DNA of 64,000 nucleotides from positions 1,760,001-1,824,000 of the forward strand of contig OZ244799.1 in assembly GCA_965219955.1 (NCBI GenBank), written 5' to 3'. The stretch comes from a bacterium. Lineage in GTDB: Bacteria; UBA8248. The notes beneath the pieces were generated by a model that saw only the letters and a list, made by a program, of their open reading frames with translations, made no database searches and was not told the origin of the DNA. Numbering within the stretch: position 1 is the first letter of the stretch; the number at the start of each line of letters is the position of its first letter. Below, one piece after another: positions 1-64,000 of the stretch. The translations under genes and the position numbers were made by a program.

Positions 1-926
1 ACCGAGGTTCTGACGATGGGCAGGCCCAGCGTGACGTTCACGCCGCGAACGCTCGCCTGCCCTTCGGAGTCGAAGCGGAAACACATCAGCTTGCCCGGAA
101 TATGGCCCTGATCGTGATACATGGCCACGACGCCGCTGTAGTAGCCCCCGCGCAGTTTGCCGAAAATCGTGTCCGGCGGCTCGGGGCCGTGCGCGTCGAC
201 GCCCATCTCTCTCAAATCCGCGACCGCGGGCGCGATTTCCTCCACCTCTTCCCTGCCGAACAAGCCGCCCTCGCCCGCGTGTGGGTTGAGGCCCGCAACG
301 CCGATTCTGGGCGTTTTGCGATCGAGCCGGCGCAGGGCGTCGTCCAGAACGCGCGCCACGTAGACGATTCGCTTTCTCCTGACGCGCCTGAGCGCCACCC
401 TCAGCGAACAATGGGTGGATAGGTGCGCGATTCGTATCTTGCGGTGCGCGAGCATCATGACGGGCCGCCCTCCGCCGCACAGGTCGGCGAGCATCTCGGT
501 ATGGCCAGGGTAGTCGTATCCCCCGGCTTGCAAGGATTCCTTGTTGATCGGCGCGGTCGCAACAGCGTCCACGAGGCCCGAGCGCGCCATCGAGACAGAT
601 CGCTCAATGTACTGGCCCGCCGCCGCGCCTAATTCGGGAAGGACTTTTCCGTAAACGCGGTGTTCGGGAGCGACGTTTTTCAGATCGACCACGGGCGTAC
701 GCGCCGAGTCCTGGTATTTTGCCGGCTTCGCCTCATCAGCTACCCGTTCCAGACGCGCAGGAATCTCCATCCGCCGGGCGTGTTTCCTGAGCACGGCCAT
801 ATCGCCCACGATGAGGGGGAGGCATTTTTTCCGAACCCTCGTCTCAAGAGCGGCTTTGAGACATACCTCGGGCCCCACCCCCGCAGGGTCTCCCATGGTC
901 ATCGCGATTACGGGTCGTCGTTTCAA
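1..926 (-). CDS. pdxA: 4-hydroxythreonine-4-phosphate dehydrogenase (3' end outside window)
   Basis: Manual minus-strand translation gives N-terminal TMGDPAGVGPE, then MYHDQGH and GVNVTLGLPIVRTS; TTG start after AAGGGAG RBS. Not in the ORF track because it is truncated. Confidence 0.9.
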   Translation of the reverse strand, partial: MKRRPVIAMTMGDPAGVGPEVCLKAALETRVRKKCLPLIVGDMAVLRKHARRMEIPARLERVADEAKPAKYQDSARTPVVDLKNVAPEHRVYGKVLPELGAAAGQYIERSVSMARSGLVDAVATAPINKESLQAGGYDYPGHTEMLADLCGGGRPVMMLAHRKIRIAHLSTHCSLRVALRRVRRKRIVYVARVLDDALRRLDRKTPRIGVAGLNPHAGEGGLFGREEVEEIAPAVADLREMGVDAHGPEPPDTIFGKLRGGYYSGVVAMYHDQGHIPGKLMCFRFDSEGQASVRGVNVTLGLPIVRTS

Positions 927-1087
927 CGCGGCTCCCTTTTTTCTCGGCGCGTCATGTGCGGAAAACGCATCACGTCCGAACACATCCGGACATATCACTT
1001 CGGGCAGGTTATCATATTCCCGCCGTCTTCGATTCGAGAGATTATTTCGCCGGGAACTCTTGACTTGGGCGTTATGCGGCGCGGAAG

Positions 1088-1648
1088 ATGACCCCTCGAC
1101 ACGAGAAAGCAAGTGGCTCTCAGCAAGAGGAATATCTTTTGGGCGAGAATGGCGCAAGCGCAGGCAAAACGGTCCGGAAACTTCACGAACTCGGCTTCAC
1201 GCACGCTCTCATGATCCCGGACAGCGAGAGCCGTCTTCTATACGAAGCCCTGGAAAACGACCCGGAAATCGACCTGATCACCCCCTGCCGGGAGGGAGAA
1301 TCCGTCGCCATCGCGGCCGGGCTCTGGACGGGCGGCCTCAAGCCGCTGCTCGTGATCCAGAACACGGGCCTGATGGAGGCGGGAGACTCTTTAAGGGGCT
1401 GCGGGGTCGGCCCCAAAGTGCCCCTGCGCATGATGGTCGGCTGGCGGGGATACGGCGGGGCGACGGCCGGAAAGCTGCCGATCGATTCGGCCTATACCTT
1501 CACGGAGCCGCTGCTTCAGGCGTGGAGAATCCCGACCTGGCGCCTCAAGTCGGACGATGACCTGGGAACGCTCGAACTGATGGACCAGACGGCGGCGGAA
1601 ACTTCTTATCCGGCGGCCGTGATCACCGGCTACGGGTTCAAACCTTGA
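1088..1648 (+). CDS. TPP-dependent decarboxylase alpha subunit (ComD/sulfopyruvate or phosphonopyruvate decarboxylase-like)
   Basis: IPDS, REGESVAIAAG, IQNTGL and GWRG motifs of the TPP N-terminal (Pyr) domain. Confidence 0.75.
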   Translation: MTPRHEKASGSQQEEYLLGENGASAGKTVRKLHELGFTHALMIPDSESRLLYEALENDPEIDLITPCREGESVAIAAGLWTGGLKPLLVIQNTGLMEAGDSLRGCGVGPKVPLRMMVGWRGYGGATAGKLPIDSAYTFTEPLLQAWRIPTWRLKSDDDLGTLELMDQTAAETSYPAAVITGYGFKP

Positions 1649-1661
1649 AAGGCGGATCACC

Positions 1662-2246
1662 TTGATAGATCGCATGGAACTGTTCCGGACAGTGGCGGAG
1701 CGAAGAACGAACGAGATCGTGGTGATGACCATGACGGCTACTCTCCAGTGGCCGCTGGTCTCTAAAAGCGACCTCGATTTCGATTTCCTGGCCTTCGGCA
1801 TGGGGCACGCCGCCGATTTCGGCTTAGGACTCGCCATCGCCCGGCCCGAGCGAAAAACCATTGTCTGGAAGGGCGACGGAGGGATACTGATGAGCCTGGG
1901 CTCGCTGGTGACGCTGGCCAGGTATGCGCCCGAAAACCTTGTCGTATTCCTGCTCGAGAACAGGAGCTACGAGATGGTGGGCGGGCAGGAACTCCCCCCG
2001 CGGGCCGATTTCGTCGAACTGGCGCGCGCCTCGGGCTTCGAGGGCGGAGGCGCGACGGCAAAAGGCAAGGTGGAACGAATTGATTCCCTGGAAGCGTTTC
2101 AGGACGCCCTGCCCCGGATTCTCACCGAGGCGGGTCCACATTTCATCGTTTTGCCGGTGACGAACAGGGAGAAACTTCCGCCGGTGAACCATTCGGACCA
2201 TGCGAAGAGAATCCGGACTCTCAGAAAGGCCCTGAACGTGTCATAG
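1662..2246 (+). CDS. TPP-binding beta subunit (ComE-like)
   Basis: GMG...GLGLA and GDGG...LEN.SY...GGQ TPP/Mg-binding motif; adjacent to the alpha subunit. Confidence 0.75.
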   Translation: MIDRMELFRTVAERRTNEIVVMTMTATLQWPLVSKSDLDFDFLAFGMGHAADFGLGLAIARPERKTIVWKGDGGILMSLGSLVTLARYAPENLVVFLLENRSYEMVGGQELPPRADFVELARASGFEGGGATAKGKVERIDSLEAFQDALPRILTEAGPHFIVLPVTNREKLPPVNHSDHAKRIRTLRKALNVS

Positions 2247-2250
2247 GGCA

Positions 2251-2940
2251 TCACTTCTGAATCAATATCTTGTTCAGTTCGTCGAGCGAGGTGATTTCCG
2301 CGTCGATTTCATGCGGGACGCGCTCTTTCTTCTGTCCGAAGCGATTGACCCAGACGACGCGATACCCGAAATGAGAGGCCCCCGCGATGTCCCAGCCGTT
2401 CGATGAGAAAAAGCAAATCCTGTCGGCGGGAACACCGAGCCGGTCCACCGCCAGTTGATAGACCGATGCGTGCACCTTGAATATCCCGACGCTCTCCACG
2501 GATAGAACGTCTTCGAGATATTCCTCGATGCGTGCGTTTTTCACCGCGCTGCCGAGCATTTCGGGAGAGCCGTTGGAGAGAATCGCGGCCCGCACCCCGT
2601 CTTCCCGCAACTTTTTGAGCACGCCCTTCACCTCGGGATACGCGCTAAGCTGCTTGTAGAGCATCATCAGTTCTTCGCGAAGGTCCGGGTTCTCCATCCC
2701 CAGCGTATCCATGGCGAAATCGAGCGCATCGCCCGTTACCTGCCAGAAATCCGCGTGGTTGCCCATCAGGCTTCTCAGCCACGTGTACTCAATCTGCTTG
2801 GTCCGCCAGAGCGAGGAGAGGGCCTGCCAATTATCGCCGAGTTCGGATTGCTTTTCCGCCGCCGCAGCGGTCACGTCGAACAGCGTGCCGTAGGCGTCGA
2901 ACAGACACAGGTCGATTTCATGATCACCCAGCCGGAGCAT
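2251..2940 (-). CDS. Haloacid dehalogenase type II ((S)-2-haloacid dehalogenase-like)
   Basis: FDAYGTLFDV, WR.KQ.EY, LSNG, FK and SSNGWD motifs. Confidence 0.9.
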   Translation of the reverse strand: MLRLGDHEIDLCLFDAYGTLFDVTAAAAEKQSELGDNWQALSSLWRTKQIEYTWLRSLMGNHADFWQVTGDALDFAMDTLGMENPDLREELMMLYKQLSAYPEVKGVLKKLREDGVRAAILSNGSPEMLGSAVKNARIEEYLEDVLSVESVGIFKVHASVYQLAVDRLGVPADRICFFSSNGWDIAGASHFGYRVVWVNRFGQKKERVPHEIDAEITSLDELNKILIQK

Positions 2941-2975
2941 CTCTCATCCACCTCCATAAAATGCGGTCATTTTCC

Positions 2976-3950
2976 TCATGGAAACAGATTTATCTTGCCC
3001 AAAAACTTGCCGCTCAGGAGAACCTCGTGCGATTCGTTCGCCTGCTCCAGGGGCAGTACCCGCCCGATATGAGGCCTGATGGCGCCGCTTTCCAGCAAGG
3101 GAGGCAGACGCCTCAATATGCCCGGGACGAGAGGATTCAGATTGCCCGAGGAGAGCGCCAGAATCCGCGCGTCCCGGCCCATGGCCGCAGGCAGGGGAAT
3201 CGTCACATCCGGGCCCTTGCCCGTCCCCGTTCCGACGATGACGATCCGGCCGTTGACGGCGTTGAGTTTGAGGTCCGCAGGCAGATTGTCACAACCTATA
3301 TTCTCAACGACGACGTCGACGCCCCTGCCGGAAGTGAGCTCCATTACGCGCTCGGGCACGTCTTCTTCACGGTAGTTGATGGCCGCCTCGGCGCCCGCCG
3401 CAAGGCAGAAATCCGCCTTTTCCCCGGAACTGACCGTCGTGAACACCCGGCAGCCTAGCGTGCGGGCGAGCTGGATCGCCAGATAGCCCACGCCGCCGGC
3501 TCCCCCCTGCACGAGCACGCAATCGCCCGGCGCCGCCTCTCCCTTCACGACCAGGGCGTTCCAGGCCGTGAGCAGCGGGATGGGCAGCGCGGCGCCTTCC
3601 GCAGAAGACATCGAATCCGGAAGCTTTCCCGTCGAGTCTGCGGGCAGCAGCCCTTTTTCGGCATACGCCCCGGTGGAGGCGCGGCCCCACACCCGATCGC
3701 CCGGCGCGAACGTCTCGACGCCCTCGCCCACCGACTCCACTTCACCCGCGACGTCCGTGCCGCAGGTATAGGGCAGCGTCATCGCCCCCGCGCGCGGATG
3801 ATTCCCCGATCGTATGGCGACTTCCAGGGGATTCACGCCCGCCGCCGCTATCCGCACCAGCATCTCACCCGGCCCGGGTTCGGGCTCCGCCACCTCTTCC
3901 AATTCCATGGGATGCTCGAGCCCGAACCGCGTTACTCGTACCGCTTTCAT
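2976..3950 (-). CDS. NADPH:quinone oxidoreductase (zeta-crystallin/MDR family)
   Basis: AAGVNP, G.D.AG.V and GGAGGVG nucleotide-binding motif. Confidence 0.85.
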   Translation of the reverse strand: MKAVRVTRFGLEHPMELEEVAEPEPGPGEMLVRIAAAGVNPLEVAIRSGNHPRAGAMTLPYTCGTDVAGEVESVGEGVETFAPGDRVWGRASTGAYAEKGLLPADSTGKLPDSMSSAEGAALPIPLLTAWNALVVKGEAAPGDCVLVQGGAGGVGYLAIQLARTLGCRVFTTVSSGEKADFCLAAGAEAAINYREEDVPERVMELTSGRGVDVVVENIGCDNLPADLKLNAVNGRIVIVGTGTGKGPDVTIPLPAAMGRDARILALSSGNLNPLVPGILRRLPPLLESGAIRPHIGRVLPLEQANESHEVLLSGKFLGKINLFP

Positions 3951-3980
3951 TGCATTCTCCTTTTGCGCCCCGTCCCGAAG

Positions 3981-4967
3981 CTACGGGACCAGGACGACCT
4001 TGCCCAGAAACTGACCATCCAGCACGTAATCATGCGCTTCGTTCGCATCCTCGAAACTCGACGCCTTGTCGACGTTGACCCGGAACGCGCCCTCGCGCAG
4101 CAGGGGCGTGAAGCGGCGCACCAGCTCCGGCATTTTCGGAAACAGGTTCACCACGGCCAGCCCCAGCACCACGGCGTCTTTCGTCATGACCGCCGGAACC
4201 CGGAATTCCGCGCCCGGACCTTTCCCCGTACCCGTGCCGATGACGATGATTTTCCCGTCCACGCGGATGGCGTCCAAGTCCTTGTCGAAATTATCACAGG
4301 CGCAAAGCTCGACGACGACGTCGACGCCGCGCCCTCCTGTGAGCTCCATGCAGCGCTCGGCGAAATCCTCCTCGCGGTAGTTGATCGTCTCGTCCGCGCC
4401 CATCTCCTTGCAGAATTCCGCCTTCGCGTCCGAACTCACCGTCGCGAAAACGCGGCAGCCCAGCCGCTTGGCGAGTTGAATCGCCGCCATCCCGACGCCG
4501 CCGGCGCCGCCCTGCACCAGCACCGTCTCGCCGGGGCCTGCCTGCGCCTTGATGACGAGCGCGTTCCAGGCCGTGTAGAACGCGACCGTGATGCACGCTC
4601 CTTCTTCATAAGAGTAAGCCTCGGGCAGTTCCGCCGTGGCGTCGGCGACGAGCCGCACGTTCTCGGCGTAGCTTCCCCCCATGGCGCGGCCATATACCCG
4701 CTGCCCGATCCGCCAGCCCTCCACGCCCTCGCCCAGGGCGATGATATCTCCCGCCGCCTCGGCGCCTGGAACATAAGGGGGCGTCACCAGCTTGGCGTAA
4801 GGGTGCTTGGCGGCCCGTATCGCCAGGTCCACCGGGTTCACGCCGACTGCGCCGGCTTTGATCAGCACCTCGCCGGGCGCAGGCTTTGCGTCTTCCACCT
4901 CGTCCACCCGCATCGGAACATCCATGTTGAATTCATGTACGCGCACCGCTTTCATCGGAATTTTCAC
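3981..4967 (-). CDS. NADPH:quinone oxidoreductase (MDR family), tandem paralog
   Basis: GVNPVD, PG.EAAG and GGAGGVG; clearly similar to the adjacent gene; start may be 4955. Confidence 0.85.
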   Translation of the reverse strand: MKIPMKAVRVHEFNMDVPMRVDEVEDAKPAPGEVLIKAGAVGVNPVDLAIRAAKHPYAKLVTPPYVPGAEAAGDIIALGEGVEGWRIGQRVYGRAMGGSYAENVRLVADATAELPEAYSYEEGACITVAFYTAWNALVIKAQAGPGETVLVQGGAGGVGMAAIQLAKRLGCRVFATVSSDAKAEFCKEMGADETINYREEDFAERCMELTGGRGVDVVVELCACDNFDKDLDAIRVDGKIIVIGTGTGKGPGAEFRVPAVMTKDAVVLGLAVVNLFPKMPELVRRFTPLLREGAFRVNVDKASSFEDANEAHDYVLDGQFLGKVVLVP

Positions 4968-5049
4968 TCCTCGGTTTAGAGAAACAGTCCGAAAATTATC
5001 GAACGATAAATAGAATCCGCCTCATACTTTATCAGGCATACGTGAAAAT

Positions 5050-5901
5050 TTAATACTCATCCGTCCAGCTTCTGCGGCGCTTCTCGCCGGCGTCACACGG
5101 CGGGGCCGCCCTAGACACCAGAACCGGGCTTTCTTTCGTGTTCCGCGGGTCCTGGACCAGTTGCCGCCTCTCCCTCCCCGGCAGGCCGACAATCTCCAGA
5201 ATCAGTTTCCTGCGGATGGCGCGACCGAAAGACTTGAAGTCATTCGCGACCACCAGGAAAGAGCGCCTCCCCCCGATGACGCATTTCCTGTAATACAGAT
5301 CCAGGTCCGGCATCGGCATCCTTCCCCAGGGACTCGGCCGGTTGTTCACGATGGGAAGCCCGTTTATCGTCACGCCGGCCCGTACGGCCCTGTCGCGCGC
5401 ATTCGTCACGTAGTCCCCGCTGTTGTTCGGCCCGTCGCCGGAAATGTCGATGGTGCGGCGCTCGCTCGTGAACCCGTTGTTCTCGAACAGCGGAAGCGCG
5501 AACTCAATCGCGCCGCTGATAGACGTGTAGGGCCCCACCCCCACCGGCGCCTGGGAGAGCAGGTAGGCGAACGCCTCGGCGCTCGCCCTGTCGTGGATAC
5601 GCTTCCAGCCCACGACGATCCTCTGAAAATCGAAGCCCGCCCACTCCATGTAGGTGACCGCAATGCTCTTGTGTCTTCCCGATTGGATGGCGCGCAAGAC
5701 AGACGGCGAGCGAAAGGCGTTCACGTATCCCATCCGCTGGAGTCTCCCCTCCTCCCTATCCACGCTCCCGGAAACGTCGACCGCCAGGACGAGTTCCAGG
5801 TCCACGCTGACGGGAGCGGGCCACGCGGAACCGGAGTGCAGGAGAATCGCCACGATAGCCATGCAAGCCGCCAGACCATGCCGTATCGCCATATGGTTCA
5901 T
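5050..5901 (-). CDS. DUF1194 / vWA-like secreted protein
   Basis: Signal peptide; DLELVLAVDVSGS, IDISGDGPNNSG, GVTINGLPI and RKLILEI. Confidence 0.85.
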   Translation of the reverse strand: MNHMAIRHGLAACMAIVAILLHSGSAWPAPVSVDLELVLAVDVSGSVDREEGRLQRMGYVNAFRSPSVLRAIQSGRHKSIAVTYMEWAGFDFQRIVVGWKRIHDRASAEAFAYLLSQAPVGVGPYTSISGAIEFALPLFENNGFTSERRTIDISGDGPNNSGDYVTNARDRAVRAGVTINGLPIVNNRPSPWGRMPMPDLDLYYRKCVIGGRRSFLVVANDFKSFGRAIRRKLILEIVGLPGRERRQLVQDPRNTKESPVLVSRAAPPCDAGEKRRRSWTDEY

Positions 5902-5943
5902 CGCTGCTTCCCGTTCTTCGGGTTTTCGTGAATCATCGCGGAA

Positions 5944-6960
5944 TCATTTCTCTTTCAACATACCGGCTGCGGATTCCAGTTCCAGGCGAATCTGCTCCAT
6001 CAGGGAGGAATACATGTGTTTTTCGGTGAGCAGCTCCCTGGTTTCCTCCGCCACGTCCTGGTGTTTGCCTGAAGCGTAATCGCAGCGAATCACCCGCCAT
6101 CTTGAAAATTCGCGGTAGAGGCCCGAAATCCCGTCTTCCGCCCCTTTCAACCGGGACAGCAGTTTCACATATTCCGCCCGCGCGCGCGGGTAATCCTCCG
6201 CGATGAAAAAACTCTCCGCGTATGCAACGTCGTACAGGGCGTTTTCGGGATAGCGCGCGCGAAGGTACCCGGCGTCCCCTCTCGCCTCCTTGAATTTCTT
6301 CGCCCGGTAGAGCGCCCAGATGAGGTCCAGCCGCGCCGTAATGGATATCCAGCCGCCTCCATCGACCGCGCGGCGCAGATACTTTCTGCCCTTCGCGCTC
6401 GTATCGCCGACGAAAAAGCGGAACATCCTCACCCAGCTCTCCGTGCTGCCCCTGATGTGGTAAATCCCCAGCCCGTAGTAGGCGTCGTGAAGTTTCGGGT
6501 CGAGTTCGAGCGCTTTTTCCAGATGGTTCTGCATCGCGCCCGCCCGCAGGAACGCCGTGAGATAGCTGCTGCTGTCGAGCGCATCGACGATGCGCATGCC
6601 CTCCGTCAGGCCGGCGAGGAGGAGCGCCCTCGTGTCTTCGGGGTTTTTCTCAAGCAACGCCTCGGAGAGGGCCATCGCCTTCTCGGCGTTTTTCCGCCAG
6701 GTTTCCTGGTATTTCTCTCGCCGGATATGCCCTTTCAGGATGTGGAAAACGGACGCCTTGAAGAAATATCCCTCGGGACGCCCGGGCGCGGACGCTATCA
6801 CCCTGTCGAACGTGTCCGAAGCGGCTGAATAATCGCCCGCGGCGACCCGTTCGAGCCCTGCGTCAATCGATTTCACGTCCAAAGACGCGCCATGAGCGAG
6901 GTTCGCCGAAGCCGTGATAACGACGATAAAAATGAGTATTCTCGCGAAAGAAGACGCCAT
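5944..6960 (-). CDS. Secreted tetratricopeptide-repeat protein
   Basis: Signal peptide; TPR-like helices (KALELDP...AYYGLG); ATG at 6960 after GGAGGAG. Confidence 0.7.
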   Translation of the reverse strand: MASSFARILIFIVVITASANLAHGASLDVKSIDAGLERVAAGDYSAASDTFDRVIASAPGRPEGYFFKASVFHILKGHIRREKYQETWRKNAEKAMALSEALLEKNPEDTRALLLAGLTEGMRIVDALDSSSYLTAFLRAGAMQNHLEKALELDPKLHDAYYGLGIYHIRGSTESWVRMFRFFVGDTSAKGRKYLRRAVDGGGWISITARLDLIWALYRAKKFKEARGDAGYLRARYPENALYDVAYAESFFIAEDYPRARAEYVKLLSRLKGAEDGISGLYREFSRWRVIRCDYASGKHQDVAEETRELLTEKHMYSSLMEQIRLELESAAGMLKEK

Positions 6961-7097
6961 TGCTCCTCCGGGAATCAACGCGCGGGCGGCCGGCCCTGAA
7001 ACGGGCGGGCCTCTGCGCGAACGACGGTTTGCCCGCGCCCGTGATTGGGCATATCGTAGTATCGGGGTACGGGTATTTCAACCATAGCGAGCCGGCC

Positions 7098-8426
7098 ATG
7101 CTGAACATAAAACCTCCCGATGCGGCGATTCGGATCATCCGGGCACTTGAGGCCTCGGGCCACCGGGCGCTCCTGGCGGGCGGATGCGTGCGCGACGCCC
7201 TGCTCGGCTCCCCCCCGAAGGACTGGGACATCGCCACCGATGCGGCGCCCGAAGCCGTTCAGGGCCTTTTCCCGAAAACCGTCGCTGTGGGAGCGCAGTT
7301 CGGCGTGGTGCTCGTGCGGGTGGACGGCCAGGAGTTCGAGGTGGCCCGGTTCCGTGAAGACGGCCCCTACGGCGACGGGAGGCACCCCGACTCGGTTCGC
7401 CCCTCCGACGAGAAAGGCGACGCGAACCGGCGCGATTTCACCATCAACGGGATGTTCTACGACGTATCGAAAAATCAACTCCTCGACTACGTGGGCGGCC
7501 GGCGCGACCTGGACGAGGGAATCATCCGGGCCATCGGCGAGCCGGACTCGAGGTTCCGCGAAGACCACCTGCGCATGATGCGGGCGATCCGCTTCTCGGC
7601 GAGGTTCGGCTTCGCGATCGAGCCGGCGACCGCCGCCGCCATCGAAGCGGGTGCGGGGCTCATCGGGAAAATCAGCCCCGAGAGAATCCGCGACGAACTG
7701 ACGATCATCCTGACCCAGGCGAATTCCGATATCGCCTTCGCCGCGCTGGATTCCTCGGGCCTCCTGGGACACGTCCTGCCCGAAGTCGCCGCCATGCGCG
7801 GGGTGGCGCAGCCGCCGGAATTCCACCCCGAGGGCGACGTGTGGACGCACGTGCTCGCCATGCTCCGCATCAAGAAACGCTCCGCCTCGCCGACGCTCGC
7901 CTGGGGCATACTCCTCCACGACGTCGGAAAGCCGCCTACATACACCGAAACCGACAGGATCCGCTTCAACGGGCACGACAAGGCCGGCGCGAGGATGAGC
8001 GCGGAGGTCTGCGCGAGGCTCCGCATGCCGAAGGCGCGCGCGGCGAGAATCCGCGACCTGGTCGCCAACCACATGCGCTTCATGCACGTGGAGAAGATGC
8101 GCGAGGCCCGCCTCAAGCGCTTCCTGCGCGAGCCGTATTTCGGGGAACTGCTCGAACTCCACCGCGTCGACTGCCTCGCCAGCCACGGGAACCTGAGGAC
8201 CCACGAATTCTGCACGCGGAAACTCGGGGAAATCCACGAGGAGGCCCTGCGACCGCCGCGCCTGCTCGACGGCCGCGACCTCATGGCGATGGGCTACCCG
8301 GCGGGCCCGAAACTCGGCGAAATCCTCACAGCACTCGAAGACGAGCAACTCGAGGGGCGCATCTCCACCGGGGAGGAGGCCCGCGATTTCACCCGGCGGC
8401 ATTTCCCGCTTCCGGGGGGTTGTTGA
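7098..8426 (+). CDS. cca: CCA tRNA nucleotidyltransferase with HD domain
   Basis: GGCVRD...DWDIAT, RRDFTING, EDHLRM.RA.RF, SPERIRDEL, HPEGDVW.H and LHDVGK. Confidence 0.9.
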   Translation: MLNIKPPDAAIRIIRALEASGHRALLAGGCVRDALLGSPPKDWDIATDAAPEAVQGLFPKTVAVGAQFGVVLVRVDGQEFEVARFREDGPYGDGRHPDSVRPSDEKGDANRRDFTINGMFYDVSKNQLLDYVGGRRDLDEGIIRAIGEPDSRFREDHLRMMRAIRFSARFGFAIEPATAAAIEAGAGLIGKISPERIRDELTIILTQANSDIAFAALDSSGLLGHVLPEVAAMRGVAQPPEFHPEGDVWTHVLAMLRIKKRSASPTLAWGILLHDVGKPPTYTETDRIRFNGHDKAGARMSAEVCARLRMPKARAARIRDLVANHMRFMHVEKMREARLKRFLREPYFGELLELHRVDCLASHGNLRTHEFCTRKLGEIHEEALRPPRLLDGRDLMAMGYPAGPKLGEILTALEDEQLEGRISTGEEARDFTRRHFPLPGGC

Positions 8427-8485
8427 GAGAGTTTCCCTGAGGAGGGCCATCGATAACCCCCTTCCCGATCATCGAATTCTTCACC

Positions 8486-8973
8486 GTAGGGACAGGCCTC
8501 CGTGCCTGTCCGAAGCCCCTGTGCCTGTCCTGACGATGGACAACCACGGAGGGCAGGACAACCCTTTTGGCTTGTCCTGCTGCAGAACCATCGTGCGCAC
8601 GCTTTTGAAGTTCACTCCCCCCTTGAGGGTCTGGCTTCCCGAGGGGAAAGCAAGACGAGGAAGCCGAGCGTTTTGTGCGAAGGCTGACTCGGTGGGGGGT
8701 AAAATGCGTTTTATCGCCATCCGAATTATCCCCCCCACCGAATCGCTTTCGGGCTTACGCCCTCAGCTCTTCGTCGGTCTTCCCGAGGAGGAAAGACCGA
8801 CCCTCAAGGGGGGAGTGATTTCTTTCACTTCGGCAGGGGGTGACAAGCCCCTCAAGGGGGGAGTGGTTCTCCACCCTCGTGTTTGGGGCATTACCCGTAG
8901 GGACAGGCCTCCGTGCCTGTCCTGGCGAAGGATAACCACGCAGGGCAGGACAGGCACGGAGGCCTGTCCCTAC
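8486..8973. repeat. Cluster of GTAG-type REP/REPIN units and a CACTCCCCCCTTGAGGG-bounded MITE
   Basis: GTAGGGACAGGCCTCCGTGCCTGTCC at 8486 and 8897 with an inverted partner ending 8973; MITE 8613-8818 similar to copies at 11021, 20020 and 52349. Confidence 0.85.
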
Positions 8974-9105
8974 ATCCCTACAGAACCATCGTACCCCCAC
9001 CGCTTCAAGAATTCCCGGCACCCGCCTCCCGGGGGTTGTCGATTGATCCGCGCGTCCATACGCTCTAGGATGGCCTGAACCGCTTTCGCCTTCCCCCGAC
9101 TCCGG

Positions 9106-9645
9106 GTGCCCCCTATGGCTCCGATATCCATCATGACGGCGACCGAGCTCGAACGCTCGCTCAGGAGAATCGCCTCCGAGATGACCGAGGCGTGCGCCGC
9201 GCCGGACATCGCGCTCATCGGCGTGCTCACGCGCGGCGAACCGCTCGCGCGGCGGCTTGCGGGGCACATCGAGGAGCTCGAGGGCATCTCGCCTCCCCTG
9301 GGCGCGCTCGACATCGGCCTCCACCGCGACGACGGCGGCCATCCCACCGAGGGGCGCGGCTTCGAGCCCACCCTCATCGATTTCGACCTCACGGACCGCC
9401 GCGTGTTCCTCGTCGACGACGTCTTCTTCACGGGCCGGACGGCCCGCGCGGCCATCGACGCCTTGATGGAGCTCGGCCGCCCGCGCAAGATCTGGCTCGC
9501 CGCCCTCATCGACCGCGGCCACAGGGAGCTCCCCTTCCGGCCCGACTTCATCGGCAAGAACGTGCCCACCTCGCTCGCCGAGCACATCCAGGTGCGCGTG
9601 CGCGAGGTGGACGGCGAGGACGGCGTCTGGCTGCTGAAGCGCTGA
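9106..9645 (+). CDS. pyrR: Bifunctional pyr operon regulator / uracil phosphoribosyltransferase
   Basis: L.RIA.E, TRG..LA, LDI..HRDD, LVDDV..TGRT.RAA and DRGHRELP.RPDF.GKN. Confidence 0.92.
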   Translation: MPPMAPISIMTATELERSLRRIASEMTEACAAPDIALIGVLTRGEPLARRLAGHIEELEGISPPLGALDIGLHRDDGGHPTEGRGFEPTLIDFDLTDRRVFLVDDVFFTGRTARAAIDALMELGRPRKIWLAALIDRGHRELPFRPDFIGKNVPTSLAEHIQVRVREVDGEDGVWLLKR

Positions 9646-9937
9646 CCCCTCCGCGGGGAATTTTGGGGAAATGCGCGCAATTGCGGTGATCTGAAAAAAC
9701 TTTTTTATTCGGTACATTTCGATAAATATTTCATGCTCTAATTCAGGTTCGTCTCGTAACTCATTGAATAATTTTTGAATATCATGTTAGTTCGACCCAT
9801 GAACAATTTCAGGAATTTATCCATATTTATCTTATTTTATCGAAATTTACGGGAAATATCATTACTTTCATTTCCGCCTCCGCTCCCGTGTCCATTCTCG
9901 TTACTTCTTTGTCCACCATAATCGAATCGGAGTAAGG

Positions 9938-11460
9938 CCGGACTGTTGGAAAAGTTCTGTCCGCCCTTCCAGATTGTTAGCCGTAGGGACAGGCCTCCGT
10001 GCCTGTCCGGGGAAACTACGGGAGTAGACATCCCCCATACGGGCGGGCACGGAGGCCCGCCCCTACGTCTCGAGCCCGATTGATGAGGGTTTTTCAACAG
10101 CCCCGAGGTGAACAGGTTTACGCTTTTGTAGGGGCGGCTCGCGAGCCGCCCGTGTTCTTCTGAAGACGGATGGGGCGTTCCGGCGAAATATGCAGCAACC
10201 GCCGCCTTTCCCCTCGCCTTCTCGCCTGATTCCACCAGAAAGCCTCCTCTCCCCGGGGCGGTCGATCCCGGTCGATCGAGCAGCGATCGCCGTTTCCCCG
10301 CTTCGCGCGCACGATATCCGATCCGTCGTTTCAGGGGGTACGCCAAATGCGGGGAAATGCGCGGCGAACGCGGCGGATGCGGGGGGCGGGACAAATATAT
10401 TCCCGGATCGCCAGGGCGTAACCGCAGCGGACAGGCCCCTGTGCCTGTCCGAGGCCCCCGCGCCTGTCCGGGGACCGAGAAAAACCAACCCCCCCTGCCC
10501 CCCCTTGAAAGGGGAATAAAAAAGAAAAAAAACCCATGATAAGGGAGTGTTGAAAAGCATTGATTTCATAATTCCCCATATTTTCCCATACGAAGCCGAC
10601 CGGGAAAGGGGTGCCGTAGGGACAGGCCCCCGCGCCTGTCCGAGGCCTCCGTGCCTGTCCGGGGTCGCGGCCTGTCCGCCACGCAACGGGATTCTATTCC
10701 CGCATCTGCAGGGACAGGCCCCTGCGCCTGTCCGGGGAGCGAGAAAAACCACCCCCCTACCCCCCCTTGACAGGGGAATAAAAAAGAAAAAAACTCCCTG
10801 ATAAGGGGATGTTGAAAAGCATTGATTTCATAATTCCCCATATTTTCCCGTACGAAGCCGACCGGGAAAGGGGTGCTGTAGGGACAGGCCCCCGCGCCTG
10901 TCCGGGGACCGAGAAAAACCAACCCCCCCCTACCCCCCTTGAAAGGGGGGTTGAAAAAACCCCGTAGAGCAATTTTGGTTGAGTGCAAGTTTTTGAATTT
11001 CACTCTCCCCTTGAGGGGGAGTCAGTGAAGCCGAGCGGTTTGTGCGAAGGCTGAACTGGTGGGGGGTAAAATGCGTTTTATCGCCACTCCGGGTTATACC
11101 CCCCACCGGCGCGACTTCGGGCTTCGCCCTCGCCTTGCCGACTCCCCCTCAAGGGGTTGTTGAAAAACCCTGTTTCGGGGTCGGCGGCATGGAGGTTCAC
11201 GCGGCGCAGGCGCGATGGTTTTGTAGGGACAGGCCTCCGTGCCTGTCCTCACGAAGGACAACCACGAAAGGCAGGACAGGCACGGAGGCCACGGACAGGC
11301 GCAGGAGCCTGTCCGCTACGGGCGAATGCGGTTTTGATAGTCATTCCGGCAATCAATACCGACCGGGGAGGGGTTTTTCAACAGCCCCGTCAAGGGGGGG
11401 TAGGGGGGGCAGGACAGCCCCGAGGGAGGGGCTGTCCTTTATCCCCTGCCAAGGGGGGTT
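9938..11460. repeat. Large repeat-filled intergenic region (REPs, MITEs, ~240 bp tandem duplication)
   Basis: Many GGACAGG..CCTGTCC palindromes, CCCCCTACCCCCCTTG-type palindromes and GTTGAAAAA/TTTTTCAAC termini; duplicated block 10450-10950. Confidence 0.85.
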
Positions 11461-11661
11461 CGTGCGGAAACACGCAAAAGAGGCGGCCCCCTTCACGGGA
11501 CCGCCTCCTTGAATCCATCCTGCCCGGAGTTGCCAAACCCCGGGAAACCAGCTATAGAAGCAGCTGGGGGTCGGTTCCGCCCGAAGAGGAAGGAATCGAC
11601 GCGACCAATGCGGGAGCGTTTGATTTATTCCCTCCTACAACCAACATAATATAAGGCTAGC

Positions 11662-11769
11662 TGGGGGTTACTCATTATTCCCGTCCCAAACCGAGAGGAC
11701 TCAAACTCTGTAGCATGGGCCGGTACAATTTGCTCCCGACGATGTAGAGCAACCAATGAGTAACCCCCA
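11662..11769. ncRNA. Candidate structured RNA closed by a perfect 15-bp stem
   Basis: TGGGGGTTACTCATT (11662-11676) pairs with AATGAGTAACCCCCA (11755-11769); TTGCCA-N17-TATAGA at 11530-11558 on + strand. Confidence 0.35.
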
Positions 11770-11881
11770 AAGGTCACGCGTCCCTTCCCGGCAACCTGCC
11801 CTTTCCTGTTTCTGACTTGCTTATCAGGCCCGCCCCGGCCCCGGGGGCCAGCCAGCCCCGAGGCCAAAAGCGTCTTGTCCG

Positions 11882-13546
11882 TTACCTGTGCGCTCCGAAC
11901 GCCCCGATGAAGGCGGCGTCTCCTCCAGTCCCGGTCAGCTTGTTAACGTAAAACGTCCCGGCAACAGAGCCCGGGAGTCCAGGCGTATATGAAATTGCTT
12001 GTGTGTCTGCAGCACCATCAACAACCACCCTTGGAGCTTCAACCCTTTTGTCTCTTCTCATTCCAAAAAACTGGCCCTTCCAAGCGCCATTGTAGGCATT
12101 TCCTTCAACCACGCCCGCAGCGGTGCCGCCCGTAAACGCAGCTGTCAGATCATCGGTTAGAGCCTGTTCCTGCAATTCAATGCTCCCGTCAATGCGTATT
12201 CCGCCAGCTGTTATGTTCGTGACGTTACCCCCGATTTTACCCGAGCCCGTTCCACCTGCATCCTGGAACTCGGCCGTGAGCGAAACGTCCGCCTTCAAAA
12301 AACTGGCCTTCCCGTCCGCTAGGTACGCGCCGTTCGCATTCCCTCGATACGTGTAGCTCTTGTCCGTATCATCGGCGAGCACCGTGCTGATCAAATTTAA
12401 CCCTGAAGTCGCCGAACAACTCCTGTCGAGCGAAGTGGAGTCGGTCACATCTGTGGCGCTGCAGAAGTTATGCGTAGCCACAATCGGCTGATTCCCATAC
12501 GCAAAGGCTTGAATCGAAGGGGTGGCGCCTGAGTCATCAAGCCAGATTCCGGCCAGCAAGTAATCGGGGTCGTCTTGATATACGTATCTCTCATCGGCGG
12601 GGGTATCGGGAGTATTGTCTACGAGTTGCCCGGCCGCAATGCCGGCTCTCACCCGGCTGGATACCGCAATATCCGTATAGGCATTGGCGAAGCGGCCATT
12701 ACCGTCTTTCAGGTCGAAACCCTGATGGAGACGTCCGGGGTTAGTGATTCTGCCCGTTTTACTGTGCGACGGAACTGCCGTTCCTTCGACCGTTATCGTA
12801 ACCGCCAGGACTCCTCTGTCTGTATTTGCGGGTATCGGATAAACCGTTCCATCCCCACTCGTATGGTACGGATAAGTGGCCTGGTTGGCGCCTGACGCCG
12901 TCCCGATGTTTCCATTGGGAATGGAAGCATCGGTCAATGGCAGGAGAGCATCGTATACTTTCCTGTTGTCCCTCACATGCTTGATGAGCGAGGACCCGCC
13001 CGTCTGGGCGGCCTCGTCCGCCTCCCGTTGTCTACGAGCTTCCGCAACCGCATTAACGGCGTTCAGGATGGACGTCACAGCCGATTGCGCGGTTATCAGG
13101 TCACCACGCGCCGTCCTCGCGTCATTCAGAGCCCGCTCCGCCTGCGCAGGCGTGGTGGCCACGTTCGCCACGCCGCTCGCGGTTAAGATACCCGCCAGGG
13201 CGTCTTCCGCGGCTGCGACATTCGCGTTCGCGTTTGCTACCTGTGTAGCCGTTGCGTCGTCGTGGGCCCGCACCGCCGCCGCCGCTGAGCGCGCCGCCTG
13301 CACCCGCGTCCGGGCGTCTGTGACGATGTCGTCGAGATCATCCTGCGCTTCGGCGATCAATTCCGCATCCGTCGGTGGCGGATCCGTGCAGTTCGGGTAT
13401 GTCCCGACCTGACCCTGCGGGCATTCCATCACAGGCGTCTCTTCTTCCATGGCGCTGCCACCGCCACCGCCGCCGCAACCGGAGGCAAATGCCGCAATGC
13501 TTACAGCAAATACCACCAAACCCAAATACCTGAGCATTCTCATCAT
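11882..13546 (-). CDS. Surface lipoprotein, TbpB-like C-terminal beta-barrel (Slam-substrate-like)
   Basis: Lipobox FASG-C then poly-Gly; Ala-rich helical stalk; C-terminal G.W.GQFFG...VAGTF...FIGAFGA. Confidence 0.75.
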   Translation of the reverse strand: MMRMLRYLGLVVFAVSIAAFASGCGGGGGGSAMEEETPVMECPQGQVGTYPNCTDPPPTDAELIAEAQDDLDDIVTDARTRVQAARSAAAAVRAHDDATATQVANANANVAAAEDALAGILTASGVANVATTPAQAERALNDARTARGDLITAQSAVTSILNAVNAVAEARRQREADEAAQTGGSSLIKHVRDNRKVYDALLPLTDASIPNGNIGTASGANQATYPYHTSGDGTVYPIPANTDRGVLAVTITVEGTAVPSHSKTGRITNPGRLHQGFDLKDGNGRFANAYTDIAVSSRVRAGIAAGQLVDNTPDTPADERYVYQDDPDYLLAGIWLDDSGATPSIQAFAYGNQPIVATHNFCSATDVTDSTSLDRSCSATSGLNLISTVLADDTDKSYTYRGNANGAYLADGKASFLKADVSLTAEFQDAGGTGSGKIGGNVTNITAGGIRIDGSIELQEQALTDDLTAAFTGGTAAGVVEGNAYNGAWKGQFFGMRRDKRVEAPRVVVDGAADTQAISYTPGLPGSVAGTFYVNKLTGTGGDAAFIGAFGAHR

Positions 13547-13726
13547 TTGCCCCCTAAGGCTGTCCCCCCTCCTGAAACGGAAGGGGGCGGGCGGTTAAAA
13601 CTTGGTTTCCATGTACCGCTTGCTCGCGCCGGTGCGCCGATGCGTCCTGCTCATTTCATCCCCCGGCCCCGGGCGTCATGCCGACGCCCGGGGTCAAGAG
13701 GTGTGCTGTCTTCCCTGTTACTTCTG

Positions 13727-15430
13727 TTACTCGGCCTTCCACGAACCGAACGCGCCAATCAGGCTCATCTTGCCATCCTGGGTGGACGCGCCGAAGGTGC
13801 CGGCTGCGGTCGTCGGGAACGTGGCTGCTACTACGCTCGCGGACGCGCCTGTCCGGGCGGCTGGACCGTATACCTGGCCTCCATACGTGCCACGGAAACC
13901 GTTTCCGCCGAGAACGCCGTCCGTCATGCCTGAGAACGTTCCTTCAGCAGCGATGTCGCCTCTCATCAGCCCCAGGGTGCCGTCAACAGCCTGGCCGGCG
14001 GCCCTGATGTTCGAAATGCTCCCCGAAATCTTCCCACCTACATTCGTTGCTCCGCCGAAGTCGGCCTCGAGCGTGGCGTCTGCGTCGAAGTACTGAACCA
14101 TTCCGCCCGCGGAGTACAGGCCGTTCGCGACGCCGTTATACGTGGCCGTACCCGAGAGTGCTGGTACAACAGCGAATACCTGGCTGCCGTAAGCGAATGC
14201 ACCTGCCTGGGCGTCTAAATTAGTGGGAGCGGGATCCGGGATGGAGTCTCTGATGGAAGCTTGTACCCACATGCCCCAGGCCAGGTAGTCTCCGTCCACA
14301 TCATCTTCTGTCGTCTTCGCATGCGAGATCTTGTAGCCTGAAACCGTTGTAACCTTGCCGTCTTCATCCACGCTGATGGCGCAACCGGCAGTGACGGCTG
14401 AAGGGCAGTAAATCTCGCCTGACCGGGGCGCGTTGTTATCAGTGGGAACTGCGTTGTAGGAAGCTACGAAGTCGCTCCCGTCATTCGGAACATCCCCTGT
14501 GATAACACTGTTGACGGAAATGTCAGCGTCACCCGCATCCTGTGTGTAAGTATCCTTTTTCGTCGTTGCTTGAATGTCCGTGCTGACGACGAGCTGAGCT
14601 TTTACTTCGTTAGCGGTTACTACGCGCAGCAGATCCTGACCTTCCCAGTTTCCCTTGGTATGGAAGCGTGAAGGTGTTTCACCCTGCAGTAAAGGGTTTC
14701 CAGAGCCATGTTCGAGCGTAAATGTGGAACCGCCCGCCTTGTGCACGACTACTGCCGTGCCTGATGTTCCATTTATCGTAACCTGAGTGTCTGTGCCGCT
14801 CATACCGCCCTGGTTCGTAAAACCATCAGCAAAAGCAGCAGCATTATCTGCGGCATCCGTTATTGCGGCGCCCACGTTTTTCGCATTGTTAACTTCCTTG
14901 GGCACGTCCGTACCGTCCAGCGTGGCATTATCGATGTCGTCGCCGTTGAGCCTCTTGTTCGACAGCATGATGAGCCCGAGGCCAGTCGTGCCGGCCGCAT
15001 CCTCTGCCTTGCCCTGGGCCGTCTCGGCCGCCATCTGGTGTCCCATGGCGTCCGCGGAAGTCGTTGCCGCCTGCGCAGCCGTGTTGGCTTCAGCAGCCAT
15101 TTTCGCGTATCCGTATGCGTTGCTGGCCGCCACGGGGTCCACCGCGCCGCCCACTGCCGCCATCGCCGCCGTAGCCGCCGCTGCCGCTGCGCTCTGCGCG
15201 CCGCTCAGGGCCATCTCTTCGGCAAGATCCGCAGCGGAGGTGCAAGAACCGTCCGCGTTATACCGGCCGCCGTCACCCTCGCACATTTCCTGCGCGGTGG
15301 GTTCCGGCATGGCGGGCGGTTCCTCTTCCACGGCAGCCGATCCGCCGCCGCCGCCGCAACCCGCCAGCGTCAGCGCGAAGGCGGCCGCCAGCATGAATGA
15401 AAAGATTTTGTTGCTGGTGAGTTTCATCAC
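13727..15430 (-). CDS. Surface lipoprotein, TbpB-like C-terminal beta-barrel, paralog
   Basis: Lipobox LAG-C then poly-Gly; Ala-rich stalk; shares DYL..G.W, AFAYG.Q, TY.G.ANG.Y and GAFG with the neighbour; RBS AGGAGG. Confidence 0.75.
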   Translation of the reverse strand: MMKLTSNKIFSFMLAAAFALTLAGCGGGGGSAAVEEEPPAMPEPTAQEMCEGDGGRYNADGSCTSAADLAEEMALSGAQSAAAAAATAAMAAVGGAVDPVAASNAYGYAKMAAEANTAAQAATTSADAMGHQMAAETAQGKAEDAAGTTGLGLIMLSNKRLNGDDIDNATLDGTDVPKEVNNAKNVGAAITDAADNAAAFADGFTNQGGMSGTDTQVTINGTSGTAVVVHKAGGSTFTLEHGSGNPLLQGETPSRFHTKGNWEGQDLLRVVTANEVKAQLVVSTDIQATTKKDTYTQDAGDADISVNSVITGDVPNDGSDFVASYNAVPTDNNAPRSGEIYCPSAVTAGCAISVDEDGKVTTVSGYKISHAKTTEDDVDGDYLAWGMWVQASIRDSIPDPAPTNLDAQAGAFAYGSQVFAVVPALSGTATYNGVANGLYSAGGMVQYFDADATLEADFGGATNVGGKISGSISNIRAAGQAVDGTLGLMRGDIAAEGTFSGMTDGVLGGNGFRGTYGGQVYGPAARTGASASVVAATFPTTAAGTFGASTQDGKMSLIGAFGSWKAE

Positions 15431-15649
15431 TTTGAGTCCTCCTAGTCTCGTGACATTAAAGAGCTTTGCAACAGAAAAAACCTGAAGTGTCTGGATTTGA
15501 CCTCCTTTCTTTGACTTTCCGATATTTCTTGTCCTATCCGTTATCGGGCTTCTATCGTTTATCGGGCTTATGCCGTTTCATCGAGCCTGGGGCCTGAGCG
15601 CGCGGCCGCCGGCCCGGACTCCCGCGTCCGGGCCGGTAGCCGGCTTATC

Positions 15650-16175
15650 CACGAGACTGGTGTGGGATTCTTGGCGCTCATCATGATGGTTAGAGTCCTC
15701 CAGCCCCGTGCTATGAAAACTTCCCAGGTTCCAGCGAATCTTTCAGCCTCCTTTTTTCAGGCGCCTCCGGGGGTTCCGCGTTCCCGGAAGCCCCGGCGCC
15801 ACGGCCACGGCTAGCTAAAGAAAGCGCCGGGCCGATCCTTGGATTCGGTTCACGAGGCTGGAGAGGGATTTGTGGCGCGGTGCTTCCTGGGTTGAGTCCT
15901 CTGGCCTCGTGATATCTGCTGCTCACCCGGCTCCCGCCGGGCTTTTCGTCTTTCTTCGGGACCGGAGCCGCCGCTTGTACGAACGGGAGAATCCGGGCCT
16001 TTACCTGATTCGGTTCACGAGACTGGAGAGGGATTTGTGGCGTGGTTCATCATGAGTTGAGTCCTCTAGCCTCGTGATAGTTCATCTTCCGGCTTCCGCC
16101 GGGCCTTACGCTTCACGAGACTGGAGGGGGGATTCGCGGCGTGGTTCGCCTCGGGTTGAGTCCTCTGGCCTCGTG
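15650..16175 (-). repeat. Array of four 61-62 bp imperfect palindromic repeats
   Basis: Units at 15650-15710, 15851-15911, 16016-16076 and 16114-16175; + strand consensus CACGAG(A/G)CTGG..GGGATT..GGCG..GAGTCCTC..GCC(T/C)CGTG. Confidence 0.9.
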
Positions 16176-16362
16176 ATGTTTGCTGCTGAAGCCCGGCGTC
16201 TTTCTGGTTTCTGGGTCGTCGTCTTCCGGGCTTCGCCGAGCCGTCTCGGAGAGCGTTGTTCAGCCGCCGGGTTCCCGCCTCATCCGGCCATCGCGGCGTG
16301 ATCCGCGTTGCGTTGAGCGGGCGGCCCTGTAAGCAACTGCTCTCGTGTATTACTCGGCATTT

Positions 16363-16395
16363 ATGATAGTGCGGTAAATATTCCGCTTTTGTCAA
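16363..16395 (-). promoter_or_regulatory. Sigma70-like promoter with an operator-like palindrome in the spacer
   Basis: TTGACA (16395-16390); CACTAT at 18 bp or TATCAT at 21 bp; GCGGTAAATATTCCGC at 16371-16386. Confidence 0.5.
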
Positions 16396-16498
16396 CCCTT
16401 TAATTGAACTTGCGCGCAACTCTTGTGCAGGCGTCCATCGCGCGAGTATGACCGAACCCGCGCGGGTTATCAAACGGGAGGGGGGAATGGGCGTTTGA

Positions 16499-17063
16499 GG
16501 GGGGTGTTGAAAAGCCCTGACCTGCCCCCGCAAACCGCCAACGCCTCATTCCTCACCCTGAGTAGCCGCCAAAGGCGGCGTATCGAAGGGCGAGGAGAGT
16601 CGAACGCCTCGCGCCGGGTGAGAGCAAACACTCATTCATCAATCGCGTTTGACCTTCGATACGGCGCTTTCGCGCCTACTCAGGATGAGGAGTGTCGGGG
16701 AACGGCGGAGCCTGTCCCGAGCGAAGTCGAGGGAGCCTGTCCCGAGCGAAGTCGAGGGACCGCTACTCAGGATGAGGCGGTGTGGTTTTGTTCGCAATCC
16801 CGTTGCCGTCATTCCGGCGAAAGCCGGAATCCATTTTCGCCTTTGTCTTTGGCCTTTCGCCCGGCCGTCCTCTCTCCCGGCCGGGGAAGATACGGACGTC
16901 GCCATGTATATCCGCCTCATCCGTTCCGGATTCGGGCGCGGCGCTCCCTACCGCGAGTCAGAATCAAATGCGAAAACGAAAGCAAAAATCATAAAATGGA
17001 TTCCGGCTTTCGCCGGAATGACGGCGGTGGTCAATAACGAGTGAGGGGGACTTTTTCCACCCC
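16499..17063. mobile_element. Composite MITE carrying nested REP-like units
   Basis: GGGG.GTTGAAAA-type termini; contains CTCA(C/T)CCTGAGTAG, CCTGTCCCGAGCGAAGTCGAGG x2 and a CGTCATTCCGGCGAAAGCCGGAATCCA pair; related inverted copy at 61289-61735. Confidence 0.75.
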
Positions 17064-17237
17064 TCCCCCGTCCCGCTCGACCCCATTTTCACGGATTCGT
17101 CATAAACCCCGCCTACCCCCCTTCCCGCCGTTGTTGTAAGATGTCTCTCCCGGCCTTTAGGACGGCGCGGGACTTGTACCCGCATTTGTATGCCGCCGCA
17201 CCGAAGGCCGGGGCTTCATGGATTGGGAGATACCCAG

Positions 17238-18209
17238 ATGGCCTCCCCGCCGGAGCTTCCCGAACGCCTCCTGGTCGCCGTGGGCGGCAACGCGACCCAC
17301 CCGCCCGAGATACGCGGCACGGCCGCCGAACAGGCCGCCATCGCCGCCGCCACGGGCCGCGCGCTGCTCCCGCTCTTGCAGCTAAAAAACGAACTCATCA
17401 TCACGCACGGGAACGGCCCCGTGGTCGGCAAGATCCTCATGCGCCAGGCCGTCTCGAGCGAGCAGGTGACGCCGATGACGCTCGACATCTGCGTCGCCCA
17501 CAGCCAGGGGGGCATCGCCTACCTCCTCATGCAGGCGTTCGAGAACGCGCTCAGGCGCGCGGGCGACCCGCGCCACGTGGTCTGCCTCCTGACGCAGGTG
17601 GAGGTCGACCCGGCGGACCCGGCCTTCGACGCGCCGACCAAGTTCGTGGGCTACACCTACACCGAAGAAGAGGCGAGGCGGTATGAGCGCGAGATGGGCT
17701 GGACTTTCAAGCGAGACGGCGGCCGGGGCTGGCGCCACGTCGTCGCGTCGCCAAAGCCCAAGCACATCGTGGACATCTCGCTCATCGAGACGATCGCCAA
17801 GAGCGGTGCGGTCGTGATAGCGGGCGGCGGCGGGGGCATCCCCGTCGTGAGGGAGGCCGACGGGGCGCGCCGGGGGCTGGCCGCCGTCATCGACAAGGAT
17901 TTGACGTCGGCGCTCATGGCGAACGTGCTGGAGATCAAGACGATGATGATCCTGACCGCCGTGCCCCGGGTGGCCGTCCACTTCGGGACGCCCGAGCAAA
18001 GAGAGCTGACGCGCGTCTCCCTCGACGAGATCAAGAGATACCACGCCCAGGGCCACTTCCCGCCCGGCAGTATGGGCCCCAAGATAGAGGCGGCGATCCG
18101 CTTCCTCGAGGGCGGCGGCGAGCGGGTGCACATCGCAGCACTCGAGGACGCCGTCCCCGCCCTGAGGGGGGACGCGGGGACGTGTGTGTATAGGGTCAAA
18201 CGCGATTGA
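17238..18209 (+). CDS. arcC: Carbamate kinase
   Basis: VAVGGNA, THGNGP.VG, SQG.I.Y, PTKFVG, VV.SP.P, GGGGIPV, VIDKD and GSMGPK. Confidence 0.93.
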   Translation: MASPPELPERLLVAVGGNATHPPEIRGTAAEQAAIAAATGRALLPLLQLKNELIITHGNGPVVGKILMRQAVSSEQVTPMTLDICVAHSQGGIAYLLMQAFENALRRAGDPRHVVCLLTQVEVDPADPAFDAPTKFVGYTYTEEEARRYEREMGWTFKRDGGRGWRHVVASPKPKHIVDISLIETIAKSGAVVIAGGGGGIPVVREADGARRGLAAVIDKDLTSALMANVLEIKTMMILTAVPRVAVHFGTPEQRELTRVSLDEIKRYHAQGHFPPGSMGPKIEAAIRFLEGGGERVHIAALEDAVPALRGDAGTCVYRVKRD

Positions 18210-18620
18210 TGAATGAGCGTTTGCGGTACCCCGTAGGGACAGGCCTCCGTGCCTGTCCGGGGTCGCGACCTGTCCTCGCGTTTCGGTCATCATTACCCGT
18301 AGGGACAGGCCTCCGTGCCTGTCCTGCCTCCGTGGTTGTCCTAACCTTAAAGGCTGCCGTGGTCTTTGTTCGTCATTGAGGCCACCGATCCCGTAGGGGC
18401 GGTTCGCGAACCGCCCCTACAAAATCAGATCCCCCACCGTCGCCCCTTCGGACAGGCACGGAGGCCTGTCCCTACAATTCCTCGCGCGTCAATCGCGTTT
18501 CACTCGTAGGGGCGGACCTGCGTGTCCGCCCGGTTTTGCGTTACGACGCAATTACGCGGTGGCCCATGGGCGTTCGAAGAGGGCGGACACGCAGTCAGAC
18601 ATATATGTCTGACCCCTACA
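18190..18620. repeat. REP/REPIN cluster
   Basis: GTAG + palindrome variants GGACAGG..CCTGTCC, GGGCGGTTCGCGAACCGCCC, GGGCGGACCTGCGTGTCCGCCC and GTCAGACATATATGTCTGAC. Confidence 0.85.
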
Positions 18621-18754
18621 AAACCATCATCCCCCACCTCTTATATACACGCCCTTTGGACACGCCCGTCTCACAAGTGCTAGTTTTTCCCCCATAAAAA
18701 TTTCCGGTATCCGCGAGCGCGCCCGCGCGCGCCTTTGCGAAAGGGGGACGCAAG

Positions 18755-19858
18755 ATGCAGGCAGACCTGTTCCGCGTGGCGATGGACTCGCCCGACGACA
18801 TCTCCGGCGTGGCCGCTCTCATCGAGGGGGGCGAATGCCGGGCGGAGGACGTCGTCGGCATCATGGGCAAGACCGAGGGGAACGGCTGCGTGAACGATTT
18901 CTCGCGCGGGTTCAGCAACTTCGTCCTGCTCGATTATTTCTCGCGCGCGATGGGCAAGAGCCGCGAGGAGGTGGAGGCGCAGATCGCCCTCATCATGTCC
19001 GGCGGCACGGAAGGCGTCATGTGCCCGCATTTTTCGGTGTTCACGAAGTCCGAGAACGGCGCGGGCGACGGGCGCGCCAAGCGCCTCGCCATCGCTTCGG
19101 GCCACACGGCGGATTTTTTTCCTGAGGAGATGGGCCGGATGGCGCAGGTGCGCGCGACGGCGGACCTCGTAAGAAGGCTGATGGAAGAGGCGCAGATCGA
19201 GAGCGCGGCGGACCTCCACTTCGTCCAGGTGAAGTGCCCGCTCCTGACGGGCGATCGCATGGCGGACGCCTTGGGGCGCGGGAAGAGCGTCTGCACGGAG
19301 GACACGTATAAATCGATGGGCTACTCGCGCGGGGCGTCTGCGCTGGGGGTGGCCCTGGCGGCGGGCGAGGTGGCCGAAAGCGCGCTTAGCGACGAGGTGA
19401 TTTGTAAGGACTGGTCGCTCCAGTCGGGCGTCGCCTCGACCTCGGCGGGCATCGAGCTCATGTGCAACGAGGCGATGGTGATCGGCAACAGCGCGGCCTG
19501 GGGCGGGGACCTCGTCGTCGGCCACAGCGTCATGGAGGACGCCATCGACAGGGACGCGGTGAGAGACGCCATCGTGAACGCAGGGATAGCGTTCGAGTGG
19601 TCGCTGGCGCCGGCGCAGCGCGCGCGCGTCGTGAACGTGTTCGCCAAGTGCGAGGCCTCCCCCGACGGGCTGGTGCGCGGGCGGCGGCACACGATGCTCG
19701 ACGACTCGGACATCAACAACACGCGCCACGCCCGCTCGGTCGTGAACGCGGTGGTGTCTTCGGTCGTCGGCGACACGATGACCTACGTCTCGGGCGGCGC
19801 CGAGCACCAGGGCCCCCCCGGCGGCGGCCCCGTCGCGGCGGTCGTACGGGCGGGGTAG
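18755..19858 (+). CDS. atzD: Ring-opening amidohydrolase, cyanuric acid hydrolase/barbiturase (Toblerone-fold) family
   Basis: GKTEGNGCVNDF, MSGGTEG, QVKCPLLT, KSMGYSRGASA, STSAG.E and VSGGAEHQGP.GGG; QVKCP/SRGASA resemble the CAH branch rather than barbiturase. Confidence 0.85.
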   Translation: MQADLFRVAMDSPDDISGVAALIEGGECRAEDVVGIMGKTEGNGCVNDFSRGFSNFVLLDYFSRAMGKSREEVEAQIALIMSGGTEGVMCPHFSVFTKSENGAGDGRAKRLAIASGHTADFFPEEMGRMAQVRATADLVRRLMEEAQIESAADLHFVQVKCPLLTGDRMADALGRGKSVCTEDTYKSMGYSRGASALGVALAAGEVAESALSDEVICKDWSLQSGVASTSAGIELMCNEAMVIGNSAAWGGDLVVGHSVMEDAIDRDAVRDAIVNAGIAFEWSLAPAQRARVVNVFAKCEASPDGLVRGRRHTMLDDSDINNTRHARSVVNAVVSSVVGDTMTYVSGGAEHQGPPGGGPVAAVVRAG

Positions 19859-20152
19859 GGGCGTCCCTCGATACGGCGCGCAAGCGCGCCTACTCGGGAT
19901 GAGGGTGGAGTGTCTCGTGGGCTGAACCTGACCAACGAGAGAGGGATAAACTCCCCCCTCAAGGGCCTGTTGAAAAAGTCTCGTGGAGCGATTTTGGTTG
20001 AACGCACGCTTTTGAAGTTCACTCCCCCCTTGAGGGGGAGTCGAGGAAGCCGAGCGTTTTGTGCGAAGGCTGACTCGGTGGGGGGTAAAATGCGTTTTAT
20101 CGCCACTCCAATTATACCCCCCACCGAATCGCTTGCGGGCTTACGCCCTTAG

Positions 20153-21887
20153 CCCGGATATTTCACCGAGGCTTTGGAACGGCCTGATTTGAAGTCGTGG
20201 ACGGCTTGATTCGGGAGGCGGCCTTCTTCGTCGGCGCGATACGATGACGCACGGCGCCCGAGCGGCGCTTTTTCGTCGATTTCGAAGGCTTTCGGGGAGT
20301 GCCGGCCGACGCGCAGGCGCAGGTTTCCCGCTGCGGCAACCTATGTCGCTCCGATTCTACGCTCAGTCACTCTCCCCCGCCGTCGGCCAGGGCGGGTGCG
20401 TACGCAGGTTGTTCACTACCTTTTCGAAGAGCGCCGCATGGGGCCAGGCCTCGGAGATAGACAGCCGGACCTTGCGCACGCTGACCCTCACGCGGGCGCC
20501 GATCTTGAGCAGTTTCAGCCGGATCGTTGCGCACTGGGCCCTGGCGCATGTCGTGCCCGCCAGCCCCAGGCGCCGGAGTCCGTGCATCAGGACGTAGGCG
20601 AAGGAGGCGAAGTAGAGCCGCAACTGATTGGCCCTCATGGTGGCGCTGCTGGTGCGGTCGGCGAACAGGCCGAGTTGCTGTTCCTTGATGCGGTTCTCCA
20701 TCTCTCCCCGGGCGCAGTAGAGTTCTTCGTAGAGGCGTCTGGCGCCGGCCCGCCGGGGGCGGAGATTGGTGACCACGAACCGCGGGTTCGCCCCCCTGGG
20801 CAGGTATTGCGCCTTGCCCACCACCCGGCGGGTTCTGGACCAGCTCTTGCGCGTTCGATAGCGGAAGTCGCGATACCGGCGCGCCGGCTCACCCGTGCGG
20901 CGACAGACGACCTCGGCCCGGTAGAGGTCCCGGCCAATCGCCCGCACCAGCCGCGCGTTGCGCGCCATGCCGAACACGTAGCCGACGCCGTTCTCCTCGC
21001 ACCAGCGCATCAACGGCTCGCGGCAAAAACCCGAGTCGCCGCGAACCACGACCCGCGTACGCGGCCAGCGCCTGCGGACCTGCGCCACGATCCGCGCCAA
21101 CTCCTCCTCGCTGCCGGCCGAGGCGTCGACGTTCGAGCGGCGCAGCCGCGCGCACAGCAGATGCGCGCCGCAGAAGACGTAGAGCGGCAGATAACAGTAG
21201 CGGCCGTAATAGCCGTGGAAGAAGCGCCCCTCCTGGCGACCGTGCAGGGGGTCGTCCGTGGCGTCGAGGTCCAGCCATATCTCTTCGGGCGGTTCGGCGT
21301 AAGACTCCATGAACACGTCCACCAGCAGGCGGTCCATCGCCTCGAAGTCCGCAGCGATGCGCTTGTAGCGATCCGTCGCCGCCTCGGCGCCGCCCAACTC
21401 CAGGCGGTTCAGCGTACTCGATGCGGCCAGCGGAGAGCCGCGGTCCCGAAGGCGAACCCGCCCGGCTCCCGTCAGGTCCCGCTTGCCCACCAGCAGCGCC
21501 AGCAACCTGTCGCGGCGCAAATCCTCGTGGTCGTTCAGGTCCTCGTAGCCCAGCGCCAGCGCGTACACCCGCTGCGCCGCCAGCGAGCGCACCGGGTGCT
21601 CCACGCTGCCGGGCTTGCGGCAATCACGAAAACACCGCGCCAGACGAGCCATCAGACCCAGGCGGAGATCCGTCTCGCGAAGCAGCACCCCGCCGGCGTC
21701 CGACGTGATCCGTCCGCCGTCGAATCGGGCGATGACCTCGCGTCTTCCGTGGGGGTGAAAGTGAAGTTGTTCCGGTGTACAATGCGTATCCATGGGGCCT
21801 CTCTGTCGGACGGGTGTAAGTTATTGAGACAACTCACATTATCCGACATTCAGAGGCCCCATGCCATTTGTCGGTGAAATATCCGGG
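20153..21887 (-). mobile_element. IS1380-family insertion sequence
   Basis: Perfect 17-bp TIR CCCGGATATTTCACCGA; TTAG direct repeats at 20149-20152 and 21888-21891. Confidence 0.92.
20363..21793 (-). CDS. IS1380-family DDE transposase
   Basis: FDGG.ITSDAG, GYEDLNDH, LDLDATDDPLHG.QEG, RGDSGF and Y.ARGEMENRIKE. Confidence 0.95.
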   Translation of the reverse strand: MDTHCTPEQLHFHPHGRREVIARFDGGRITSDAGGVLLRETDLRLGLMARLARCFRDCRKPGSVEHPVRSLAAQRVYALALGYEDLNDHEDLRRDRLLALLVGKRDLTGAGRVRLRDRGSPLAASSTLNRLELGGAEAATDRYKRIAADFEAMDRLLVDVFMESYAEPPEEIWLDLDATDDPLHGRQEGRFFHGYYGRYCYLPLYVFCGAHLLCARLRRSNVDASAGSEEELARIVAQVRRRWPRTRVVVRGDSGFCREPLMRWCEENGVGYVFGMARNARLVRAIGRDLYRAEVVCRRTGEPARRYRDFRYRTRKSWSRTRRVVGKAQYLPRGANPRFVVTNLRPRRAGARRLYEELYCARGEMENRIKEQQLGLFADRTSSATMRANQLRLYFASFAYVLMHGLRRLGLAGTTCARAQCATIRLKLLKIGARVRVSVRKVRLSISEAWPHAALFEKVVNNLRTHPPWPTAGESD

Positions 21888-21891
21888 TTAG

Positions 21892-23506
21892 CAGCCTGTC
21901 GGGCTTTGGCCTGCCAAGGAGTTCGAAGCACCAATCGTGGGAGTGATTTTCGGGGTTCTTCTCGGTAATCGATTCTTGTTGGCCGGCGATTCGGTGTCAG
22001 GAGCCATGATCGGCCCTCACAGGCCCGGTGGGAGTCATAGCGGCCGGCAACAGGCCACGGGACGAGGGCGTTTATCCTCCGATCACGCCGACTTCAGGTT
22101 GTGCAGACGCTTGCAGTTATAAGCCAGCATCACCAGGACCCACTCGCCCTGCACCTTCTCGAGACCGCGCAAGAGGAACTGCCGGAAGCCCATCGCCTGC
22201 TTGACGATGCCGAACACCGGCTCCACCGTCTGCCGCCGCAGGCGATAACGGGCGCGCTCTTCCGGCTTCGCCATCTTCGCGCGCATCGCCGCAATCCACT
22301 CCGCTCGAACTTCCGGACCTGGCCGGGAAGCCACCGGTGGCCGGAAGTCGTGCCGACGGCGCCCCCCTTCGGCTTGCGTGGCCACCAGAACCTCGACGCC
22401 CCGTCTCTCGAGTTCTTCCACTTCGCTGCCCGTCGCGTAGCCGCTGTCCGCCAACACACGCGCCGGCGCGGCAACCGAAGGCGGAATCGCCTCCACGTCC
22501 GCCACCAGTTCCCCGCGGTCGCTCGCGTTGTTGCTCACACGCGCTCCCAGCACCAACTGGCTGCCTTCGGCATCCACCACCGCCTGCGCGTTGTACGCCT
22601 GGCGATACTCGTGACGCTTGCTCTTGCGCATCAAGGCGCTGTCCCCATCCGTCAGGTTGATCTGCCGCCCCTCTTCGGGCTTCTCCCGAGGGGGCTTGAT
22701 GCGCGGACCCTTCCTCCGACCTGAACGGCGCTCCCGAGACGCCGCCTTGCGTTCATATTCCGCCCGACCCGCCTCGGCCGACCTCTTCGCGCGGCGCTCC
22801 AGTTCCGCGCACGCCGCATCCAGCTTCGACTTCAACTCCTCGCGACGCGCCAACTCCTCCGGCAGCGCCTGCGGATCCCCTACCTCCTGCGCATCTTCGC
22901 TCTCCGCACGCTCCAGCAACTCCTCGACCTCTCCGCGCAATTGAGAGCCCAACGCCTGCGCACGGTCATACCGGACGTTGTTGTGCTTGCTCGCGTTCGC
23001 GTCCACCTTCGTCCCGTCCACGCTCACCGTCCCGACCCGCAACAACTTCAACTCCTTCGCCAGCAGCAAAACCTGCTCGAACGTCTCCGCTATCGCCTCG
23101 AAGTTATCGCGACGGAACGCGCAGATCGTGTCGTGGTCCGGGTGTGTGTTCGACGCCACGTATCGAACCCCGATATCCCGGTACGTCGCGCGCTCGATCC
23201 GGCGCGAACCGAATATCCCGTTCGCGTAGCAGTAAATCAGCAGCGCCAGCATCATCCGGGGATGGTACTGCGCTGAACCCGTGCCGCGCTCGTTCACGCG
23301 GAATGACCCCAGAGGCACCCGTTCCACCGCCTCCACTACGAAGTGCGCCAGATCGTCCTCCGGCAACCACTCCCGCATGTCCACAGGAAGAAGATACAAC
23401 TGCGACTGATTACAATCTACAAACTTCGCCACCCCAATCCCCTCCCTTAAAAATACCTCGCGAGAACGACATATTATAAAAGGTAGGGCCTAAGTCCGAC
23501 AGGCTG
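21892..23506 (-). mobile_element. IS1182-family insertion sequence
   Basis: 20-bp TIR CAGCCTGTCGG(G/A)CTT(T/A)GGCC (18/20 match); TTAG flanks at 21888-21891 and 23507-23510. Confidence 0.9.
22083..23432 (-). CDS. IS1182-family transposase
   Basis: LLP....WLPEDDLA, YHP.MML..L.Y.Y..G, PDH.TI..FR, DGTK..ANAS, ADSGY and R.QTVEPVFG.K. Confidence 0.93.
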   Translation of the reverse strand: MAKFVDCNQSQLYLLPVDMREWLPEDDLAHFVVEAVERVPLGSFRVNERGTGSAQYHPRMMLALLIYCYANGIFGSRRIERATYRDIGVRYVASNTHPDHDTICAFRRDNFEAIAETFEQVLLLAKELKLLRVGTVSVDGTKVDANASKHNNVRYDRAQALGSQLRGEVEELLERAESEDAQEVGDPQALPEELARREELKSKLDAACAELERRAKRSAEAGRAEYERKAASRERRSGRRKGPRIKPPREKPEEGRQINLTDGDSALMRKSKRHEYRQAYNAQAVVDAEGSQLVLGARVSNNASDRGELVADVEAIPPSVAAPARVLADSGYATGSEVEELERRGVEVLVATQAEGGRRRHDFRPPVASRPGPEVRAEWIAAMRAKMAKPEERARYRLRRQTVEPVFGIVKQAMGFRQFLLRGLEKVQGEWVLVMLAYNCKRLHNLKSA

Positions 23507-23611
23507 TTAGCTCTTCGACTCCCCCTCAAGGGGGGAGTTTATCTCTTTCGTCGGTGGAGAATTCCCTCAAGGGGGGAGTGATTGCATATCTCGCTGGTGG
23601 TGGTCTTTCCC

Positions 23612-24676
23612 CTACCCCGCCCTCACGCTCCGCCGCGCCTGCACGAACACGACCGTGAGGACGATGATGGCCTGGAAGACGAACACGGCCGCGCCGGGGA
23701 GGCCGATGCTGCGCTGTAAGGAATCGGACCCCGAGACGAGGACGGCGAACACGGCGGCGGCTATGGTGACGCCGAGCGGGTTGTTGCGCCCGATGACGGC
23801 GATGAGGATGGCCATCGCCCCGTAGTTGGGCGCGCCCTCCGCCCCGCTGATGCCCAACAACAGGCTCTGGTGGAAGCCCGAGACCTCGATGGCGCCCGCG
23901 AGGCCCGAGAGCGCGCCGCAGGTCGGCATGATGATGAGCGTGACGCGCGCGACGTTGATGCCGCCGAAGCGCGCGGCGCGCGGGTTGTCGCCCACCGCGC
24001 GTATCTCGTAGCCCGCGATGGTGCGCGTCATGAAGAAGTACATGCCGACCGCGGCCGCCAGCGCGATGAGGAAGCCCGCGTGCGCGCCGGCCCTCGGCAT
24101 CACCTGGGGCAGCACGGAGGCGTCGGGGATCGGGAGCGAGATGGCCTCGCCCGCCAGCGGGTCGTTCCAGGGGCCGTTGGCGAGGTAGTCGACCAGATAG
24201 AGCGCGACGAAGTTCAGCATGACCGTCACGAATATCTCGCTGACCTGAAAGCGCACGCGCAGGATGCCGGGGATGAAGCCCCAGAACCAGCCTCCCAGGA
24301 TGCCGCCCAGAAGGCCCAGCGGGACGAATACCGGCCAGGGGAGGTTCATGCCCTCGAGCGCGAAGGCCACGCCCGTCATGCCGATCGCGCCCGCGTATAT
24401 CTGCCCGTCCACGCCGATGTTGAAGTGGCCGCCGCGCATCCCGAAGGCCACCGCGAGCGAGGCGAGGAGCAGCGGGCAGAACTTGTTGAGCGTCTGCGCG
24501 AACCCGCCCCACGTGCCCAGCGAGGAGCGAAGCACCGTGCCGAGCGCGACGAGCACGTCGCCGCCGAAGGCGACGATGAAGACGGCCCCGCACGCGAGCG
24601 CCAGCGCCCCCGCCGCCGCGTAGGTGACGGCGAACTCGATCGCCATTTTTTTCCGCTCGCTCACGCCCGCCGCCAT
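23612..24676 (-). CDS. ABC transporter permease (nucleoside/purine CUT2 type)
   Basis: FNIG..GQ, EI..T.MLN and GYEIRAVG.N..AA.F.GI; multiple TM segments. Confidence 0.9.
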   Translation of the reverse strand: MAAGVSERKKMAIEFAVTYAAAGALALACGAVFIVAFGGDVLVALGTVLRSSLGTWGGFAQTLNKFCPLLLASLAVAFGMRGGHFNIGVDGQIYAGAIGMTGVAFALEGMNLPWPVFVPLGLLGGILGGWFWGFIPGILRVRFQVSEIFVTVMLNFVALYLVDYLANGPWNDPLAGEAISLPIPDASVLPQVMPRAGAHAGFLIALAAAVGMYFFMTRTIAGYEIRAVGDNPRAARFGGINVARVTLIIMPTCGALSGLAGAIEVSGFHQSLLLGISGAEGAPNYGAMAILIAVIGRNNPLGVTIAAAVFAVLVSGSDSLQRSIGLPGAAVFVFQAIIVLTVVFVQARRSVRAG

Positions 24677-24677
24677 G

Positions 24678-26225
24678 TCAGGACACCTCTTCTCTGTGGC
24701 CCGCCATGAGCGCGCCTATCCGGTAGATGTCGTATTCGGGGCCGTCGAAGGCGCCCAGAATCTCGCCCGCGTAGATGACGACGATGCGGTCGCTCATCTG
24801 GCAGAGCTCGTCGAGGTCTTCCGATATCAGCAGCACGCCCGCGCCGCCCGCGCGAAGCTCGCGCAGCCTGCCGTGCACGAACGAGGCGGCCATGACGTCC
24901 AGCCCGCGCGTGGGGTTGTTCGCGATCATCACCTTCCCGCCCGTCTTGTGGGCGAGCATGACCGCGCGCGCCACGATGGTCTTCTGGATGTTCCCCCCCG
25001 AGAGGTGCGCGGCCGGCACGTGCTCGTTCCTGGCCAGGATGTTGAACTCCGCGATGGCGTTCCTGCCGAGCTCATGAGCGGCCTCGCGCTCGAACACGCC
25101 GCGCCGCCTGAAGATGTGCGGGTGCAGGCCGAGCACGAAATTCTCGGCCAGGCTCAGGCCCGGCAGAATGCCCTCCTCTATCCTGTCCTGCGGCAGGAGG
25201 CTCATCCCCCGCGCGATGCGCCCGGCCACCGAGAGGTTTGATACTTCTTCGCCGTCGATATGGACCTCGCCTTCTTCCGTTTCGATGAGCCCGGCCAGGG
25301 CTTCCGCCAGCTCTTTCTGGCCGTTTCCCGAGATGCCCGCCATGCCGACGATGAGCCCCCGGGGGACGTCGAAGGCGACGCCCCTGATTGGAACCCCCCA
25401 TTTCCCGGAAGTACGCACTCCCCGCACCGAAAGCGCGGGACCCCCCTCTCTGGCCGCCGAGGGTCCGGTCGGCCGCTCGCCCTCGGGAGGCATCCCGCGC
25501 TCGCCCATCATCATCTGCACCAGCCTGTCGCGGGTGGCCTCCTGGCGCGAGATCGTGTCGATCTTCAGCCCGCCGCGGAACACGGTGATCCGGTCGCAGT
25601 TGTCCAGGACCTCCTGGATCTTGTGCGTGATGAAGACGACCGTCAGCCCCCCCTTGGCGAAGGATTTCAGGATCGAGAACAGCCCGTCCACCTCGTGGGG
25701 GGTGAGCATGGTCGTCGGCTCGTCCAGGATCAGGATGTCCGCGCCGTGGTAGAGCGCCTTCAGGATTTCGACCTTCTGCTGAATGCCCGCGGGCAGGGTT
25801 TTCACCCCCTCATCCAGCGGGATGGAGAGGCCGTAATTCGCCGCAAGTTCCTCCACGGAGCTGCGCCGGGCCTCGACGTCGAGCTTCCAGCGCGAACCCT
25901 CGCGCCCGAGCAGGATGTTCTCTAGCGCCGTGAAGTTGCCGATCAGCTCCACGTGCTGGTGAACCATCCCGACGCCGACCGCGATCGCATCCTGGGGCGA
26001 GTGGATATCCACCTCGCGCCCGTCGATCGCGATTCGGCCCTCGTCCATGCGGTAGAGGCCGCTCAGGATGTTCATGAGCGTCGTCTTGCCCGCGCCGTTC
26101 TCCCCCAGGAGGGCGTGGATCTCCCCCTTGGCGGCCTCGAAGTCCACCGCGCCCAGGGCGCGGACCTCCCCGAAGGACTTGCTGACGCCGTGCATCTCGA
26201 CGCAGGCGGCGGTTTTTTCCGTCAT
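24678..26225 (-). CDS. ABC transporter ATP-binding protein (double NBD)
   Basis: GENGAGKTT, LILDEPT, LSGGN.QK, NPTRGLDV and ISEDLDE. Confidence 0.93.
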   Translation of the reverse strand: MTEKTAACVEMHGVSKSFGEVRALGAVDFEAAKGEIHALLGENGAGKTTLMNILSGLYRMDEGRIAIDGREVDIHSPQDAIAVGVGMVHQHVELIGNFTALENILLGREGSRWKLDVEARRSSVEELAANYGLSIPLDEGVKTLPAGIQQKVEILKALYHGADILILDEPTTMLTPHEVDGLFSILKSFAKGGLTVVFITHKIQEVLDNCDRITVFRGGLKIDTISRQEATRDRLVQMMMGERGMPPEGERPTGPSAAREGGPALSVRGVRTSGKWGVPIRGVAFDVPRGLIVGMAGISGNGQKELAEALAGLIETEEGEVHIDGEEVSNLSVAGRIARGMSLLPQDRIEEGILPGLSLAENFVLGLHPHIFRRRGVFEREAAHELGRNAIAEFNILARNEHVPAAHLSGGNIQKTIVARAVMLAHKTGGKVMIANNPTRGLDVMAASFVHGRLRELRAGGAGVLLISEDLDELCQMSDRIVVIYAGEILGAFDGPEYDIYRIGALMAGHREEVS

Positions 26226-26280
26226 AACGCCTTCCGTTCCGACGCCCCGCCCCGCTCGGGGGACGGGGCGCTCACATGCC

Positions 26281-27282
26281 CTATTTCGCCAGCATGACCT
26301 TCTTCATTTCCAGCCGGGGTTTGATCTTCCCGGCCAGTACTTGTTCATACGCCTCCTTGGTTCTTTTCATGGCCTCGGCCGATACGTTGCCCAAAGAGGT
26401 GATCTCGAATCCGACCCCGAGTTTCATGGGCACGTAGCCTCCGGGCGATCCTTTCAGGATTCCCGCCAGGGCTTTCTGGTAGGGAGGCCGGAAATCGATG
26501 ATCAGCGTGCCGGCGAAGTGCTTGGGCGCCTTGTCCGTCTTGTCGGTGTAGAACGTGGTGACCAGCACCTTGCGCTTCGACTTCTTGGCGGCCTCGACGA
26601 CGCCGTACACGCCCAGGTTCACCATGTTGATGATGAAGTCGACGCCGTTCGCGATCATGGCGTCGGCGGTCTGGCGCGCCTTGACCGGATCGTTCTGGTT
26701 TCCGGTGAAGGCGTAGGTGAGTTGCGCCTTGGGGTTGGTCGCCTTGAGCGCATCCGAGATGGTGTTGATGGAAGCCTTGAAGTCCGGAAGCGGGATTCCC
26801 GCGATGACGCTCACCTTGTTCGTCTTCGTGGCGAGGCCGGCCAGCACGCCGAAGGGATAGAAGGCCTCGAAATAGTGTCGGTGAATGTTCCAGACGTTCT
26901 TGGGAACCTTGAATTTTCCGGAACTCTCCATCACGAACGTCACTTCGGGAAACTTAGGCGCCAGCTTCTGTACGAGCCGGACGTACTGCCCGCCGTGGAA
27001 GCCGATGATGGTGAAGCCCGAGGAGATGTACTCGCGCGCCACCCGCTCGGCGTCCGCGGGTGAGATGCGCTCGGAGTAGGAGGTTTCGATCTTGAACCTC
27101 TTCTTGATGTCCTGGGCGACTTCATAGCCCCGGAAGTTGTAGTCCGCATCCTCGATGGGTCCCGGCAGGATGATGGCGAACTTGTGGGCCTTCGCGGCGA
27201 GCGCCTGGCCGGGTGCGATCAGGGCAAGGGCTGCGAGCGCGGCGGCGGCGAAGAACAATCGGCGTGTCCATTTCGTTTTCAT
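26281..27282 (-). CDS. BMP-family ABC substrate-binding protein
   Basis: Signal peptide; LPGPI.D..YN and G.LAG..TKTNKV; ATG after AAGGAGG. Confidence 0.88.
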   Translation of the reverse strand: MKTKWTRRLFFAAAALAALALIAPGQALAAKAHKFAIILPGPIEDADYNFRGYEVAQDIKKRFKIETSYSERISPADAERVAREYISSGFTIIGFHGGQYVRLVQKLAPKFPEVTFVMESSGKFKVPKNVWNIHRHYFEAFYPFGVLAGLATKTNKVSVIAGIPLPDFKASINTISDALKATNPKAQLTYAFTGNQNDPVKARQTADAMIANGVDFIINMVNLGVYGVVEAAKKSKRKVLVTTFYTDKTDKAPKHFAGTLIIDFRPPYQKALAGILKGSPGGYVPMKLGVGFEITSLGNVSAEAMKRTKEAYEQVLAGKIKPRLEMKKVMLAK

Positions 27283-27327
27283 TTCACACTCCTCCTTGAT
27301 GAGAAAGCACGATTGCCCGGACATGGA

Positions 27328-28269
27328 TCAATCCCGGGCTTCACGGTCGTATGGCCTCGTGAGCGCGCGCGGGCTTTCGGCGCCCCGCGCGACCTGGACC
27401 AGAACTATCATGGCGAACACGTACGGCAGCATCAGCAAAAACTGCGGCGGTATGATCTTCGCGTATTGCGGCAGGGCGTTCACCTTGAACTGGAAGGCGT
27501 CCACATAGGCGAAGAGCAGCGCGCCGACGAACGACCATACCGGCACCCAGCGTCCGAAGATCACCAGCATCAGGGCGAGCCACCCTCTTCCGTTCACGAT
27601 GTTGTCCGTGAACGAGCCCGAGATCACGAGCGGCAGGTATGCGCCCGCCACGCCCAGAAACAGCCCGCCCACCGCACACGCGCCGTAGCGCATGCGGGCG
27701 ACGTCTATCCCCACCGTATCCGCCGCGCGGGGGTTCTCCCCGCAGGCGCGCAGCCTCAGGCCCAGCGGCGTCTTGAAGAGGAAGAAACTCACCGCCGCGA
27801 CGAGGAAATAGGACAGATAGACGAGTCCGTTCTGTGCGAAGAAAATCTCGCCGATGAAGGGAATGCTCCCCAGGAGCGGGATGTGTATCTCCTTTAACGT
27901 CGGCACCTGGGGAATGGACTGCACGACGCCCACCGCCAGCCGGTAGATGGTGGGCGATATCCCCAGCCCCAGGACGAATATCCCCAGCCCGATGACGATC
28001 TGGTTCGCCCGCAGGGTGATGGAAAAATACGCCAGAAGCAGCGTGAGGACGCTCCCCGAGAGCGCCGCGACCATGCAGCCGATGATCGCACTGCCCGAGT
28101 AGTAGGTGAGCAGAAAGCCCGTCACCGAGCCGAGCGTCACGACCCCCTCGATGCCGACGTTCAGAATCCCCGAGCGCTCGATGATGGTCTCGCCCAGGCA
28201 CGCGATGATGAGCGGCGCCATCATGAGCATCGTGAGCTGGAAAAGGGATATGTCGAACAAGAGGGACAA
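27328..28269 (-). CDS. ABC transporter permease (nucleoside/purine CUT2 type)
   Basis: ERSG.LN.G.EG, GLRLRA.GENP.AAD..GI, GRGW.AL..V.FGRW and MLPY; TTG start inferred from GGGGAG RBS. Confidence 0.88.
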   Translation of the reverse strand: MSLLFDISLFQLTMLMMAPLIIACLGETIIERSGILNVGIEGVVTLGSVTGFLLTYYSGSAIIGCMVAALSGSVLTLLLAYFSITLRANQIVIGLGIFVLGLGISPTIYRLAVGVVQSIPQVPTLKEIHIPLLGSIPFIGEIFFAQNGLVYLSYFLVAAVSFFLFKTPLGLRLRACGENPRAADTVGIDVARMRYGACAVGGLFLGVAGAYLPLVISGSFTDNIVNGRGWLALMLVIFGRWVPVWSFVGALLFAYVDAFQFKVNALPQYAKIIPPQFLLMLPYVFAMIVLVQVARGAESPRALTRPYDREARD

Positions 28270-28499
28270 GAAGGCGCACTCCCCGCGTGTGGCGTGAAAA
28301 TGTGAAAACTCGTCTCCGTACATCGCTGCCCGGGAGACGGGATATATTATCCTTGTCGCTTTCCGCCAGTATGCCTCATGCATACCCAAATTCAAAATAT
28401 GCAGGTTTCATGTTTCCGGCGTGTAACGTGATTACGCGGCGTTCCGCTCGTGTTTCGGGAGCGGCTCGCTCCCCTCGCCCTGTTTGGTCCCTGTGTTGA

Positions 28500-28940
28500 C
28501 CTCACCCTGAGTAGCCGCCGAAGGCGGCGTATCGAAGGGCGGCCCCAATTGAACAATGAGGGATTGCTCCGAGCCCGTCGAGAGAAGCGACCCTCTTCTT
28601 GGCTGGCAATCGCTCCCGCATTGGGGCTGTTGAAAAAGCCCGGAACTCTGGATTTGTCGTATGTAACCGACCGACGAGAGAGAAAAATCACTCCCCCTCA
28701 AGGGGTTGTTGAAAAACCCTGTTTTGGGGTCGGCGGCATGGAGGTTCACGCGGCGCAGGCGCGATGGTTTTGTAGGGACAGGCCTCCGCGCCTGTCCTCA
28801 CGAAGGACAACCACGAAAGGCAGGACAGGCACGGAGGCCTGTCCCTACGGGCGAATGCAGTTTTGATCGTCATTCCGGCAATCAATGCCGACCGAGGAGG
28901 GGTTTTTCAACAGCTACCCTTGAGGGGGATGTGTAGGTCG
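28500..28940. repeat. Nested REP/MITE cluster left of the IS110 element
   Basis: CTCACCCTGAGTAGCCGCCGAAGGCGGCG unit; MITE 28701-28915 near-identical to 11153-11388 and 47500-47706. Confidence 0.8.
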
Positions 28941-29015
28941 ATGGGGTGGACGCCTCCTTCCGGCGGATTAGAATGTGGCGAGACGACGTCACACACCGCC
29001 CGGAAGGAGACGACC

Positions 29016-30041
29016 ATGGGAGGAGTCTACATCATCGGGGTCGACTTGGCGAAACACAGTTTTCAACTCCACGGCGCGTGGGCGGACGGGCGGGTCGCGT
29101 TCCGCAAGAAGCTGACGCGGGCGAAGGTGCTGGAGTTTCTGTCGTCGCAGCCTCGATGCGTGGTGGCGATGGAGGCGTGCGCGAGCGCGCACTACTGGGG
29201 GCGCGAGGTCGGCAAGCTCGGCCATGAGGTTCGGCTCATGCCGCCGGTCTACGTGAAGCCCTACGTGAAGCGCCACAAGAACGACGCGGCGGATGCGGAG
29301 GCCATTTGCGAGGCGGCCACCCGGGCGACGATGCGCTTCGTGGCGGTGAAGAGCGAAGCGCAGCAGGGGTGTGGGATGGAGTACCGCACGCGGGATTTGC
29401 TGGTGGGTCAGCGCACGCAGGCGCGCAACGCGCTGCGCAGCCACCTGGCGGAGTTCGGGGTCGTCGAGCGGCAAGGGCCCGTGGGCCTCACACGGCTGGC
29501 GGCGGCGGTTCGGGGAGCGGAATCGGGCCTGCCCGAGGAGGTCCGCGAGTTGGGCGGGATTCTGCTCGCCCAGATTGGCGGCCTCGATGCGAAGGTCCGG
29601 GAGTTGACCGGACGGCTCCGGGCGAGCGCATACGCGGACGAGGAGGCGCGGCGTCTGATGAGCATCCCGGGTGTTGGTCCGATTACGGCGTCGGCGATCC
29701 GGGCGTTCGCGCCGCCGGTGGAGAACTTCCGTCGGGGCCGTGACTTCTCGGCCTGGCTGGGTCTGGTTCCCCGGCAGCACTCCACGGGGGGCAAGCCCCG
29801 TCTGGGGGGCATGTCGAAGATGGGCCAGCGCGACGTGAGGCGTCTGTTGATATCGGGCGCGATGTCGGAGATACGCTGGGCGGGGCGTCGCCGGAAGCCG
29901 CCGTGTCCGTGGCTGGCGCGGATGCTGGCGCGCAAGCCGAGGAAGGTGGTGGCGGTGGCGCTGGCGAACCGGATGGCGCGCATCGCGTGGGCGCTGATGC
30001 GGAACAAGGATGTCTACAGGGAGCCGGCGCCCCTCGCCTGA
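29016..30041 (+). CDS. IS110/IS1111 DEDD recombinase
   Basis: IGVDLAK, MEAC..AHYW, KND..DAEAI, SIPGVG, GLVP.Q.STGG and KVVAVALAN. Confidence 0.95.
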   Translation: MGGVYIIGVDLAKHSFQLHGAWADGRVAFRKKLTRAKVLEFLSSQPRCVVAMEACASAHYWGREVGKLGHEVRLMPPVYVKPYVKRHKNDAADAEAICEAATRATMRFVAVKSEAQQGCGMEYRTRDLLVGQRTQARNALRSHLAEFGVVERQGPVGLTRLAAAVRGAESGLPEEVRELGGILLAQIGGLDAKVRELTGRLRASAYADEEARRLMSIPGVGPITASAIRAFAPPVENFRRGRDFSAWLGLVPRQHSTGGKPRLGGMSKMGQRDVRRLLISGAMSEIRWAGRRRKPPCPWLARMLARKPRKVVAVALANRMARIAWALMRNKDVYREPAPLA

Positions 30042-30300
30042 GCGGCGGGCGCACGGATAGAGCCGGGAGGAATGTGAGCAGGCCGGAGGAAGGGTAAGGG
30101 CAAACGGTCATCGAGACGGGACCGGGAAAACCAGATATATGTCCAGAGCCACCGAGCTCACCAGGTCGATTTGGACCCGGTCCACCTATCTCCATACGGG
30201 CCCGCGGCCAGAGTAAAGCGCCGCAACGAAGAGGCCGGATATACGACTGAGCCGAACCGCTTTGCGCCGAACCCTCCCCAAAAACCGCTTGCATTCTCGT
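30042..30300 (+). ncRNA. Putative seekRNA/bridge RNA of the IS1111 element
   Basis: Stem GGACCGGG/CCCGGTCC enclosing ATATATGTCC and AGGTCG, which match the target flanks; ATATACGA matches the circle junction. Confidence 0.7.
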
Positions 30301-30635
30301 GGGCGTCCATATACGGACATATATGTCCGACGTATACGCGACCCTGCCTTTTCGCCTTCCAGCGACGGGCCGCATATATGCGGCCCCTACAATCAATTCC
30401 ACCCGGTGAGGAAGGGATTGCCGGAATGACGGTGAACAATCTCGATTGGGGGCAAGAACCCCTTAGGGGGACTTTTTCAACAGCCCCCGTCGCATCCCGT
30501 TCGCAGTGCAAGCCGATGCGTTGCCCGCCGCTTCGGCTTCATACATAATGCGCGCATTGCATACGCTTCCCATACGAACCGACCACCCAGGATGGAGATC
30601 GTTTCTTTATCTTCGTGTAAAAGGAGACCTCCGAG

Positions 30636-31355
30636 ATGGAATTGATCGATCTGAGCATGGAAATATACCGGGACATGCCGATTTACCCGGACCTGCCCGG
30701 CCCCTCCCTCACCGTCGATGAAGACTGGGACACCGTGGCAAGGCGGACGGGCTCCATCAACTATGGCGCCCCCATCGTGACGAACCACTGCGTCATCTTC
30801 ATGAGCGACCATACGGGCACGCACATCGACTCCCCCTGGCACAACAACCCCGATGGCTTCACGACCGAGCGCATCCCCCTCGAATGGTGCATGTCGGACG
30901 GCGTCGTCCTCGACTTCACCGACAAGGAGTCGGGTTACGCCATCACGGCGGCGGACCTGGAAGGCGCGCTCCAGAAGATCGACTATTCTCTTAAACCGCT
31001 CGACATCGTGCTCATCCGCACCGACGCGAGCGTGGACTGGCAGACGAACCCCGACTACACGATGAACCAGCCCGGCATGAGCGCGGAGGCGACCCACTAC
31101 CTCATCGACAACGGCATCCGCGTGATGGGGATCGACGCGAGCGGCTGGGACGTGCCGATCTGGAAGATGCACGAGACGCGCAGCTACTGGGAGGCCCACC
31201 GGGTCATGCTGGAGAAGGACTACTGCCACATCGAGAACATGATCAACCTGAACCTGATCCCCAAGTCCCACGGGTTCAAGCTCTCGGTGCTGCCCATCAA
31301 GTTCCGCGGCATGTCGGGCTCCCCCATTCGCGCGGTGGCGATCATCGACGACTAG
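30636..31355 (+). CDS. Cyclase-family metal-dependent hydrolase (kynurenine formamidase/isatin hydrolase-like)
   Basis: IDLS, HTGTHIDSP.H, GID, IEN..NL and P.K....GSP.RAVA. Confidence 0.88.
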   Translation: MELIDLSMEIYRDMPIYPDLPGPSLTVDEDWDTVARRTGSINYGAPIVTNHCVIFMSDHTGTHIDSPWHNNPDGFTTERIPLEWCMSDGVVLDFTDKESGYAITAADLEGALQKIDYSLKPLDIVLIRTDASVDWQTNPDYTMNQPGMSAEATHYLIDNGIRVMGIDASGWDVPIWKMHETRSYWEAHRVMLEKDYCHIENMINLNLIPKSHGFKLSVLPIKFRGMSGSPIRAVAIIDD

Positions 31356-31373
31356 CTCCGGGGGACGAGTGAA

Positions 31374-32930
31374 ATGGCGCTGGCCGTCCGCGTCTTAAGC
31401 GGCGCGTACCACGATTCGGTGAAGCTCATGCGCATCAGCGCCGCCGCCTCGGAGAAGATTCACATCAGGCAAGCGGCGGCCTTGATGGCCACGCCGATGA
31501 ACCTGGAGCAACTCGCAGCGAGCGGCCTGTTGGCGGAAGAAGCGAAAGGCGCCGGCCCGAACGACCTCGTCCTCGTCGTGGATGCGGATGACCAAAGCGC
31601 AGCGCAAGAAGAATTGGCCGCCATGGAAGCGGCGCTCACCGCCCCCCGCACGGGCGGCGGTGGAGCGGGCGCGCTCGCGAACCTCACGGCACCCACTTTG
31701 GACGCCGCCCTCGGCGCAGACCCCCTCATCAACCTCGCCCTTTTCTCGATTCCCGGCCCGAGCGTGCGCCGCGAGGCCGAACGCGCACTCGGTAAAGGCC
31801 TCCACTGCCTCATCTTCAGCGACAACGTATCGGTGGAAGACGAGGCGGCGCTCAAGCAGATGGGGCGCGAGCGGGGGCTGCTCGTCATGGGTCCCGACTG
31901 CGGCACGGCGCACATCGGCGGCGTGGGCTTAGGTTTTTGCAACGTCATGAGGGCCGGCGGAATCGGTATCGTCGGCGCCGCCGGAACCGGGATTCAGGAG
32001 GCCATGGCCGCCATCGACGCCGCGGGCGGCGGGATCTCCTGCGCCCTGGGCACCGGCGGGCGCGACGTCACCGACGCCGTCGGCGGCCTCGCCATGATCC
32101 AGGCGATCGAGACCTTGAGTGAGGATGCGGCGACGGAGGTCCTCTTCGTTCTCGGTAAACCGCCCGAACCCGCCGCTTTCGGGAAGATACTGGAAACAAC
32201 GGCCACTTGCGGAAAACCCGCCGTCGTTCATTTCGTCGGGGACTGGAACCAGGATATCCTCGAACATCTCGGTCTTCACGTGGCGGATTCGCTGGCCGAA
32301 GCGGGGAGGCTCGCCGTCTCGCTGAGCGGCGGGCGCGCCGATGCGGCGGCTCCCGGACTCGACTCCGAAGCGAGAGAGAGAATCGCCGGGTGGAGCCGCA
32401 CGCGCGCAAAAGGCCGCCGGTTCCTGCGCGGCGTCTACACGGGCGGGACGCTGTGCGCCGAGGCGCAGGCCATCGTCGGAGATACGGTTCCAGGTATTCA
32501 CTCCAACGCGCCCCTCAATAAAATAAGCGCACAAATGACCGACCCCCTGAAACCGGAAGGCCACGCGGTCGTGGACCTGGGTGACGACCTCTTCACCCGG
32601 GGGAAACCCCATCCCATGATCGACCCCGCGCCCAGAAGCGCGCGCATCGTCCAGGAGGCCCGTGATCCCGAAACGGCGGTCGTGCTCTTCGACGTGGTTT
32701 TGGGTCTCGGCGCGCATGAAGACCCGGCGGGAGAGGCGGCAAAAGCGATCGAGGAGGCGGAAGCATCATACCCCGGCGTCCTGTTCATCGGCTCGGTGAC
32801 GGGCACCGAGGGCGACCCGCAGGGATTAAACGCCCAGCGCGCGAAACTTGAAGAGGCAGGCGTCCTCGTGGCGGATACGCACGCAGGGGCGTGTCTCGCC
32901 GCTGCCGCCGCGCTGGAGGACATCGACTGA
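31374..32930 (+). CDS. fdrA: FdrA-like acyl-CoA synthetase-fold protein (AllF-like)
   Basis: Y.DSV.LM, FSDNV, LVMGPDCGT, GTG.QE, GTGGRD, GGTL..EA, DLGDD..T.GKPHPMIDP and GT..DPQ. Confidence 0.88.
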   Translation: MALAVRVLSGAYHDSVKLMRISAAASEKIHIRQAAALMATPMNLEQLAASGLLAEEAKGAGPNDLVLVVDADDQSAAQEELAAMEAALTAPRTGGGGAGALANLTAPTLDAALGADPLINLALFSIPGPSVRREAERALGKGLHCLIFSDNVSVEDEAALKQMGRERGLLVMGPDCGTAHIGGVGLGFCNVMRAGGIGIVGAAGTGIQEAMAAIDAAGGGISCALGTGGRDVTDAVGGLAMIQAIETLSEDAATEVLFVLGKPPEPAAFGKILETTATCGKPAVVHFVGDWNQDILEHLGLHVADSLAEAGRLAVSLSGGRADAAAPGLDSEARERIAGWSRTRAKGRRFLRGVYTGGTLCAEAQAIVGDTVPGIHSNAPLNKISAQMTDPLKPEGHAVVDLGDDLFTRGKPHPMIDPAPRSARIVQEARDPETAVVLFDVVLGLGAHEDPAGEAAKAIEEAEASYPGVLFIGSVTGTEGDPQGLNAQRAKLEEAGVLVADTHAGACLAAAAALEDID

Positions 32931-34348
32931 TGAGCGCGAAAAATTTGCTTAATGGCGTCCGCGTCGCCAACGTCGGCGTGGAGTTGTTCGCGGAGAGCCT
33001 GGCCGCGCAGAACGCCCCCGTGGTGCAGGTGGACTGGCGACCCCCCGCCGGAGGAGACCCCGACATGATCGAACACCTCGACCGACTGGCCGCTTGCGAT
33101 GCGGCCAACGAAACCGCCATCGAGCGCCTTCAGGCCGCAAGACCCGTATGGGTGGACGTCGGCGTCGCCATAGAAGATATCCCCGGCATGGGCGGGCGCA
33201 CCCTCCTGCACGCAGGCCCTCCCATCACCTGGGATAGAATGTCCGGCCCCCTCAAGGGCGCGATGATCGGGGCGGCGCTTCTCGAAGGCTGGGCGCAGGA
33301 TGCGGAGGCGGCGGAAAAACTCTGCGCGAGCGGGGAAATCGCCTTCGAGCCATGCCACCACCACTCGGCGGTGGGGCCGATGGCGGGCGTGGTGTCGCCC
33401 TCGATGCCGGTGAACGTCATCGAAAACCGGGCGCCCGAAGAACTCGGCGGCGGCGGGAGGGCCTACTGCACGCTCAACGAAGGCCTCGGCAAAGTGCTGC
33501 GCTACGGCGCCTATTCAGAAGACGTGCTGGCGCGCCTGAAGTGGATGGCGGACGAACTGGCCCCCGCCCTGCGCGCGGCGCTTCGGGCCATGCCGGAAGG
33601 ACTCGACATCAAGAACGTCATCGCGCGCGCCCTCCAGATGGGCGACGAGGCGCACAACCGGAACGTCGCGGCCACCTCGACGGTCGCCCGCACCCTCATG
33701 CCTCATCTCGCGGAGGCGGTGAGCGATCCTAAGGTGATCTCCCGCGTGGCGGATTTTCTCGCCGGAAACGATCACTTCTTCCTGAACCTCGCGATGCCGG
33801 CCGCCAAGGCGAGCCTCGACGCCATGTCGGGGGTCGAGGGCAGCTCCCTGGTCTACGCCATGTCGCGCAACGGGACGGATTTCGGCATCAGGGTCGCCGG
33901 CCTGGGGAACGCCTGGTTCACGGCGCCCGCGAAACATCCGGTCGGCCTGTTCTTCCCCGGCTATTCGCAGGAAGACGCCAACCCCGACATCGGCGATTCG
34001 GCCATCATGGAAACGCTCGGCGTCGGTGGATTCGCCATGGCAGCGGCGCCCGCCATCGTCGAGTTCGTGGGCGGCTCGACGGCGGAGGCCTTTCAGGCGA
34101 CGAACGAGATGTACGGCATCACCTGGGCGCGGAGTCGCGACTACACCCTGCCCGTCCTCGATTTCGCGGGCGTGCCGACCGGAATCGACGTGCGCAAGGT
34201 GATCGAGACGGGCATCTACCCCGTCATCAACACCGGAATTGCCCACCGCGAGCCGGGCGTAGGACAGATAGGCGCAGGCGTCCTGCGCGCGCCCGAAGCG
34301 CCGTTCCAGAAAGCCTTCGAAGCCCTGGCCGAGAAGATGTCCGGGTAG
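32930..34348 (+). CDS. DUF1116/YlbE (AllG-like) protein with an N-terminal FdrA-tail segment
   Basis: LLHAGPP, PCHH..AVGPMAG, NEG.GKVLR.GA, MGDE.HNRN, RNG..FGI, D.GDSAI.ET and INTGIAH..PG.GQIGAG. Confidence 0.88.
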   Translation: MSAKNLLNGVRVANVGVELFAESLAAQNAPVVQVDWRPPAGGDPDMIEHLDRLAACDAANETAIERLQAARPVWVDVGVAIEDIPGMGGRTLLHAGPPITWDRMSGPLKGAMIGAALLEGWAQDAEAAEKLCASGEIAFEPCHHHSAVGPMAGVVSPSMPVNVIENRAPEELGGGGRAYCTLNEGLGKVLRYGAYSEDVLARLKWMADELAPALRAALRAMPEGLDIKNVIARALQMGDEAHNRNVAATSTVARTLMPHLAEAVSDPKVISRVADFLAGNDHFFLNLAMPAAKASLDAMSGVEGSSLVYAMSRNGTDFGIRVAGLGNAWFTAPAKHPVGLFFPGYSQEDANPDIGDSAIMETLGVGGFAMAAAPAIVEFVGGSTAEAFQATNEMYGITWARSRDYTLPVLDFAGVPTGIDVRKVIETGIYPVINTGIAHREPGVGQIGAGVLRAPEAPFQKAFEALAEKMSG

Positions 34349-34481
34349 CGGGAAAGTTTGCCGAAATCCCGCAGGGACAACCCCCTGTGGTCGTCCCCCC
34401 ATTGCCCGGCGAACCGGACAGGCACGGGGGCCTGTCTCTATGCAATACCCATCACTCCCACCCTCTCCCCCTTCACCAAGC

Positions 34482-34510
34482 TTGACAACGAACCACCCGG
34501 CTCATACGAT
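34482..34510 (+). promoter_or_regulatory. Sigma70-like promoter
   Basis: TTGACA-N17-TACGAT. Confidence 0.6.
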
Positions 34511-34791
34511 TTGTTCCATTCATCGTCCTTCATAAAGAACCGGATTCGAGAAAGCTTCCTGTCACAGAACCAGGAGGCGCTTGTGATGGATTCTTCCTTC
34601 TCTCTTACGAAGGCATCCTCGCAGCATTCCTCCGCGAAGTCTGCGGGCGGAAAACCGTCTTCCACGTCCAGTCCAGGGAAAAACCACAGCGCACCGACGG
34701 GTTCCCGTCCAGGCGCTTTCCTTTTCTACCAGGGCCGCAGCGCCCGAAGTCTTTGTCCGGCGGCGCGGACCCTTCACCGGGAGGAAACACC

Positions 34792-36009
34792 ATGAGCGCG
34801 CACGTGAAACGAGGGTTTTGCATTTTCATCGGGCTGGCGTTCGCTTTGGGAATCGTTCTCTCCGCCGCGCCCGCCAGGGCGGCGAAAAAACCGCTCACGA
34901 TCGGCGTGGCCATCGCCCTGACCGGCAAGGTCTCCAAATCCGGGAAGCTCACCCTGCGCGGGTACGAGATGTGGCAGCGCGACGTCAACGCGAAAGGCGG
35001 GCTCCTGGGCCGGAAGGTGCAGTTCAAGGTCTATGACGATGAGAGCAACCCCACCACCGGGGCGAAACTCGTCGAACGCCTCATCAACCGCGACAAGGTG
35101 GACATGATCTTCGGCCCGTTCAGCAGTCCGGTCACCTACGCGACGAGCACGGTCACCGAGAAATACCGCTATCCCATGATCGCGGGCGGCTCGAGCAGTT
35201 CCAAGCCGTTCTCTCGGGGCTACAAATACCTCTTCCAGGTGATGCGGGTGAACAACCACGCCCTGCTCGGCAACCTCTCCCTATTGAAGGAGAAGGGCGC
35301 CAAGTCCATCGCCATCATCCACTCGGCGAGCATCTACCCGGCCTCACTCGCCAAGGGAGTCGTAAAACTCAGCAAGGAGCTCGGCTTCAAGGTGCTCTCG
35401 GTGGACAAGTATCCCCCGAAAACGACGGACTTCACCTCCCTTCTCCTGAAGGCGAAGGGCCTGAACCCCGACGTGCTCTGCCTGTTCGGCTACTACCCCG
35501 ACGGGCTGGCCATCTCCAAACAGGTGAAGGAGCTGGACGTGAACCCCCGCCACTTGAACGTCATGCTCGGGGCCTCGTATGACGAGTACGGCTCCAAGAA
35601 GGGCGCGGGCCGGGACGCGAACTTCGTGAGCGGCTACACGGGCTGGGAGCCGTTCATGAACACGCCGGGGAACAAGGAGTTCGTGAAGAAGTATTTCGAT
35701 CAATACAAGGACGAGCGCTTGATGGACTCGCACGTCGCCTACGGCTACCTCGTCGGCGAGGTGATGGAGCGGGCGGTGAACCAGGTCGGCTCGTTCGACC
35801 GCGACAAGATACGCGACGCCATCGCCTCCATGAAGTTCAGCAGTCTGATGCCGGGACAGTTCCGGGTGGACCCGAAGTCCGGCATGCAGCTCGGCCACGA
35901 GTGGGCGGCCTTCCAGTGGCAAAACGGCAAGAAGGTCATCGTTTGGCCGAAGAACGTCGCCACGGGCGAGTTCATCTACCCCACACCCAAGTGGAGAGCA
36001 AGAAACTAG
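34792..36009 (+). CDS. Branched-chain amino acid (Liv/HAAT) ABC substrate-binding protein
   Basis: Signal peptide; IG....LTG, VNAKGGLLGR, YDDES.P, GPFSS and Q.QNG...IVWP. Confidence 0.9.
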   Translation: MSAHVKRGFCIFIGLAFALGIVLSAAPARAAKKPLTIGVAIALTGKVSKSGKLTLRGYEMWQRDVNAKGGLLGRKVQFKVYDDESNPTTGAKLVERLINRDKVDMIFGPFSSPVTYATSTVTEKYRYPMIAGGSSSSKPFSRGYKYLFQVMRVNNHALLGNLSLLKEKGAKSIAIIHSASIYPASLAKGVVKLSKELGFKVLSVDKYPPKTTDFTSLLLKAKGLNPDVLCLFGYYPDGLAISKQVKELDVNPRHLNVMLGASYDEYGSKKGAGRDANFVSGYTGWEPFMNTPGNKEFVKKYFDQYKDERLMDSHVAYGYLVGEVMERAVNQVGSFDRDKIRDAIASMKFSSLMPGQFRVDPKSGMQLGHEWAAFQWQNGKKVIVWPKNVATGEFIYPTPKWRARN

Positions 36010-36205
36010 CTGCTCGCTCATGCGGGAGAGGAAGCAGGGATAGGTCGCGACCTTCGGGACAACTCCGAAGAGTGACCACCACAACAGGCGAACATTGATG
36101 AGAGGTCGCGTAGGGGCGGTTCGCGAACCGCCCCTACGGATTGGGTGGACGCCCCGCTGTTTGTAGGAGTCACGCCGAACCCGAAGGAGTGCGTACGCCG
36201 TGAGC

Positions 36206-37078
36206 ATGGAAATGATGCCGATAATGCTCTCACAGGCCGTCATCAGCGGTTTGCTGATGGGAGCGGTTTACGCCCTGCTCGCGCTCGGCCTCACGATGGT
36301 CTTCGGCGTGATGCACGTCATCAACATCTCTCACGGCGAGATGCTCATGCTGGGCGCCTACGTGAGCTTCTGGCTCTTTCACCAGTTCGGCCTGAGCCCC
36401 CTGCTGGCCATCCTGGCCGCCGCCCCGCTCATGTTCGCCGTGGGAGCGCTCATCGAAAAGGGCATCGTCGACAAGATCGTCGAGGACATCGAGACGAATT
36501 CCCTCCTCGTCACTTTCGGGATATCCATCTGCATCGTGAACATCGGCATCTGGCTTTGGACCACCGACTTCAAGGCCATCCCCTACCTCACCGGCTCGTG
36601 GTTCTACGGCTCGCTGGTGTTCCCCAAGCCCCGCGTGGTGGCCGCCGCCCTCGCCATTGTGCTAACGGCACTCGTCTTCTTCTTCCTCAAATACTCCCGG
36701 CTCGGGAAGGCCATCCGCGCCACCGCGGGCAGCCACGACCTCGCGGCCACCTGCGGGATCTACGTGAAACGCATCTACCTCATCACCTTCGGCCTGGCGA
36801 GCGCGATGGGCGGGGCCGCGGGCGTTCTCGCGAGCATCATGTTCGCGATCTATCCCGAGATGGGCGAGTCGTTCCTGATGCGCTCGTTCACCGTCATCGT
36901 GCTGGGCGGTATGGGCCACGTCGTGGGCGCCGTGCTGGGGGGGATGATCCTGGGACTCGCAGAGGGCGTGGGCAGCCTCTTCCTGAGCGGAGAAGGCGGA
37001 GGGGCCATATCGTTCGCCATCCTGTTGCTCATTCTCGTCTTCCGGCCCACGGGCCTCATGGGCCGCCGGGCGGAATGA
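36206..37078 (+). CDS. LivH-like permease
   Basis: G..YAL.A.GLT..FGV..IN..HGE, GKAIRA and IVLGGMG. Confidence 0.9.
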   Translation: MEMMPIMLSQAVISGLLMGAVYALLALGLTMVFGVMHVINISHGEMLMLGAYVSFWLFHQFGLSPLLAILAAAPLMFAVGALIEKGIVDKIVEDIETNSLLVTFGISICIVNIGIWLWTTDFKAIPYLTGSWFYGSLVFPKPRVVAAALAIVLTALVFFFLKYSRLGKAIRATAGSHDLAATCGIYVKRIYLITFGLASAMGGAAGVLASIMFAIYPEMGESFLMRSFTVIVLGGMGHVVGAVLGGMILGLAEGVGSLFLSGEGGGAISFAILLLILVFRPTGLMGRRAE

Positions 37079-37085
37079 CGCGCAA

Positions 37086-38012
37086 GTGAAAAAATACGCT
37101 CTCTTCATCATCGCACTGGCCGCGCTGTGTCTGTATCCCGTGTTCATGGGGCCTTATTTCATCTCGATGGCGCTTTTGATCTTCATGTACATCAGCCTGG
37201 CCAGCAGCTGGAACATCATCTCGGGCTTCGCGGGCTACATCTCGCTGGGGCACGCGGTCTTCTTCGGGGTCGGCGCGTATCTGACGGCGCTGCAGATAAC
37301 CAACTGGGGGACCCACTGGCTGCCGGCCTCCCTTATCGCGGGCGTGGGCGCATCCCTGCTGGCGGTTCCCGTGGGAGCCCTATGCCTTAGGCTCCGGGGG
37401 CCATTTTTCGCCATCTTCATGCTCGGGCTGAACGAGCTCATGGCCATCATCGCCTCGGTGTTCGACGAGATCACGGGCGGCGCGGAGGGGCTCTCCCTTC
37501 CCATCATCCGGCAAATCATCCCGCTCTACTTCGCGATGGGGCTGACGGCGCTCTCGGTTTTCCTCGTGATGAAGTGGCTCGAATCGAGCCGCTTCGGCCT
37601 GAGGCTCCTCGCCATCCGGGAAGACGAGACGGCCGCCGACACGCTGGGGACGAACACGACCCTCTACAAGCTGATCGCCTTCATCATGAGCGCGTTCTTC
37701 CCGGGCGTCGTCGGTGGAATCTACGCCCGCTACATCACCTACATCGACCCCGAGACGGTGTTCAACATCCTGTTCAGCGTCCAAATGGTGCTCATGTGTA
37801 TCCTGGGCGGTCGGGGCACGGCGTGGGGGCCCGTGATCGGGGCGACGGCCCTCTATCTCATCCTGGAGTTCAGCTGGGCGCATTTCCCCCATTTCCACAA
37901 GCTGGCTTCGGGAATCTTTATCGTGCTGATCATCCTCTACGCCCCGCGCGGGATCATGGGCTTCATCTACGGGAGGGGCATCGCGCAGTTGCGGCCTTCG
38001 TTCCGGAATTGA
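37086..38012 (+). CDS. LivM-like permease
   Basis: WNII.G.AGY.SLGH..FFG.GAY, RLRG.FFAI, AIREDE.AA and LGG.GT..GP. Confidence 0.9.
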   Translation: MKKYALFIIALAALCLYPVFMGPYFISMALLIFMYISLASSWNIISGFAGYISLGHAVFFGVGAYLTALQITNWGTHWLPASLIAGVGASLLAVPVGALCLRLRGPFFAIFMLGLNELMAIIASVFDEITGGAEGLSLPIIRQIIPLYFAMGLTALSVFLVMKWLESSRFGLRLLAIREDETAADTLGTNTTLYKLIAFIMSAFFPGVVGGIYARYITYIDPETVFNILFSVQMVLMCILGGRGTAWGPVIGATALYLILEFSWAHFPHFHKLASGIFIVLIILYAPRGIMGFIYGRGIAQLRPSFRN

Positions 38013-38181
38013 GAGTGGACAGGCACGGGGGCCTGTCCCTACAACGATGATTGACGCGCCCCCGGCGCGATTTTGATGTATGATGAAGATATATTTAGGA
38101 AAATGAAGCGCCGGTTGCAAGCGCACCGGCCATTCGGTTCGTTCTTTGGTTCCGCATCGTCTTCAAGAAGGGGAGCGCACG

Positions 38182-39153
38182 ATGGAATACACGAAACCCG
38201 AAGCGAAAGCGTATTGCAGGGAGCACATGACGGGCATTTGGTCCGCTCTCACGACGCCCTTCACGCCCGAGGGTGAGCTGGACGAGGAAGGCCTACGCAA
38301 GATCGTCCGCACCTGCATCGACGACCTCAAGATCGACGGGTTTTTCTGCAACGGGCTGATGGGCGAATACTGGTCGCTCTCGCCCGAGGAGCGTAAGCGC
38401 GTGCAGCACATCGTCTGCGAGGAGAGCCGCGGCGGCGCGCAGACCATCCCCCACACCCCGCACATCAACATCAAAGAGGCGGTCGAACTCACCAAGCACG
38501 CCGAGGAAGTGGGGGCGGACTACGCCATCATGATCAACCCGGTCTACGGCGCGCACGACGACGACGAGATATTCCTCTACTTCAAGACCATCTGCGATCA
38601 GATAGACATCGGCCTCTCGCTGTTCAACCAGCCCAAGTCGGGCACCACGCTCAGCCCCGAGCTCATCGAGCGGCTCTGCACGCTCGAGAACATCTGCTGC
38701 ATCAAGAACGCCGTGCCCAGCATGGCGCACCAGAGCGAGGTGCGCCGCCGCGTGGGGGATGAGATCGTCGTCTGCGACCCGAACGAGGAGAACTTCCTCG
38801 TGAGCCTCCTCCACCTGGACATGCAGGTGCACATGTCCTCTCCCGTGCCCTATCTCTTCCAGGTGCCGGGCTACACGCCGATCCGCGACTACTACGAGGC
38901 CGCGATGGCGGGCGACACGGAGAAGGCCTGGCAGATCAACTACTCGCTGGAACCCCTGCGCACCGTCCGCAAGAAGTATTTCACGACGGGTCCGAACGGG
39001 CGCACGACGGCGTATCTGAAAGAGTGGACGAAGCTCCTCGGCCTGCCCGCAGGCGAGCCGCGTCCGCCCATCGTGCCGCTCACGCAGCGGGAAAAGGACG
39101 CGTTCCGCAAGGACCTGGAGGCGACGGGGATTCTGGATAAAGCGAAGGGGTAA
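38182..39153 (+). CDS. Dihydrodipicolinate synthase-family lyase/aldolase
   Basis: TPF....ELDE.G, G..GE..SLS.EER, Schiff-base Lys in CIKN and G..RPP. Confidence 0.85.
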   Translation: MEYTKPEAKAYCREHMTGIWSALTTPFTPEGELDEEGLRKIVRTCIDDLKIDGFFCNGLMGEYWSLSPEERKRVQHIVCEESRGGAQTIPHTPHINIKEAVELTKHAEEVGADYAIMINPVYGAHDDDEIFLYFKTICDQIDIGLSLFNQPKSGTTLSPELIERLCTLENICCIKNAVPSMAHQSEVRRRVGDEIVVCDPNEENFLVSLLHLDMQVHMSSPVPYLFQVPGYTPIRDYYEAAMAGDTEKAWQINYSLEPLRTVRKKYFTTGPNGRTTAYLKEWTKLLGLPAGEPRPPIVPLTQREKDAFRKDLEATGILDKAKG

Positions 39154-39185
39154 GAACAAAACCTTCCGTCATTGTTAGATTGACC

Positions 39186-39565
39186 CGTAGGGGCGGACCT
39201 AAGTGTCCGCCCCATCTTCATCAACCCGCCATCGTCTCATTTTTCCGTAGGGACAGGTCGCGACCTGTCCTTATGAGACGGTGCGGTTTTGTTCGTCATT
39301 CCGGCAATCAATGCCGACCGGGGAGGGGCTGCTGAAAAAGCCTTAACCAAAAGAGCAACCCCCCCTACCCCCCCTTGTCAGGGGGGTAAAAAAGGCGACG
39401 CCCGCCGCCGGTCCGCCAACCGTCGGTTGAGGGGCTTTTGTTTTTTCTTGCCCCCCTGACAAGGGGGGGTAGGGGGGGTTGCCTTTATGTGGTTTCCCTT
39501 TCAAGGGGTTGCCATTCCCCTCTCAGGAGCTTTTTCAACAACCCCCTCAAGGGGGGAGTGATTAT
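39186..39565. repeat. REP and CCCCCCTACCCCCCTTGTCAGGGGG inverted pair inside a GCTGAAAAAG..CTTTTTCAAC MITE
   Basis: Inverted palindromic units at ~39358-39387 and ~39450-39481; GTAG REPs at 39187 and 39247. Confidence 0.8.
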
Positions 39566-39597
39566 GAATACCTCGTTTTTCGTCCGCGCCCGCCACC

Positions 39598-40473
39598 TCA
39601 CGCCGCCTGCCAGATGATCACCACCATCCCGATGAACAGCAAGACGGCGCCCACCGTTTTCTGCCAGGTGATCTCCTCTTCCCCCTTGAGCCATACCCGC
39701 GCGAGCAGCAGGGAGAACAGCGGCGCCGTATACACGATGGGCGCGATGATCGACACGTCCCCGTAGCGATACGACGTGAAATGGCAGAAAAAAGAGAGCG
39801 TGAGAATCGAGCCCGCCAGCGCGAACCCCATGACACCCGCGCGGTTGAAGGAGAGCCGCTCGTTTTCGGGCAGGAAGGGATAGAACACGAACAGCACGGG
39901 AAGGGAAATCGCATAGGAAAGCGTGGCGCCCAGCAGCGGTTCGGGCATGATGGCGAGCACGTGTTTCCTGATGGACGCGGCGAAGGCGAACGAGACGGCG
40001 TGCGCCATCGGCATGAGGATGAAAATCCTCCGCCAGGGCTTCTCGCCTTCTCTTCTCAAGGCCAGCAGGACGCATCCCGCGACGACGAAGAACGTCGCCC
40101 CCAGGACCACGGCGCCCGGGCGTTCGCCGAGCCAGACCATCGCCACGAGGGTGGAGAAAAAAGGCGTCACCGTGATGAGCGGCATGGCGCGGCCCACCCC
40201 GATGTAGCCGATGCTCAGGAACATGAGCGCCTGCGCCAGTCCGGGCGCGAGCGCGCCGCCCGCCAGAAACCACAGGGCGACCGGCAGCGTGAGCTCCCTC
40301 CACGAGGAGAGAAAGGCCGAGATCGCGACCAGCACCACCGTTCCGATGCTCAGCGTGATGAGGCTGCCCGTGAAGGCGCTCGTGTGGCGCATGTTCCGCC
40401 GCGCCATGACGCTGAAGACGGCGAACAGGATCGACGAGGCGAGCGCAAAGAACGAGGCCAGCAAGGGGTTCAA
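39598..40473 (-). CDS. DMT/EamA family transporter
   Basis: Two EamA repeats, ~10 TM; P.FS...A..WLGE. Confidence 0.85.
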   Translation of the reverse strand: MNPLLASFFALASSILFAVFSVMARRNMRHTSAFTGSLITLSIGTVVLVAISAFLSSWRELTLPVALWFLAGGALAPGLAQALMFLSIGYIGVGRAMPLITVTPFFSTLVAMVWLGERPGAVVLGATFFVVAGCVLLALRREGEKPWRRIFILMPMAHAVSFAFAASIRKHVLAIMPEPLLGATLSYAISLPVLFVFYPFLPENERLSFNRAGVMGFALAGSILTLSFFCHFTSYRYGDVSIIAPIVYTAPLFSLLLARVWLKGEEEITWQKTVGAVLLFIGMVVIIWQAA

Positions 40474-40582
40474 GGAATTCTCCAGAGTCAGGCTTGCTGA
40501 CTTATATGGTACACGCCGCTTGCGCGCTCGCCCGGGCGATGACCGCCGCGCCGCGAAACGGCGCTACCCATGCGGCAAGGCC

Positions 40583-41095
40583 TCAACAGCCGGCTTTCTT
40601 GCACCGGATGCACTCGACGATGTTGTCCGGCTCGTTCGGCCTGGAGGAGTTTTCGACATCGTAGCCCTCCATCTTCCCGTCACCGAACAAGCCGATGAGC
40701 ATTCGCCCGTCTTCGAGAACGATGTAATCCCCAATCAAAACCCTTCCGGTGGCTTCATCCCGGGCGGCCCGCCGGTAAATCTTCCGGGTCTTGATTCTGT
40801 GATTGCACGAAGAGGCGTACCGGAGTCCATTCTTCAGCGTGTGAACTTTCCCGTCCGCGATTTCCGTCTGCGCTGCGCGTTCGCCCCCGGAAGCCCAGCC
40901 GTCCATGAAGGTCACTCTCGTGATAGCGTTTTCACCCACCGCGAAGGATATTTTCAGGTAGCGGGTTTTGCCGCAAATCCACTCGCCGGCCATCGCCCGG
41001 TTGCAAATGGTGACAGGTTCGGCGGCAGACGCACCCCCTGCGGGCACTATGAGAACGATCGAGAGAAGCAACGCTTTCAGAACGAGAGAAAACAT
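40583..41095 (-). CDS. Hypothetical secreted protein
   Basis: Signal peptide (ASA-A); GGAGAG RBS; no recognised family. Confidence 0.55.
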   Translation of the reverse strand: MFSLVLKALLLSIVLIVPAGGASAAEPVTICNRAMAGEWICGKTRYLKISFAVGENAITRVTFMDGWASGGERAAQTEIADGKVHTLKNGLRYASSCNHRIKTRKIYRRAARDEATGRVLIGDYIVLEDGRMLIGLFGDGKMEGYDVENSSRPNEPDNIVECIRCKKAGC

Positions 41096-41453
41096 GAGCG
41101 TCTCTCCATAAACGTCCGGTTCCGCGGGATTCTACACCACCCAAGTGAAAAGCGCCGCCCGTATACGGGAAGCAAAGGGGCGTCCCTCGATACGGCGCTT
41201 CGCGCCTACTCGGGATGAGGGGGTTGTCCTCGCTCTCCGGTCTGGCACTCACCTTCCTCACCCTGAGTAGCCGCCGGAGGCGGCGTATCGAAGGGCGACA
41301 GCGATCAATGCGGGGTTGTTGAAGAAGCCCCCTGACAAGTGGGGCAAAGGCGGCACCCCCTTGACCCGCGCACGGGGAGCCTGTCCACGGCGAAAGCGCG
41401 CTGGCGTTCCGATCCGCGATGGGGTATATTCTTTCCAGAATGGAGGAAAGATA

Positions 41454-42077
41454 ATGGGGACGAACAGTACGGACCGGACCATGTCGGCGAACGAGGCGGC
41501 CTGCGTCACCGGCGTGCCCCTGAAACAGGTGCACCGCATCATCGACTCGGGCCTCCTGGGCGCCGCCGCGAAAAGCCGCAAAGGCTCCCGCGTCGTCCTT
41601 CGAGACGGACTGGTGGGCCTCAAGCTCGCCCACGAGACGACGGACACCCTCACCCTCGACGGACGCCGGCGGCTCGTGCGCTATCTTCTCGAGAATCCGA
41701 AGGCCGCGACGGCCCGCGAGAACAACGTGTCCGTCGACGTGCGGCCCATGAAGGGGCAGGTGCGCAGAGGGCTTTCCAGGCTGGCGAGGGCGCGCAGGAT
41801 GATCGCGGCCGATGAGGCCGTACTCTCAGGCTCCGCGTGCATCAAGGGAACCCGTATACCCGTTCACGATATCGCCGAAATGCTTGCCAACGGCGACGGC
41901 GTGGACGCCGTCCTCGCGGCTTACCCCTCCCTCGCGGAGGCCCAGATCGAGGCCGCGGCCCTCTATGCCCGGGCCTACCCGCGCCGCGGCCGTCCCCGTC
42001 AAGGACCCTTCTGGCGGAGCCGAAAACCAATCATATCGAGCGAGGTCGATTTCCGGGAATTGCCTCCGGGCCGGTGA
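41454..42077 (+). CDS. DUF433-domain antitoxin (VapB45-like)
   Basis: G...IKGTRIPV..I...L..G......YP.L...QI.AA. Confidence 0.85.
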   Translation: MGTNSTDRTMSANEAACVTGVPLKQVHRIIDSGLLGAAAKSRKGSRVVLRDGLVGLKLAHETTDTLTLDGRRRLVRYLLENPKAATARENNVSVDVRPMKGQVRRGLSRLARARRMIAADEAVLSGSACIKGTRIPVHDIAEMLANGDGVDAVLAAYPSLAEAQIEAAALYARAYPRRGRPRQGPFWRSRKPIISSEVDFRELPPGR

Positions 42078-42463
42078 AGTTTCTCATCGACGAATGTCTT
42101 AGCCCGACGCTCGCGGCCATCGCCCGAAAACAGGGGTTTCCGGAATCGACGCACGTGAGCTGGATCGGATTGAGGTCCCGGAAGGACTGGCTTCTCGTCC
42201 GGCGCGCGATCCGGGACGGATATGTGCTCGTAACGAACGACACGACGGATTTCGCTCCGCTCATGGAACGGGAGCGCGACCATCCCGGTCTCGTCTGTAT
42301 CAACGTAGCACACGGCCTCATGAGCCTGGACGTCCAAACGAAGCTGTTTGAGCATGCCTTGGCGCAATTGGCGGAGGTCGACCTCGCCGGTCAGGTTCTC
42401 GAAGTCACACTGACACCCGACCGCACGGTTCGGGTAGACAGATATGTTACGGGAGTCCGGTAA
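42074..42463 (+). CDS. DUF5615 PIN-like toxin (VapC45-like)
   Basis: KFLIDE.L, D..L...A, LVT.D..DF and H.G; overlaps the antitoxin stop (GTGA). Confidence 0.85.
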   Translation: MKFLIDECLSPTLAAIARKQGFPESTHVSWIGLRSRKDWLLVRRAIRDGYVLVTNDTTDFAPLMERERDHPGLVCINVAHGLMSLDVQTKLFEHALAQLAEVDLAGQVLEVTLTPDRTVRVDRYVTGVR

Positions 42464-42611
42464 CCGCGCCCAGGGCTCCCCCTGGAAATACACCTCGCCG
42501 AGGCGGCGGGAAGCCAAGATCATTCAGCAGGCGGAAATTTGACGGAGAGAACCAAGTTTCGATAGGATAGGTGTGTATGTGCTTATGTGTATATGCACAG
42601 GAGATTGGCCC

Positions 42612-42848
42612 ATGAACCGATGGAACCTTTCCATCCCCGAAGAGACCGACCGCGCGGTCCGCACCTTTCTTGCGCGAAACGGCGGCAAGAAAGGAGACCT
42701 CTCCCGCTTCGTGGATGAAGCCGTGCGACGCCGCGTATTGGAACTCACCGTCAGCCGGGTCAAGGAGCGCAACGCCCGATATGACCAGCAAGACCTCCTC
42801 GATCTGATCGACGAGGAAGTGGACGCCGCGCGTGCGGGTCGTTCTTGA
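42612..42848 (+). CDS. Ribbon-helix-helix antitoxin
   Basis: RWNL.I..ETD..VR.FLA..G.KKGDLSRFV.EAV; TGTG-rich repeats upstream (42570-42598). Confidence 0.8.
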   Translation: MNRWNLSIPEETDRAVRTFLARNGGKKGDLSRFVDEAVRRRVLELTVSRVKERNARYDQQDLLDLIDEEVDAARAGRS

Positions 42849-43248
42849 CACCAATGTCCTGATCAGCGCCCTCATCACCACCGGCACCCCGCCGGACGGG
42901 TTGTACCGGGCATGGTTGCGCGGCGATATCGAACTCGTGACATCTGCCGCGCAAATCGCCGAGATAGCCGATGTAATTTCCCGTCCCCGCCTACAAAAAA
43001 TTTTGGACGCCGACGAAGCGATTGCCATCGTCGAGAACATCGGCAGCCGCGCCACCATCCTCGATAATCCGCCAGCAGTGAACCTATCTCCTGATCCAGG
43101 AGACAACCCGATTCTGGCCGCGGCAATCGCAGGTCATGCCGACCTGATCGTTTCAGGCGACAAGAAGCACATGCTCGCCCTCGCAGAGGTCGAAGGCGTA
43201 CCTATCGTGACAGCCCGCGAAGCTCTTCAACGTATAGGCAACACATGA
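42832..43248 (+). CDS. PIN-domain toxin
   Basis: RVVLDTNVLISAL and DP.DN.ILA.A..G.ADLIVSGD. Confidence 0.9.
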   Translation: MRVVLDTNVLISALITTGTPPDGLYRAWLRGDIELVTSAAQIAEIADVISRPRLQKILDADEAIAIVENIGSRATILDNPPAVNLSPDPGDNPILAAAIAGHADLIVSGDKKHMLALAEVEGVPIVTAREALQRIGNT

Positions 43249-43305
43249 AGCTGAAAAGACCCATCACGGCGGCGGAAATCACTTGGCACCCGCCTTTACC
43301 CGCTC

Positions 43306-44526
43306 CTAAAAATACACCTCGCCGGGCCTGACGGGGGGCGTCCACTCGCACTCGCCGAAGGGGCCGTCGCCGTTTTCCTTGACGTAGGCGACGCGGTTCT
43401 CGTTCACGCTCTCTCCGATCAGGGCGCGGTGCAGCCAGTCGAGAATGTACTGGTGGTTGTCCACGCCGCCCAGGTTCGAGAGGCTCACCAGGGGGTGGAA
43501 CTGGTTCTCGAACACCCACATCTCCTTCTTGCAGGTCAAATCCTCATATACCTCGATGGCGTCCTCGAGCGGGCACAGCGGGTCGAACTCGCCCGTCACG
43601 AGCAGCGTGGGGCACTCAATCTTGTCCATGTAGCCCTTGACGGTCATGTTGCGCGCCATCTCGTCGAAGGCGTCCTCATCGTCCATGCCCGCCATGTACA
43701 TGAACACCTGCTTGAAGCGGGGTGAGGACTGCGTGAAGATGGTGTTGTTCGGATTAAAACACGCCACAGCGCTCGCGACCGCCGCCGCCCGGTGGTCGTA
43801 GCTCGCGAGACGAAGCGACCAGAAGCTCCCCATGCTGATGCCGTAGATGCCGATCTTGGTGGGCTCGATCTCCTCGCGCCCCAGGAGGTAGTCCATCACC
43901 GCCGCGCCCGCGCGCTCGTAGTTGTCGCCGACGGCGCGGATCTTCTGGATGTTGGAATTGCCCTGCCCCGGCCCGTCCATCGCAATGACGTGAAAGCCCC
44001 TGTCCGCCGCCACGTTGTGGCGCGCGTGGGGGAATACTTCTTTACTCTGATCCATGCCCGGCACGTAGATGATGCACGGCGCCTTTCTGCGGTCGGGCAG
44101 CAGGTGCAGGAGGCAGGAGATGGTCTTGCCGTCGTCGAAGGGCACCTCGACGCGCTCGATGGGATAAGACGCCGTCTCCGAGCGTCTGTCGACCACTTCC
44201 TTGAGCTTGTTGCAGAGATAAATCTTCACCGGGTTGTCGTCGTAGAAAATCGGGTGCTGCGCCATGCGGTAGGCCTCGATGGCGTGGTCGTAGTGCTCCG
44301 TGGCCGTGGCGTCGAAGCCCTCCCGCTGGGCCTTCTTGCCGAGTGTTTCGTGCGCTTCCGCGGACTCGCGCCAGACCTTGGGCAGCATCTGGTAGTTGTG
44401 GGCGCGCTTGCCCTGCGGGACTTCCAGGTAATCGCGCTCGAAGTTCTGGACGCGGCCCCTCATGTTCAGGGCCAGGTCGAGCATCCACTGCTGGTTGTCT
44501 CTTTCGGTGCGTAGTTTGCGAATCAT
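43306..44526 (-). CDS. Alpha/beta hydrolase (FrsA / 2,6-dihydroxypseudooxynicotine hydrolase-like)
   Basis: G.D..KE, DGPGQG, nucleophile GISMG, GE.D and H; ATG after GGAGAGG. Confidence 0.8.
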   Translation of the reverse strand: MIRKLRTERDNQQWMLDLALNMRGRVQNFERDYLEVPQGKRAHNYQMLPKVWRESAEAHETLGKKAQREGFDATATEHYDHAIEAYRMAQHPIFYDDNPVKIYLCNKLKEVVDRRSETASYPIERVEVPFDDGKTISCLLHLLPDRRKAPCIIYVPGMDQSKEVFPHARHNVAADRGFHVIAMDGPGQGNSNIQKIRAVGDNYERAGAAVMDYLLGREEIEPTKIGIYGISMGSFWSLRLASYDHRAAAVASAVACFNPNNTIFTQSSPRFKQVFMYMAGMDDEDAFDEMARNMTVKGYMDKIECPTLLVTGEFDPLCPLEDAIEVYEDLTCKKEMWVFENQFHPLVSLSNLGGVDNHQYILDWLHRALIGESVNENRVAYVKENGDGPFGECEWTPPVRPGEVYF

Positions 44527-44653
44527 TTTCCTCTCCACGTTTGAAAAATGGCAAAAAAGTTTCGCCGGGAAATTTAGCTGTTCCGGATTCGGGCGGAATG
44601 CTAATCACGCCGACGTGATTCGGTCAATCCACCCGACTTAAAAGTACATTCCG

Positions 44654-45826
44654 CTAGCGGACGACGTCCTCCCTCCTGAGGGCAGCTATCTCCTCAACTG
44701 ACAAGCCGAGTTCCCCGAGCACCTCATCGCTGTGCTGCCCCAGCACCGGCGGGGGCCTGCGCACGGAAGCGGGCGTCTTGTCGAACTTCACGGGCACGCC
44801 GCCCAGTTGCAACACCCCGTATTCGGGATGCTCGGCGCGGGCCAGATAGCCCATTGCCTTCATCTGCGGGTCTTCATACAGATCCGTGGGCTTGCGCACG
44901 CGCGCGCAGGGCACGCCCTCGCCCTCGAACCTGCGCACCCATTCCTCGCCCGGCGCCGTGCGCAACACCGCCTGCACGAGGGGGATGATGACGCCTCGCG
45001 CATCGTGCCTCCCCCGGAAGGTTCGCCAGGCCTCTTCTTCGAGCAGCTCCGGGAGTTCGAGAATTTCCGAGGATTTCTCCCAGAAGCCGTCCACGTCCAT
45101 GTAAAGATAGATGTGGCCGTCGGAGACCTCGTAGACGCGGGCGATCCGGTCGTTCAGGGCGTCTTCCACCTCCGAGACGGGTTCCGTATCGCTCGCCCAA
45201 ATGAGGCGTCCGAACTGCATGGCCGTGGCCCCGCCCAGGAGCGATGCGTCGACCCGCTGGCCTTGGCCGGTGCGTTCGCGGGCGTAGAGCGCCATCATCA
45301 CCGCGCCGTAGGCGAGCGCGCCCGTCATGTAGTCCACGAAGGAGCCCTGTACGAGCTGCGGCGCGCCGCCCCCGCCCTGTTCGGCGGGGATGCCCGCCGT
45401 CGTCTGGATGATGGGGTCGATGCCGCGCCGCTCGCGCAGGGGGCCGCCCTGTCCGTAGGCGGATACCGAGAGATAGATGAGTCGGGGGTTCTCGCGCATC
45501 AGGGCGTCCGCGCCGAGGCCGAATTTCTCGATCGCGCCGGGGCGGTAGCCCTCCACGAACACGTCCACCTGCGAAGCCAGTTTTTGGGCGATCTTCCTGC
45601 CCTGTTCGGTGCGCAGATTGAGGGCGAGGCTCCTCTTGCTGCGGTTCAGCCCCAGGAAGAGCCTGCTCTCCCCGGCGAACGAAGACGGGAAATTCCGCAC
45701 GCGGTCGCCCTCGGGCGGCTCTAACTTCACCACGTCCGCGCCCGCGTCCCCCATCATCAGCGTGCAGAACGGCCCCGCCACGTAATGCGTGAGGTCCAGC
45801 ACCCGAATTCCTTCCAGCCCGTCCAT
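44654..45826 (-). CDS. CoA-transferase family III (CaiB/BaiF)
   Basis: GIRVLDL...AGP.C, GADV.K.E, NR.KRS, NPRLIY and PP.LGQH. Confidence 0.92.
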   Translation of the reverse strand: MDGLEGIRVLDLTHYVAGPFCTLMMGDAGADVVKLEPPEGDRVRNFPSSFAGESRLFLGLNRSKRSLALNLRTEQGRKIAQKLASQVDVFVEGYRPGAIEKFGLGADALMRENPRLIYLSVSAYGQGGPLRERRGIDPIIQTTAGIPAEQGGGGAPQLVQGSFVDYMTGALAYGAVMMALYARERTGQGQRVDASLLGGATAMQFGRLIWASDTEPVSEVEDALNDRIARVYEVSDGHIYLYMDVDGFWEKSSEILELPELLEEEAWRTFRGRHDARGVIIPLVQAVLRTAPGEEWVRRFEGEGVPCARVRKPTDLYEDPQMKAMGYLARAEHPEYGVLQLGGVPVKFDKTPASVRRPPPVLGQHSDEVLGELGLSVEEIAALRREDVVR

Positions 45827-45871
45827 CTTAATCCTTGAAAATACTTGAAATATACATAATATCTATTTGTT

Positions 45872-46288
45872 TTACTGCCGTTTATTAACTATATCAATCT
45901 TCTCCATCAGCTTTTCATTCTTGCGCTCTTTGGGCACGATGAAGCGCTCGTTCGTCCCCCGGGCGACGAGTTCCACCTCGTCGTGTATCTCCACCTCGAA
46001 AACGCAGCGCCTGCGGTCACGCTCGACCAGCCGCGCCCGCGCCTCCACGCGCATCCCCCTGGGCGTTCCCGCCATGTGGGTGAGCGATACCTTCGTCCCC
46101 ACGCTCGTCTCATCAGGCCCCAGGTGCGCCGCCAGCGCGTCCATGGCGGCCTTTTCCATGAAGCGCACCAGTTCGGGCGTCGCCACCACTTCCGCGTTCG
46201 TGCCGCGCAGGTGCAGAGGAACGTGCTCCTCCGCCACGACGACGGCATACGTCCCCGCAAGCCCCGGCTGAATCACGTCTTCATTCAT
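45872..46288 (-). CDS. Hot-dog thioesterase, fluoroacetyl-CoA thioesterase (FlK)-like
   Basis: V.ATP.L...ME.AA, SVGT....H...T..G and G...R.IV. Confidence 0.85.
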   Translation of the reverse strand: MNEDVIQPGLAGTYAVVVAEEHVPLHLRGTNAEVVATPELVRFMEKAAMDALAAHLGPDETSVGTKVSLTHMAGTPRGMRVEARARLVERDRRRCVFEVEIHDEVELVARGTNERFIVPKERKNEKLMEKIDIVNKRQ

Positions 46289-46319
46289 GTGGGTTCACCA
46301 GGTGGCCGCGATACGGCGG

Positions 46320-47306
46320 CTAGCCGCCCATCGTGAGCACGATTTTCCCGAAAACTTTTCCGGTCATCAGCACGTCGTGGGATCGCGGCGCATCCGCCAG
46401 CGGCATCGTCTCCCCCACCGAGGCGCGCACCCTGCCGTCGGCCAGCATGAGGTCCAGCTGGCGAATCATCTCCGGGAATACGGGGTCTGAGTTGAACAGG
46501 CTTAGGCCCCGCACGTCGATGTCTTTGGAATAAAACGGCGGATAGTTCACCGAACCCACCGGGTTCTTGCCGGTGCCCGCGCCGAGCACGACGACCGTGC
46601 CGTATTTCTTGACCGCCCGGCAGTCGGCGTCGAAATTCTCCGCCGCCACCATCTCGATCACCGAATCCACCCCGAGGCCGCCGGTCTCGTCCAGGCAGCG
46701 CTCGGCGACATCCTCCTCTCGGTAGTTGACGACCACGTCTGCGCCGAACCCGCGGCAAAACGCGGCCTTTTCTTCTGAACTCACCGTCGTGATGACGCGG
46801 GCGCCGGCCGCCTTCGCTATCTGAATCCCCATGCAGCCCACGCCGCCCGCACCCGCGTGGATGAGCACCGTCTCGCCCGCCTTGAGCCCCGCCTTGTAAA
46901 TCAGCGCGTAATAGGCCGTGTACAGGACCACCGGGAGGGACGCGCCCTCCTCGTAGGAGAGGTTGTCGGGGAGTTTCGCCGTGCGGAAGGGGTTGAGAAT
47001 CGCCTTTTCGGCGTAAGAGCCGCTCACCGCCGCGCCGAACACCCTGTCGCCGGGGGCGAAGGAGCTTACGCCCTCGCCGACGGCCAGCACGTCGCCCGCC
47101 GCGTCGACGCCGGGCGTCCAGGGCAGGGCCAGGCTCTTCGAGAGCGGGTGCGCGCCCGAGCGGAAGGTGGTGTCCACGGGGTTCACGCCCGCCGCCTTCA
47201 CGTCCACCAGGATTTGTCCCGCCCCGGGCGTGGGGTCCGCCGCATCCTCGAGCACCATTACTTCGGGGCCGCCGAATTCATGCACGTGTATGGCCTTCAT
47301 CTTCAT
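46320..47306 (-). CDS. NADPH:quinone oxidoreductase (MDR family), third paralog
   Basis: FGGPEV, AAGVNPVD, GAGGVG and GTG..P as in the pair at 2976-4967. Confidence 0.87.
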   Translation of the reverse strand: MKMKAIHVHEFGGPEVMVLEDAADPTPGAGQILVDVKAAGVNPVDTTFRSGAHPLSKSLALPWTPGVDAAGDVLAVGEGVSSFAPGDRVFGAAVSGSYAEKAILNPFRTAKLPDNLSYEEGASLPVVLYTAYYALIYKAGLKAGETVLIHAGAGGVGCMGIQIAKAAGARVITTVSSEEKAAFCRGFGADVVVNYREEDVAERCLDETGGLGVDSVIEMVAAENFDADCRAVKKYGTVVVLGAGTGKNPVGSVNYPPFYSKDIDVRGLSLFNSDPVFPEMIRQLDLMLADGRVRASVGETMPLADAPRSHDVLMTGKVFGKIVLTMGG

Positions 47307-47499
47307 CTCCTGTCGAATTGGGGCGCCATGCGCCTCGTCGTTATCTCAAAAATGGACAATGGGTTGTTCCGATCCCCTATTCCTTATCACACATCGGGAG
47401 AAAATGCTCTTTCTTCCGGGGTCGCCCCCCGGCGAAGCGGCGAGAGCAAACACTCATTCATCAATCGCGTTTGACCTTCGATACAAACGCTCCTTTCCC

Positions 47500-47706
47500 G
47501 GGGTTGTTGAAAAACCCTGTTTCAGTGTCGGCGGCATGGAGGTTCACGCGGCGCAGGCGCGATGGTTTTGTAGGGACAGGCCTCCGTGCCTGTCCTGCCC
47601 TCCGTGGTTGCCCTTCATCAGGACAGGCACGGAGGCCTGTCCCTACGATGAACAATTCGATGATCGGGATTCCCTCCCTCCCCAGGGGGACTTTTTCAAC
47701 AACCCC
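47500..47706. mobile_element. REPIN-carrying MITE
   Basis: GGGGTTGTTGAAAAACCC...TTTTTCAACAACCCC termini; left ~100 bp matches 11153 and 28701. Confidence 0.8.
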
Positions 47707-47971
47707 TTCTCAGTCGCGTTCGCCGCTCGGGTGGCCTGAGGCCTTCGGGATGCCTCAGGCCTTGACACGGAATTTTCAACGGAGATAATGCCTCATTCTC
47801 ATCAGCGTAAACAAAAGCGCGCGCCCTGCCTTTGCGCGTAAGGGGCGGAGAATACCGACAGGCGGAGGACTCGAGTTCCCGGGGAACTCTGAATGGTCCT
47901 GAGCGTTCATCTGGTGATGAGAGGTCATCACCATGAGGTCTGCACGTTTTCACCATGAAAAGGAGCTTGTA

Positions 47972-48964
47972 ATGAAGAAATTCGCATTCCTGGCAACAGT
48001 GGCGGCAGCCGTGGCGTTTACCTTCGCCGCGGCCGATGCGGCCGAACGCTATCGCTTCGGCGGAGGCCCCTCCGGCGGCGCGTGGCACCCCTCCATCAGC
48101 GCGGGAACCCAGCTTCTGAACCGAAAGGTCGGACGGAAGTTCTACTTCCAGTATTCCCCCTCGGCCGGTTCGGTGGCCAACGTCCGCCGCGTGAGCCTGG
48201 GCGAGTTCGCCACCTCGTGGGGACACGTCGGCCAGGTGTATCAGTCCTGGACGGGCACCGGCCTGTTCAAGAAAGACGGCGCCAACAAGGACTTCCGCAT
48301 CGTCGCCAACGTCCGCGCGCAGTCGCAGATCATCGCCGTGCTGGCGGACAGCCCCATCAAGTCCTACAAGGACATGGTCGGCAAGCGCGTGAACCTGCTC
48401 AAGCAGGGAACCGGCAGCCACGTGAACTGCAAGAACATCTTCGCCGCCGTCGGCATCCTCGACAAGATCCAGCCGCGCTACCTGGGCTTCTCCGCCTCGG
48501 GCCGCGCCCTGGGCGACCGCCAGATCGACGTGTACTGCTCGGCCGGCGCGCCGTTCACCATCCCGGCCCTCACCCGGCTCTCCATCCAGAAGCCGGTGCG
48601 CTACATCAGCCTGAGCGAGGCCGAGCAGAAGAGTGTGACCGGCGCTCACAAGTTCTACGTGCCGATCACCATTCCCGTCCAGAAAGAAGTCCGCGGAATG
48701 AAAGAGCCGGCGCGCTCCATCGCCTACGACGTCTGGTGGATCGCCCACAAGCAGATGTCCAACGACGCCGTATACAACATGCTCAAGGTCATCGCCTCGC
48801 CCGAGAACCTCAAGCAGCTGACCAAGACGGCGCGCTACTGGCGTGACCTGAGCGGCAACTTCAACGCCCTCAAGGTGCACAAGATCTGGGTGCACCCCGC
48901 CGCCGCGCGTTACTGGAAAGAACGCGGCGTGAAGGTGCCCGACGAGGTCGTGAAAGGCTTCTGA
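47972..48964 (+). CDS. TAXI-family TRAP solute-binding protein
   Basis: Signal peptide; GG..GG.W, S.GSV.N, GKRV....GTG and HP.A.RYW.E. Confidence 0.88.
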   Translation: MKKFAFLATVAAAVAFTFAAADAAERYRFGGGPSGGAWHPSISAGTQLLNRKVGRKFYFQYSPSAGSVANVRRVSLGEFATSWGHVGQVYQSWTGTGLFKKDGANKDFRIVANVRAQSQIIAVLADSPIKSYKDMVGKRVNLLKQGTGSHVNCKNIFAAVGILDKIQPRYLGFSASGRALGDRQIDVYCSAGAPFTIPALTRLSIQKPVRYISLSEAEQKSVTGAHKFYVPITIPVQKEVRGMKEPARSIAYDVWWIAHKQMSNDAVYNMLKVIASPENLKQLTKTARYWRDLSGNFNALKVHKIWVHPAAARYWKERGVKVPDEVVKGF

Positions 48965-49105
48965 TTCTCGCAACGATAACCCGGCGAGAAATCGCGCCCG
49001 GGGAGGAGGAGAAACCGGGAAAACCTCCTTCTCCCCGGGATTCTTTCGCTTCACGGCTTTTCTCGCCATTCAAGGCCCGCTCGCCCGGGCCGAGGTAAGG
49101 ACGCC

Positions 49106-51574
49106 ATGTACCGAAATCTCCTGCCCTTTTTGATGAAGATCGGCCTCATATCGGACGAGATGGTCGTCCCGCGCGACCTGCGGGGCTATTCGCGCGTCAT
49201 CGTCTCGATTATTTCCGTCGCGTTTTCCTACTTCTTCGTTCATATCTCATACTTCGGCCCCCCGCGTTCGGAGATATTCAAGGGCGTCTACATTCTCGCG
49301 ACCGCCACGCTGTGCGTCCTCGTCTACAAGGGCAGGCAAAGGCCCGTCCGCGAGGGCTTCGCCTATCTCGATGAAATCTTCTCGTTCCTCGCCATCGTCG
49401 TCATGTGCGCGTCCCTGGCCCTGTGGGCGTACTGGGGCGCATTCTTCGGCGACGTGCTCTGGAGCGAATTCATGGTCGGGGGAGCCTACCTGGTCGCCCT
49501 GGCAGGCGGACTGTTCGGCGCGTTCCTCTACCGGTTCGAAGCCACCGCAGAGCGCGTATCGGAATTCCCGACGCTCTCGGACTGGCTGTTCATCATATCG
49601 GCCGTCTCCCCCATCATCTGGTGGAACATCTACAACATCGAGCTCACCACGCGCATCGGCGGTCCCGTGCCCACCTCGGTGGTGATATACACGCTGCTCC
49701 TGACGGTGGTGAGCTTCGACATCGCCAGGCGCGTCATCGGCCCCGTCATCCCGTTCATCGGCTTCCTGTTCCTGATCTACAGCTTCAAGCCCATCGCGCA
49801 GATATCGCCGGGACTTCTCTATCACGAGGGCTTCGGGCTCGACCGCGTGACCGAGTTCCTCATGCTCGAGGCCGACGGCCTCACCGGCCTCATCGTCGAG
49901 GTCTTCGCCACCTACATCGTCATCTTCGTCGTCCTGGGCGCCTTTCTGGAAAAGACGGGCCTGGGCGAATTCCTCATCGACGCCACCTACCGGGTGACGG
50001 GCCAGAAGACGGGCGGCCCCGGCCTCACGGCCGTCATGTCGAGCGGGCTGTTCGGCATGATCTCGGGCAGCGGCGTGGCCAACGTGGTGACGACGGGCAC
50101 GTTCACCATCCCCCTCATGAAGCGGGTAGGCTACCGCTCGGAGTTCGCCGGCGCGGTGGAGGCCGCCGCATCCACGGGAGGGGCCTACATGCCGCCCATC
50201 ATGGCGGGCGGGGCCTTTCTCGTCGCGCAGCTCACCGAAACCTCCTATTTCGACATCGTCAAGATAGCGACGCTCCCGGCCATTCTCTATTATCTCTCGG
50301 TGGGCTACATGGTCTTCATCCGCGCCGTGCGGCGCGGGCTCCACGGCGTCGACCCCTCGGAGTTGCCCCCCTGGAGCAGAATCATCCCGCGCCTCCACTT
50401 CCTGCTGCCCATCCCCGTGATGGTGTACTACCTCGTCATCGGCGATTCCGCGTTCCTGGCGGCCTTCAAGACCATCTGCCTCATCGTGATGCTCAAAACC
50501 TGCGAGCTGCTCTCGAACATCAAGGTGCCCACCGCCGATCAGACGGCCCGCCCGTTCCTGTTCGTCTCGATCGCCTTCGGCGTCTTCTCCTATTTCTTCG
50601 GCCTCACGGTCGGCGCGCCGTTCGCCTGGTTCGCGGACACGCTTCGCGGGATGAACTGGGGAGACGCCCTGTTCTGGACGGTGACGGCGTTCATCGTCCT
50701 GAAGCTCGCCGAGATCATCTCGACCGGCTTGAGGGCGGAGACCGGGGAGCCCGAATACGATACGGGGCCGATCCTCTTCAGGCGGCTGTGGGAACTCGTG
50801 GTGGATATCGTCAGGATCACCTGGATTTCCCTCGAAGCGGGCGCGCGGAACACGCTCGTCATCGGCTGCATCGCGTGCGTGCTGGGCATCCTGCTCTCCT
50901 GCGCCACGCAAAGCGACCTCTCGGGCCGCATCTCCATACTTCTGACCGAGTTCAGCTTCGGCCTGCTGCCGCTCACCATCCTCTGGGTGATCATCGCGGG
51001 CTACATCGTCGGCATGGGCCTGCCCATCACGGCGAGCTACGTCGTGCTGGTCATCTTCGGCGTCATCGCGCTCACCAACCTGGGCGTGCCGACCCTCCAC
51101 GCGCACCTCATCTGCTTCTGGGTGGCCGTCGTGAGCGCCGTGACCCCGCCGGTCGCACTGGCGGCCTACGCGGCGAGCGCCATCGCGGTGTCGGACCCGG
51201 TCAAGACAGGCTTCCAGGCGCTGAAGCTCGCCTCGTGGCTCTTCATCATGCCGTTCCTGTTCGTCTACACCCCGCTTCTCCTGGACGGCACGACGACCGA
51301 GGTGACAATCACCTTCATTGCCTGCCTCATCGGCATCGTCGGCTGGACCGGGTGGATGGAGAACTTCATGACGCGGTACGCGAACGGCCTCGAGCGCGCG
51401 TTGATGTTCATCGGCTCGGTGTGCCTGCTCCTGCCCGTGGGGAATTTCGTGGTATTCATCACCCCGCTGGAGGGAGACTTGCGGTACGTCTCCTACGGCG
51501 TCGGCGTCATCTCCCTGGCAGCCGTGTTCGTCATGCAGCGCACGCGCGGCGGGGTGGACCCCGAACCCGCGTAA
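49106..51574 (+). CDS. TRAP transporter fused 4TM/12TM permease
   Basis: SGS.VANVVTTG.FTIPLMK, EAAASTGG..MPPIM, GMGLP and TPPVALAAYAA. Confidence 0.92.
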   Translation: MYRNLLPFLMKIGLISDEMVVPRDLRGYSRVIVSIISVAFSYFFVHISYFGPPRSEIFKGVYILATATLCVLVYKGRQRPVREGFAYLDEIFSFLAIVVMCASLALWAYWGAFFGDVLWSEFMVGGAYLVALAGGLFGAFLYRFEATAERVSEFPTLSDWLFIISAVSPIIWWNIYNIELTTRIGGPVPTSVVIYTLLLTVVSFDIARRVIGPVIPFIGFLFLIYSFKPIAQISPGLLYHEGFGLDRVTEFLMLEADGLTGLIVEVFATYIVIFVVLGAFLEKTGLGEFLIDATYRVTGQKTGGPGLTAVMSSGLFGMISGSGVANVVTTGTFTIPLMKRVGYRSEFAGAVEAAASTGGAYMPPIMAGGAFLVAQLTETSYFDIVKIATLPAILYYLSVGYMVFIRAVRRGLHGVDPSELPPWSRIIPRLHFLLPIPVMVYYLVIGDSAFLAAFKTICLIVMLKTCELLSNIKVPTADQTARPFLFVSIAFGVFSYFFGLTVGAPFAWFADTLRGMNWGDALFWTVTAFIVLKLAEIISTGLRAETGEPEYDTGPILFRRLWELVVDIVRITWISLEAGARNTLVIGCIACVLGILLSCATQSDLSGRISILLTEFSFGLLPLTILWVIIAGYIVGMGLPITASYVVLVIFGVIALTNLGVPTLHAHLICFWVAVVSAVTPPVALAAYAASAIAVSDPVKTGFQALKLASWLFIMPFLFVYTPLLLDGTTTEVTITFIACLIGIVGWTGWMENFMTRYANGLERALMFIGSVCLLLPVGNFVVFITPLEGDLRYVSYGVGVISLAAVFVMQRTRGGVDPEPA

Positions 51575-51602
51575 TTCAAAAGAATCCCGAGAAGGAGGCA
51601 CC

Positions 51603-52232
51603 ATGAGCAAAACCCCTCCCGCTCTCAGGCGCATCCAGCACGTGGGCCTCAAGGTCCACGATCTGGACGAGGCGGTGGCCTTCTACCGCGACGTCATGGG
51701 GCTCAGGGTCTCGGACCGCTACGAGCCGGGCGACAACCCCCACAGTCCGTGGGGCATATGCTTCATGCGCTGCGGCGAGGGCCATCACGAGGTATCCCTC
51801 ATCGCCTATCCGAAGGAAGCCGGCCTGGCGCCCAAGGAGGGCGGTATGCGAAAACCCGAAGTCGGCCTCCACCACGTGGCCTTCGAGGTCGGCTCGAAGG
51901 AAGAACTCGAAGCCTGGGCTGCGCACATCCGCTCGCATGGAATCAAGATCGCTGCGGGGCCGCTCGTCCACAGCCCCACGCACCCCGAGGGCGACGGCAC
52001 GCTGGGCGAGAACCGCGCCTTTTATTTTCACGACCCGTGCGGAAACGGCATCGAGATTTTCTGCGACCTGGCCAGAATGGACGCGGAAACCAACCGCATA
52101 AACGAGGCGTGGTTCCGCGACAGGCTCGAGCGAGACGGTTTCTCGCGAGACGACGCCGACCCGCCCCCCGCCTGGCGGCCCGGCACATCGAGCATGGCGG
52201 ACGCGAAAGAGAAATTCGGCCAGCCATCATGA
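51603..52232 (+). CDS. VOC/glyoxalase-family protein
   Basis: HVGL.V.DL......FY...MG, HH, LHHVAF and YF.DP.GN.IE. Confidence 0.85.
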   Translation: MSKTPPALRRIQHVGLKVHDLDEAVAFYRDVMGLRVSDRYEPGDNPHSPWGICFMRCGEGHHEVSLIAYPKEAGLAPKEGGMRKPEVGLHHVAFEVGSKEELEAWAAHIRSHGIKIAAGPLVHSPTHPEGDGTLGENRAFYFHDPCGNGIEIFCDLARMDAETNRINEAWFRDRLERDGFSRDDADPPPAWRPGTSSMADAKEKFGQPS

Positions 52233-52236
52233 TGAC

Positions 52237-52605
52237 GGGGTTGTTGAAATAGCCCGGATTTCACGATTCGGCAAATGTAATCAACCGGGGAGGAAGGAGA
52301 CAACACTCCCCTTGAGGGGCTGTTGAAAAAGTCCGAGAAGAGAGGAATCACTCCCCCCTTGAGGGGGAGTCGAGGAAGCCGAGCGGTTTGTGCGAAGGCT
52401 GACTCGGTGGGGGGTAAAATGCGTTTTCTTGCCATCCGAATTATCCCCCCCACCGATTCGCTTGCGGGCTTGCGCCCTTAGCTCATCGACTCCCCCTCAA
52501 GGGGGGAGTGATTGATTGGCGCTCTGCAAGGGGGGGAGTGAACTTCAAAAGCGTGCGCCAACCAAAATCGCTCCGCGTGACTTTTCAATGTCCCCCTCAG
52601 GGGGC
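52237..52605. repeat. Nested MITE cluster including an intact CACTCCCCCCTTGAGGGGGAG MITE (52349-52512)
   Basis: Matches the split copy at 20020/23507 and copies at 8613 and 11021. Confidence 0.8.
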
Positions 52606-52725
52606 GTAAAAACCCCAAGGGAGAGCCATTTCATAAACGAATGTCGATTGATAAATCCATTCTAGGCTTGAGGTTTTTTTTCAACATTCCCGTGACGCAC
52701 CGACACAATGGAGGAAACCATCAAA

Positions 52726-53682
52726 ATGACACACCGCGTCTTGAGCGTGGATGAGCGCACCAGAACGCAGCCCGCGCGCCGGGCCTTCATGGAGGAGTAC
52801 CTGCACGAGGGCTATGAATTCGTAGAGCCGGAATCCTTCGACGACGCGAGCCTGCTCGAGGCGGCCGAGAGCGCGTGCGCGCTCACCACCGGGTTCGCGC
52901 CCATCACCCGGGAGATGATGGAGGCGGGGCCAGATATCAAGGTGGTCGGCAAGGTGGGCACCGGCGTGGACAACATCGACACGCAGGCGGCCACCGAACT
53001 CGGCATCCCCGTCGCCAACGCCCCCGGCTGGATGCGCTGCATTCCCGTGGCGGAACACGCGATGGCGCTCACCCTCATCATGGCGCGCAGGCCCTGGCTT
53101 TGGCCTGTCGGGGAGCGCAAACTCCACTTCCAGCTTCAAGGGGCGACGCTCGGGATCGTGGGTCTCGGGAACATCGGGGGGGCGCTGGCGAAGCGCGCCG
53201 CCGCCTTCGAGATGAATATCTGCGCCTACACGCGCACGCGGGGGAAGTTCAAACCCCAAGGCTTCGAGGTGGAAGAGGTGGAGACGCTCCACGACCTCCT
53301 TCCGCGCGTCGATTTCCTGGCGCTCACCCTGCCCCTGACGCCCGAGAACACGGGCATGATCGGCGAAAGAGAACTCGACCTGATGAAGGAGACGGCCAGC
53401 CTCGTCAACGTCTCGCGCGGCCCCCACGTGGATACCGACGCGCTCGCGCACGCCATCCGGGAGGGGAAAATCGCGGGCGCAGGGCTGGACGTGGTCGAGC
53501 CGGACCCATTGCCCGAAGACCATCCCTTGCACAAATTCCCCAACGTCGTCATGTCGCCCCACAACGCCGCCCAGACCGAAAGCGTTCAGCGTGAGAGCTA
53601 CAGGCTTTTGTGCGATAATATCAAGCGGGCGGTGGAGGGCGAGAAGGTCACCTCGCTCGCCAATCCCGAAATCTACGAGTAA
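52726..53682 (+). CDS. D-2-hydroxyacid dehydrogenase family
   Basis: GTGVDNID, VAEH, G.VGLGNIG, LVN.SRG, AGLDV..P.P and SPH.A. Confidence 0.9.
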   Translation: MTHRVLSVDERTRTQPARRAFMEEYLHEGYEFVEPESFDDASLLEAAESACALTTGFAPITREMMEAGPDIKVVGKVGTGVDNIDTQAATELGIPVANAPGWMRCIPVAEHAMALTLIMARRPWLWPVGERKLHFQLQGATLGIVGLGNIGGALAKRAAAFEMNICAYTRTRGKFKPQGFEVEEVETLHDLLPRVDFLALTLPLTPENTGMIGERELDLMKETASLVNVSRGPHVDTDALAHAIREGKIAGAGLDVVEPDPLPEDHPLHKFPNVVMSPHNAAQTESVQRESYRLLCDNIKRAVEGEKVTSLANPEIYE

Positions 53683-53706
53683 AACGCGCCGCTAAGGAGA
53701 GTCGTC

Positions 53707-54843
53707 ATGGAAGATACACCGGTTCGGGGCCTCGAGGGCGTCATTGCGGCCGACACGCGGATATGCTCGCTCGACGGCGTGAACGGGATTCTGGGGTATT
53801 ACGGCTACGACGTGCCCGAGATGGTGCGCAAGAAGGTCTCCTTCGAGGAGATCGTCTATCTCCTGTGGCACGGTGAGTTGCCCACCCGCGAGCGCTTGAA
53901 GGAATTCGACGGGGCCATGAAGGCCGAGCGCGCTCTCTCGCCCGGATTGCTGCGGGCCTTGAGGCAGATACCCACAGGCGAGCAGAGAACGGCGGCGCTC
54001 AGAGGCGGCGTGGGGATTCTGGGGTTGTTCGACGAAGAGGCGGAAGACGACTCCGTGGACGCGAACCGCAGAAAGGCGCTCCGCCTCACCGCGAAAATGC
54101 CCACCATCGTCGCGGCGCAGCACCGCCTCGCGGCGGGCCTGAAACCCTTGAACCCCCGCCGGGGACTCGGGCACGCGGCGAATTTCCTCTACATGATCAC
54201 CGGCGAGGCGCCTGACAAGCTCGACGCCCGCGCGCTCGACGCCACCCTCGTCCTCTATGCCGAGCACGAGTTCAATGCGTCCACCTTCGCGACGCGCGTC
54301 GTCACCTCCACCATGTCGGACATCTACTCCGCCGTCACGGCGGGCATCAGCGCCCTGAAAGGCCCCCTGCACGGGGGCGCGGGCCTCGCGGTGATGGAAA
54401 CCTTGAGGGAGATCGGCGATATCGAGAACGTGGAGCCCTTCGTCGAGGCGGCGCTCGCGAGGAAACGCCTGTTCATGGGCTTCGGCCACCGGGTCTACAC
54501 GAAGAGCGGCGACCCGCGCGCGAGCGTGCTCATCGAGTTGGCCGAGGAGGTATGCCACCAGCCCGGCCGCGACGCCAGGTGGTTCGACATGGCGCGCGCG
54601 CTCGACCACGCGGTGCAGAGCCGAAAGGGCGTCATCCCGAACGTGGACTTCTACTCCGCGCCGCTGTGGCAGGGGCTTGGGATCCCCATGGAGCTGTTCG
54701 TCCCCATCATCGCGATGTCGCGGGTCGCGGGCTGGACGGCCAACATCCTGGAGCAACAGGCCGACAACCGCCTCATCCGCCCCCGGGCGCGCTACACCGG
54801 CCCCGAAAAGCGGCCTTACAGGACCATGAGAAGCCGTGGCTGA
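53707..54843 (+). CDS. Citrate / 2-methylcitrate synthase
   Basis: GLEGV, AEHE.NASTF, LKGPLHGGA, MGFGHRVY, PNVDFY and RLIRPR. Confidence 0.92.
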   Translation: MEDTPVRGLEGVIAADTRICSLDGVNGILGYYGYDVPEMVRKKVSFEEIVYLLWHGELPTRERLKEFDGAMKAERALSPGLLRALRQIPTGEQRTAALRGGVGILGLFDEEAEDDSVDANRRKALRLTAKMPTIVAAQHRLAAGLKPLNPRRGLGHAANFLYMITGEAPDKLDARALDATLVLYAEHEFNASTFATRVVTSTMSDIYSAVTAGISALKGPLHGGAGLAVMETLREIGDIENVEPFVEAALARKRLFMGFGHRVYTKSGDPRASVLIELAEEVCHQPGRDARWFDMARALDHAVQSRKGVIPNVDFYSAPLWQGLGIPMELFVPIIAMSRVAGWTANILEQQADNRLIRPRARYTGPEKRPYRTMRSRG

Positions 54844-56818
54844 TCCCGGAACGCGTAGCCTCACGCAGAAGCTCATCGACGCGCACCTCGTCTCGGGCGC
54901 TGCGAGAACGCCGGGCGAGGAGGTCGAGATACGAATCGACCAGGTGCTCTTGCAGGACGCATCCGGCCCCACCGCCCTGCTCCACTTCGAGGCCATGGGC
55001 TTAGCCCAAGTGAAGCAGAAAACGGCCGTCATGTACGGCGACCACCAGACGATTCAAGTCAACAGCCTCCACACCGACGCCCACCGCTTCATGCTCGGCT
55101 TCTGCCGCAAGCACGGCATCCATTTCTCGAAACCGGGAAACGGCATCTGCCACAACGTGCATCTCGAGGAATTCTCCGTACCGGGCGAGAGCCTCCTGGG
55201 CACGGATTCCCACACCCCCCAGGGGGGCGCGGTGGGAATGCTCGCCATCGGCGCGGGCGGCATGGACGTGGCGACCGCCATGGCGACGGGCGCGACCATC
55301 ATCCCGCGTCCGGCCATCGTCGAGGTGCGGCTCACCGGGAAGCTGGGCGCCTGGGCCACGGCGAAAGACGTGATCCTGGAGCTCCTGCGCCGCCTCGGCG
55401 CGCGCGGGGGAATCGGCAAGTATTTCGAATACACGGGCCCCGGCCTCCGGACGCTCACGGTGCCGGAGCGCTTCACGGTCGCGAGCATGGGCACCGAGCT
55501 CGGCCTCACGGGCAGCATCTTCCCGAGCGACGCGCAGACCAGGACGTTCTACGAGCGCATCGGCCGCGCGGCCGACTGGAAGCCGCAGGAAGCGGAGGCG
55601 GATGCCGAGTATGACGAGAGAATCGAACTCAATCTATCCGACGTCCAGCCCCTGGTCGCCCTGCCCTCGAACCCCGAGAACGTCGTTCCCGTCTCTGAAG
55701 CCGCCGGCACGCCGGTCCACCAGGTCATCATCGGAAGCTGCACGAACGGCACGTTCACCGACGTGGCCTCTTTCGCGCAGGTGCTGAGAGGCCGCAAGGT
55801 GGCCGACGGCGTCGACGCGATCGTCTTTCCGGGCAGCAGGCAGGCGTTCGAGGAACTCGCGAGAGAAGGGCACCTGGCCGACCTGCTCGCCGCGGGCGTC
55901 TGCGTATCGGAATCCACCTGCGGCTCCTGCCCCGGCTACGCCCACATCCCCGCGCCCGGCATGAACTCCCTGCGCGCGTTCAACCGCAACTTCAAGGGCC
56001 GCTCGGGGCTGAGCGAGGACGCCGTCTATCTCGCGAGTCCCGAACTCGCCGCCGTGGCGGCGCTCCACGGCGAGATACGAGACCCGAGGGACGAGGGCAA
56101 GGCGCCCGAGATCCTGCTCCCCTACCGCTTCGCGAGCGACAGGACGGGAATCGTCGCCCCCTCCGACGATCCGGAGGAGGTGGAAATCATCCGGGGGCCG
56201 AACATCCAGCCCGTACAGGTGGGCGAGGCTTTGGGGGATTCCTGCACGGGGGAGGTGCTCATCAAGCTGGGCGACAACGTCTCGACCGACCACATCAGCC
56301 CGGCGGGCGTCGAGGCCATCACCTACCGAACGAACATGCCCGCACTCGCCGATTTCACCTTCAGGCGCGTGGACGAGAGCTTCGCCTCGCGCGCGCGGGA
56401 GGCGGGCGGGGGAATCATCGTCGGGGCGAAGACGTACGGGCAGGGCTCCGCGCGCGAGCAGGCGGCGATTTGCCCGATGATACTCGGCGTGCGCGCCGTC
56501 ATCGCCAAGAGCTTCGCGAGAATCCACCGGGCGAACCTCATCAACTGGGGCATTCTGCCCCTCGCGTTCTCTGATGAGGACGATTACGAGAAGATAGACG
56601 CCGGCCAGAAGCTCTCCATCTCCGACATCCAGGATTCCCTCGCCACGGGGGTATTCGAAGTCAAGAACACGGATACGGGCCACACGTTCGGCGCGACGTG
56701 CCCGCTCACCGAACGCGAACGCCGGATGCTCGCCGCAGGCGGCGCGCTGGCGCTGGCGCGCATCGAAGGGGGCGGCGCAGGCGCAACGAACCCCGCCCCG
56801 GCGCAGGACGGCGCTTGA
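54836..56818 (+). CDS. Aconitate hydratase (compact single-chain type)
   Basis: QDA.G, DH, GNGICH, G.DSHT, GSCTN, C..C, NRNF.GR, TDHI.P, YGQGS.RE and KSFARIH..NL.N.G. Confidence 0.9.
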   Translation: MADPGTRSLTQKLIDAHLVSGAARTPGEEVEIRIDQVLLQDASGPTALLHFEAMGLAQVKQKTAVMYGDHQTIQVNSLHTDAHRFMLGFCRKHGIHFSKPGNGICHNVHLEEFSVPGESLLGTDSHTPQGGAVGMLAIGAGGMDVATAMATGATIIPRPAIVEVRLTGKLGAWATAKDVILELLRRLGARGGIGKYFEYTGPGLRTLTVPERFTVASMGTELGLTGSIFPSDAQTRTFYERIGRAADWKPQEAEADAEYDERIELNLSDVQPLVALPSNPENVVPVSEAAGTPVHQVIIGSCTNGTFTDVASFAQVLRGRKVADGVDAIVFPGSRQAFEELAREGHLADLLAAGVCVSESTCGSCPGYAHIPAPGMNSLRAFNRNFKGRSGLSEDAVYLASPELAAVAALHGEIRDPRDEGKAPEILLPYRFASDRTGIVAPSDDPEEVEIIRGPNIQPVQVGEALGDSCTGEVLIKLGDNVSTDHISPAGVEAITYRTNMPALADFTFRRVDESFASRAREAGGGIIVGAKTYGQGSAREQAAICPMILGVRAVIAKSFARIHRANLINWGILPLAFSDEDDYEKIDAGQKLSISDIQDSLATGVFEVKNTDTGHTFGATCPLTERERRMLAAGGALALARIEGGGAGATNPAPAQDGA

Positions 56819-56819
56819 T

Positions 56820-57965
56820 ATGGGCCAAAGGAAATATCCGGCCGTCTTCATGCGCGGGGGCACGAGCCGCGCCATCGTCTTCCACGAGAAAGACCTGCCC
56901 GAAGATCGGGCCGAGCGCGACGCCATATTCCTGAAAGCCCTCGGCAGCCCCGACCCGAACGGACGCCAGCTAGACGGCCTGGGGGGCGGGGTATCGTCTT
57001 TAAGCAAAATCGCGGTCGTGGCCCCTTCCGGGCGCAAGGACGCGGACGTGGATTTCACCTTCGCGCAGGTGGGCGTGACGGACGAAACCGTGGACTACGT
57101 CGGCACCTGCGGGAACATTTCGAGCGCGGTCGGGCCGTTCGCCGTGGACGAGGGTCTCGTGCGGGTGAATGAGGAAACCGCCACCGTGCGCATCTTCAAC
57201 ACGAACACGGGCAAGACCTACCACGCGCGCTTCCCGGTGGTAGAAGGCGCCGCCGGCGTGAACGGAGAGTTCGAGCTGCCCGGCGTCTCGGGCGCGGGCG
57301 CGCAAATCACGCTCGAATTCATGGACCCCGGCGGCGCGGCCACAGGCAAGCTCCTGCCATCGGGCAATGCCGTGGACACCTTCGAGATCGAGGGTGTCGG
57401 CAGCATAGAGGCGAGCATGGTGGACGCCACCAACCCGATGGTCTTCGTCCGCGCCAAAGACTTAGGACTCACCGGAGGAGAAGGCCCCGGCTTAATCGAC
57501 GCCCAAGTCGAGGTGATGGTGAACCTGGAGCAGATCCGCGCCGAGGCGGCGGTGCGCATGGGGCTCGCGCGCGACAGGCGGGAGGCTTCAGAAAGCGTGC
57601 AGGCGGTGCCGAAGGTGGTGCTCGTCGCTCCGCCGCTGGAATATATCGACCTCAAAGGCGAGATTATCGCGGCGGAGGATTGCGACATCGCGGCCCGCAT
57701 CATCTCGATGGGCAAGACCCACCGAGCCTTCGCCCTCACCGGGGCGATGTGCCTCGCCGTCGCCGCGCGGATACCGGGCACCGTGGTTCACGAGGCCGCC
57801 CGGGGCGGTGCGGGCGACATCCGCCTGGGACACCCCTCGGGTGTGCAGACCATAAACGCCGTAGTCGCAGAGACGCCCGGAGGCCCCGTGGCCGAAAAGG
57901 TGATCGTCTACCGCACGGCGAGAAGGCTCATGGAAGGAATGGTCTGCGTGCCAGCGAATCCCTGA
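56820..57965 (+). CDS. prpF: PrpF-family (methyl)aconitate isomerase
   Basis: MRGGTSR, GSPDP..RQ.DG.GGG.SS.SK, CGN.SSAVG, SMG..H.A...TG and RTARRLM.G. Confidence 0.9.
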   Translation: MGQRKYPAVFMRGGTSRAIVFHEKDLPEDRAERDAIFLKALGSPDPNGRQLDGLGGGVSSLSKIAVVAPSGRKDADVDFTFAQVGVTDETVDYVGTCGNISSAVGPFAVDEGLVRVNEETATVRIFNTNTGKTYHARFPVVEGAAGVNGEFELPGVSGAGAQITLEFMDPGGAATGKLLPSGNAVDTFEIEGVGSIEASMVDATNPMVFVRAKDLGLTGGEGPGLIDAQVEVMVNLEQIRAEAAVRMGLARDRREASESVQAVPKVVLVAPPLEYIDLKGEIIAAEDCDIAARIISMGKTHRAFALTGAMCLAVAARIPGTVVHEAARGGAGDIRLGHPSGVQTINAVVAETPGGPVAEKVIVYRTARRLMEGMVCVPANP

Positions 57966-58097
57966 AGCGCGCGCAGTTTGTACCTCCCATAGAAAAACCC
58001 TGTTTTCACGGCGATTCAATGCGCTTTCACCCGCGGGGGCGATAAACGAGGGTTTGACCCGACCGATCAGGGAAGGTGCGCCGAACCCGCTTTTGCT

Positions 58098-58410
58098 CGT
58101 CATTCCGGCGAAAGCCGGAATCCATTCGCGGGCGCGGGTGAATACGCGGCGGCGTTTCATTCCCCGCCGATGCGCGCGAACCTGGACGAAAGGCAAAAGG
58201 CGTAAAAATGGATTCCGGCTTTCGCCGGAATGACGGTGAACGTTCGCGATTGGGCGATCGGCGTTCGCCCTCATCCCGAGCAGGCCCTCCGAATCCTCAT
58301 CCTGAGTAGGCGCGCAAGCGTCGTATCGAAGGATGGGGGGGTGCATCTCTCCGGCGAGCGCAGACTTCGCCCTTCGATACGCCGCTTTCGCGGCTACTCA
58401 GGGTGAGGGA
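58098..58410. repeat. CGTCATTCCGGCGAAAGCCGGAATCCA REPIN and CTCATCCTGAG..CGAAGG repeats
   Basis: Inverted pair 58098-58235; same units at 16808/17022 and 61333/61473. Confidence 0.85.
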
Positions 58411-58477
58411 AAAATGTCGGGTGTCGGGAAGGCATCGGGCAGGCGCGAAGGGGAGAGTATGTTCCCGTTTCCTCCCC

Positions 58478-59353
58478 CTACCTCCTCTCCCCCGTCACGA
58501 GCCAGACGCCCGTCGCCGTAAGGGCGGCGCCGACCAGCAGATGCCAGCCCAGTTGCTCGCCGAGGTAGAGGGCGCTGCCCGCCACGCCCACGATGGGCGT
58601 CATGAAGAAGAACACCGATATCTTGGCGGGCGAGTAGCGGAGCAGCAGATGGCCCCAGTAGGCCAGGAGCAGCGCGCTCGCTATCACGCCCATGTAGATG
58701 ACCGCGAAAATCTGCGGGCCGCCGATATGGGTGATCCCGAAATTGGGCTGACCGAAAGAGAGAAGGAAATAGGTCGGCGCGCCGATGAGCATGGACCATC
58801 TGGCGATCGAGGTAACGTCGGATTTGCCTAGATAGCGGCGGTAGTGGATCGTCTGCGTCGCCCAGCCTGCGGCGGCGATGAGGATGTAGAAATCCGCCTG
58901 CATGGAGCCTTCCGCGTCGAGGCTGTTCGAGAAGACGGTGACGGTGCCGGCCATCGCCGTGGCGAAGCCCAGCGCCCGCACGAGGGTGATGCGCTCGCCC
59001 GTGAGAAAGAGGGCGCTCAGCAGCATCACCCAGACGGGCTGCGTGTAGAGCAGCACCGAGGCGCGCGCGGCGGCGGTTCCGAACATCCCCTGGTAGAGGA
59101 ACCAGACGTAGGCGTTGTGCATGCAGGCGTTCAGGATGCGGTGGCCCTTCTCCCGCCAGGGGTCGTGATAGGTCACGCTCTCGGGGATGCGCATCAGGAG
59201 CCTGTAGAGCGTGAGGGTCAGCACCCCCGCGCAGCAGCGCATCCATATGATGGCGTAGGGGGTTACGCCCGCGTAGGCGCCCTTGATGACGGGCTGCGCC
59301 ATGCCCCACACCGTCGTGAGGAGGAGCGAGCCCAGCACCAGTTCGAGCGTCAT
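58478..59353 (-). CDS. DMT/EamA family transporter
   Basis: WG, R, Y.QP.W.......GE and F.F.TP..GV......GE motifs. Confidence 0.85.
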   Translation of the reverse strand: MTLELVLGSLLLTTVWGMAQPVIKGAYAGVTPYAIIWMRCCAGVLTLTLYRLLMRIPESVTYHDPWREKGHRILNACMHNAYVWFLYQGMFGTAAARASVLLYTQPVWVMLLSALFLTGERITLVRALGFATAMAGTVTVFSNSLDAEGSMQADFYILIAAAGWATQTIHYRRYLGKSDVTSIARWSMLIGAPTYFLLSFGQPNFGITHIGGPQIFAVIYMGVIASALLLAYWGHLLLRYSPAKISVFFFMTPIVGVAGSALYLGEQLGWHLLVGAALTATGVWLVTGERR

Positions 59354-59394
59354 TCCCGAGTCGGCGGATGGTTTCGGTGAGACCGGGCGGCTGG

Positions 59395-59805
59395 TCAATC
59401 GCTCTCCCCGGACACGCGGGGCCGCTCGCATATCTCGACGCGGATGTTCTCGGGACCCTTGATGAAGGCGATCATCCGCCCGCCCACGCCTGCGGCCACG
59501 GGCGCCATGTCGACCTCCGCCCCGCGCTCCACGAGCCGGGCGACCGACGCCTCCACGTCGTCCACCGCGACGCCGAGATGATCGAGGCCGTGCGTCAGCA
59601 TGGGCGCCACGGCGTCGGGTTCGTCACCCGGGCGGTAGCCCCGGATGCGCAGGTCCCCTTCCCCGAGTTTCAAAATGGAGTAGGCCGCGCCCTTGAAGTC
59701 CTCCTCGTAGGAGAGCAACTCCAGTTCGAAGACGTGCTCGAAAAAATCCGTCATCGCGCGCACGTCGCGCGTGAGGAAGTGCACGTGGTCGTATCGGTAT
59801 TCCAC
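59395..59805 (-). CDS. VOC/glyoxalase-family protein
   Basis: DHVH, GLDH.G..VDD and AF..GP....E. Confidence 0.85.
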   Translation of the reverse strand: MEYRYDHVHFLTRDVRAMTDFFEHVFELELLSYEEDFKGAAYSILKLGEGDLRIRGYRPGDEPDAVAPMLTHGLDHLGVAVDDVEASVARLVERGAEVDMAPVAAGVGGRMIAFIKGPENIRVEICERPRVSGESD

Positions 59806-59905
59806 AAAAAACTCCTTTCGTGATTGTTCATCTTCACACGCTCATATTACGCTGAACCGAGAATCCCACAGGAAGCGCCGTTTGCACAAACGATTTTCAC
59901 GTTGA

Positions 59906-60275
59906 GGGAGTTGTTGAATAAGGCCGTAAGGGGAGCCTGCAAGTAGACGGTTTGTAGGGACAGGCCTCCGTGCCTGTCCTGACGAAGGACAACCACAGAG
60001 GGCAGGACAGGCACGGAGGCCTGTCCCTACGGTGAACAATTCGATAATCGGGATTCCCTCCCTCCTCGCGGAGGATTTTTTCAACGGCCCCTTGTCAGGG
60101 GGTCAGGGGGGGGTACTCCCTTAACAAAGGGAGTGTAGGGGTCGCATATATGCGACCCTGCTTTTTCCCATTCCAACAATGGGCCGCATATATGCGGCCC
60201 CTACGGGGCGAACCCGTTCAGTGCAAGAAGGTCAAACCCGACTTGGGAGGGCTTTTTCAACAGCCCCTCAGGGGG
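59906..60275. repeat. REPIN/MITE cluster
   Basis: GTAGGGACAGG pair 59954-60030; GTAGGGGTCGCATATATGCGACCC..GGGCCGCATATATGCGGCCCCTAC 60135-60204. Confidence 0.85.
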
Positions 60276-60303
60276 CAACAACCCGCATTCAGAAAGGATA
60301 CCC

Positions 60304-61215
60304 ATGCCGAAAACAAAGATCACGGGCGAGGAGCACCGGGCGCATCACGACGGCGCCGACCTGTTCCTGTGGAGGAAGCGAATGGAGGGCGCCGAAAAAG
60401 CGAGGGACGCCGTGCTCCTCGTGCACGGCTCGTCCATGGCCTCGACCCCCACGTTCGACCTCCAGGTGAAGACGCGGCCCGGATACTCCCTGATGGACCA
60501 TCTCGCCGGGCGCGGCTACGACGTCTGGTGCGTCGACTGCGAGGGCTACGGGAGGTCCACCAAGTCGAGGCGGGTCTCCTGCGGTATCGAGCGCGGCGCG
60601 CGGGACGTTCTCGCGGCGGCGAACGTGATCCGGCGGGTCAGCAGAAAGAACGCGGTTCACCTCTACGGCATCTCGTCCGGCGCGCTGCGGGCCGCCCTGT
60701 TCGTGCAGAAAAACCCCCGGCGCGTGAAGCGTCTGATCCTCGACGCCTTCGTCTGGACGGGCGAAAGCAGTCCCACGCTTGCGGAGAGAAGGGAGCGATT
60801 CCGCGGCGTGGCCTCCACGTCGAGAAGGCCCGTGAACGCCAGGTTCATCGAGAGCATCTTCACGCGCGATCATCCCGGCACCGCCTACCGCGACGTCATC
60901 CGTGAATATGCGAAGGCGATCTGCGCGCTCGACGACACGATCCCGAACGGCACCTACATCGACATGTGCGAGCGGCTGCCGCTGGTGAACCCTGAGAAAA
61001 TCACCGCGCCGGTGATGATAGCGCGCGGCGAGTTCGACGGCATCGCCCATCTCGACGATCTGGTGGAATTCTTCCGGCTGCTGCCGAACCCCGACAAGCA
61101 GTTCGTCATGATGCCGGGCATCGCCCACGCGAGCCTGCAGGAGAAGAACCACGGCATCGTCTTCCACCTGATCGAGCGCTTCTTCAGCCAGCCCGCGCCC
61201 GTCTACAAGGGCTGA
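60304..61215 (+). CDS. Alpha/beta hydrolase
   Basis: VHGSS, D..GYGRS, nucleophile GISSG, GEFD and H. Confidence 0.85.
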   Translation: MPKTKITGEEHRAHHDGADLFLWRKRMEGAEKARDAVLLVHGSSMASTPTFDLQVKTRPGYSLMDHLAGRGYDVWCVDCEGYGRSTKSRRVSCGIERGARDVLAAANVIRRVSRKNAVHLYGISSGALRAALFVQKNPRRVKRLILDAFVWTGESSPTLAERRERFRGVASTSRRPVNARFIESIFTRDHPGTAYRDVIREYAKAICALDDTIPNGTYIDMCERLPLVNPEKITAPVMIARGEFDGIAHLDDLVEFFRLLPNPDKQFVMMPGIAHASLQEKNHGIVFHLIERFFSQPAPVYKG

Positions 61216-61288
61216 AGCCGCCCGGCGGGGGGCGCGCCGGAGGTTCGTCAGGCTTTGCGGATAAGGAGGTTCCGTAGGGGTCGCATAT

Positions 61289-61735
61289 GGGGTTGTTGAA
61301 AAATCCCCTCCTCACTCGGAATTGACCAACGCCGTCATTCCGGCGAAAGCCGGAATCCATTCTCAAGTAGAATGACAATACTCGGGCTTTTCATCTCCTG
61401 GTCATTGGCAGGAAACAATCAGAAAATAAAAACAAAGGCAAAGCAAATGGATTCCGGCTTTCGCCGGAATGACGAACAAAACCGCACCACCTCATCCTGA
61501 GTAGCGGCCCCTCGACTCCGCTCGGGACAGGCTCCGCCGTTGCCCGACACCCCTCATCCTGAGTAGGCGCGCAAGCGCCGTATCGAAGGATGTCCTCTCG
61601 CCCATAGAGAAGCGTTCGCCCTTCGATACAAACACTCCTTTCTCAGTCGCGTTTTACCTTCGGCGGCTACTCAGGGTGAGGAAAGAGGCGTTGGCGGTTT
61701 CGAGGGGACCTATGCGGGATTTTTCAACAACCCCC
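61289..61735. mobile_element. Composite MITE (inverted relative of 16499-17063)
   Basis: GGGGTTGTTGAAAAATCCC / GGGATTTTTCAACAACCCC termini; same internal modules in reverse order. Confidence 0.8.
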
Positions 61736-61870
61736 TATATCTCCCCCGCTTGATTCGCGCGGGGCAATGGGGCTAGATTAGGGCCATCGATTCGTACAAA
61801 TGGTAGGGGCGAGAACGTCCTATATCCTAAAGCGAATAAATTCTTATCCCTCAAGCAGAAAGGCGCATCC

Positions 61871-62692
61871 ATGGAAACCCAGGACTGGTATTCCGTCAAC
61901 AATTTCGCACCGGGCAGCTACCAAATCACCGAGGGGGGCCGCTTCAACATGCTTCTCCTGGAAGGAGACGACAGGGCGGTCGCCATCGACGGCGGCATCG
62001 GTATCGCGAATCTGAGGAAACTCTACGAGAGCATCACGGACAAGCCCATCGACTTCATCCTCACCCACACCCACTGGGACCACGTGGGCGCGGCCTCGCA
62101 GTGGGACAGCGTGGGCGTCCACCCCGTCGGCAAGGACCTGCTCGCCAACGATTTCTCGAAACTCGAACAGGCCTTCGTGAACATGTGGAAAAAGAACGGG
62201 AACGCCTTCCCCGACTGGTTCGACGAGGAAGCCTACGGCATCAAGCCCGCCACCTTCGGCTGGACGCTCTCTGAAGGCGACACCTTCGACCTGGGCAACA
62301 GGAAGTTCCACGTCTACGAGACGCCCGGCCACTCGCCCTGCAGCATCTCGCTCTATGACGAGCGCGAGAAGATTCTCGTCTCGGGCGACCTGATCCGCTG
62401 CGAGGAATACCTCTTCCTGCAGGTGCCCACGGCGGTGCTCTCCGACTACGCGCCCTCGCTGCGCAAGCTCGAGAAGGTCGCCGCGGAGAACGAGGTGCGC
62501 TGGATCACCTCGGGCCACACCGATCCCTACCCGGACCCCTCCATCATCGGCGAGATGGCGCAGAACATGGAGGAGCTCGAAGCCGGCGCGCACGACCCAC
62601 CCGCCAAGGTGGACGGCGGCGCGTGGGGCGAAGTGGACGAGTACGTGTTCCCCCGCGTGAAGGTGTGGATTCAGGACCACGCGAGAAAGTAA
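61871..62692 (+). CDS. Metallo-beta-lactamase-fold hydrolase
   Basis: THTHWDHVG, TPGHSP, SGD and GH. Confidence 0.9.
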   Translation: METQDWYSVNNFAPGSYQITEGGRFNMLLLEGDDRAVAIDGGIGIANLRKLYESITDKPIDFILTHTHWDHVGAASQWDSVGVHPVGKDLLANDFSKLEQAFVNMWKKNGNAFPDWFDEEAYGIKPATFGWTLSEGDTFDLGNRKFHVYETPGHSPCSISLYDEREKILVSGDLIRCEEYLFLQVPTAVLSDYAPSLRKLEKVAAENEVRWITSGHTDPYPDPSIIGEMAQNMEELEAGAHDPPAKVDGGAWGEVDEYVFPRVKVWIQDHARK

Positions 62693-62713
62693 CCCGCGAG
62701 CAGAAAGGACGAC

Positions 62714-63529
62714 ATGGACACGCAAGGCTGGTACGACGTCACAGAGTTCGCGCCGGACACCTATCAGATATCGGAAGCCGGGCGGTGGAACATGTTCCTG
62801 CTCGTGGGCGAGGAGAAGGCGCTTTCGCTCGACGGGGGAATCGGCGTGGGGAGCGTGCGCAGGCTCTGCGAATCGATTACCGGCCTGCCCGTGGAGCACG
62901 TCCTGACCCACACGCACTGGGACCACGTGGGCGCGGTCCATGAATGGGAGTCGGTGGGCGTTCATCCCAACGGGAAGGACAAGCTCGCGAACGACTACAG
63001 CGCGGGTTGCAAGGATTTCGTGCAAACGTGGAGCGGAAAACCCTTCCCCGAGGGTTTCGACCCCGAGGCCTTCACCATACCGCCCGGCAAGTTCGGGTGG
63101 GCGGTTCAGGAAGGCGACACGATCGACCTGGGCGGCAGGAAAATCCACGTCTACGACACGCCGGGCCATTCGCCGTGCAGCATCTCCTTGTACGATGAGC
63201 GAGAGCGCGTCCTGATCACGGGCGATCTGGTGAAGCCCGGCCAGCCACTCTTCATCCAGGTGCCGACGGCCGTCCTGTCCCAGTACGGCCCCTCGATGCG
63301 CAGGCTCCAGAGAATCGCGGAAGATAACGACGCGAGGTTCGTCTGCTCGGGCCATACCGACCCGTGCGAGGATATCGCCGTTATCGGGCGGATGGCGCAG
63401 TTCGTGGAAGATGTGGCGGCGGGCGCGCACGAGCCGCCCGCCAGGGTCGAGGCCGGCAAGTGGGGCGTGGTGGACGAGTACGTTTCCGGCGACATGAAGA
63501 TATGGACGAACGACAACGCGAGAAAATAG
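62714..63529 (+). CDS. Metallo-beta-lactamase-fold hydrolase, tandem paralog
   Basis: Same motifs; strongly similar to the preceding gene throughout. Confidence 0.9.
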   Translation: MDTQGWYDVTEFAPDTYQISEAGRWNMFLLVGEEKALSLDGGIGVGSVRRLCESITGLPVEHVLTHTHWDHVGAVHEWESVGVHPNGKDKLANDYSAGCKDFVQTWSGKPFPEGFDPEAFTIPPGKFGWAVQEGDTIDLGGRKIHVYDTPGHSPCSISLYDERERVLITGDLVKPGQPLFIQVPTAVLSQYGPSMRRLQRIAEDNDARFVCSGHTDPCEDIAVIGRMAQFVEDVAAGAHEPPARVEAGKWGVVDEYVSGDMKIWTNDNARK

Positions 63530-63539
63530 CGGAGGGTAA

Positions 63540-64000
63540 ATGCAAGTGAACGCTTCTGACATCATCTGGCGGCCGGATGAGGATTTTCTGACGAACAGCC
63601 ACGTCGCCAGGCTGATGAAAAAGCTCGGCATCTCCGATTACCGCGAGTTCCTCCGGTGGTCCATCGAGGACATCCGGCGCTTCTGGGAGGTCGTCTTGGA
63701 TGACATGGGGCTCGAATGGTACCGGCCCTACGACGAGTTGCTCGACCTGAGCGGCGGCTTCCCGTGGGCGAAGTGGTTCATCGGCGGGGAGACGAACATT
63801 GTTCTGAACTGCATCGACCGCCACCTAGAGGGCGGGAGGGAGGACCAGACCGCCCTCGTCTGGGAGAGCGACGGCGGCGAGGTGCGGACGTTCACCTACG
63901 CCGAACTCTCCGCGGAAGTATCGCGCCTTGCGAACGCCATGCGCGGGATGGGCCTCAAACCCGGCGACGTGGCGGGCGTGTTCCTCCCCATGGTGCCCGA
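63540..64000 (+). CDS. Acetyl-/acyl-CoA synthetase (AMP-binding), 5' part
   Basis: Manual translation: IIWRP..., WF.GG.TNI..NCIDRH, A..WE...GE.R..TY.EL and G...GD....F.PM.PE. Confidence 0.85.
   Translation, partial: MQVNASDIIWRPDEDFLTNSHVARLMKKLGISDYREFLRWSIEDIRRFWEVVLDDMGLEWYRPYDELLDLSGGFPWAKWFIGGETNIVLNCIDRHLEGGREDQTALVWESDGGEVRTFTYAELSAEVSRLANAMRGMGLKPGDVAGVFLPMVP

Follow-up and report, generated by a model that had tools for sequence, protein, structure and literature searches.

Why should a bacterium carry several near-copies of a gene's translation start, each folded into a hairpin, upstream of the gene itself? The question is raised by an array in the window, by which we mean the whole 64,000-nucleotide stretch of DNA that was analyzed. 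It belongs to a genome (G000) of 4,283,615 bases (4.28 Mb) in one contig, from an uncultured, sponge-associated bacterium. The sequence-only reading had offered three models: (a) a cis-regulatory leader of decoy and anti-ribosome-binding-site (anti-RBS) hairpins, (b) recombination sites of a cassette system that docks lipoprotein genes, and (c) scars of deleted paralog starts. The first of these is the best supported by the analysis below, and the other two were not borne out.

The array and the genes behind it

The array consists of four hairpin units of about 62 nt at 15640–16178. Here and below, features lie on the gene (minus) strand unless stated. A repeat search returned one family, with four direct copies of 73 nt (15641–15713, 15842–15914, 16007–16079 and 16106–16178) that are 60–90% identical to the reference copy and have start-to-start distances of 201, 165 and 99. 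These are the four copies originally described as units of 61–62 nt with spacers of about 140, 104 and 37. The search also recovered the inverted arms (TCACGAG.../...CTCGTGA) of the long end-to-end stem, and the CCGGGCC (+ strand) reported beside every unit is found as GGCCCGG on the gene strand, about 10–25 nt after each. On the gene strand each of the four units is predicted to fold at −20 to −29 kcal/mol, with imperfect helices containing G.U and A.C pairs.

The likeness of the units to the gene start was confirmed. The 5' arm matches TCACGAGACTAGGAGGACTCAAA at 15453–15431, directly before GTG 15430 and ATG 15427, and the 3' arms of the four units are complementary to this start region, with predicted duplexes of −19.5 to −27.4 kcal/mol. 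Both short open reading frames (ORFs) of the original description, MMSAKNPTPVS... and MMNHATNPSPVS*, are present.

The four units differ in ways that recur below. The most distal, u4 (16104–16178), is a GGCG variant without a start codon; its 3' arm is the best anti-site of the four (predicted energy −27.4 kcal/mol on the real start region, −22.0 on the unit's own 5' arm), and it has orthologues in five other genomes (clade support 93/94). Unit u3 (16006–16079) carries the mini-ORF MMNHATNPSPVS* at 16053–16015 and is identical in the congener G011. Unit u2 (15841–15914) has lost its start codon, having AAG where G011 has ATG; its 3' arm carries C in place of the U of other units, and is predicted to favor its own 5' arm (−24.9) over the real start region (−19.5). 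The proximal unit, u1B (15640–15713), is of a distinct type, B, present in 11 of 12 array-bearing genomes (clade support 100/99) with an ATG in all 11; in the window its upstream ORF of 38 codons (15684–15568) runs through the GC-rich hairpin described below.

Within G000, a profile of the unit finds only these four places (E 3e-21 to 8e-18), the next match having E 0.15. There were no Rfam matches at E ≤ 1 in 14000–18000 on both strands, so the element does not fall into a known family there. A CRISPR array was rejected, with copies only 60–90% identical and spacers that are 37–140 nt long and conserved between species; no Cas families occur among the 20 ORFs at 5–26 kb of the window. An integron attC or cassette array was likewise rejected, there being no integrase among the neighbors in G000 and nine other loci.

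The gene behind the array, lipoprotein gene 1 (13727–15430), encodes 567 amino acids, and its lipobox LAGC followed by a Gly run can be read directly. It is followed by a partner, lipoprotein gene 2 (11882–13546; 554 amino acids), and there are five such gene pairs in G000. Gene 1 has no Pfam match at E ≤ 1 beyond a weak DUF7510 and no match among PDB sequences; the protein-atlas neighbors of residues 330–567 carry PF01298 (TbpB_B_D, the domain of Neisseria-type surface lipoproteins; score 0.94), which is a lead only. The leaders of the four paralogous lipoprotein genes in G000 contain no units (best score 4.5 bits, L075), and the genome-wide nhmmer search found none in them either.

Conservation and structure of the leader

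The family search covered 42 genomes, namely G000, 22 congeners and 19 genomes of other genera. Arrays of two to four units occur in 12 of these, comprising G000 and 11 congeners; the remaining 11 congeners are without the element, as are all 19 genomes of other genera. Strong covariance-model matches are confined to one locus per genome in all 12 positive genomes. This, together with the presence of only four local copies in 4.28 Mb, rules out the dispersed repeat (MITE/REP) that had been considered at the outset. A pattern scan of 185,579 species genomes returned only 10 loci, all in the same congeners. The metagenome scan returned three, of which only L077 contains real units (three units, the 13th array instance), the other two giving no model match; with this single real locus, the metagenomes did not deepen the alignment available for covariation analysis.

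Each of the 12 genomes has its array upstream of a lipoprotein gene whose start region is invariant, and the array site is syntenic in G000 and eight of nine other loci checked. The proposed linkage to lipoprotein genes was found at 16 of 16 loci: the 12 genome arrays, the metagenome contig and three diverged single units that the congener G014 has besides its array, one of which adjoins a frameshifted lipoprotein gene. The DNA of one such single unit matches elsewhere only the part coding for the signal peptide and the canonical units, and a search for further diverged units in other congeners (E ≤ 0.5) gave only weak matches of 17–19 bits.

The leader, some 0.9 kb from promoter to gene, is 71–95% identical to that of G000 (59% in G014). 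The lipoprotein gene lies below this, at 47–71% nucleotide identity, and the DNA upstream of the promoter is at the random level of 42–53%. The 12 genomes contain 38 units, comprising 27 of type A (distal) and 11 of type B, 35 of them distinct. The units are positionally orthologous across species, and the closest relative of 33 of the 38 is in another genome. In the 12-genome alignment the spacers are also conserved between species, with gaps of many lengths and with conserved hairpins inside them. We note that the body of the lipoprotein gene behind this conserved leader differs between species.

Two promoter-like sites lie at the upstream end of the leader, and both are conserved and point toward the gene. 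P1 (16445–16473; TTGATA-17-CATACT) is a candidate promoter identified by a consensus scan, which returned two promoter-like sites compared to 0.3 ± 0.5 in shuffled sequences; its hexamers are conserved in the 12-genome alignment. P2 (16363–16395) consists of TTGACA at 16395–16390, 18 nt, and CACTAT at 16371–16366, and is missing from the scan list because its −10 hexamer is weak (3/6). Its TTGACA is invariant in 12/12 genomes, and alignability stops just upstream. Between the two sites is a palindrome with the core TTGCGCGCAA (16407–16422, not assigned to a strand), a candidate operator that is conserved in 12/12 leaders and duplicated in G014. The palindrome 10-mer occurs 15 times in G000, and the form extended by the TTGACA hexamer occurs only at this locus. 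A regulator may act here.

P2 lies directly upstream of the first covarying helix. This helix (16358–16353, GCCGAG, with 16240–16235, CTCGGC) closes a 5' domain of the leader at 16189–16358, which also contains a hairpin with a conserved loop (16233–16189), as predicted by RNAalifold from the 12 genomes. The closing helix covaries, one pair being U-A in 7 genomes and C-G in 5, and another A-U in 6, G-C in 3 and G.U in 2. The covariation score is 0.216 compared to 0.169 ± 0.013 in shuffles (0 of 500 as high), and 92% of cells are paired compared to 29–48% when the partners are slid.

The spacers contain hairpins with GNRA tetraloops on the gene strand: CCGGC-GGAA-GCCGG at 16089–16102, and CCGGC-GGGA-GCCGG at 15927–15940, whose loop is GGGA, GCGA, GAAA or GAGA among orthologues. 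Across the 12 leaders, 14 of 18 CCGGC-N4-GCCGG hairpins have GNRA loops, with five different loop sequences; read on the opposite strand, tetraloop hairpins have GNRA in only 1 of 30. Downstream of the array is a conserved GC-rich hairpin (15603–15642) with an 11-bp core and a 6-nt loop whose sequence is free to vary; one-sided changes in its stem give G.U or U.G on the gene strand. It is followed by a Shine-Dalgarno-like sequence without a start codon behind it, GAAAGGAGGT (15500–15509), about 70 nt upstream of the lipoprotein start, which complements 10 nt of the 3' end of the genome's own 16S rRNA. There are 12 non-rRNA copies of it in G000, seven of them upstream of lipoprotein paralogs. 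The real translation initiation region (15425–15453) comprises TCACGAGACTAGGAGGACTCAAA, GTG 15430 and ATG 15427; its 29 nt, from TCACGAG through the start codons, are invariant in 12/12 genomes. It is predicted to form a local hairpin with a flanking GGUUUU:GAAACU helix, which has one compensated pair.

Several of these observations support action of the element as an RNA on the gene strand, as far as can be judged from sequence. Besides the direction of P1 and P2, 85% of type B pairs are standard on the gene strand compared to 67% on the other. One type B pair is G-C in 7 genomes, G.U in 3 and A-U in 1, and one-sided changes in both type B units and the GC-rich hairpin give G.U on the gene strand, with one pair compensated. 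Type A units show no such difference between the strands (87% on either). Most units, moreover, fold more stably when read on the opposite strand, since an A.C mismatch of the gene strand is read there as G.U. Covariation of the unit stems themselves, proposed as a check, was not found: the score is 0.094 compared to 0.092 in shuffles, 156 of 500 shuffles reach it, and the stems are too conserved for this test.

The leader is present in RNA libraries. Contigs from three metatranscriptome runs (X1–X3, from two studies, X1 and X3 belonging to one) cover the array at 15653–16304 (X1) and 15746–16297 (X3), and bridge the start codon at 15315–15607 (X1) and 15347–15609 (X2); the contigs carry no strand information, and an RNA library may contain DNA. 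They break at the GC-rich hairpin (15607 | 15653 in X1, 15609 | 15638 in X2), possibly an effect of assembly. The stretch 16384–16524 lies outside all of the contigs, and being uncovered it proves nothing about the transcript start. X1 also contains a joint from 15671 to 16015, of which X3 has a faint trace; this joint does not follow the register of the units.

Proposed decoys and anti-sites, and rival readings

The reading that we prefer, to which we would give roughly an even chance, is that the leader is cis-regulatory, with the 3' arms as anti-ribosome-sites able to capture the real start region and the 5' arms as decoys. The units occupy the interval between a conserved promoter-like site and the gene and are more constrained than the gene, and many of their 3' arms fit the real site. 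For the 38 units, the mean predicted energy of a 3' arm on the real start region is −23.3 kcal/mol, compared to −10.1 on a shuffled start region. In 29 of the 38 units the predicted pairing with the real region is at least as good as that with the unit's own 5' arm, and every genome has at least one unit predicted to favor the real site, by 1.9–6.6 kcal/mol. Minimum-energy folds of the full leaders pair the real site with a unit 3' arm in 12/12 genomes, with predicted ensemble probabilities of 0.63–0.93; such predictions are unreliable for RNAs of this length (about 0.9 kb), those obtained here are degenerate, and the invariance of the real site leaves no covariation by which this pairing could be tested. 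When the real site is left out of the fold, only 25 of 38 units close with their own arm, and folding therefore does not show a "kinetic ON state". There is also a fixed difference between copies and original: G in 38/38 decoy arms compared to A in 12/12 real sites, with U opposite in 31 of the 35 distinct units. Shared ancestry by itself would make the 3' arms complementary to the real site, and this match is therefore not independent proof of function.

On this preferred reading, the four units would be modules of a structured, cis-acting 5' leader of about 0.9 kb in the lipoprotein mRNA, transcribed on the gene strand from the conserved promoter-like site at ~16395–16363. Each unit would offer a 5' arm that is a near-copy of the initiation region, with a Shine-Dalgarno sequence and in most cases a start codon, and a 3' arm that is an anti-site. 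A leader with n units would then have n anti-sites for n+1 RBS-like strands (n decoys and the real one), and the strand left unpaired would set ribosome loading at the lipoprotein start or at a decoy mini-ORF. Folding during transcription would favor the local hairpins and so keep the real site accessible at first, whereas the predicted equilibrium state has it captured by one of the anti-sites. In this way the leader would determine how much the mRNA is translated and probably also how long it lasts. We infer the pairing, the switch and its trigger; candidate triggers are the ribosome load on the mini-ORFs, temperature, or a factor. Temperature would act as in an RNA thermometer of the anti-SD type, in which an imperfect helix around the Shine-Dalgarno sequence melts within the physiological range.

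A stronger version is more speculative, and we give it a small but real chance. In this version the locus is a conserved expression site with a self-timing switch among n+1 competitors: an anti-site would capture the real site and free a decoy mini-ORF by strand exchange, so that the mRNA would be born translatable, because local hairpins form first, and would then inactivate, with the number of units setting the timing. Control would lie wholly in the leader and the signal-peptide start, and lipoprotein bodies could therefore be swapped by gene conversion with regulation kept.

The mini-ORFs could instead be the point of the array. Ribosomes translating or stalling on Pro-rich peptides (M-x-H-A-x-x-P-x-P-V-S) would then reshape the hairpins, much as translational attenuation does or as a uORF unmasks a ribosome-binding site, and the array would be a set of tandem sensors. 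An ATG lies 8–11 nt after GAGGA in 31 of 38 units (20 of 27 type A, 11 of 11 type B), so that the short ORF with its own Shine-Dalgarno sequence that characterizes translational attenuation is found in these 31; 18 of the type A units encode 11–12 residues and stop inside the 3' arm. A TAA stop is kept where the TGA is lost (G014_2), and there are synonymous-type changes (CAC/CAT, GCC/GCA, CCC/CCA). Of the diverged single units in G014, two sit immediately before other lipoprotein genes and retain a similarly shaped ORF that begins with GTG (KKRAAKPPPVP*); the third, beside the frameshifted gene, has lost its start. However, a start codon is missing from seven of the 27 type A units, six of which form a conserved orthologous group, two units are frame-shifted, and the loop codons vary at all three positions. 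In addition, a C/U-rich anti-Shine-Dalgarno arm would itself read as Pro codons, and conservation of the peptide is therefore confounded with pairing. Control by leader peptides is an outside possibility.

Alternatively, the leader might involve no switch, its hairpins and Shine-Dalgarno-like sequences shielding what would be an abundant surface-protein mRNA against 5'-end-dependent decay, or serving as RNase processing sites. The perfect 10-nt complement to 16S rRNA about 70 nt upstream of the start, which recurs upstream of seven lipoprotein paralogs, would suit such a stabilizer, as would its likeness to the STAB-SD idea, as far as that source describes it (PMC12970973), and the appreciable depth of the leader in RNA libraries. 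The paralog leaders, however, carry the Shine-Dalgarno-like element without units, and the units therefore add something else; nor does stabilization explain the sustained complementarity of the 3' arms to the real site. We consider it unlikely.

Several copies of one start-region-like hairpin, and 29 invariant nucleotides at the real start in 12/12 genomes, are also what might be expected if the hairpins titrated a translational repressor or other RNA-binding protein that recognizes the start-region hairpin. The best-known protein titrated in this way is CsrA, and it is absent: PF02599 was not found in the one-contig G000, although control genomes give matches, and a CsrA-titrating or CsrA-controlled RNA was rejected. 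Since no candidate protein gene occurs among the conserved neighbors either, a protein decoy appears quite improbable.

Two further readings are both very unlikely in our judgment. In one, a unit and the GC hairpin that follows it form a + strand antisense RNA against the start region. Type A units do fold more stably on the + strand, and terminator-like hairpins with T-rich tails occur there at 15926–15941 and 16181–16198. But terminator-like sites number 3 compared to 1.8 ± 1.2 in shuffles, and other genomes do not share the T-rich tails. Only on the gene strand do the hairpin loops read as GNRA, and pairing in both the GC hairpin and the type B units is poorer on the + strand. The scan and the alignment show no + strand promoter-like site in or beside the array, the sole + match being at 15497–15526. 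In the other, the units are functionless remains of gene-start duplications. They are evidently derived from the gene's start region, and their number varies from 2 to 4; but conservation of the leader far exceeds that of the gene and of the flanking DNA, which makes neutral scars unlikely, and the units are orthologous by position, with hairpins and spacer tetraloops maintained. The related model (c), scars of deleted paralog starts, fails on the same comparison of leader with upstream DNA, and also because 33 of 38 units have their nearest relative in a different genome.

Recombination sites of a cassette system acting at the DNA level, model (b), are scarcely credible: the gene body does differ between species, and that of G011 matches a different G000 paralog at 92%, but the switch to that paralog in the mature-protein sequence of G011 comes just after the lipobox and Gly run and not at the units, no integrase or recombinase is a conserved neighbor, and the constraint and substitutions are of RNA type.

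Comparison with known systems

Regulation in which an anti-site base-pairs with the ribosome-binding site is already well known. A limited literature search, together with Rfam, found no conserved tandem array in which each module has a copy of the real site and an anti-site, far upstream in a leader of about 1 kb. If the competition model is true, the locus would represent a new design in which duplicated parts make up a translational switch, graded or timed. It would also illustrate how one regulated expression site may be retained in a bacterium while the putative surface protein made from it is exchanged. Although the organism is uncultured, the element is short and self-contained and thus open to tests in vitro.

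In the translational attenuation of ermC and cat, the leader contains a short ORF, equipped with its own Shine-Dalgarno sequence, that overlaps one strand of alternative stem-loops gating the main RBS. The present leader resembles this in having an ORF that overlaps one strand of (here predicted) alternative stem-loops gating the RBS. It differs in that the module is repeated two to four times, up to ~0.7 kb from the gene, that the strand competing with the real site nearly duplicates it, and that some units have no ORF. RNAs of the CsrB/RsmZ type have repeated hairpins with a Shine-Dalgarno-like GGA, and also mimic ribosome-binding sites; here, by contrast, the GGA is in the stem rather than the loop, the element is an mRNA leader, and the genome has no CsrA.

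Three further systems can be compared as far as the cited accounts describe them. In Salmonella, mgtQ, an upstream ORF of eight codons, releases the mgtB ribosome-binding site (PMC8092293). It shares with the present units a very short ORF (8 codons there, 11–12 here) in a structure that sequesters a downstream RBS (here predicted), but is described as a single ORF immediately upstream, with no tandem array and no copy of the target site. The meningococcal fHbp thermosensor has two anti-RBS sequences that control translation of a surface lipoprotein, both inside the coding region (PMC4999090). The likeness lies in having more than one anti-RBS sequence on a lipoprotein mRNA (here predicted), and the difference in their location within the coding region and, in that account, in the lack of decoy RBS copies in fHbp. 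Finally, the STAB-SD of cry3A is, in the part of the account considered here (PMC12970973), a sequence of Shine-Dalgarno type that lacks a start codon and sits well upstream within a long leader, as does the sequence at 15500–15509; this likeness covers one element of the leader, and the hairpin units are distinct from it.

Copies of a ribosome-binding region upstream of the lipoprotein gene

The lipoprotein gene (13727-15430, minus strand) encodes a protein of 567 amino acids, with a lipobox LAGC followed by a Gly run. Its GTG (15430) and ATG (15427) are directly preceded by the minus-strand sequence TCACGAGACTAGGAGGACTCAAA (15453-15431), referred to here as the real site. A repeat search identified a direct repeat of approximately 73 nt in four copies in the window, at 15641-15713, 15842-15914, 16007-16079 and 16106-16178 (start-to-start distances 201, 165 and 99), with 60-90% identity to the reference copy and inverted ends TCACGAG... 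/ ...CTCGTGA in each copy. Read on the minus (gene) strand, each unit has a near-copy of TCACGAGACTAGGAGGACTCAAA at its beginning and, at its end, the complement of the initial portion of TCACGAGACTAGGAGGACTCAAA; GGCCCGG comes after each unit. The sequence-only reading had described four repeated units with inverted ends, a 5' arm resembling the ribosome-binding site of the lipoprotein gene, and a CCGGGCC motif beside each unit, all of which is borne out; the ATGATG and short ORFs that it listed are present in the proximal unit u1B and in u3. A genome-wide profile search with the units found only these four places in the 4,283,615-base one-contig genome (E 3e-21 to 8e-18), the next match having E 0.15, which confirms the array as a genuine pattern and not a product of chance.

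The anatomy of a unit was defined from 38 units, comprising 27 distal (type A) and 11 proximal (type B). The 5' arm has the consensus ATCACGAGGC(C/T)AGAGGACTCAA; at one position all 38 units have G where all 12 real sites have A, and the type A arm has one G fewer than the real site in its Shine-Dalgarno run. An ATG lies in the loop, 8-11 nt after GAGGA, in 20 of the 27 type A units and in every type B unit (11/11). The 3' arm has the consensus CCC(T/C)CTCCAGTCTCGTGA, and in 18 type A units its TGA closes an ORF (11-12 codons, pattern M(M)xHAxxPxPVS). Seven type A units, six of them from one orthologous group, are missing the start codon, and two further units are frame-shifted. Type B ORFs are 33-47 codons long and run through the GC hairpin. 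Some changes among the units are synonymous, and one replaces TGA by TAA. On the other side, variation in the loop codons extends to all three positions, and an anti-Shine-Dalgarno arm would yield Pro codons in any case. Judged from these sequences, translation of the mini-ORFs is plausible.

Conservation and distribution of the leader

The stretch of approximately 1 kb between the gene and its upstream neighbour is conserved in half of the congeners (11 of 22), with BLAST segments 69-94% identical; BLAST found no counterpart in 18 more distant genomes. A covariance model built from the 38 units was searched in 42 family genomes and found units in 12 of them, namely the source genome and 11 of the 22 congeners, and in none of 19 genomes from eight other genera. 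Copy number is four in three genomes, three in eight and two in one. An exact-pattern scan of one genome per species (185,579 species) gave 10 loci, all from unit-bearing congeners, and a metagenome collection added one contig with three units; two other metagenome pattern matches were not accepted by the covariance model. Linkage to lipoproteins, which the sequence-only reading had proposed to check, holds throughout: the array precedes a lipoprotein gene with an invariant start region in each of the 12 genomes. In the source genome and at eight of the nine other loci checked, the upstream neighbour, in divergent orientation, belongs to the amino-acid-kinase family. The closest relative of 33 of the 38 units lies in another genome, and the type B units of 11 genomes group in one clade (support 100/99). 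It follows that the array predates these species, with each position kept, and we conclude that the element is real, conserved and restricted to one genus.

The most divergent genome, G014, has in addition three single diverged units (30-33 bits; L061 773-842, L062 1234-1310 on the minus strand, and L063 798-870), each located 24-100 nt upstream of another lipoprotein gene with a Cys-Gly-run lipobox; one of the three genes is frameshifted. Two of these units contain a GTG-started ORF, KKRAAKPPPVP*, and the third, beside the frameshifted gene, has lost its start. In extended folds, G-rich sequence adjoining the Shine-Dalgarno sequence of the main gene is the pairing partner of the C-rich arm.

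The 12 upstream regions align well from the gene start up to a block with an invariant TTGACA (16395-16390), with CACTAT after an 18-nt spacer. A second promoter-like site, TTGATA-17-CATACT (16473-16445, minus strand), was also picked up by a consensus scan. Between the two sites and preceding TTGACA is a conserved palindrome (16407-16422) with core TTGCGCGCAA (16410-16419), a candidate operator for some regulator; it is duplicated in G014. Nothing is alignable further upstream in the 12 regions. Leader identity to the source genome is 71-95% over aligned columns (59% in G014), compared with 47-71% for the lipoprotein coding sequence and 42-53%, the random level, for the 360 nt upstream of the promoter. 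Beyond the promoter-like sites, 16525-17090 is a block of inverted and tandem repeats (56-nt arms at 16805-16860 and 16970-17025; a 25-nt tandem at 16707-16756), with very high contig depth, up to thousands, in all four runs examined and many alternative joints, and probably represents a dispersed REP-like element. Two minus-strand DDE transposase genes (20363-21793, PF13701/PF01609; 22083-23432, PF01609/PF05598) lie 4-7 kb upstream of the leader, with no counterpart within the roughly 3-5 kb upstream scanned at other loci.

Which paralog forms the gene body behind the leader (13727-15430, compared with L013, L019, L015, L020, L016 and L018) differs between species. The leader of G011 is 95% identical to that of the source genome; residues 47-627 of the G011 protein nevertheless match, at 92% identity, a paralog at 3.30 Mb in the source genome and not the gene at this locus; yet other bodies occur in G016, G008/G022 and G002/G012. 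The bodies in other species are 510-949 amino acids long, and the shared part stops at about the lipobox and Gly run. Because the bodies differ while the leader and signal-peptide start are shared, the latter behave as a conserved expression site, and on sequence comparison the exchange of bodies looks like gene conversion into it. The source genome contains five paralogous pairs of adjacent lipoprotein genes (at about 1.63, 1.775, 2.36, 3.30 and 4.27 Mb). The leaders of the other four pairs share with this one the GAAAGGAGGT element and the GGAGGACTC start region and are without hairpin units, profile and model searches having found none there.

RNA-level constraint and presence in RNA libraries

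A helix of GCCGAG (16358-16353) with CTCGGC (16240-16235) closes off the first approximately 170 nt downstream of the promoter. Its pairs vary between genomes (U-A in seven and C-G in five; A-U in six, G-C in three and G.U in two), 92% of cells are paired compared with 29-48% for slid partners, and the covariation score of 0.216, against 0.169 +/- 0.013 for shuffles, was reached by none of 500 shuffles. For the unit stems, on which the sequence-only reading had proposed a covariation check, the score of 0.094 is not above that of shuffles (0.092; reached by 156 of 500), but pairing, at 86%, is still far higher than the 36-54% of slid controls.

GNRA loops close 14 of 18 CCGGC-N4-GCCGG spacer hairpins (GGGA 5, GGAA 3, GCGA 2, GAAA 2, GAGA 2); among all 30 tetraloop hairpins, one would be GNRA on the opposite strand. 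Where the type B unit and the GC hairpin behind it (15603-15642) have changed on one side of a pair, the outcome is G.U on the gene strand; one pair is G-C in seven, G.U in three and A-U in one. The share of standard type B pairs is 85% on the gene strand, compared with 67% on the opposite strand. The start region is predicted to form a local hairpin, flanked by a GGUUUU:GAAACU helix with one compensated pair. In type A units both strands pair equally well (87% each), and for most units the opposite strand gives the more stable fold. Together with stem covariation no higher than in shuffles, these two results count against a simple picture. We note that type A stems (15841-16178) have conserved gene-strand A.C mismatches that would be G.U on the opposite strand, and that C/U alternation at one stem position is 17 to 17 among distinct units. 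Terminator-like hairpins on the plus strand number 3 against 1.8 +/- 1.2 expected, and their T-rich tails are not conserved in the 12-genome alignment.

Three metatranscriptome runs (X1, X2 and X3), which come from two studies and bear the labels sponge and coral metagenome, contain contigs of at least 85% likeness to the stretch. Coverage extends over the array (X1, 15653-16304; X3, 15746-16297; X2, 15638-15811) and across the start codon (X1, 15315-15607; X2, 15347-15609). Contigs carry no strand information and DNA may be present in an RNA library, so what these contigs establish is presence in RNA libraries, consistent with the leader and gene start being transcribed together. In both studies the contigs break at the GC hairpin (X1, 15607/15653; X2, 15609/15638), which could be an assembly effect or a processing site.

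Proposed mechanism and relation to known systems

The 3' arms would act as anti-sites for the real start region. Predicted duplexes between the two have a mean energy of -23.3 kcal/mol, compared with -10.1 for a shuffled start region, the complementarity itself following from common descent. The real site is predicted to be bound better than the unit's own 5' arm by 29 of the 38 3' arms, and in every genome at least one unit prefers it by 1.9-6.6 kcal/mol. In the minimum-energy folds of all 12 full leaders, a 3' arm pairs with 11-14 of the real site's 15 core bases, with ensemble probabilities of 0.63-0.93. Folds of such length are unreliable, and those of this leader are degenerate, since only 25 of the 38 units form their own arm-to-arm stem when the real site is left out. 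As site-like strands (n+1) outnumber anti-sites (n) by one, one such strand would have to stay unpaired, and the leader may decide between leaving free the real site and leaving free a decoy with its mini-ORF. During transcription, local hairpins would be expected to form first, and capture of the real site would be the predicted equilibrium.

A role in mRNA stability, as a rival or an added function, is a serious alternative. The leader contains GAAAGGAGGT (15509-15500, minus strand), a 10-nt complement of the 16S rRNA 3' end with no start codon behind it, which recalls the STAB-SD element (PMC12970973); it also occurs upstream of six other lipoprotein paralogs, so that with this leader's copy these account for seven of the 12 non-rRNA copies in the genome. 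It is possible that the hairpins instead titrate an RNA-binding protein, although CsrA was not found in the one-contig genome. CRISPR and integron readings were tested and rejected, the latter, like the cassette recombination sites of the sequence-only reading, also for want of an integrase or recombinase as conserved neighbour (source genome and nine other loci checked); an ordinary MITE is incompatible with only four local copies genome-wide, and the neutral-scar reading failed its tests.

The most likely reading of the element is a new form of RNA-based translational control, acting by a mechanism that we infer. No match was found in Rfam at E <= 1, which sets aside the known family that the sequence-only reading had allowed for, and no description of the element was found in Rfam or full-text literature searches. 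It would work like translational attenuation leaders, like the uORF-controlled unmasking of a ribosome-binding site by mgtQ (PMC8092293) and like the anti-RBS control of the fHbp lipoprotein (PMC4999090). It differs from these systems in that the module is repeated in tandem, that each module contains a copy of the real site together with its anti-site, and that the distance of the modules from the gene reaches about 0.7 kb, in a leader with other conserved domains.

Follow-up and report, generated by a model that had tools for sequence, protein, structure and literature searches.

An active-looking IS1111-group insertion sequence whose right-end RNA very probably guides its recombinase to two REP families

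The window studied here (the whole stretch of DNA that was analysed, 64,000 nucleotides of contig OZ244799.1) carries at 28941-30315 an IS1111-group insertion sequence of 1375 bp that ends in CG. Very probably this is an active-looking element in which RNA from the right end guides a DEDD recombinase to two families of REPs. We observed its anatomy, copy number, insertion sites and right-end structure, together with the covariation of four short right-end segments with flanks and element ends. A reading by a model given only the letters and their open reading frames (the sequence-only reading) had proposed a programmable recombinase with a CG core aimed at the REPs of this genome; our results support it, as the characters of IS1111 are present and the segments covary as described below. 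It is well supported that the element adds to the known RNA-guided IS110/IS1111 recombinases, a class described in 2024, and brings no new mechanism.

Anatomy and family membership of the element

The features of the element and its target, all on the + strand, are as follows.

28931..28940, +, left half of the REP-A target that the element interrupts, made up of GTGTAGGT and the left CG core (28939-28940); same left flank at copies L001 and L008
28941..30315, +, IS1111-group insertion sequence; eight copies in the genome with 98-100% identity and the same ends
28941..28946, +, ATGGGG, the six terminal nucleotides of the left end, with the donor segment 30190-30195 as proposed partner
28946..29017, +, left-end hairpin, Shine-Dalgarno region and start codon paired with 28946-28966
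28947..28954, +, left subterminal inverted repeat TGGACGCC, reverse complement of 30302-30309
28947..28974, +, sigma-70-like promoter candidate upstream of tnp (TGGACG, 16 nt, TAGAAT), a consensus match only
29016..30041, +, transposase/recombinase gene (tnp), 341 aa; ORF intact in 8/8 copies
30118..30183, +, module that binds the target, with an outer stem (30118-30126/30176-30183) and an inner stem (30131-30136/30169-30174)
30135..30144, +, ATATATGTCC, guide for the top strand of the target; complement of the core G plus GACATATAT
30146..30159, +, distal hairpin that separates the target guides, GAGC (30146-30149) and GCTC (30156-30159)
30163..30168, +, bottom-strand target guide AGGTCG, as left flank AGGT plus CG core; AGGGCG in copy L006
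30190..30195, +, donor guide CTCCAT; complement of left end ATGGGG, one of the pairs being G.U
30199..30236, +, donor-module hairpin between the donor guides, 30199-30203/30231-30236 and 30204-30208/30220-30224
30239..30245, +, donor guide ATATACG, same sequence as the final 5 nt of the right end followed by the CG core
30289..30294, +, TTGCAT, a -35-like hexamer; CTTGC invariant in 31/31 relatives at a near-fixed distance to the end
30302..30309, +, right subterminal inverted repeat GGCGTCCA, pairing with the left repeat
30314-30315, +, right copy of the CG core, inside the element
30316..30331, +, GACATATATGTCCGAC (right flank), the other half of the REP-A target

The transposase carries the DEDD RuvC-like N-terminal domain (PF01548, E 1.9e-13) and the C-terminal domain (PF02371, E 8.2e-23), and matches NF033542, 'IS110 family RNA-guided transposase', with 302 bits against a cut-off of 140. 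Residues 1-334 are 38-39% identical (E 5e-58) to proteins annotated IS4321/IS5075, names that are those of the plasmid records in a comparison set without IS1111 itself. The stretch G249-L-V-P-R-Q-H-S-T257-G258 (GLVPRQHSTG) fits the GL-P----S(t)G motif of the IS1111 C-terminal domain, with T257-G258 aligned to the SG of ISCro4, and the length of 341 aa falls within the 330-350 aa quoted for IS1111. The layout is likewise that of IS1111, with the longer non-coding region downstream of tnp (274 nt at the right end versus 75 nt at the left). Subterminal inverted repeats measure 8 bp here and 10 bp in most relatives, for a quoted IS1111 range of 7-17 bp. Judged by its protein, ends and layout, the element is a member of the IS1111 group. 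Relatives are 1352-1405 bp long with homologous ends; the core, CG here, is CG or TG among them, and the last two bases of the left flank are always the core of the element itself.

The left end consists mostly of a hairpin and a promoter candidate, and the right end is the sole long non-coding region. The sigma-70-like match is the only one in 28800-30450, with 0.2 expected from shuffles. The left-end hairpin folds at -38.1 kcal/mol (z -3.87; 0/200 shuffles fold as well) and would block read-through translation of tnp. In a circular form, TTGCAT would stand 17 nt before a TACGAT spanning the right-end/left-end junction, a putative junction promoter whose analogue would be the Pjunc promoters of other IS110/IS1111 elements described in the available text of PMC12288879. 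A further pairing candidate, GTCCACC at 30180-30186, complementary to nucleotides 5-11 of the left end, was matched in 568/5000 shuffles and was treated as chance because it is not conserved in relatives.

Insertion sites and copies in the genome

With GTGTAGGTCG as the left flank (28931-28940), the two flanks joined without the element give a perfect 20-bp palindrome, a GTAG-type REP, as the sequence-only reading had claimed for the removal of 28941-30315; the element, flanks, palindrome, stem, guides and hairpin that it had placed were likewise all found at its positions. The uninterrupted target, GTAGGTCGGACATATATGTCCGAC, has one other occurrence in the genome, near C1:450379, and vacant target sites are present. 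The two target families are REP-A, GTAGGT-CG-GACATATAT, and REP-B, GGG(G/T)-CG-GACACGCA, which share CGGACA; REP-A, a TCAGAC variant and REP-B are short extragenic palindromes with a GTAG head, each in many copies. Because PF01797 (Y1_Tnp, the REP-associated tyrosine transposase, RAYT) had no match in this 94%-complete single-contig genome, we use 'REP' descriptively.

Eight intact copies were found in the genome, all with intact ORFs: four in REP-A, three in REP-B and one at a look-alike site inside a gene. The flanks of the other copies, on which the sequence-only reading had staked its proposal, are thus not unrelated, seven of the eight lying in REP-A or REP-B. The genic site, that of L002, is not a REP and interrupts a cobW-type gene, whose halves remain frame-continuous, an indication that the insertion is recent. 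Over ~1370 bp, six copies are identical but for a right-junction base missing in one of them and 3-6 target-loop bases, and their unique contexts differ; among the eight, one is ~2% diverged and one has a duplicated tail. Of the 22 other genomes of the genus that were searched, 16 also carried the family, as did many genomes elsewhere.

The core CG stands at the left of 8/8 copies and at the right of 6/8, the right C being absent in L005 and L008. In several copies 1-2 nt are missing at the right junction, which simple precise exchange does not predict. Beside these short junctions, a second anomaly was the apparent use of donor-guide DNA as a false right end. The right-end module is present in 9/9 full-length copies (the eight copies and L009). 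Partial modules without a transposase gene were observed as well, namely L012 next to a tRNA-Ser, the remnant L010, a 70-nt tail after L007 and the tandem tails of L020.

Guide segments, their covariation and alternative readings

Both target guides are carried by the internal loop of the target module, whose stem is formed by GGACCGGG (30119-30126) and CCCGGTCC (30176-30183). The 10-nt right-flank match of the top-strand guide was reached in 0/5000 mononucleotide shuffles of the non-coding end. Of the two core bases, this guide pairs with the G alone; in the closest relative that has this type of target, the top-strand guide contains one more G, which pairs with the core C. The 6-nt left-flank match arose in 944/5000 shuffles of the non-coding end (not significant alone) and the 7-nt right-end match of the donor guide in 154/5000, and these two are convincing only because of the covariation in relatives. 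The top-strand match lies 5' of the bottom-strand match with an overlap at the core, and the same order and overlap have been reported for IS1111 seekRNAs (Siddiquee et al. 2024, PMC11187229).

Across ~30 distinct relatives in other genomes, the guide segments change together with each element's own flanks and ends. We compared 41 unique insertions of these relatives with 1274 non-cognate pairs as a control; 25/80 loci without the anchor motif were left out of the guide analysis. A right-flank match of at least 6 nt was found for the top-strand guide in 36/41 insertions (3.8% of non-cognate pairs), a left-flank match of at least 6 nt for the bottom-strand guide (as the homologous 7-mer) in 24/41 (1.2%), and both in 22/41 (0.16%); the remaining 17 cognate bottom-strand matches were shorter than 6 nt. 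In same-genus relatives, the bottom-strand guide varies as GGGTCG, GGGACG or GGGCCG, by a single base, with the left flank. The segments 30135-30144 and 30163-30168, previously read as aimed at the flanks, therefore covary with the flanks across relatives.

Similarly, the donor guides follow the element ends. In 42 elements (43 tabulated, with the left end of L020 mis-called), the left-end guides comprise 14 perfect complements of the left end, 14 with a single wobble and 14 with a single mismatch; the perfect pairs are CTCCAT/ATGGAG (11) and CGCCAT/ATGGCG (3), and guides with one mismatch characterize the TG-core subgroup (12/43 elements). In 42/43 elements, the base at left-end position 5 (G/A/C/T) has its pairing partner at guide position 2 (U/U/G/A or G). 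The donor and right-end heptamers are the same in 47/54 distinct relatives, with nine different heptamers including the element's own, and the exact heptamer is absent in 7/54; ATATACG, ATACACG and ACATACG occur within this genome. The earlier match of ATATACGA (30239-30246) to a circle junction holds up for ATATACG, which covaries with the right end, and is not supported for its last A, since the post-core base of relatives is A, T or G whereas the left end always begins with A. Three refinements to the first reading were observed: three guide alleles, the second donor segment CTCCAT, and pairing of only the core G.

The structure that presents these segments is conserved. In the consensus structure, 97.4% of cells are paired, versus 29%-40% with the partners slid, and eight pairs changed on both sides. 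Compensatory changes occur in the target module across the alignment of relatives, and both sides of column pair 59:74 in the distal hairpin changed in 15/31 sequences. In the donor hairpin, 100% of cells are paired, and the covariation support is weak because its pairs are nearly invariant. The minimum-free-energy fold of the right end has the same architecture of stem, loop guides and small hairpin. A basal long-range helix closing both modules was not retained, as its 3-bp pairings of columns 16-18 with 159-161 or with 176-178 fit equally well. An Rfam search matched no family in the right end; its only hits, to microRNA models on an unrelated flanking hairpin (28771-28849), all scored below gathering thresholds. 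A metagenome scan with a 19-nt loop pattern gave 120 stretches, and 0/80 fetched loci had the right-end motifs of the family, the pattern being too unspecific. Of those 80, 66 were an unrelated GTG variant, and the eight read by eye (seven of the other 14 and one GTG locus) were unrelated sequence.

The three target-loop alleles carry ATA or GCG at 30137-30139, with L006 also changed from AGGTCG to AGGGCG. With GCG the guide gains three pairs to REP-B, AGGGCG agrees with the left flank of REP-B, and a GCG-type allele occurs in another genome of the genus. Six of the eight copies lie in the REP family that fits their own allele, which is not significant at n=8, and the sites of L002 and L005 fit the other allele better. 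All three changes from ATA to GCG are transitions, so intermediates would keep wobble pairing with both REPs, offering a stepwise route to a new target. We regard it as possible, if somewhat short of probable, that the eight copies together provide a small pool of guide RNAs, acting in trans and borne by a shared backbone, with which one element colonises two REP families, with the loop exchanged or selected apart, the rest homogenised and ATA retargeted stepwise to GCG. Linked to this, a top-strand guide with no partner for the core C may leave the core register ambiguous and so produce the 1-2-nt-short right junctions.

The mechanism that we propose takes the circle, the RNA and its ends, binding, strand exchange, the junction promoter and action in trans from published IS110/IS1111 work. 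The DEDD recombinase would work with RNA from the 274-nt right non-coding end, in two modules. In the target module (30118-30183), the 5' segment would pair with the right target flank on its top strand, and the 3' segment, which has the sequence of the left flank plus CG core, with the bottom strand. In the donor module (30190-30245), of the same arrangement, CUCCAU would pair with the left-end top strand, and AUAUACG has the sequence of the element's right end plus core. By analogy, the element would leave as a circle with its right and left ends joined at CG, and the RNA would bridge the circle junction and a target with the same CG, with strand exchange at the core; the RNA would probably act in trans on any copy.

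Contigs of three RNA-library runs (two studies) cover 30005-30345, 30026-30330 and, in pieces, 29956-30313; this cover is a weak hint, as contigs alone give no proof of transcription, RNA ends or binding and the libraries may also contain DNA. A subset of the contigs agrees with the scaffold but departs from it precisely in the guide loop, at 30134 and 30167. Most transposase bins have no RNA-library contig cover, which is not readable as low expression. The circle joint from 30315 to 28941 was not reported in contigs of four runs, an assembly product that drops rare forms, nor was a precise empty-site joint reported in RNA-library contigs. Joints of 28848-28851 to 30331-30468 in such contigs lie in flanking repeats and were set aside.

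The shuffle counts of the bottom-strand 6-mer (944/5000) and the donor 7-mer (154/5000), weak alone, would also suit a protein that picks its target by itself, the REP-like and end-like strings of the right end then being captured fragments or chance. The target is palindromic, so ATATATGTCC also occurs literally in the REP, and the conserved donor region GAGGCCGGA(C/T)ATA resembles a REP-A-type target. Nonetheless, these positions covary with flanks and ends in ~30 relatives whose targets are unrelated, the structure that holds the segments is conserved and shows compensatory changes, and published experiments on IS1111 members find the RNA required and reprogrammable, which makes targeting by protein alone highly improbable. 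Guidance by a right-end RNA also has to be weighed against a passenger or regulatory small-RNA module, like Ssr9/MITEPpu9 of ISPpu9, unneeded for transposition. ISPpu9 transposes without ssr9, and the partial modules without a transposase gene (L012, L010, the tail after L007, L020) could be seen in the same light. However, ssr9 is an extra in ISPpu9, whose bridge RNA is upstream, whereas the present element has no other long non-coding region, and its right end bears the flank- and end-matching segments in 9/9 full-length copies; we consider a dispensable module very unlikely.

The idea that the copies are inactive relics which multiplied when REP-rich regions were duplicated or recombined, and not by transposition, deserves hardly any weight. 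The two copies without the right-junction base, the one with a duplicated tail and the one ~2% diverged could be cited in its favor, but six copies are identical over ~1370 bp in differing unique contexts, all ORFs are intact, and the frame-continuous halves of the cobW-type gene around L002 indicate a recent insertion.

Comparison with known systems

With target and donor modules readable by eye in a large alignable family, the element helps to define an IS1111-type RNA scaffold. Its near-identical copies with different guide loops, in two repeat families, represent natural retargeting at the shortest evolutionary distance. The short right junctions, the genic look-alike insertion and the false right end in donor-guide DNA bear on fidelity and off-target behaviour, and these anomalies resemble the published 'half-match' idea. 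Programmable recombinases of this class are now being engineered, and the element is an unusually clean natural case.

Work by Choi and colleagues in 2003 is said, by its title, to have found IS621 targeting REPs, and a 2024 study by Hiraizumi and colleagues reportedly concerns the IS621 bridge RNA. IS621 belongs to the IS110 group with its RNA in the left end, whereas the present element is of the IS1111 group with its RNA module in the right end; alignment of the two proteins is confined to the C-terminal half (E 4e-9). The two are alike in a two-loop RNA with target and donor parts and a shared core dinucleotide, as IS621 is described in the available text of Durrant et al. 2024 (PMC11208160), where 93% of IS1111 elements are predicted to carry a bridge RNA at the right end. 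The order of guide segments in IS621 is reversed relative to IS1111 seekRNAs (Siddiquee et al., PMC11187229).

The seekRNA elements ISEc11, ISPa11, ISKpn4 and ISPst6 resemble the present one in the 330-350-aa DEDD transposase with its motif, the subterminal repeats and the long non-coding stretch that follows tnp (Siddiquee et al. 2024, PMC11187229). Between ISEc11 and ISXne4, natural retargeting by loop change alone has been described (PMC11187229). The element here differs in being of another lineage, with 38-39% identity to IS4321/IS5075-annotated proteins, and in having alternative loop alleles on otherwise identical copies in one genome; covariation also gives it a clear donor module, whereas the available text of PMC11187229 gives target matches only.

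ISPpu9 and ISPpu10 of Pseudomonas putida (PMC12288879; 10.64898/2026.03.19.712850) are likewise multi-copy and inserted in REP/BIME sequences, with leftover partial modules and alternative ends (PMC12288879). In contrast to the element here, they are of the IS110 group, with an upstream bridge RNA, an AG core and, as an extra module, the dispensable ssr9 (PMC12288879). For ISPpu10, the target stem-loop has been shown to act as a second layer of specificity (PMC12288879; 10.64898/2026.03.19.712850).

IS4321/IS5075, of the IS1111 family, are alike over the full-length transposase (residues 1-334), with only 38-39% identity. Their targets, according to the title of a 2003 paper by Partridge and Hall, are reportedly the ends of Tn21-type transposons; these are unrelated to REPs.

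Element, flanks and insertion sites

The sequence-only reading had placed an IS1111-type element inside a palindromic repeat, and the sequence bears this out base for base: GTGTAGGTCG forms the left flank up to 28940, ATGGGG opens the element at 28941, its last bases, up to 30315, are ...CCATATACG, and GACATATATGTCCGAC follows directly 3' of it. Taking out the element and one CG restores a perfect palindrome of 20 bp, headed by GTAG; as an unbroken 24-nt string, this target has one further occurrence in the genome. The proposed stem, both segments enclosed by it, the small hairpin between them and ATATACGA were likewise found in place, and the minimum-energy fold agrees. Non-coding ends measure 75 nt (left) and 274 nt (right).

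Features of the element (window coordinates)
28941-30315: complete element, 1375 bp
28947-28954 and 30302-30309: subterminal inverted repeats, 8 bp
29016-30041: transposase ORF, 341 aa, with both Pfam domains of IS110-family transposases
30118-30183: target module, with the top-strand (right-flank) guide at 30135-30144 and the bottom-strand (left-flank) guide at 30163-30168
30190-30195: donor guide CTCCAT, for the left end, absent from the sequence-only reading
30239-30245: donor guide ATATACG, for the right end and core

The genome, one contig of 4.28 Mb, holds eight full copies (98-100% identity), all with an intact transposase ORF and with CG directly on the left side. Comparison of their flanks upheld the proposed aim at REP palindromes, with 7 of 8 copies in one of two REP families and the eighth at a REP look-alike. 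This last copy (L002) splits a CobW/COG0523-type GTPase gene (L002 1079-3797), leaving cobW upstream and CobW_C downstream in one frame. Empty REP-A and REP-B sites are still present in the genome.

Insertion sites of the eight full copies
REP-A, GTAGGT-CG-GACATATATGTCCGAC: four copies (L001, L003 in the window, L005, L008)
REP-B, GGG(G/T)-CG-GACACGCAGGTCCGCCCCTAC: three copies (L004, L006, L007)
cobW-type gene, GGAGGT-CG-ACACGCAGG: one copy (L002, element at G000:C1:1959370-1960744)

More distant family members also occur in this genome, including a relative at 78% with its own intact 341-aa gene (254/341 identical).

Degraded family members in the genome
G000:C1:1860662-1860986 (L010): third family member, 5'-truncated, with the last ~20 transposase codons and a right end whose own donor heptamer is ACATACG
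G000:C1:3812308-3812633 (L012 1389-1714): right-end module without transposase, 74% identical, distal hairpin decayed

The second of these begins 20 nt past a tRNA-Ser(CGA) gene; its left-flank guide is like the tRNA 3' end, and its other guide is not fitted by its right flank. A tenth PF02371 hit, at G000:C1:2635316-2635552, contains an in-frame TAG and adjoins L014, where the DNA matches the element at 71%; it probably represents a broken and more remote member of the family.

Other repeats lie around the insertion. A long near-perfect hairpin repeat, GTAGGGACAGGCC...GGCCTGTCCCTAC, occupies 28771-28849; with microRNA matches below threshold in Rfam and a summed contig depth that is very high in one metagenome run, it probably represents a further abundant family of palindromic repeats. 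The palindrome GGCCGCATATATGCGGCC (30367-30387) adjoins the element, and a short repeat, GGGTTTTTCAACAGC, and its inverse (28700-28722, 28900-28916 and 30466-30486) occur to either side of the element, bracketing the REP cluster. Despite several GTAG-headed REP families, no Y1_Tnp (RAYT/IS200-type) gene was found in the genome (94% complete, one contig).

Guide segments and right-end structure

For the window copy considered on its own, chance is clearly exceeded by the 10-nt right-flank match alone (0/5000 shuffles), the 7-nt right-end match being reached in 154/5000 and the 6-nt left-flank match in 944/5000. The claim that target and donor guides can be read from the element was therefore carried by relatives, in which the segments track their own flanks and right ends far above non-cognate pairs. 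A protein-based scan of one-genome-per-species contigs yielded 80 loci at 56-81% amino-acid identity, and the 55 in which the gene is followed by the conserved GAGGCC[GT]G anchor were analysed, leaving out 25 truncated contigs or anchor variants. The heptamer after the anchor equals the last seven bases of the element's own right end, 61-74 nt downstream, in 47/54 distinct rows, a rule also true of three element types in this genome (ATATACG, ATACACG, ACATACG). Nine heptamers and two cores, CG and TG, occur among the relatives and this genome's elements, and wherever both ends can be placed, the last bases of the left flank are that element's own core. In a set of 41 unique insertions, both target segments were scored for matches of 6 nt or longer. 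The one preceding the distal hairpin reaches this against the reverse-complemented core and right flank in 36 cases, the one preceding the inner stem against left flank plus core in 24, and both do so in 22; the corresponding rates for non-cognate guide/flank pairs (n = 1274) were 3.8%, 1.2% and 0.16%.

The family was present in 16/22 other same-genus genomes (60 related genomes searched). Same-genus elements at 84-85% identity carry GGGTCG, GGGACG or GGGCCG as left-flank segment, in exact agreement with the flank in 5/6 examined insertions (L218, with GGGCCG, has one mismatch). Their target is the CATATATGCG-type palindrome (loci L216-L219, L235 and L236), and the right-flank segments match the palindrome CATATATGCG/CATGTATGC. 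The CTCCAT-type donor segment was compared with the first six left-end bases in 42 elements with a correct left end (43 were tabulated; the end of L020 was mis-called): 14 were perfect complements, 14, this element included, had one G.U/G.T wobble, and 14 had one mismatch. All four bases occur at left-end position 5, each time with a compatible guide partner.

An alignment of 31 right ends gave a five-helix consensus, with an outer stem, an inner stem and a distal hairpin in the target module and a hairpin of two parts in the donor module. Standard pairs fill 97.4% of cells on these helices, falling to 29-40% when 3' partners are slid by 1-3 columns. Both-side changes occur in 8 pairs, and no shuffle reached the observed covariation score; covariation lies mostly in the target module, the donor hairpin being conserved and nearly invariant. 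For a basal helix around the two modules, a pair of alternative 3-bp pairings (columns 16-18 with 159-161 or with 176-178) suit the alignment equally.

Guide alleles and junction anomalies

Copies L001-L006 are identical over the whole element apart from target-module positions and one right-junction base in L005. Positions 30137-30139 read ATA in L001, L002, L003 and L008 and GCG in L004-L007, a change that shifts the right-flank guide complement from GGACATATAT (REP-A) to GGACACGCA (REP-B). L006 further carries C>G at 30162, T>G at 30166 and C>U at 30122 (the stem pair kept as G.U), and its left-flank guide, AGGGCG, is the REP-B left arm. The REP family of its own allele holds 6/8 copies, an association that is not significant at n = 8, and the argument from allele to site is carried by base-pairing logic. 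The exceptions are L005, a GCG allele at a REP-A site, and L002, an ATA allele at a site that suits the GCG allele after a one-position register shift. RNA acting in trans would explain both; a trans-acting recombinase system has been described for ISPpu10. Because a 96% copy with a GCG loop and a CGGGCG left-flank guide, and a 98% copy with an ATA loop, lie at contig ends elsewhere in the genus, the alleles predate this genome and are maintained on near-identical backbones.

In L005 (G000:C1:694059-695431) and L008 (G000:C1:4205791-4207163), 2 of 8 copies, the junction reads ...CCATATA-G-GACATAT and the right-core C is absent; the same base, at 30314, is omitted in an independent DNA run at a depth of 19.4 of 41. 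Measured against the prediction from guides and REP consensus, right-junction shortfalls of one or two bases also occur in relatives from other species (L221, L237, L238, L224, L228, L021). The top-strand guide reads UGUCC then A, without the G that pairs the core C and that the nearest relative with the same target type has (UGUCCG), so that register at the core may be loose.

The last 70 nt of L007 recur directly behind it (L011, G000:C1:4139968-4140037), with REP-B only after that. This repeat begins exactly past the internal donor heptamer ATATACG, which suggests that donor-guide DNA served as a false right end, plausible in that such DNA is by construction a copy of right end plus core. 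In other genomes, family members are nested in each other's right ends, in one case within the donor-guide region (L021, 2424-3799), and another member (L020) has tandem repeats of the segment from donor module to right end. Such use recalls the published idea of "half-match" recombination.

Expression signals and known relatives

The sole promoter-like site in 28800-30450, TGGACG-16-TAGAAT at 28947-28974, belongs to the left end; the interval contained no terminator-like site. A predicted left-end hairpin (28946-29017; -38 kcal/mol, z -3.9) buries the transposase ribosome-binding site and start codon and could block read-through translation; transcription from the predicted promoter would begin inside it. 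Near the right end, CTTGC is invariant in 31/31 relatives. In a circle form, TTGCAT (30289-30294) would stand 17 nt before a junction-made TACGAT, resembling junction promoters reported in other members of the family (PMC12288879). Contigs 95-99% alike from three RNA-library runs (two studies) cover the right end, and several track the scaffold, then diverge exactly at the start (30134) or end (30167) of the guide loop; this hints weakly at RNAs of this kind, carrying other guides, in those samples, as contigs cannot prove transcription.

The IS1111 assignment held for every feature compared. The NCBIfam model NF033542 (IS110 family RNA-guided transposase) gives the transposase 302 bits, and the protein's GLVPRQHSTG fits the GL-P----S(t)G motif given for IS1111 transposases by Siddiquee et al. 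2024 (PMC11187229). Subterminal repeats and a long right non-coding end are among the defining features of the group, whose guide RNA is placed in the right end (Siddiquee et al. 2024, PMC11187229; Durrant et al. 2024, PMC11208160). Residues 1-334 align with plasmid-borne transposases annotated IS4321 and IS5075 (38-39% identity), whereas alignment with the solved IS110-group proteins IS621 and ISCro4 is confined to the C-terminal half. In both RNA modules a top-strand-type segment lies 5' of the hairpin and a bottom-strand-type segment 3', the segment order of IS1111 seekRNAs (Siddiquee et al. 2024, PMC11187229).

Since these IS1111 features are present, IS621, ISPpu9 and ISPpu10 are already known to target REPs (PMC12288879 for the latter two), and the NCBI model already names NF033542 proteins RNA-guided transposases, the element is a further member of the IS1111 group with a predicted seekRNA/bridge RNA. 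The IS110/IS1111 literature compared, without a search aimed at these points, held no description of a guide-loop allelic series or of the junction anomalies; it is these, the series lying on identical copies within one genome, that are uncommon here.
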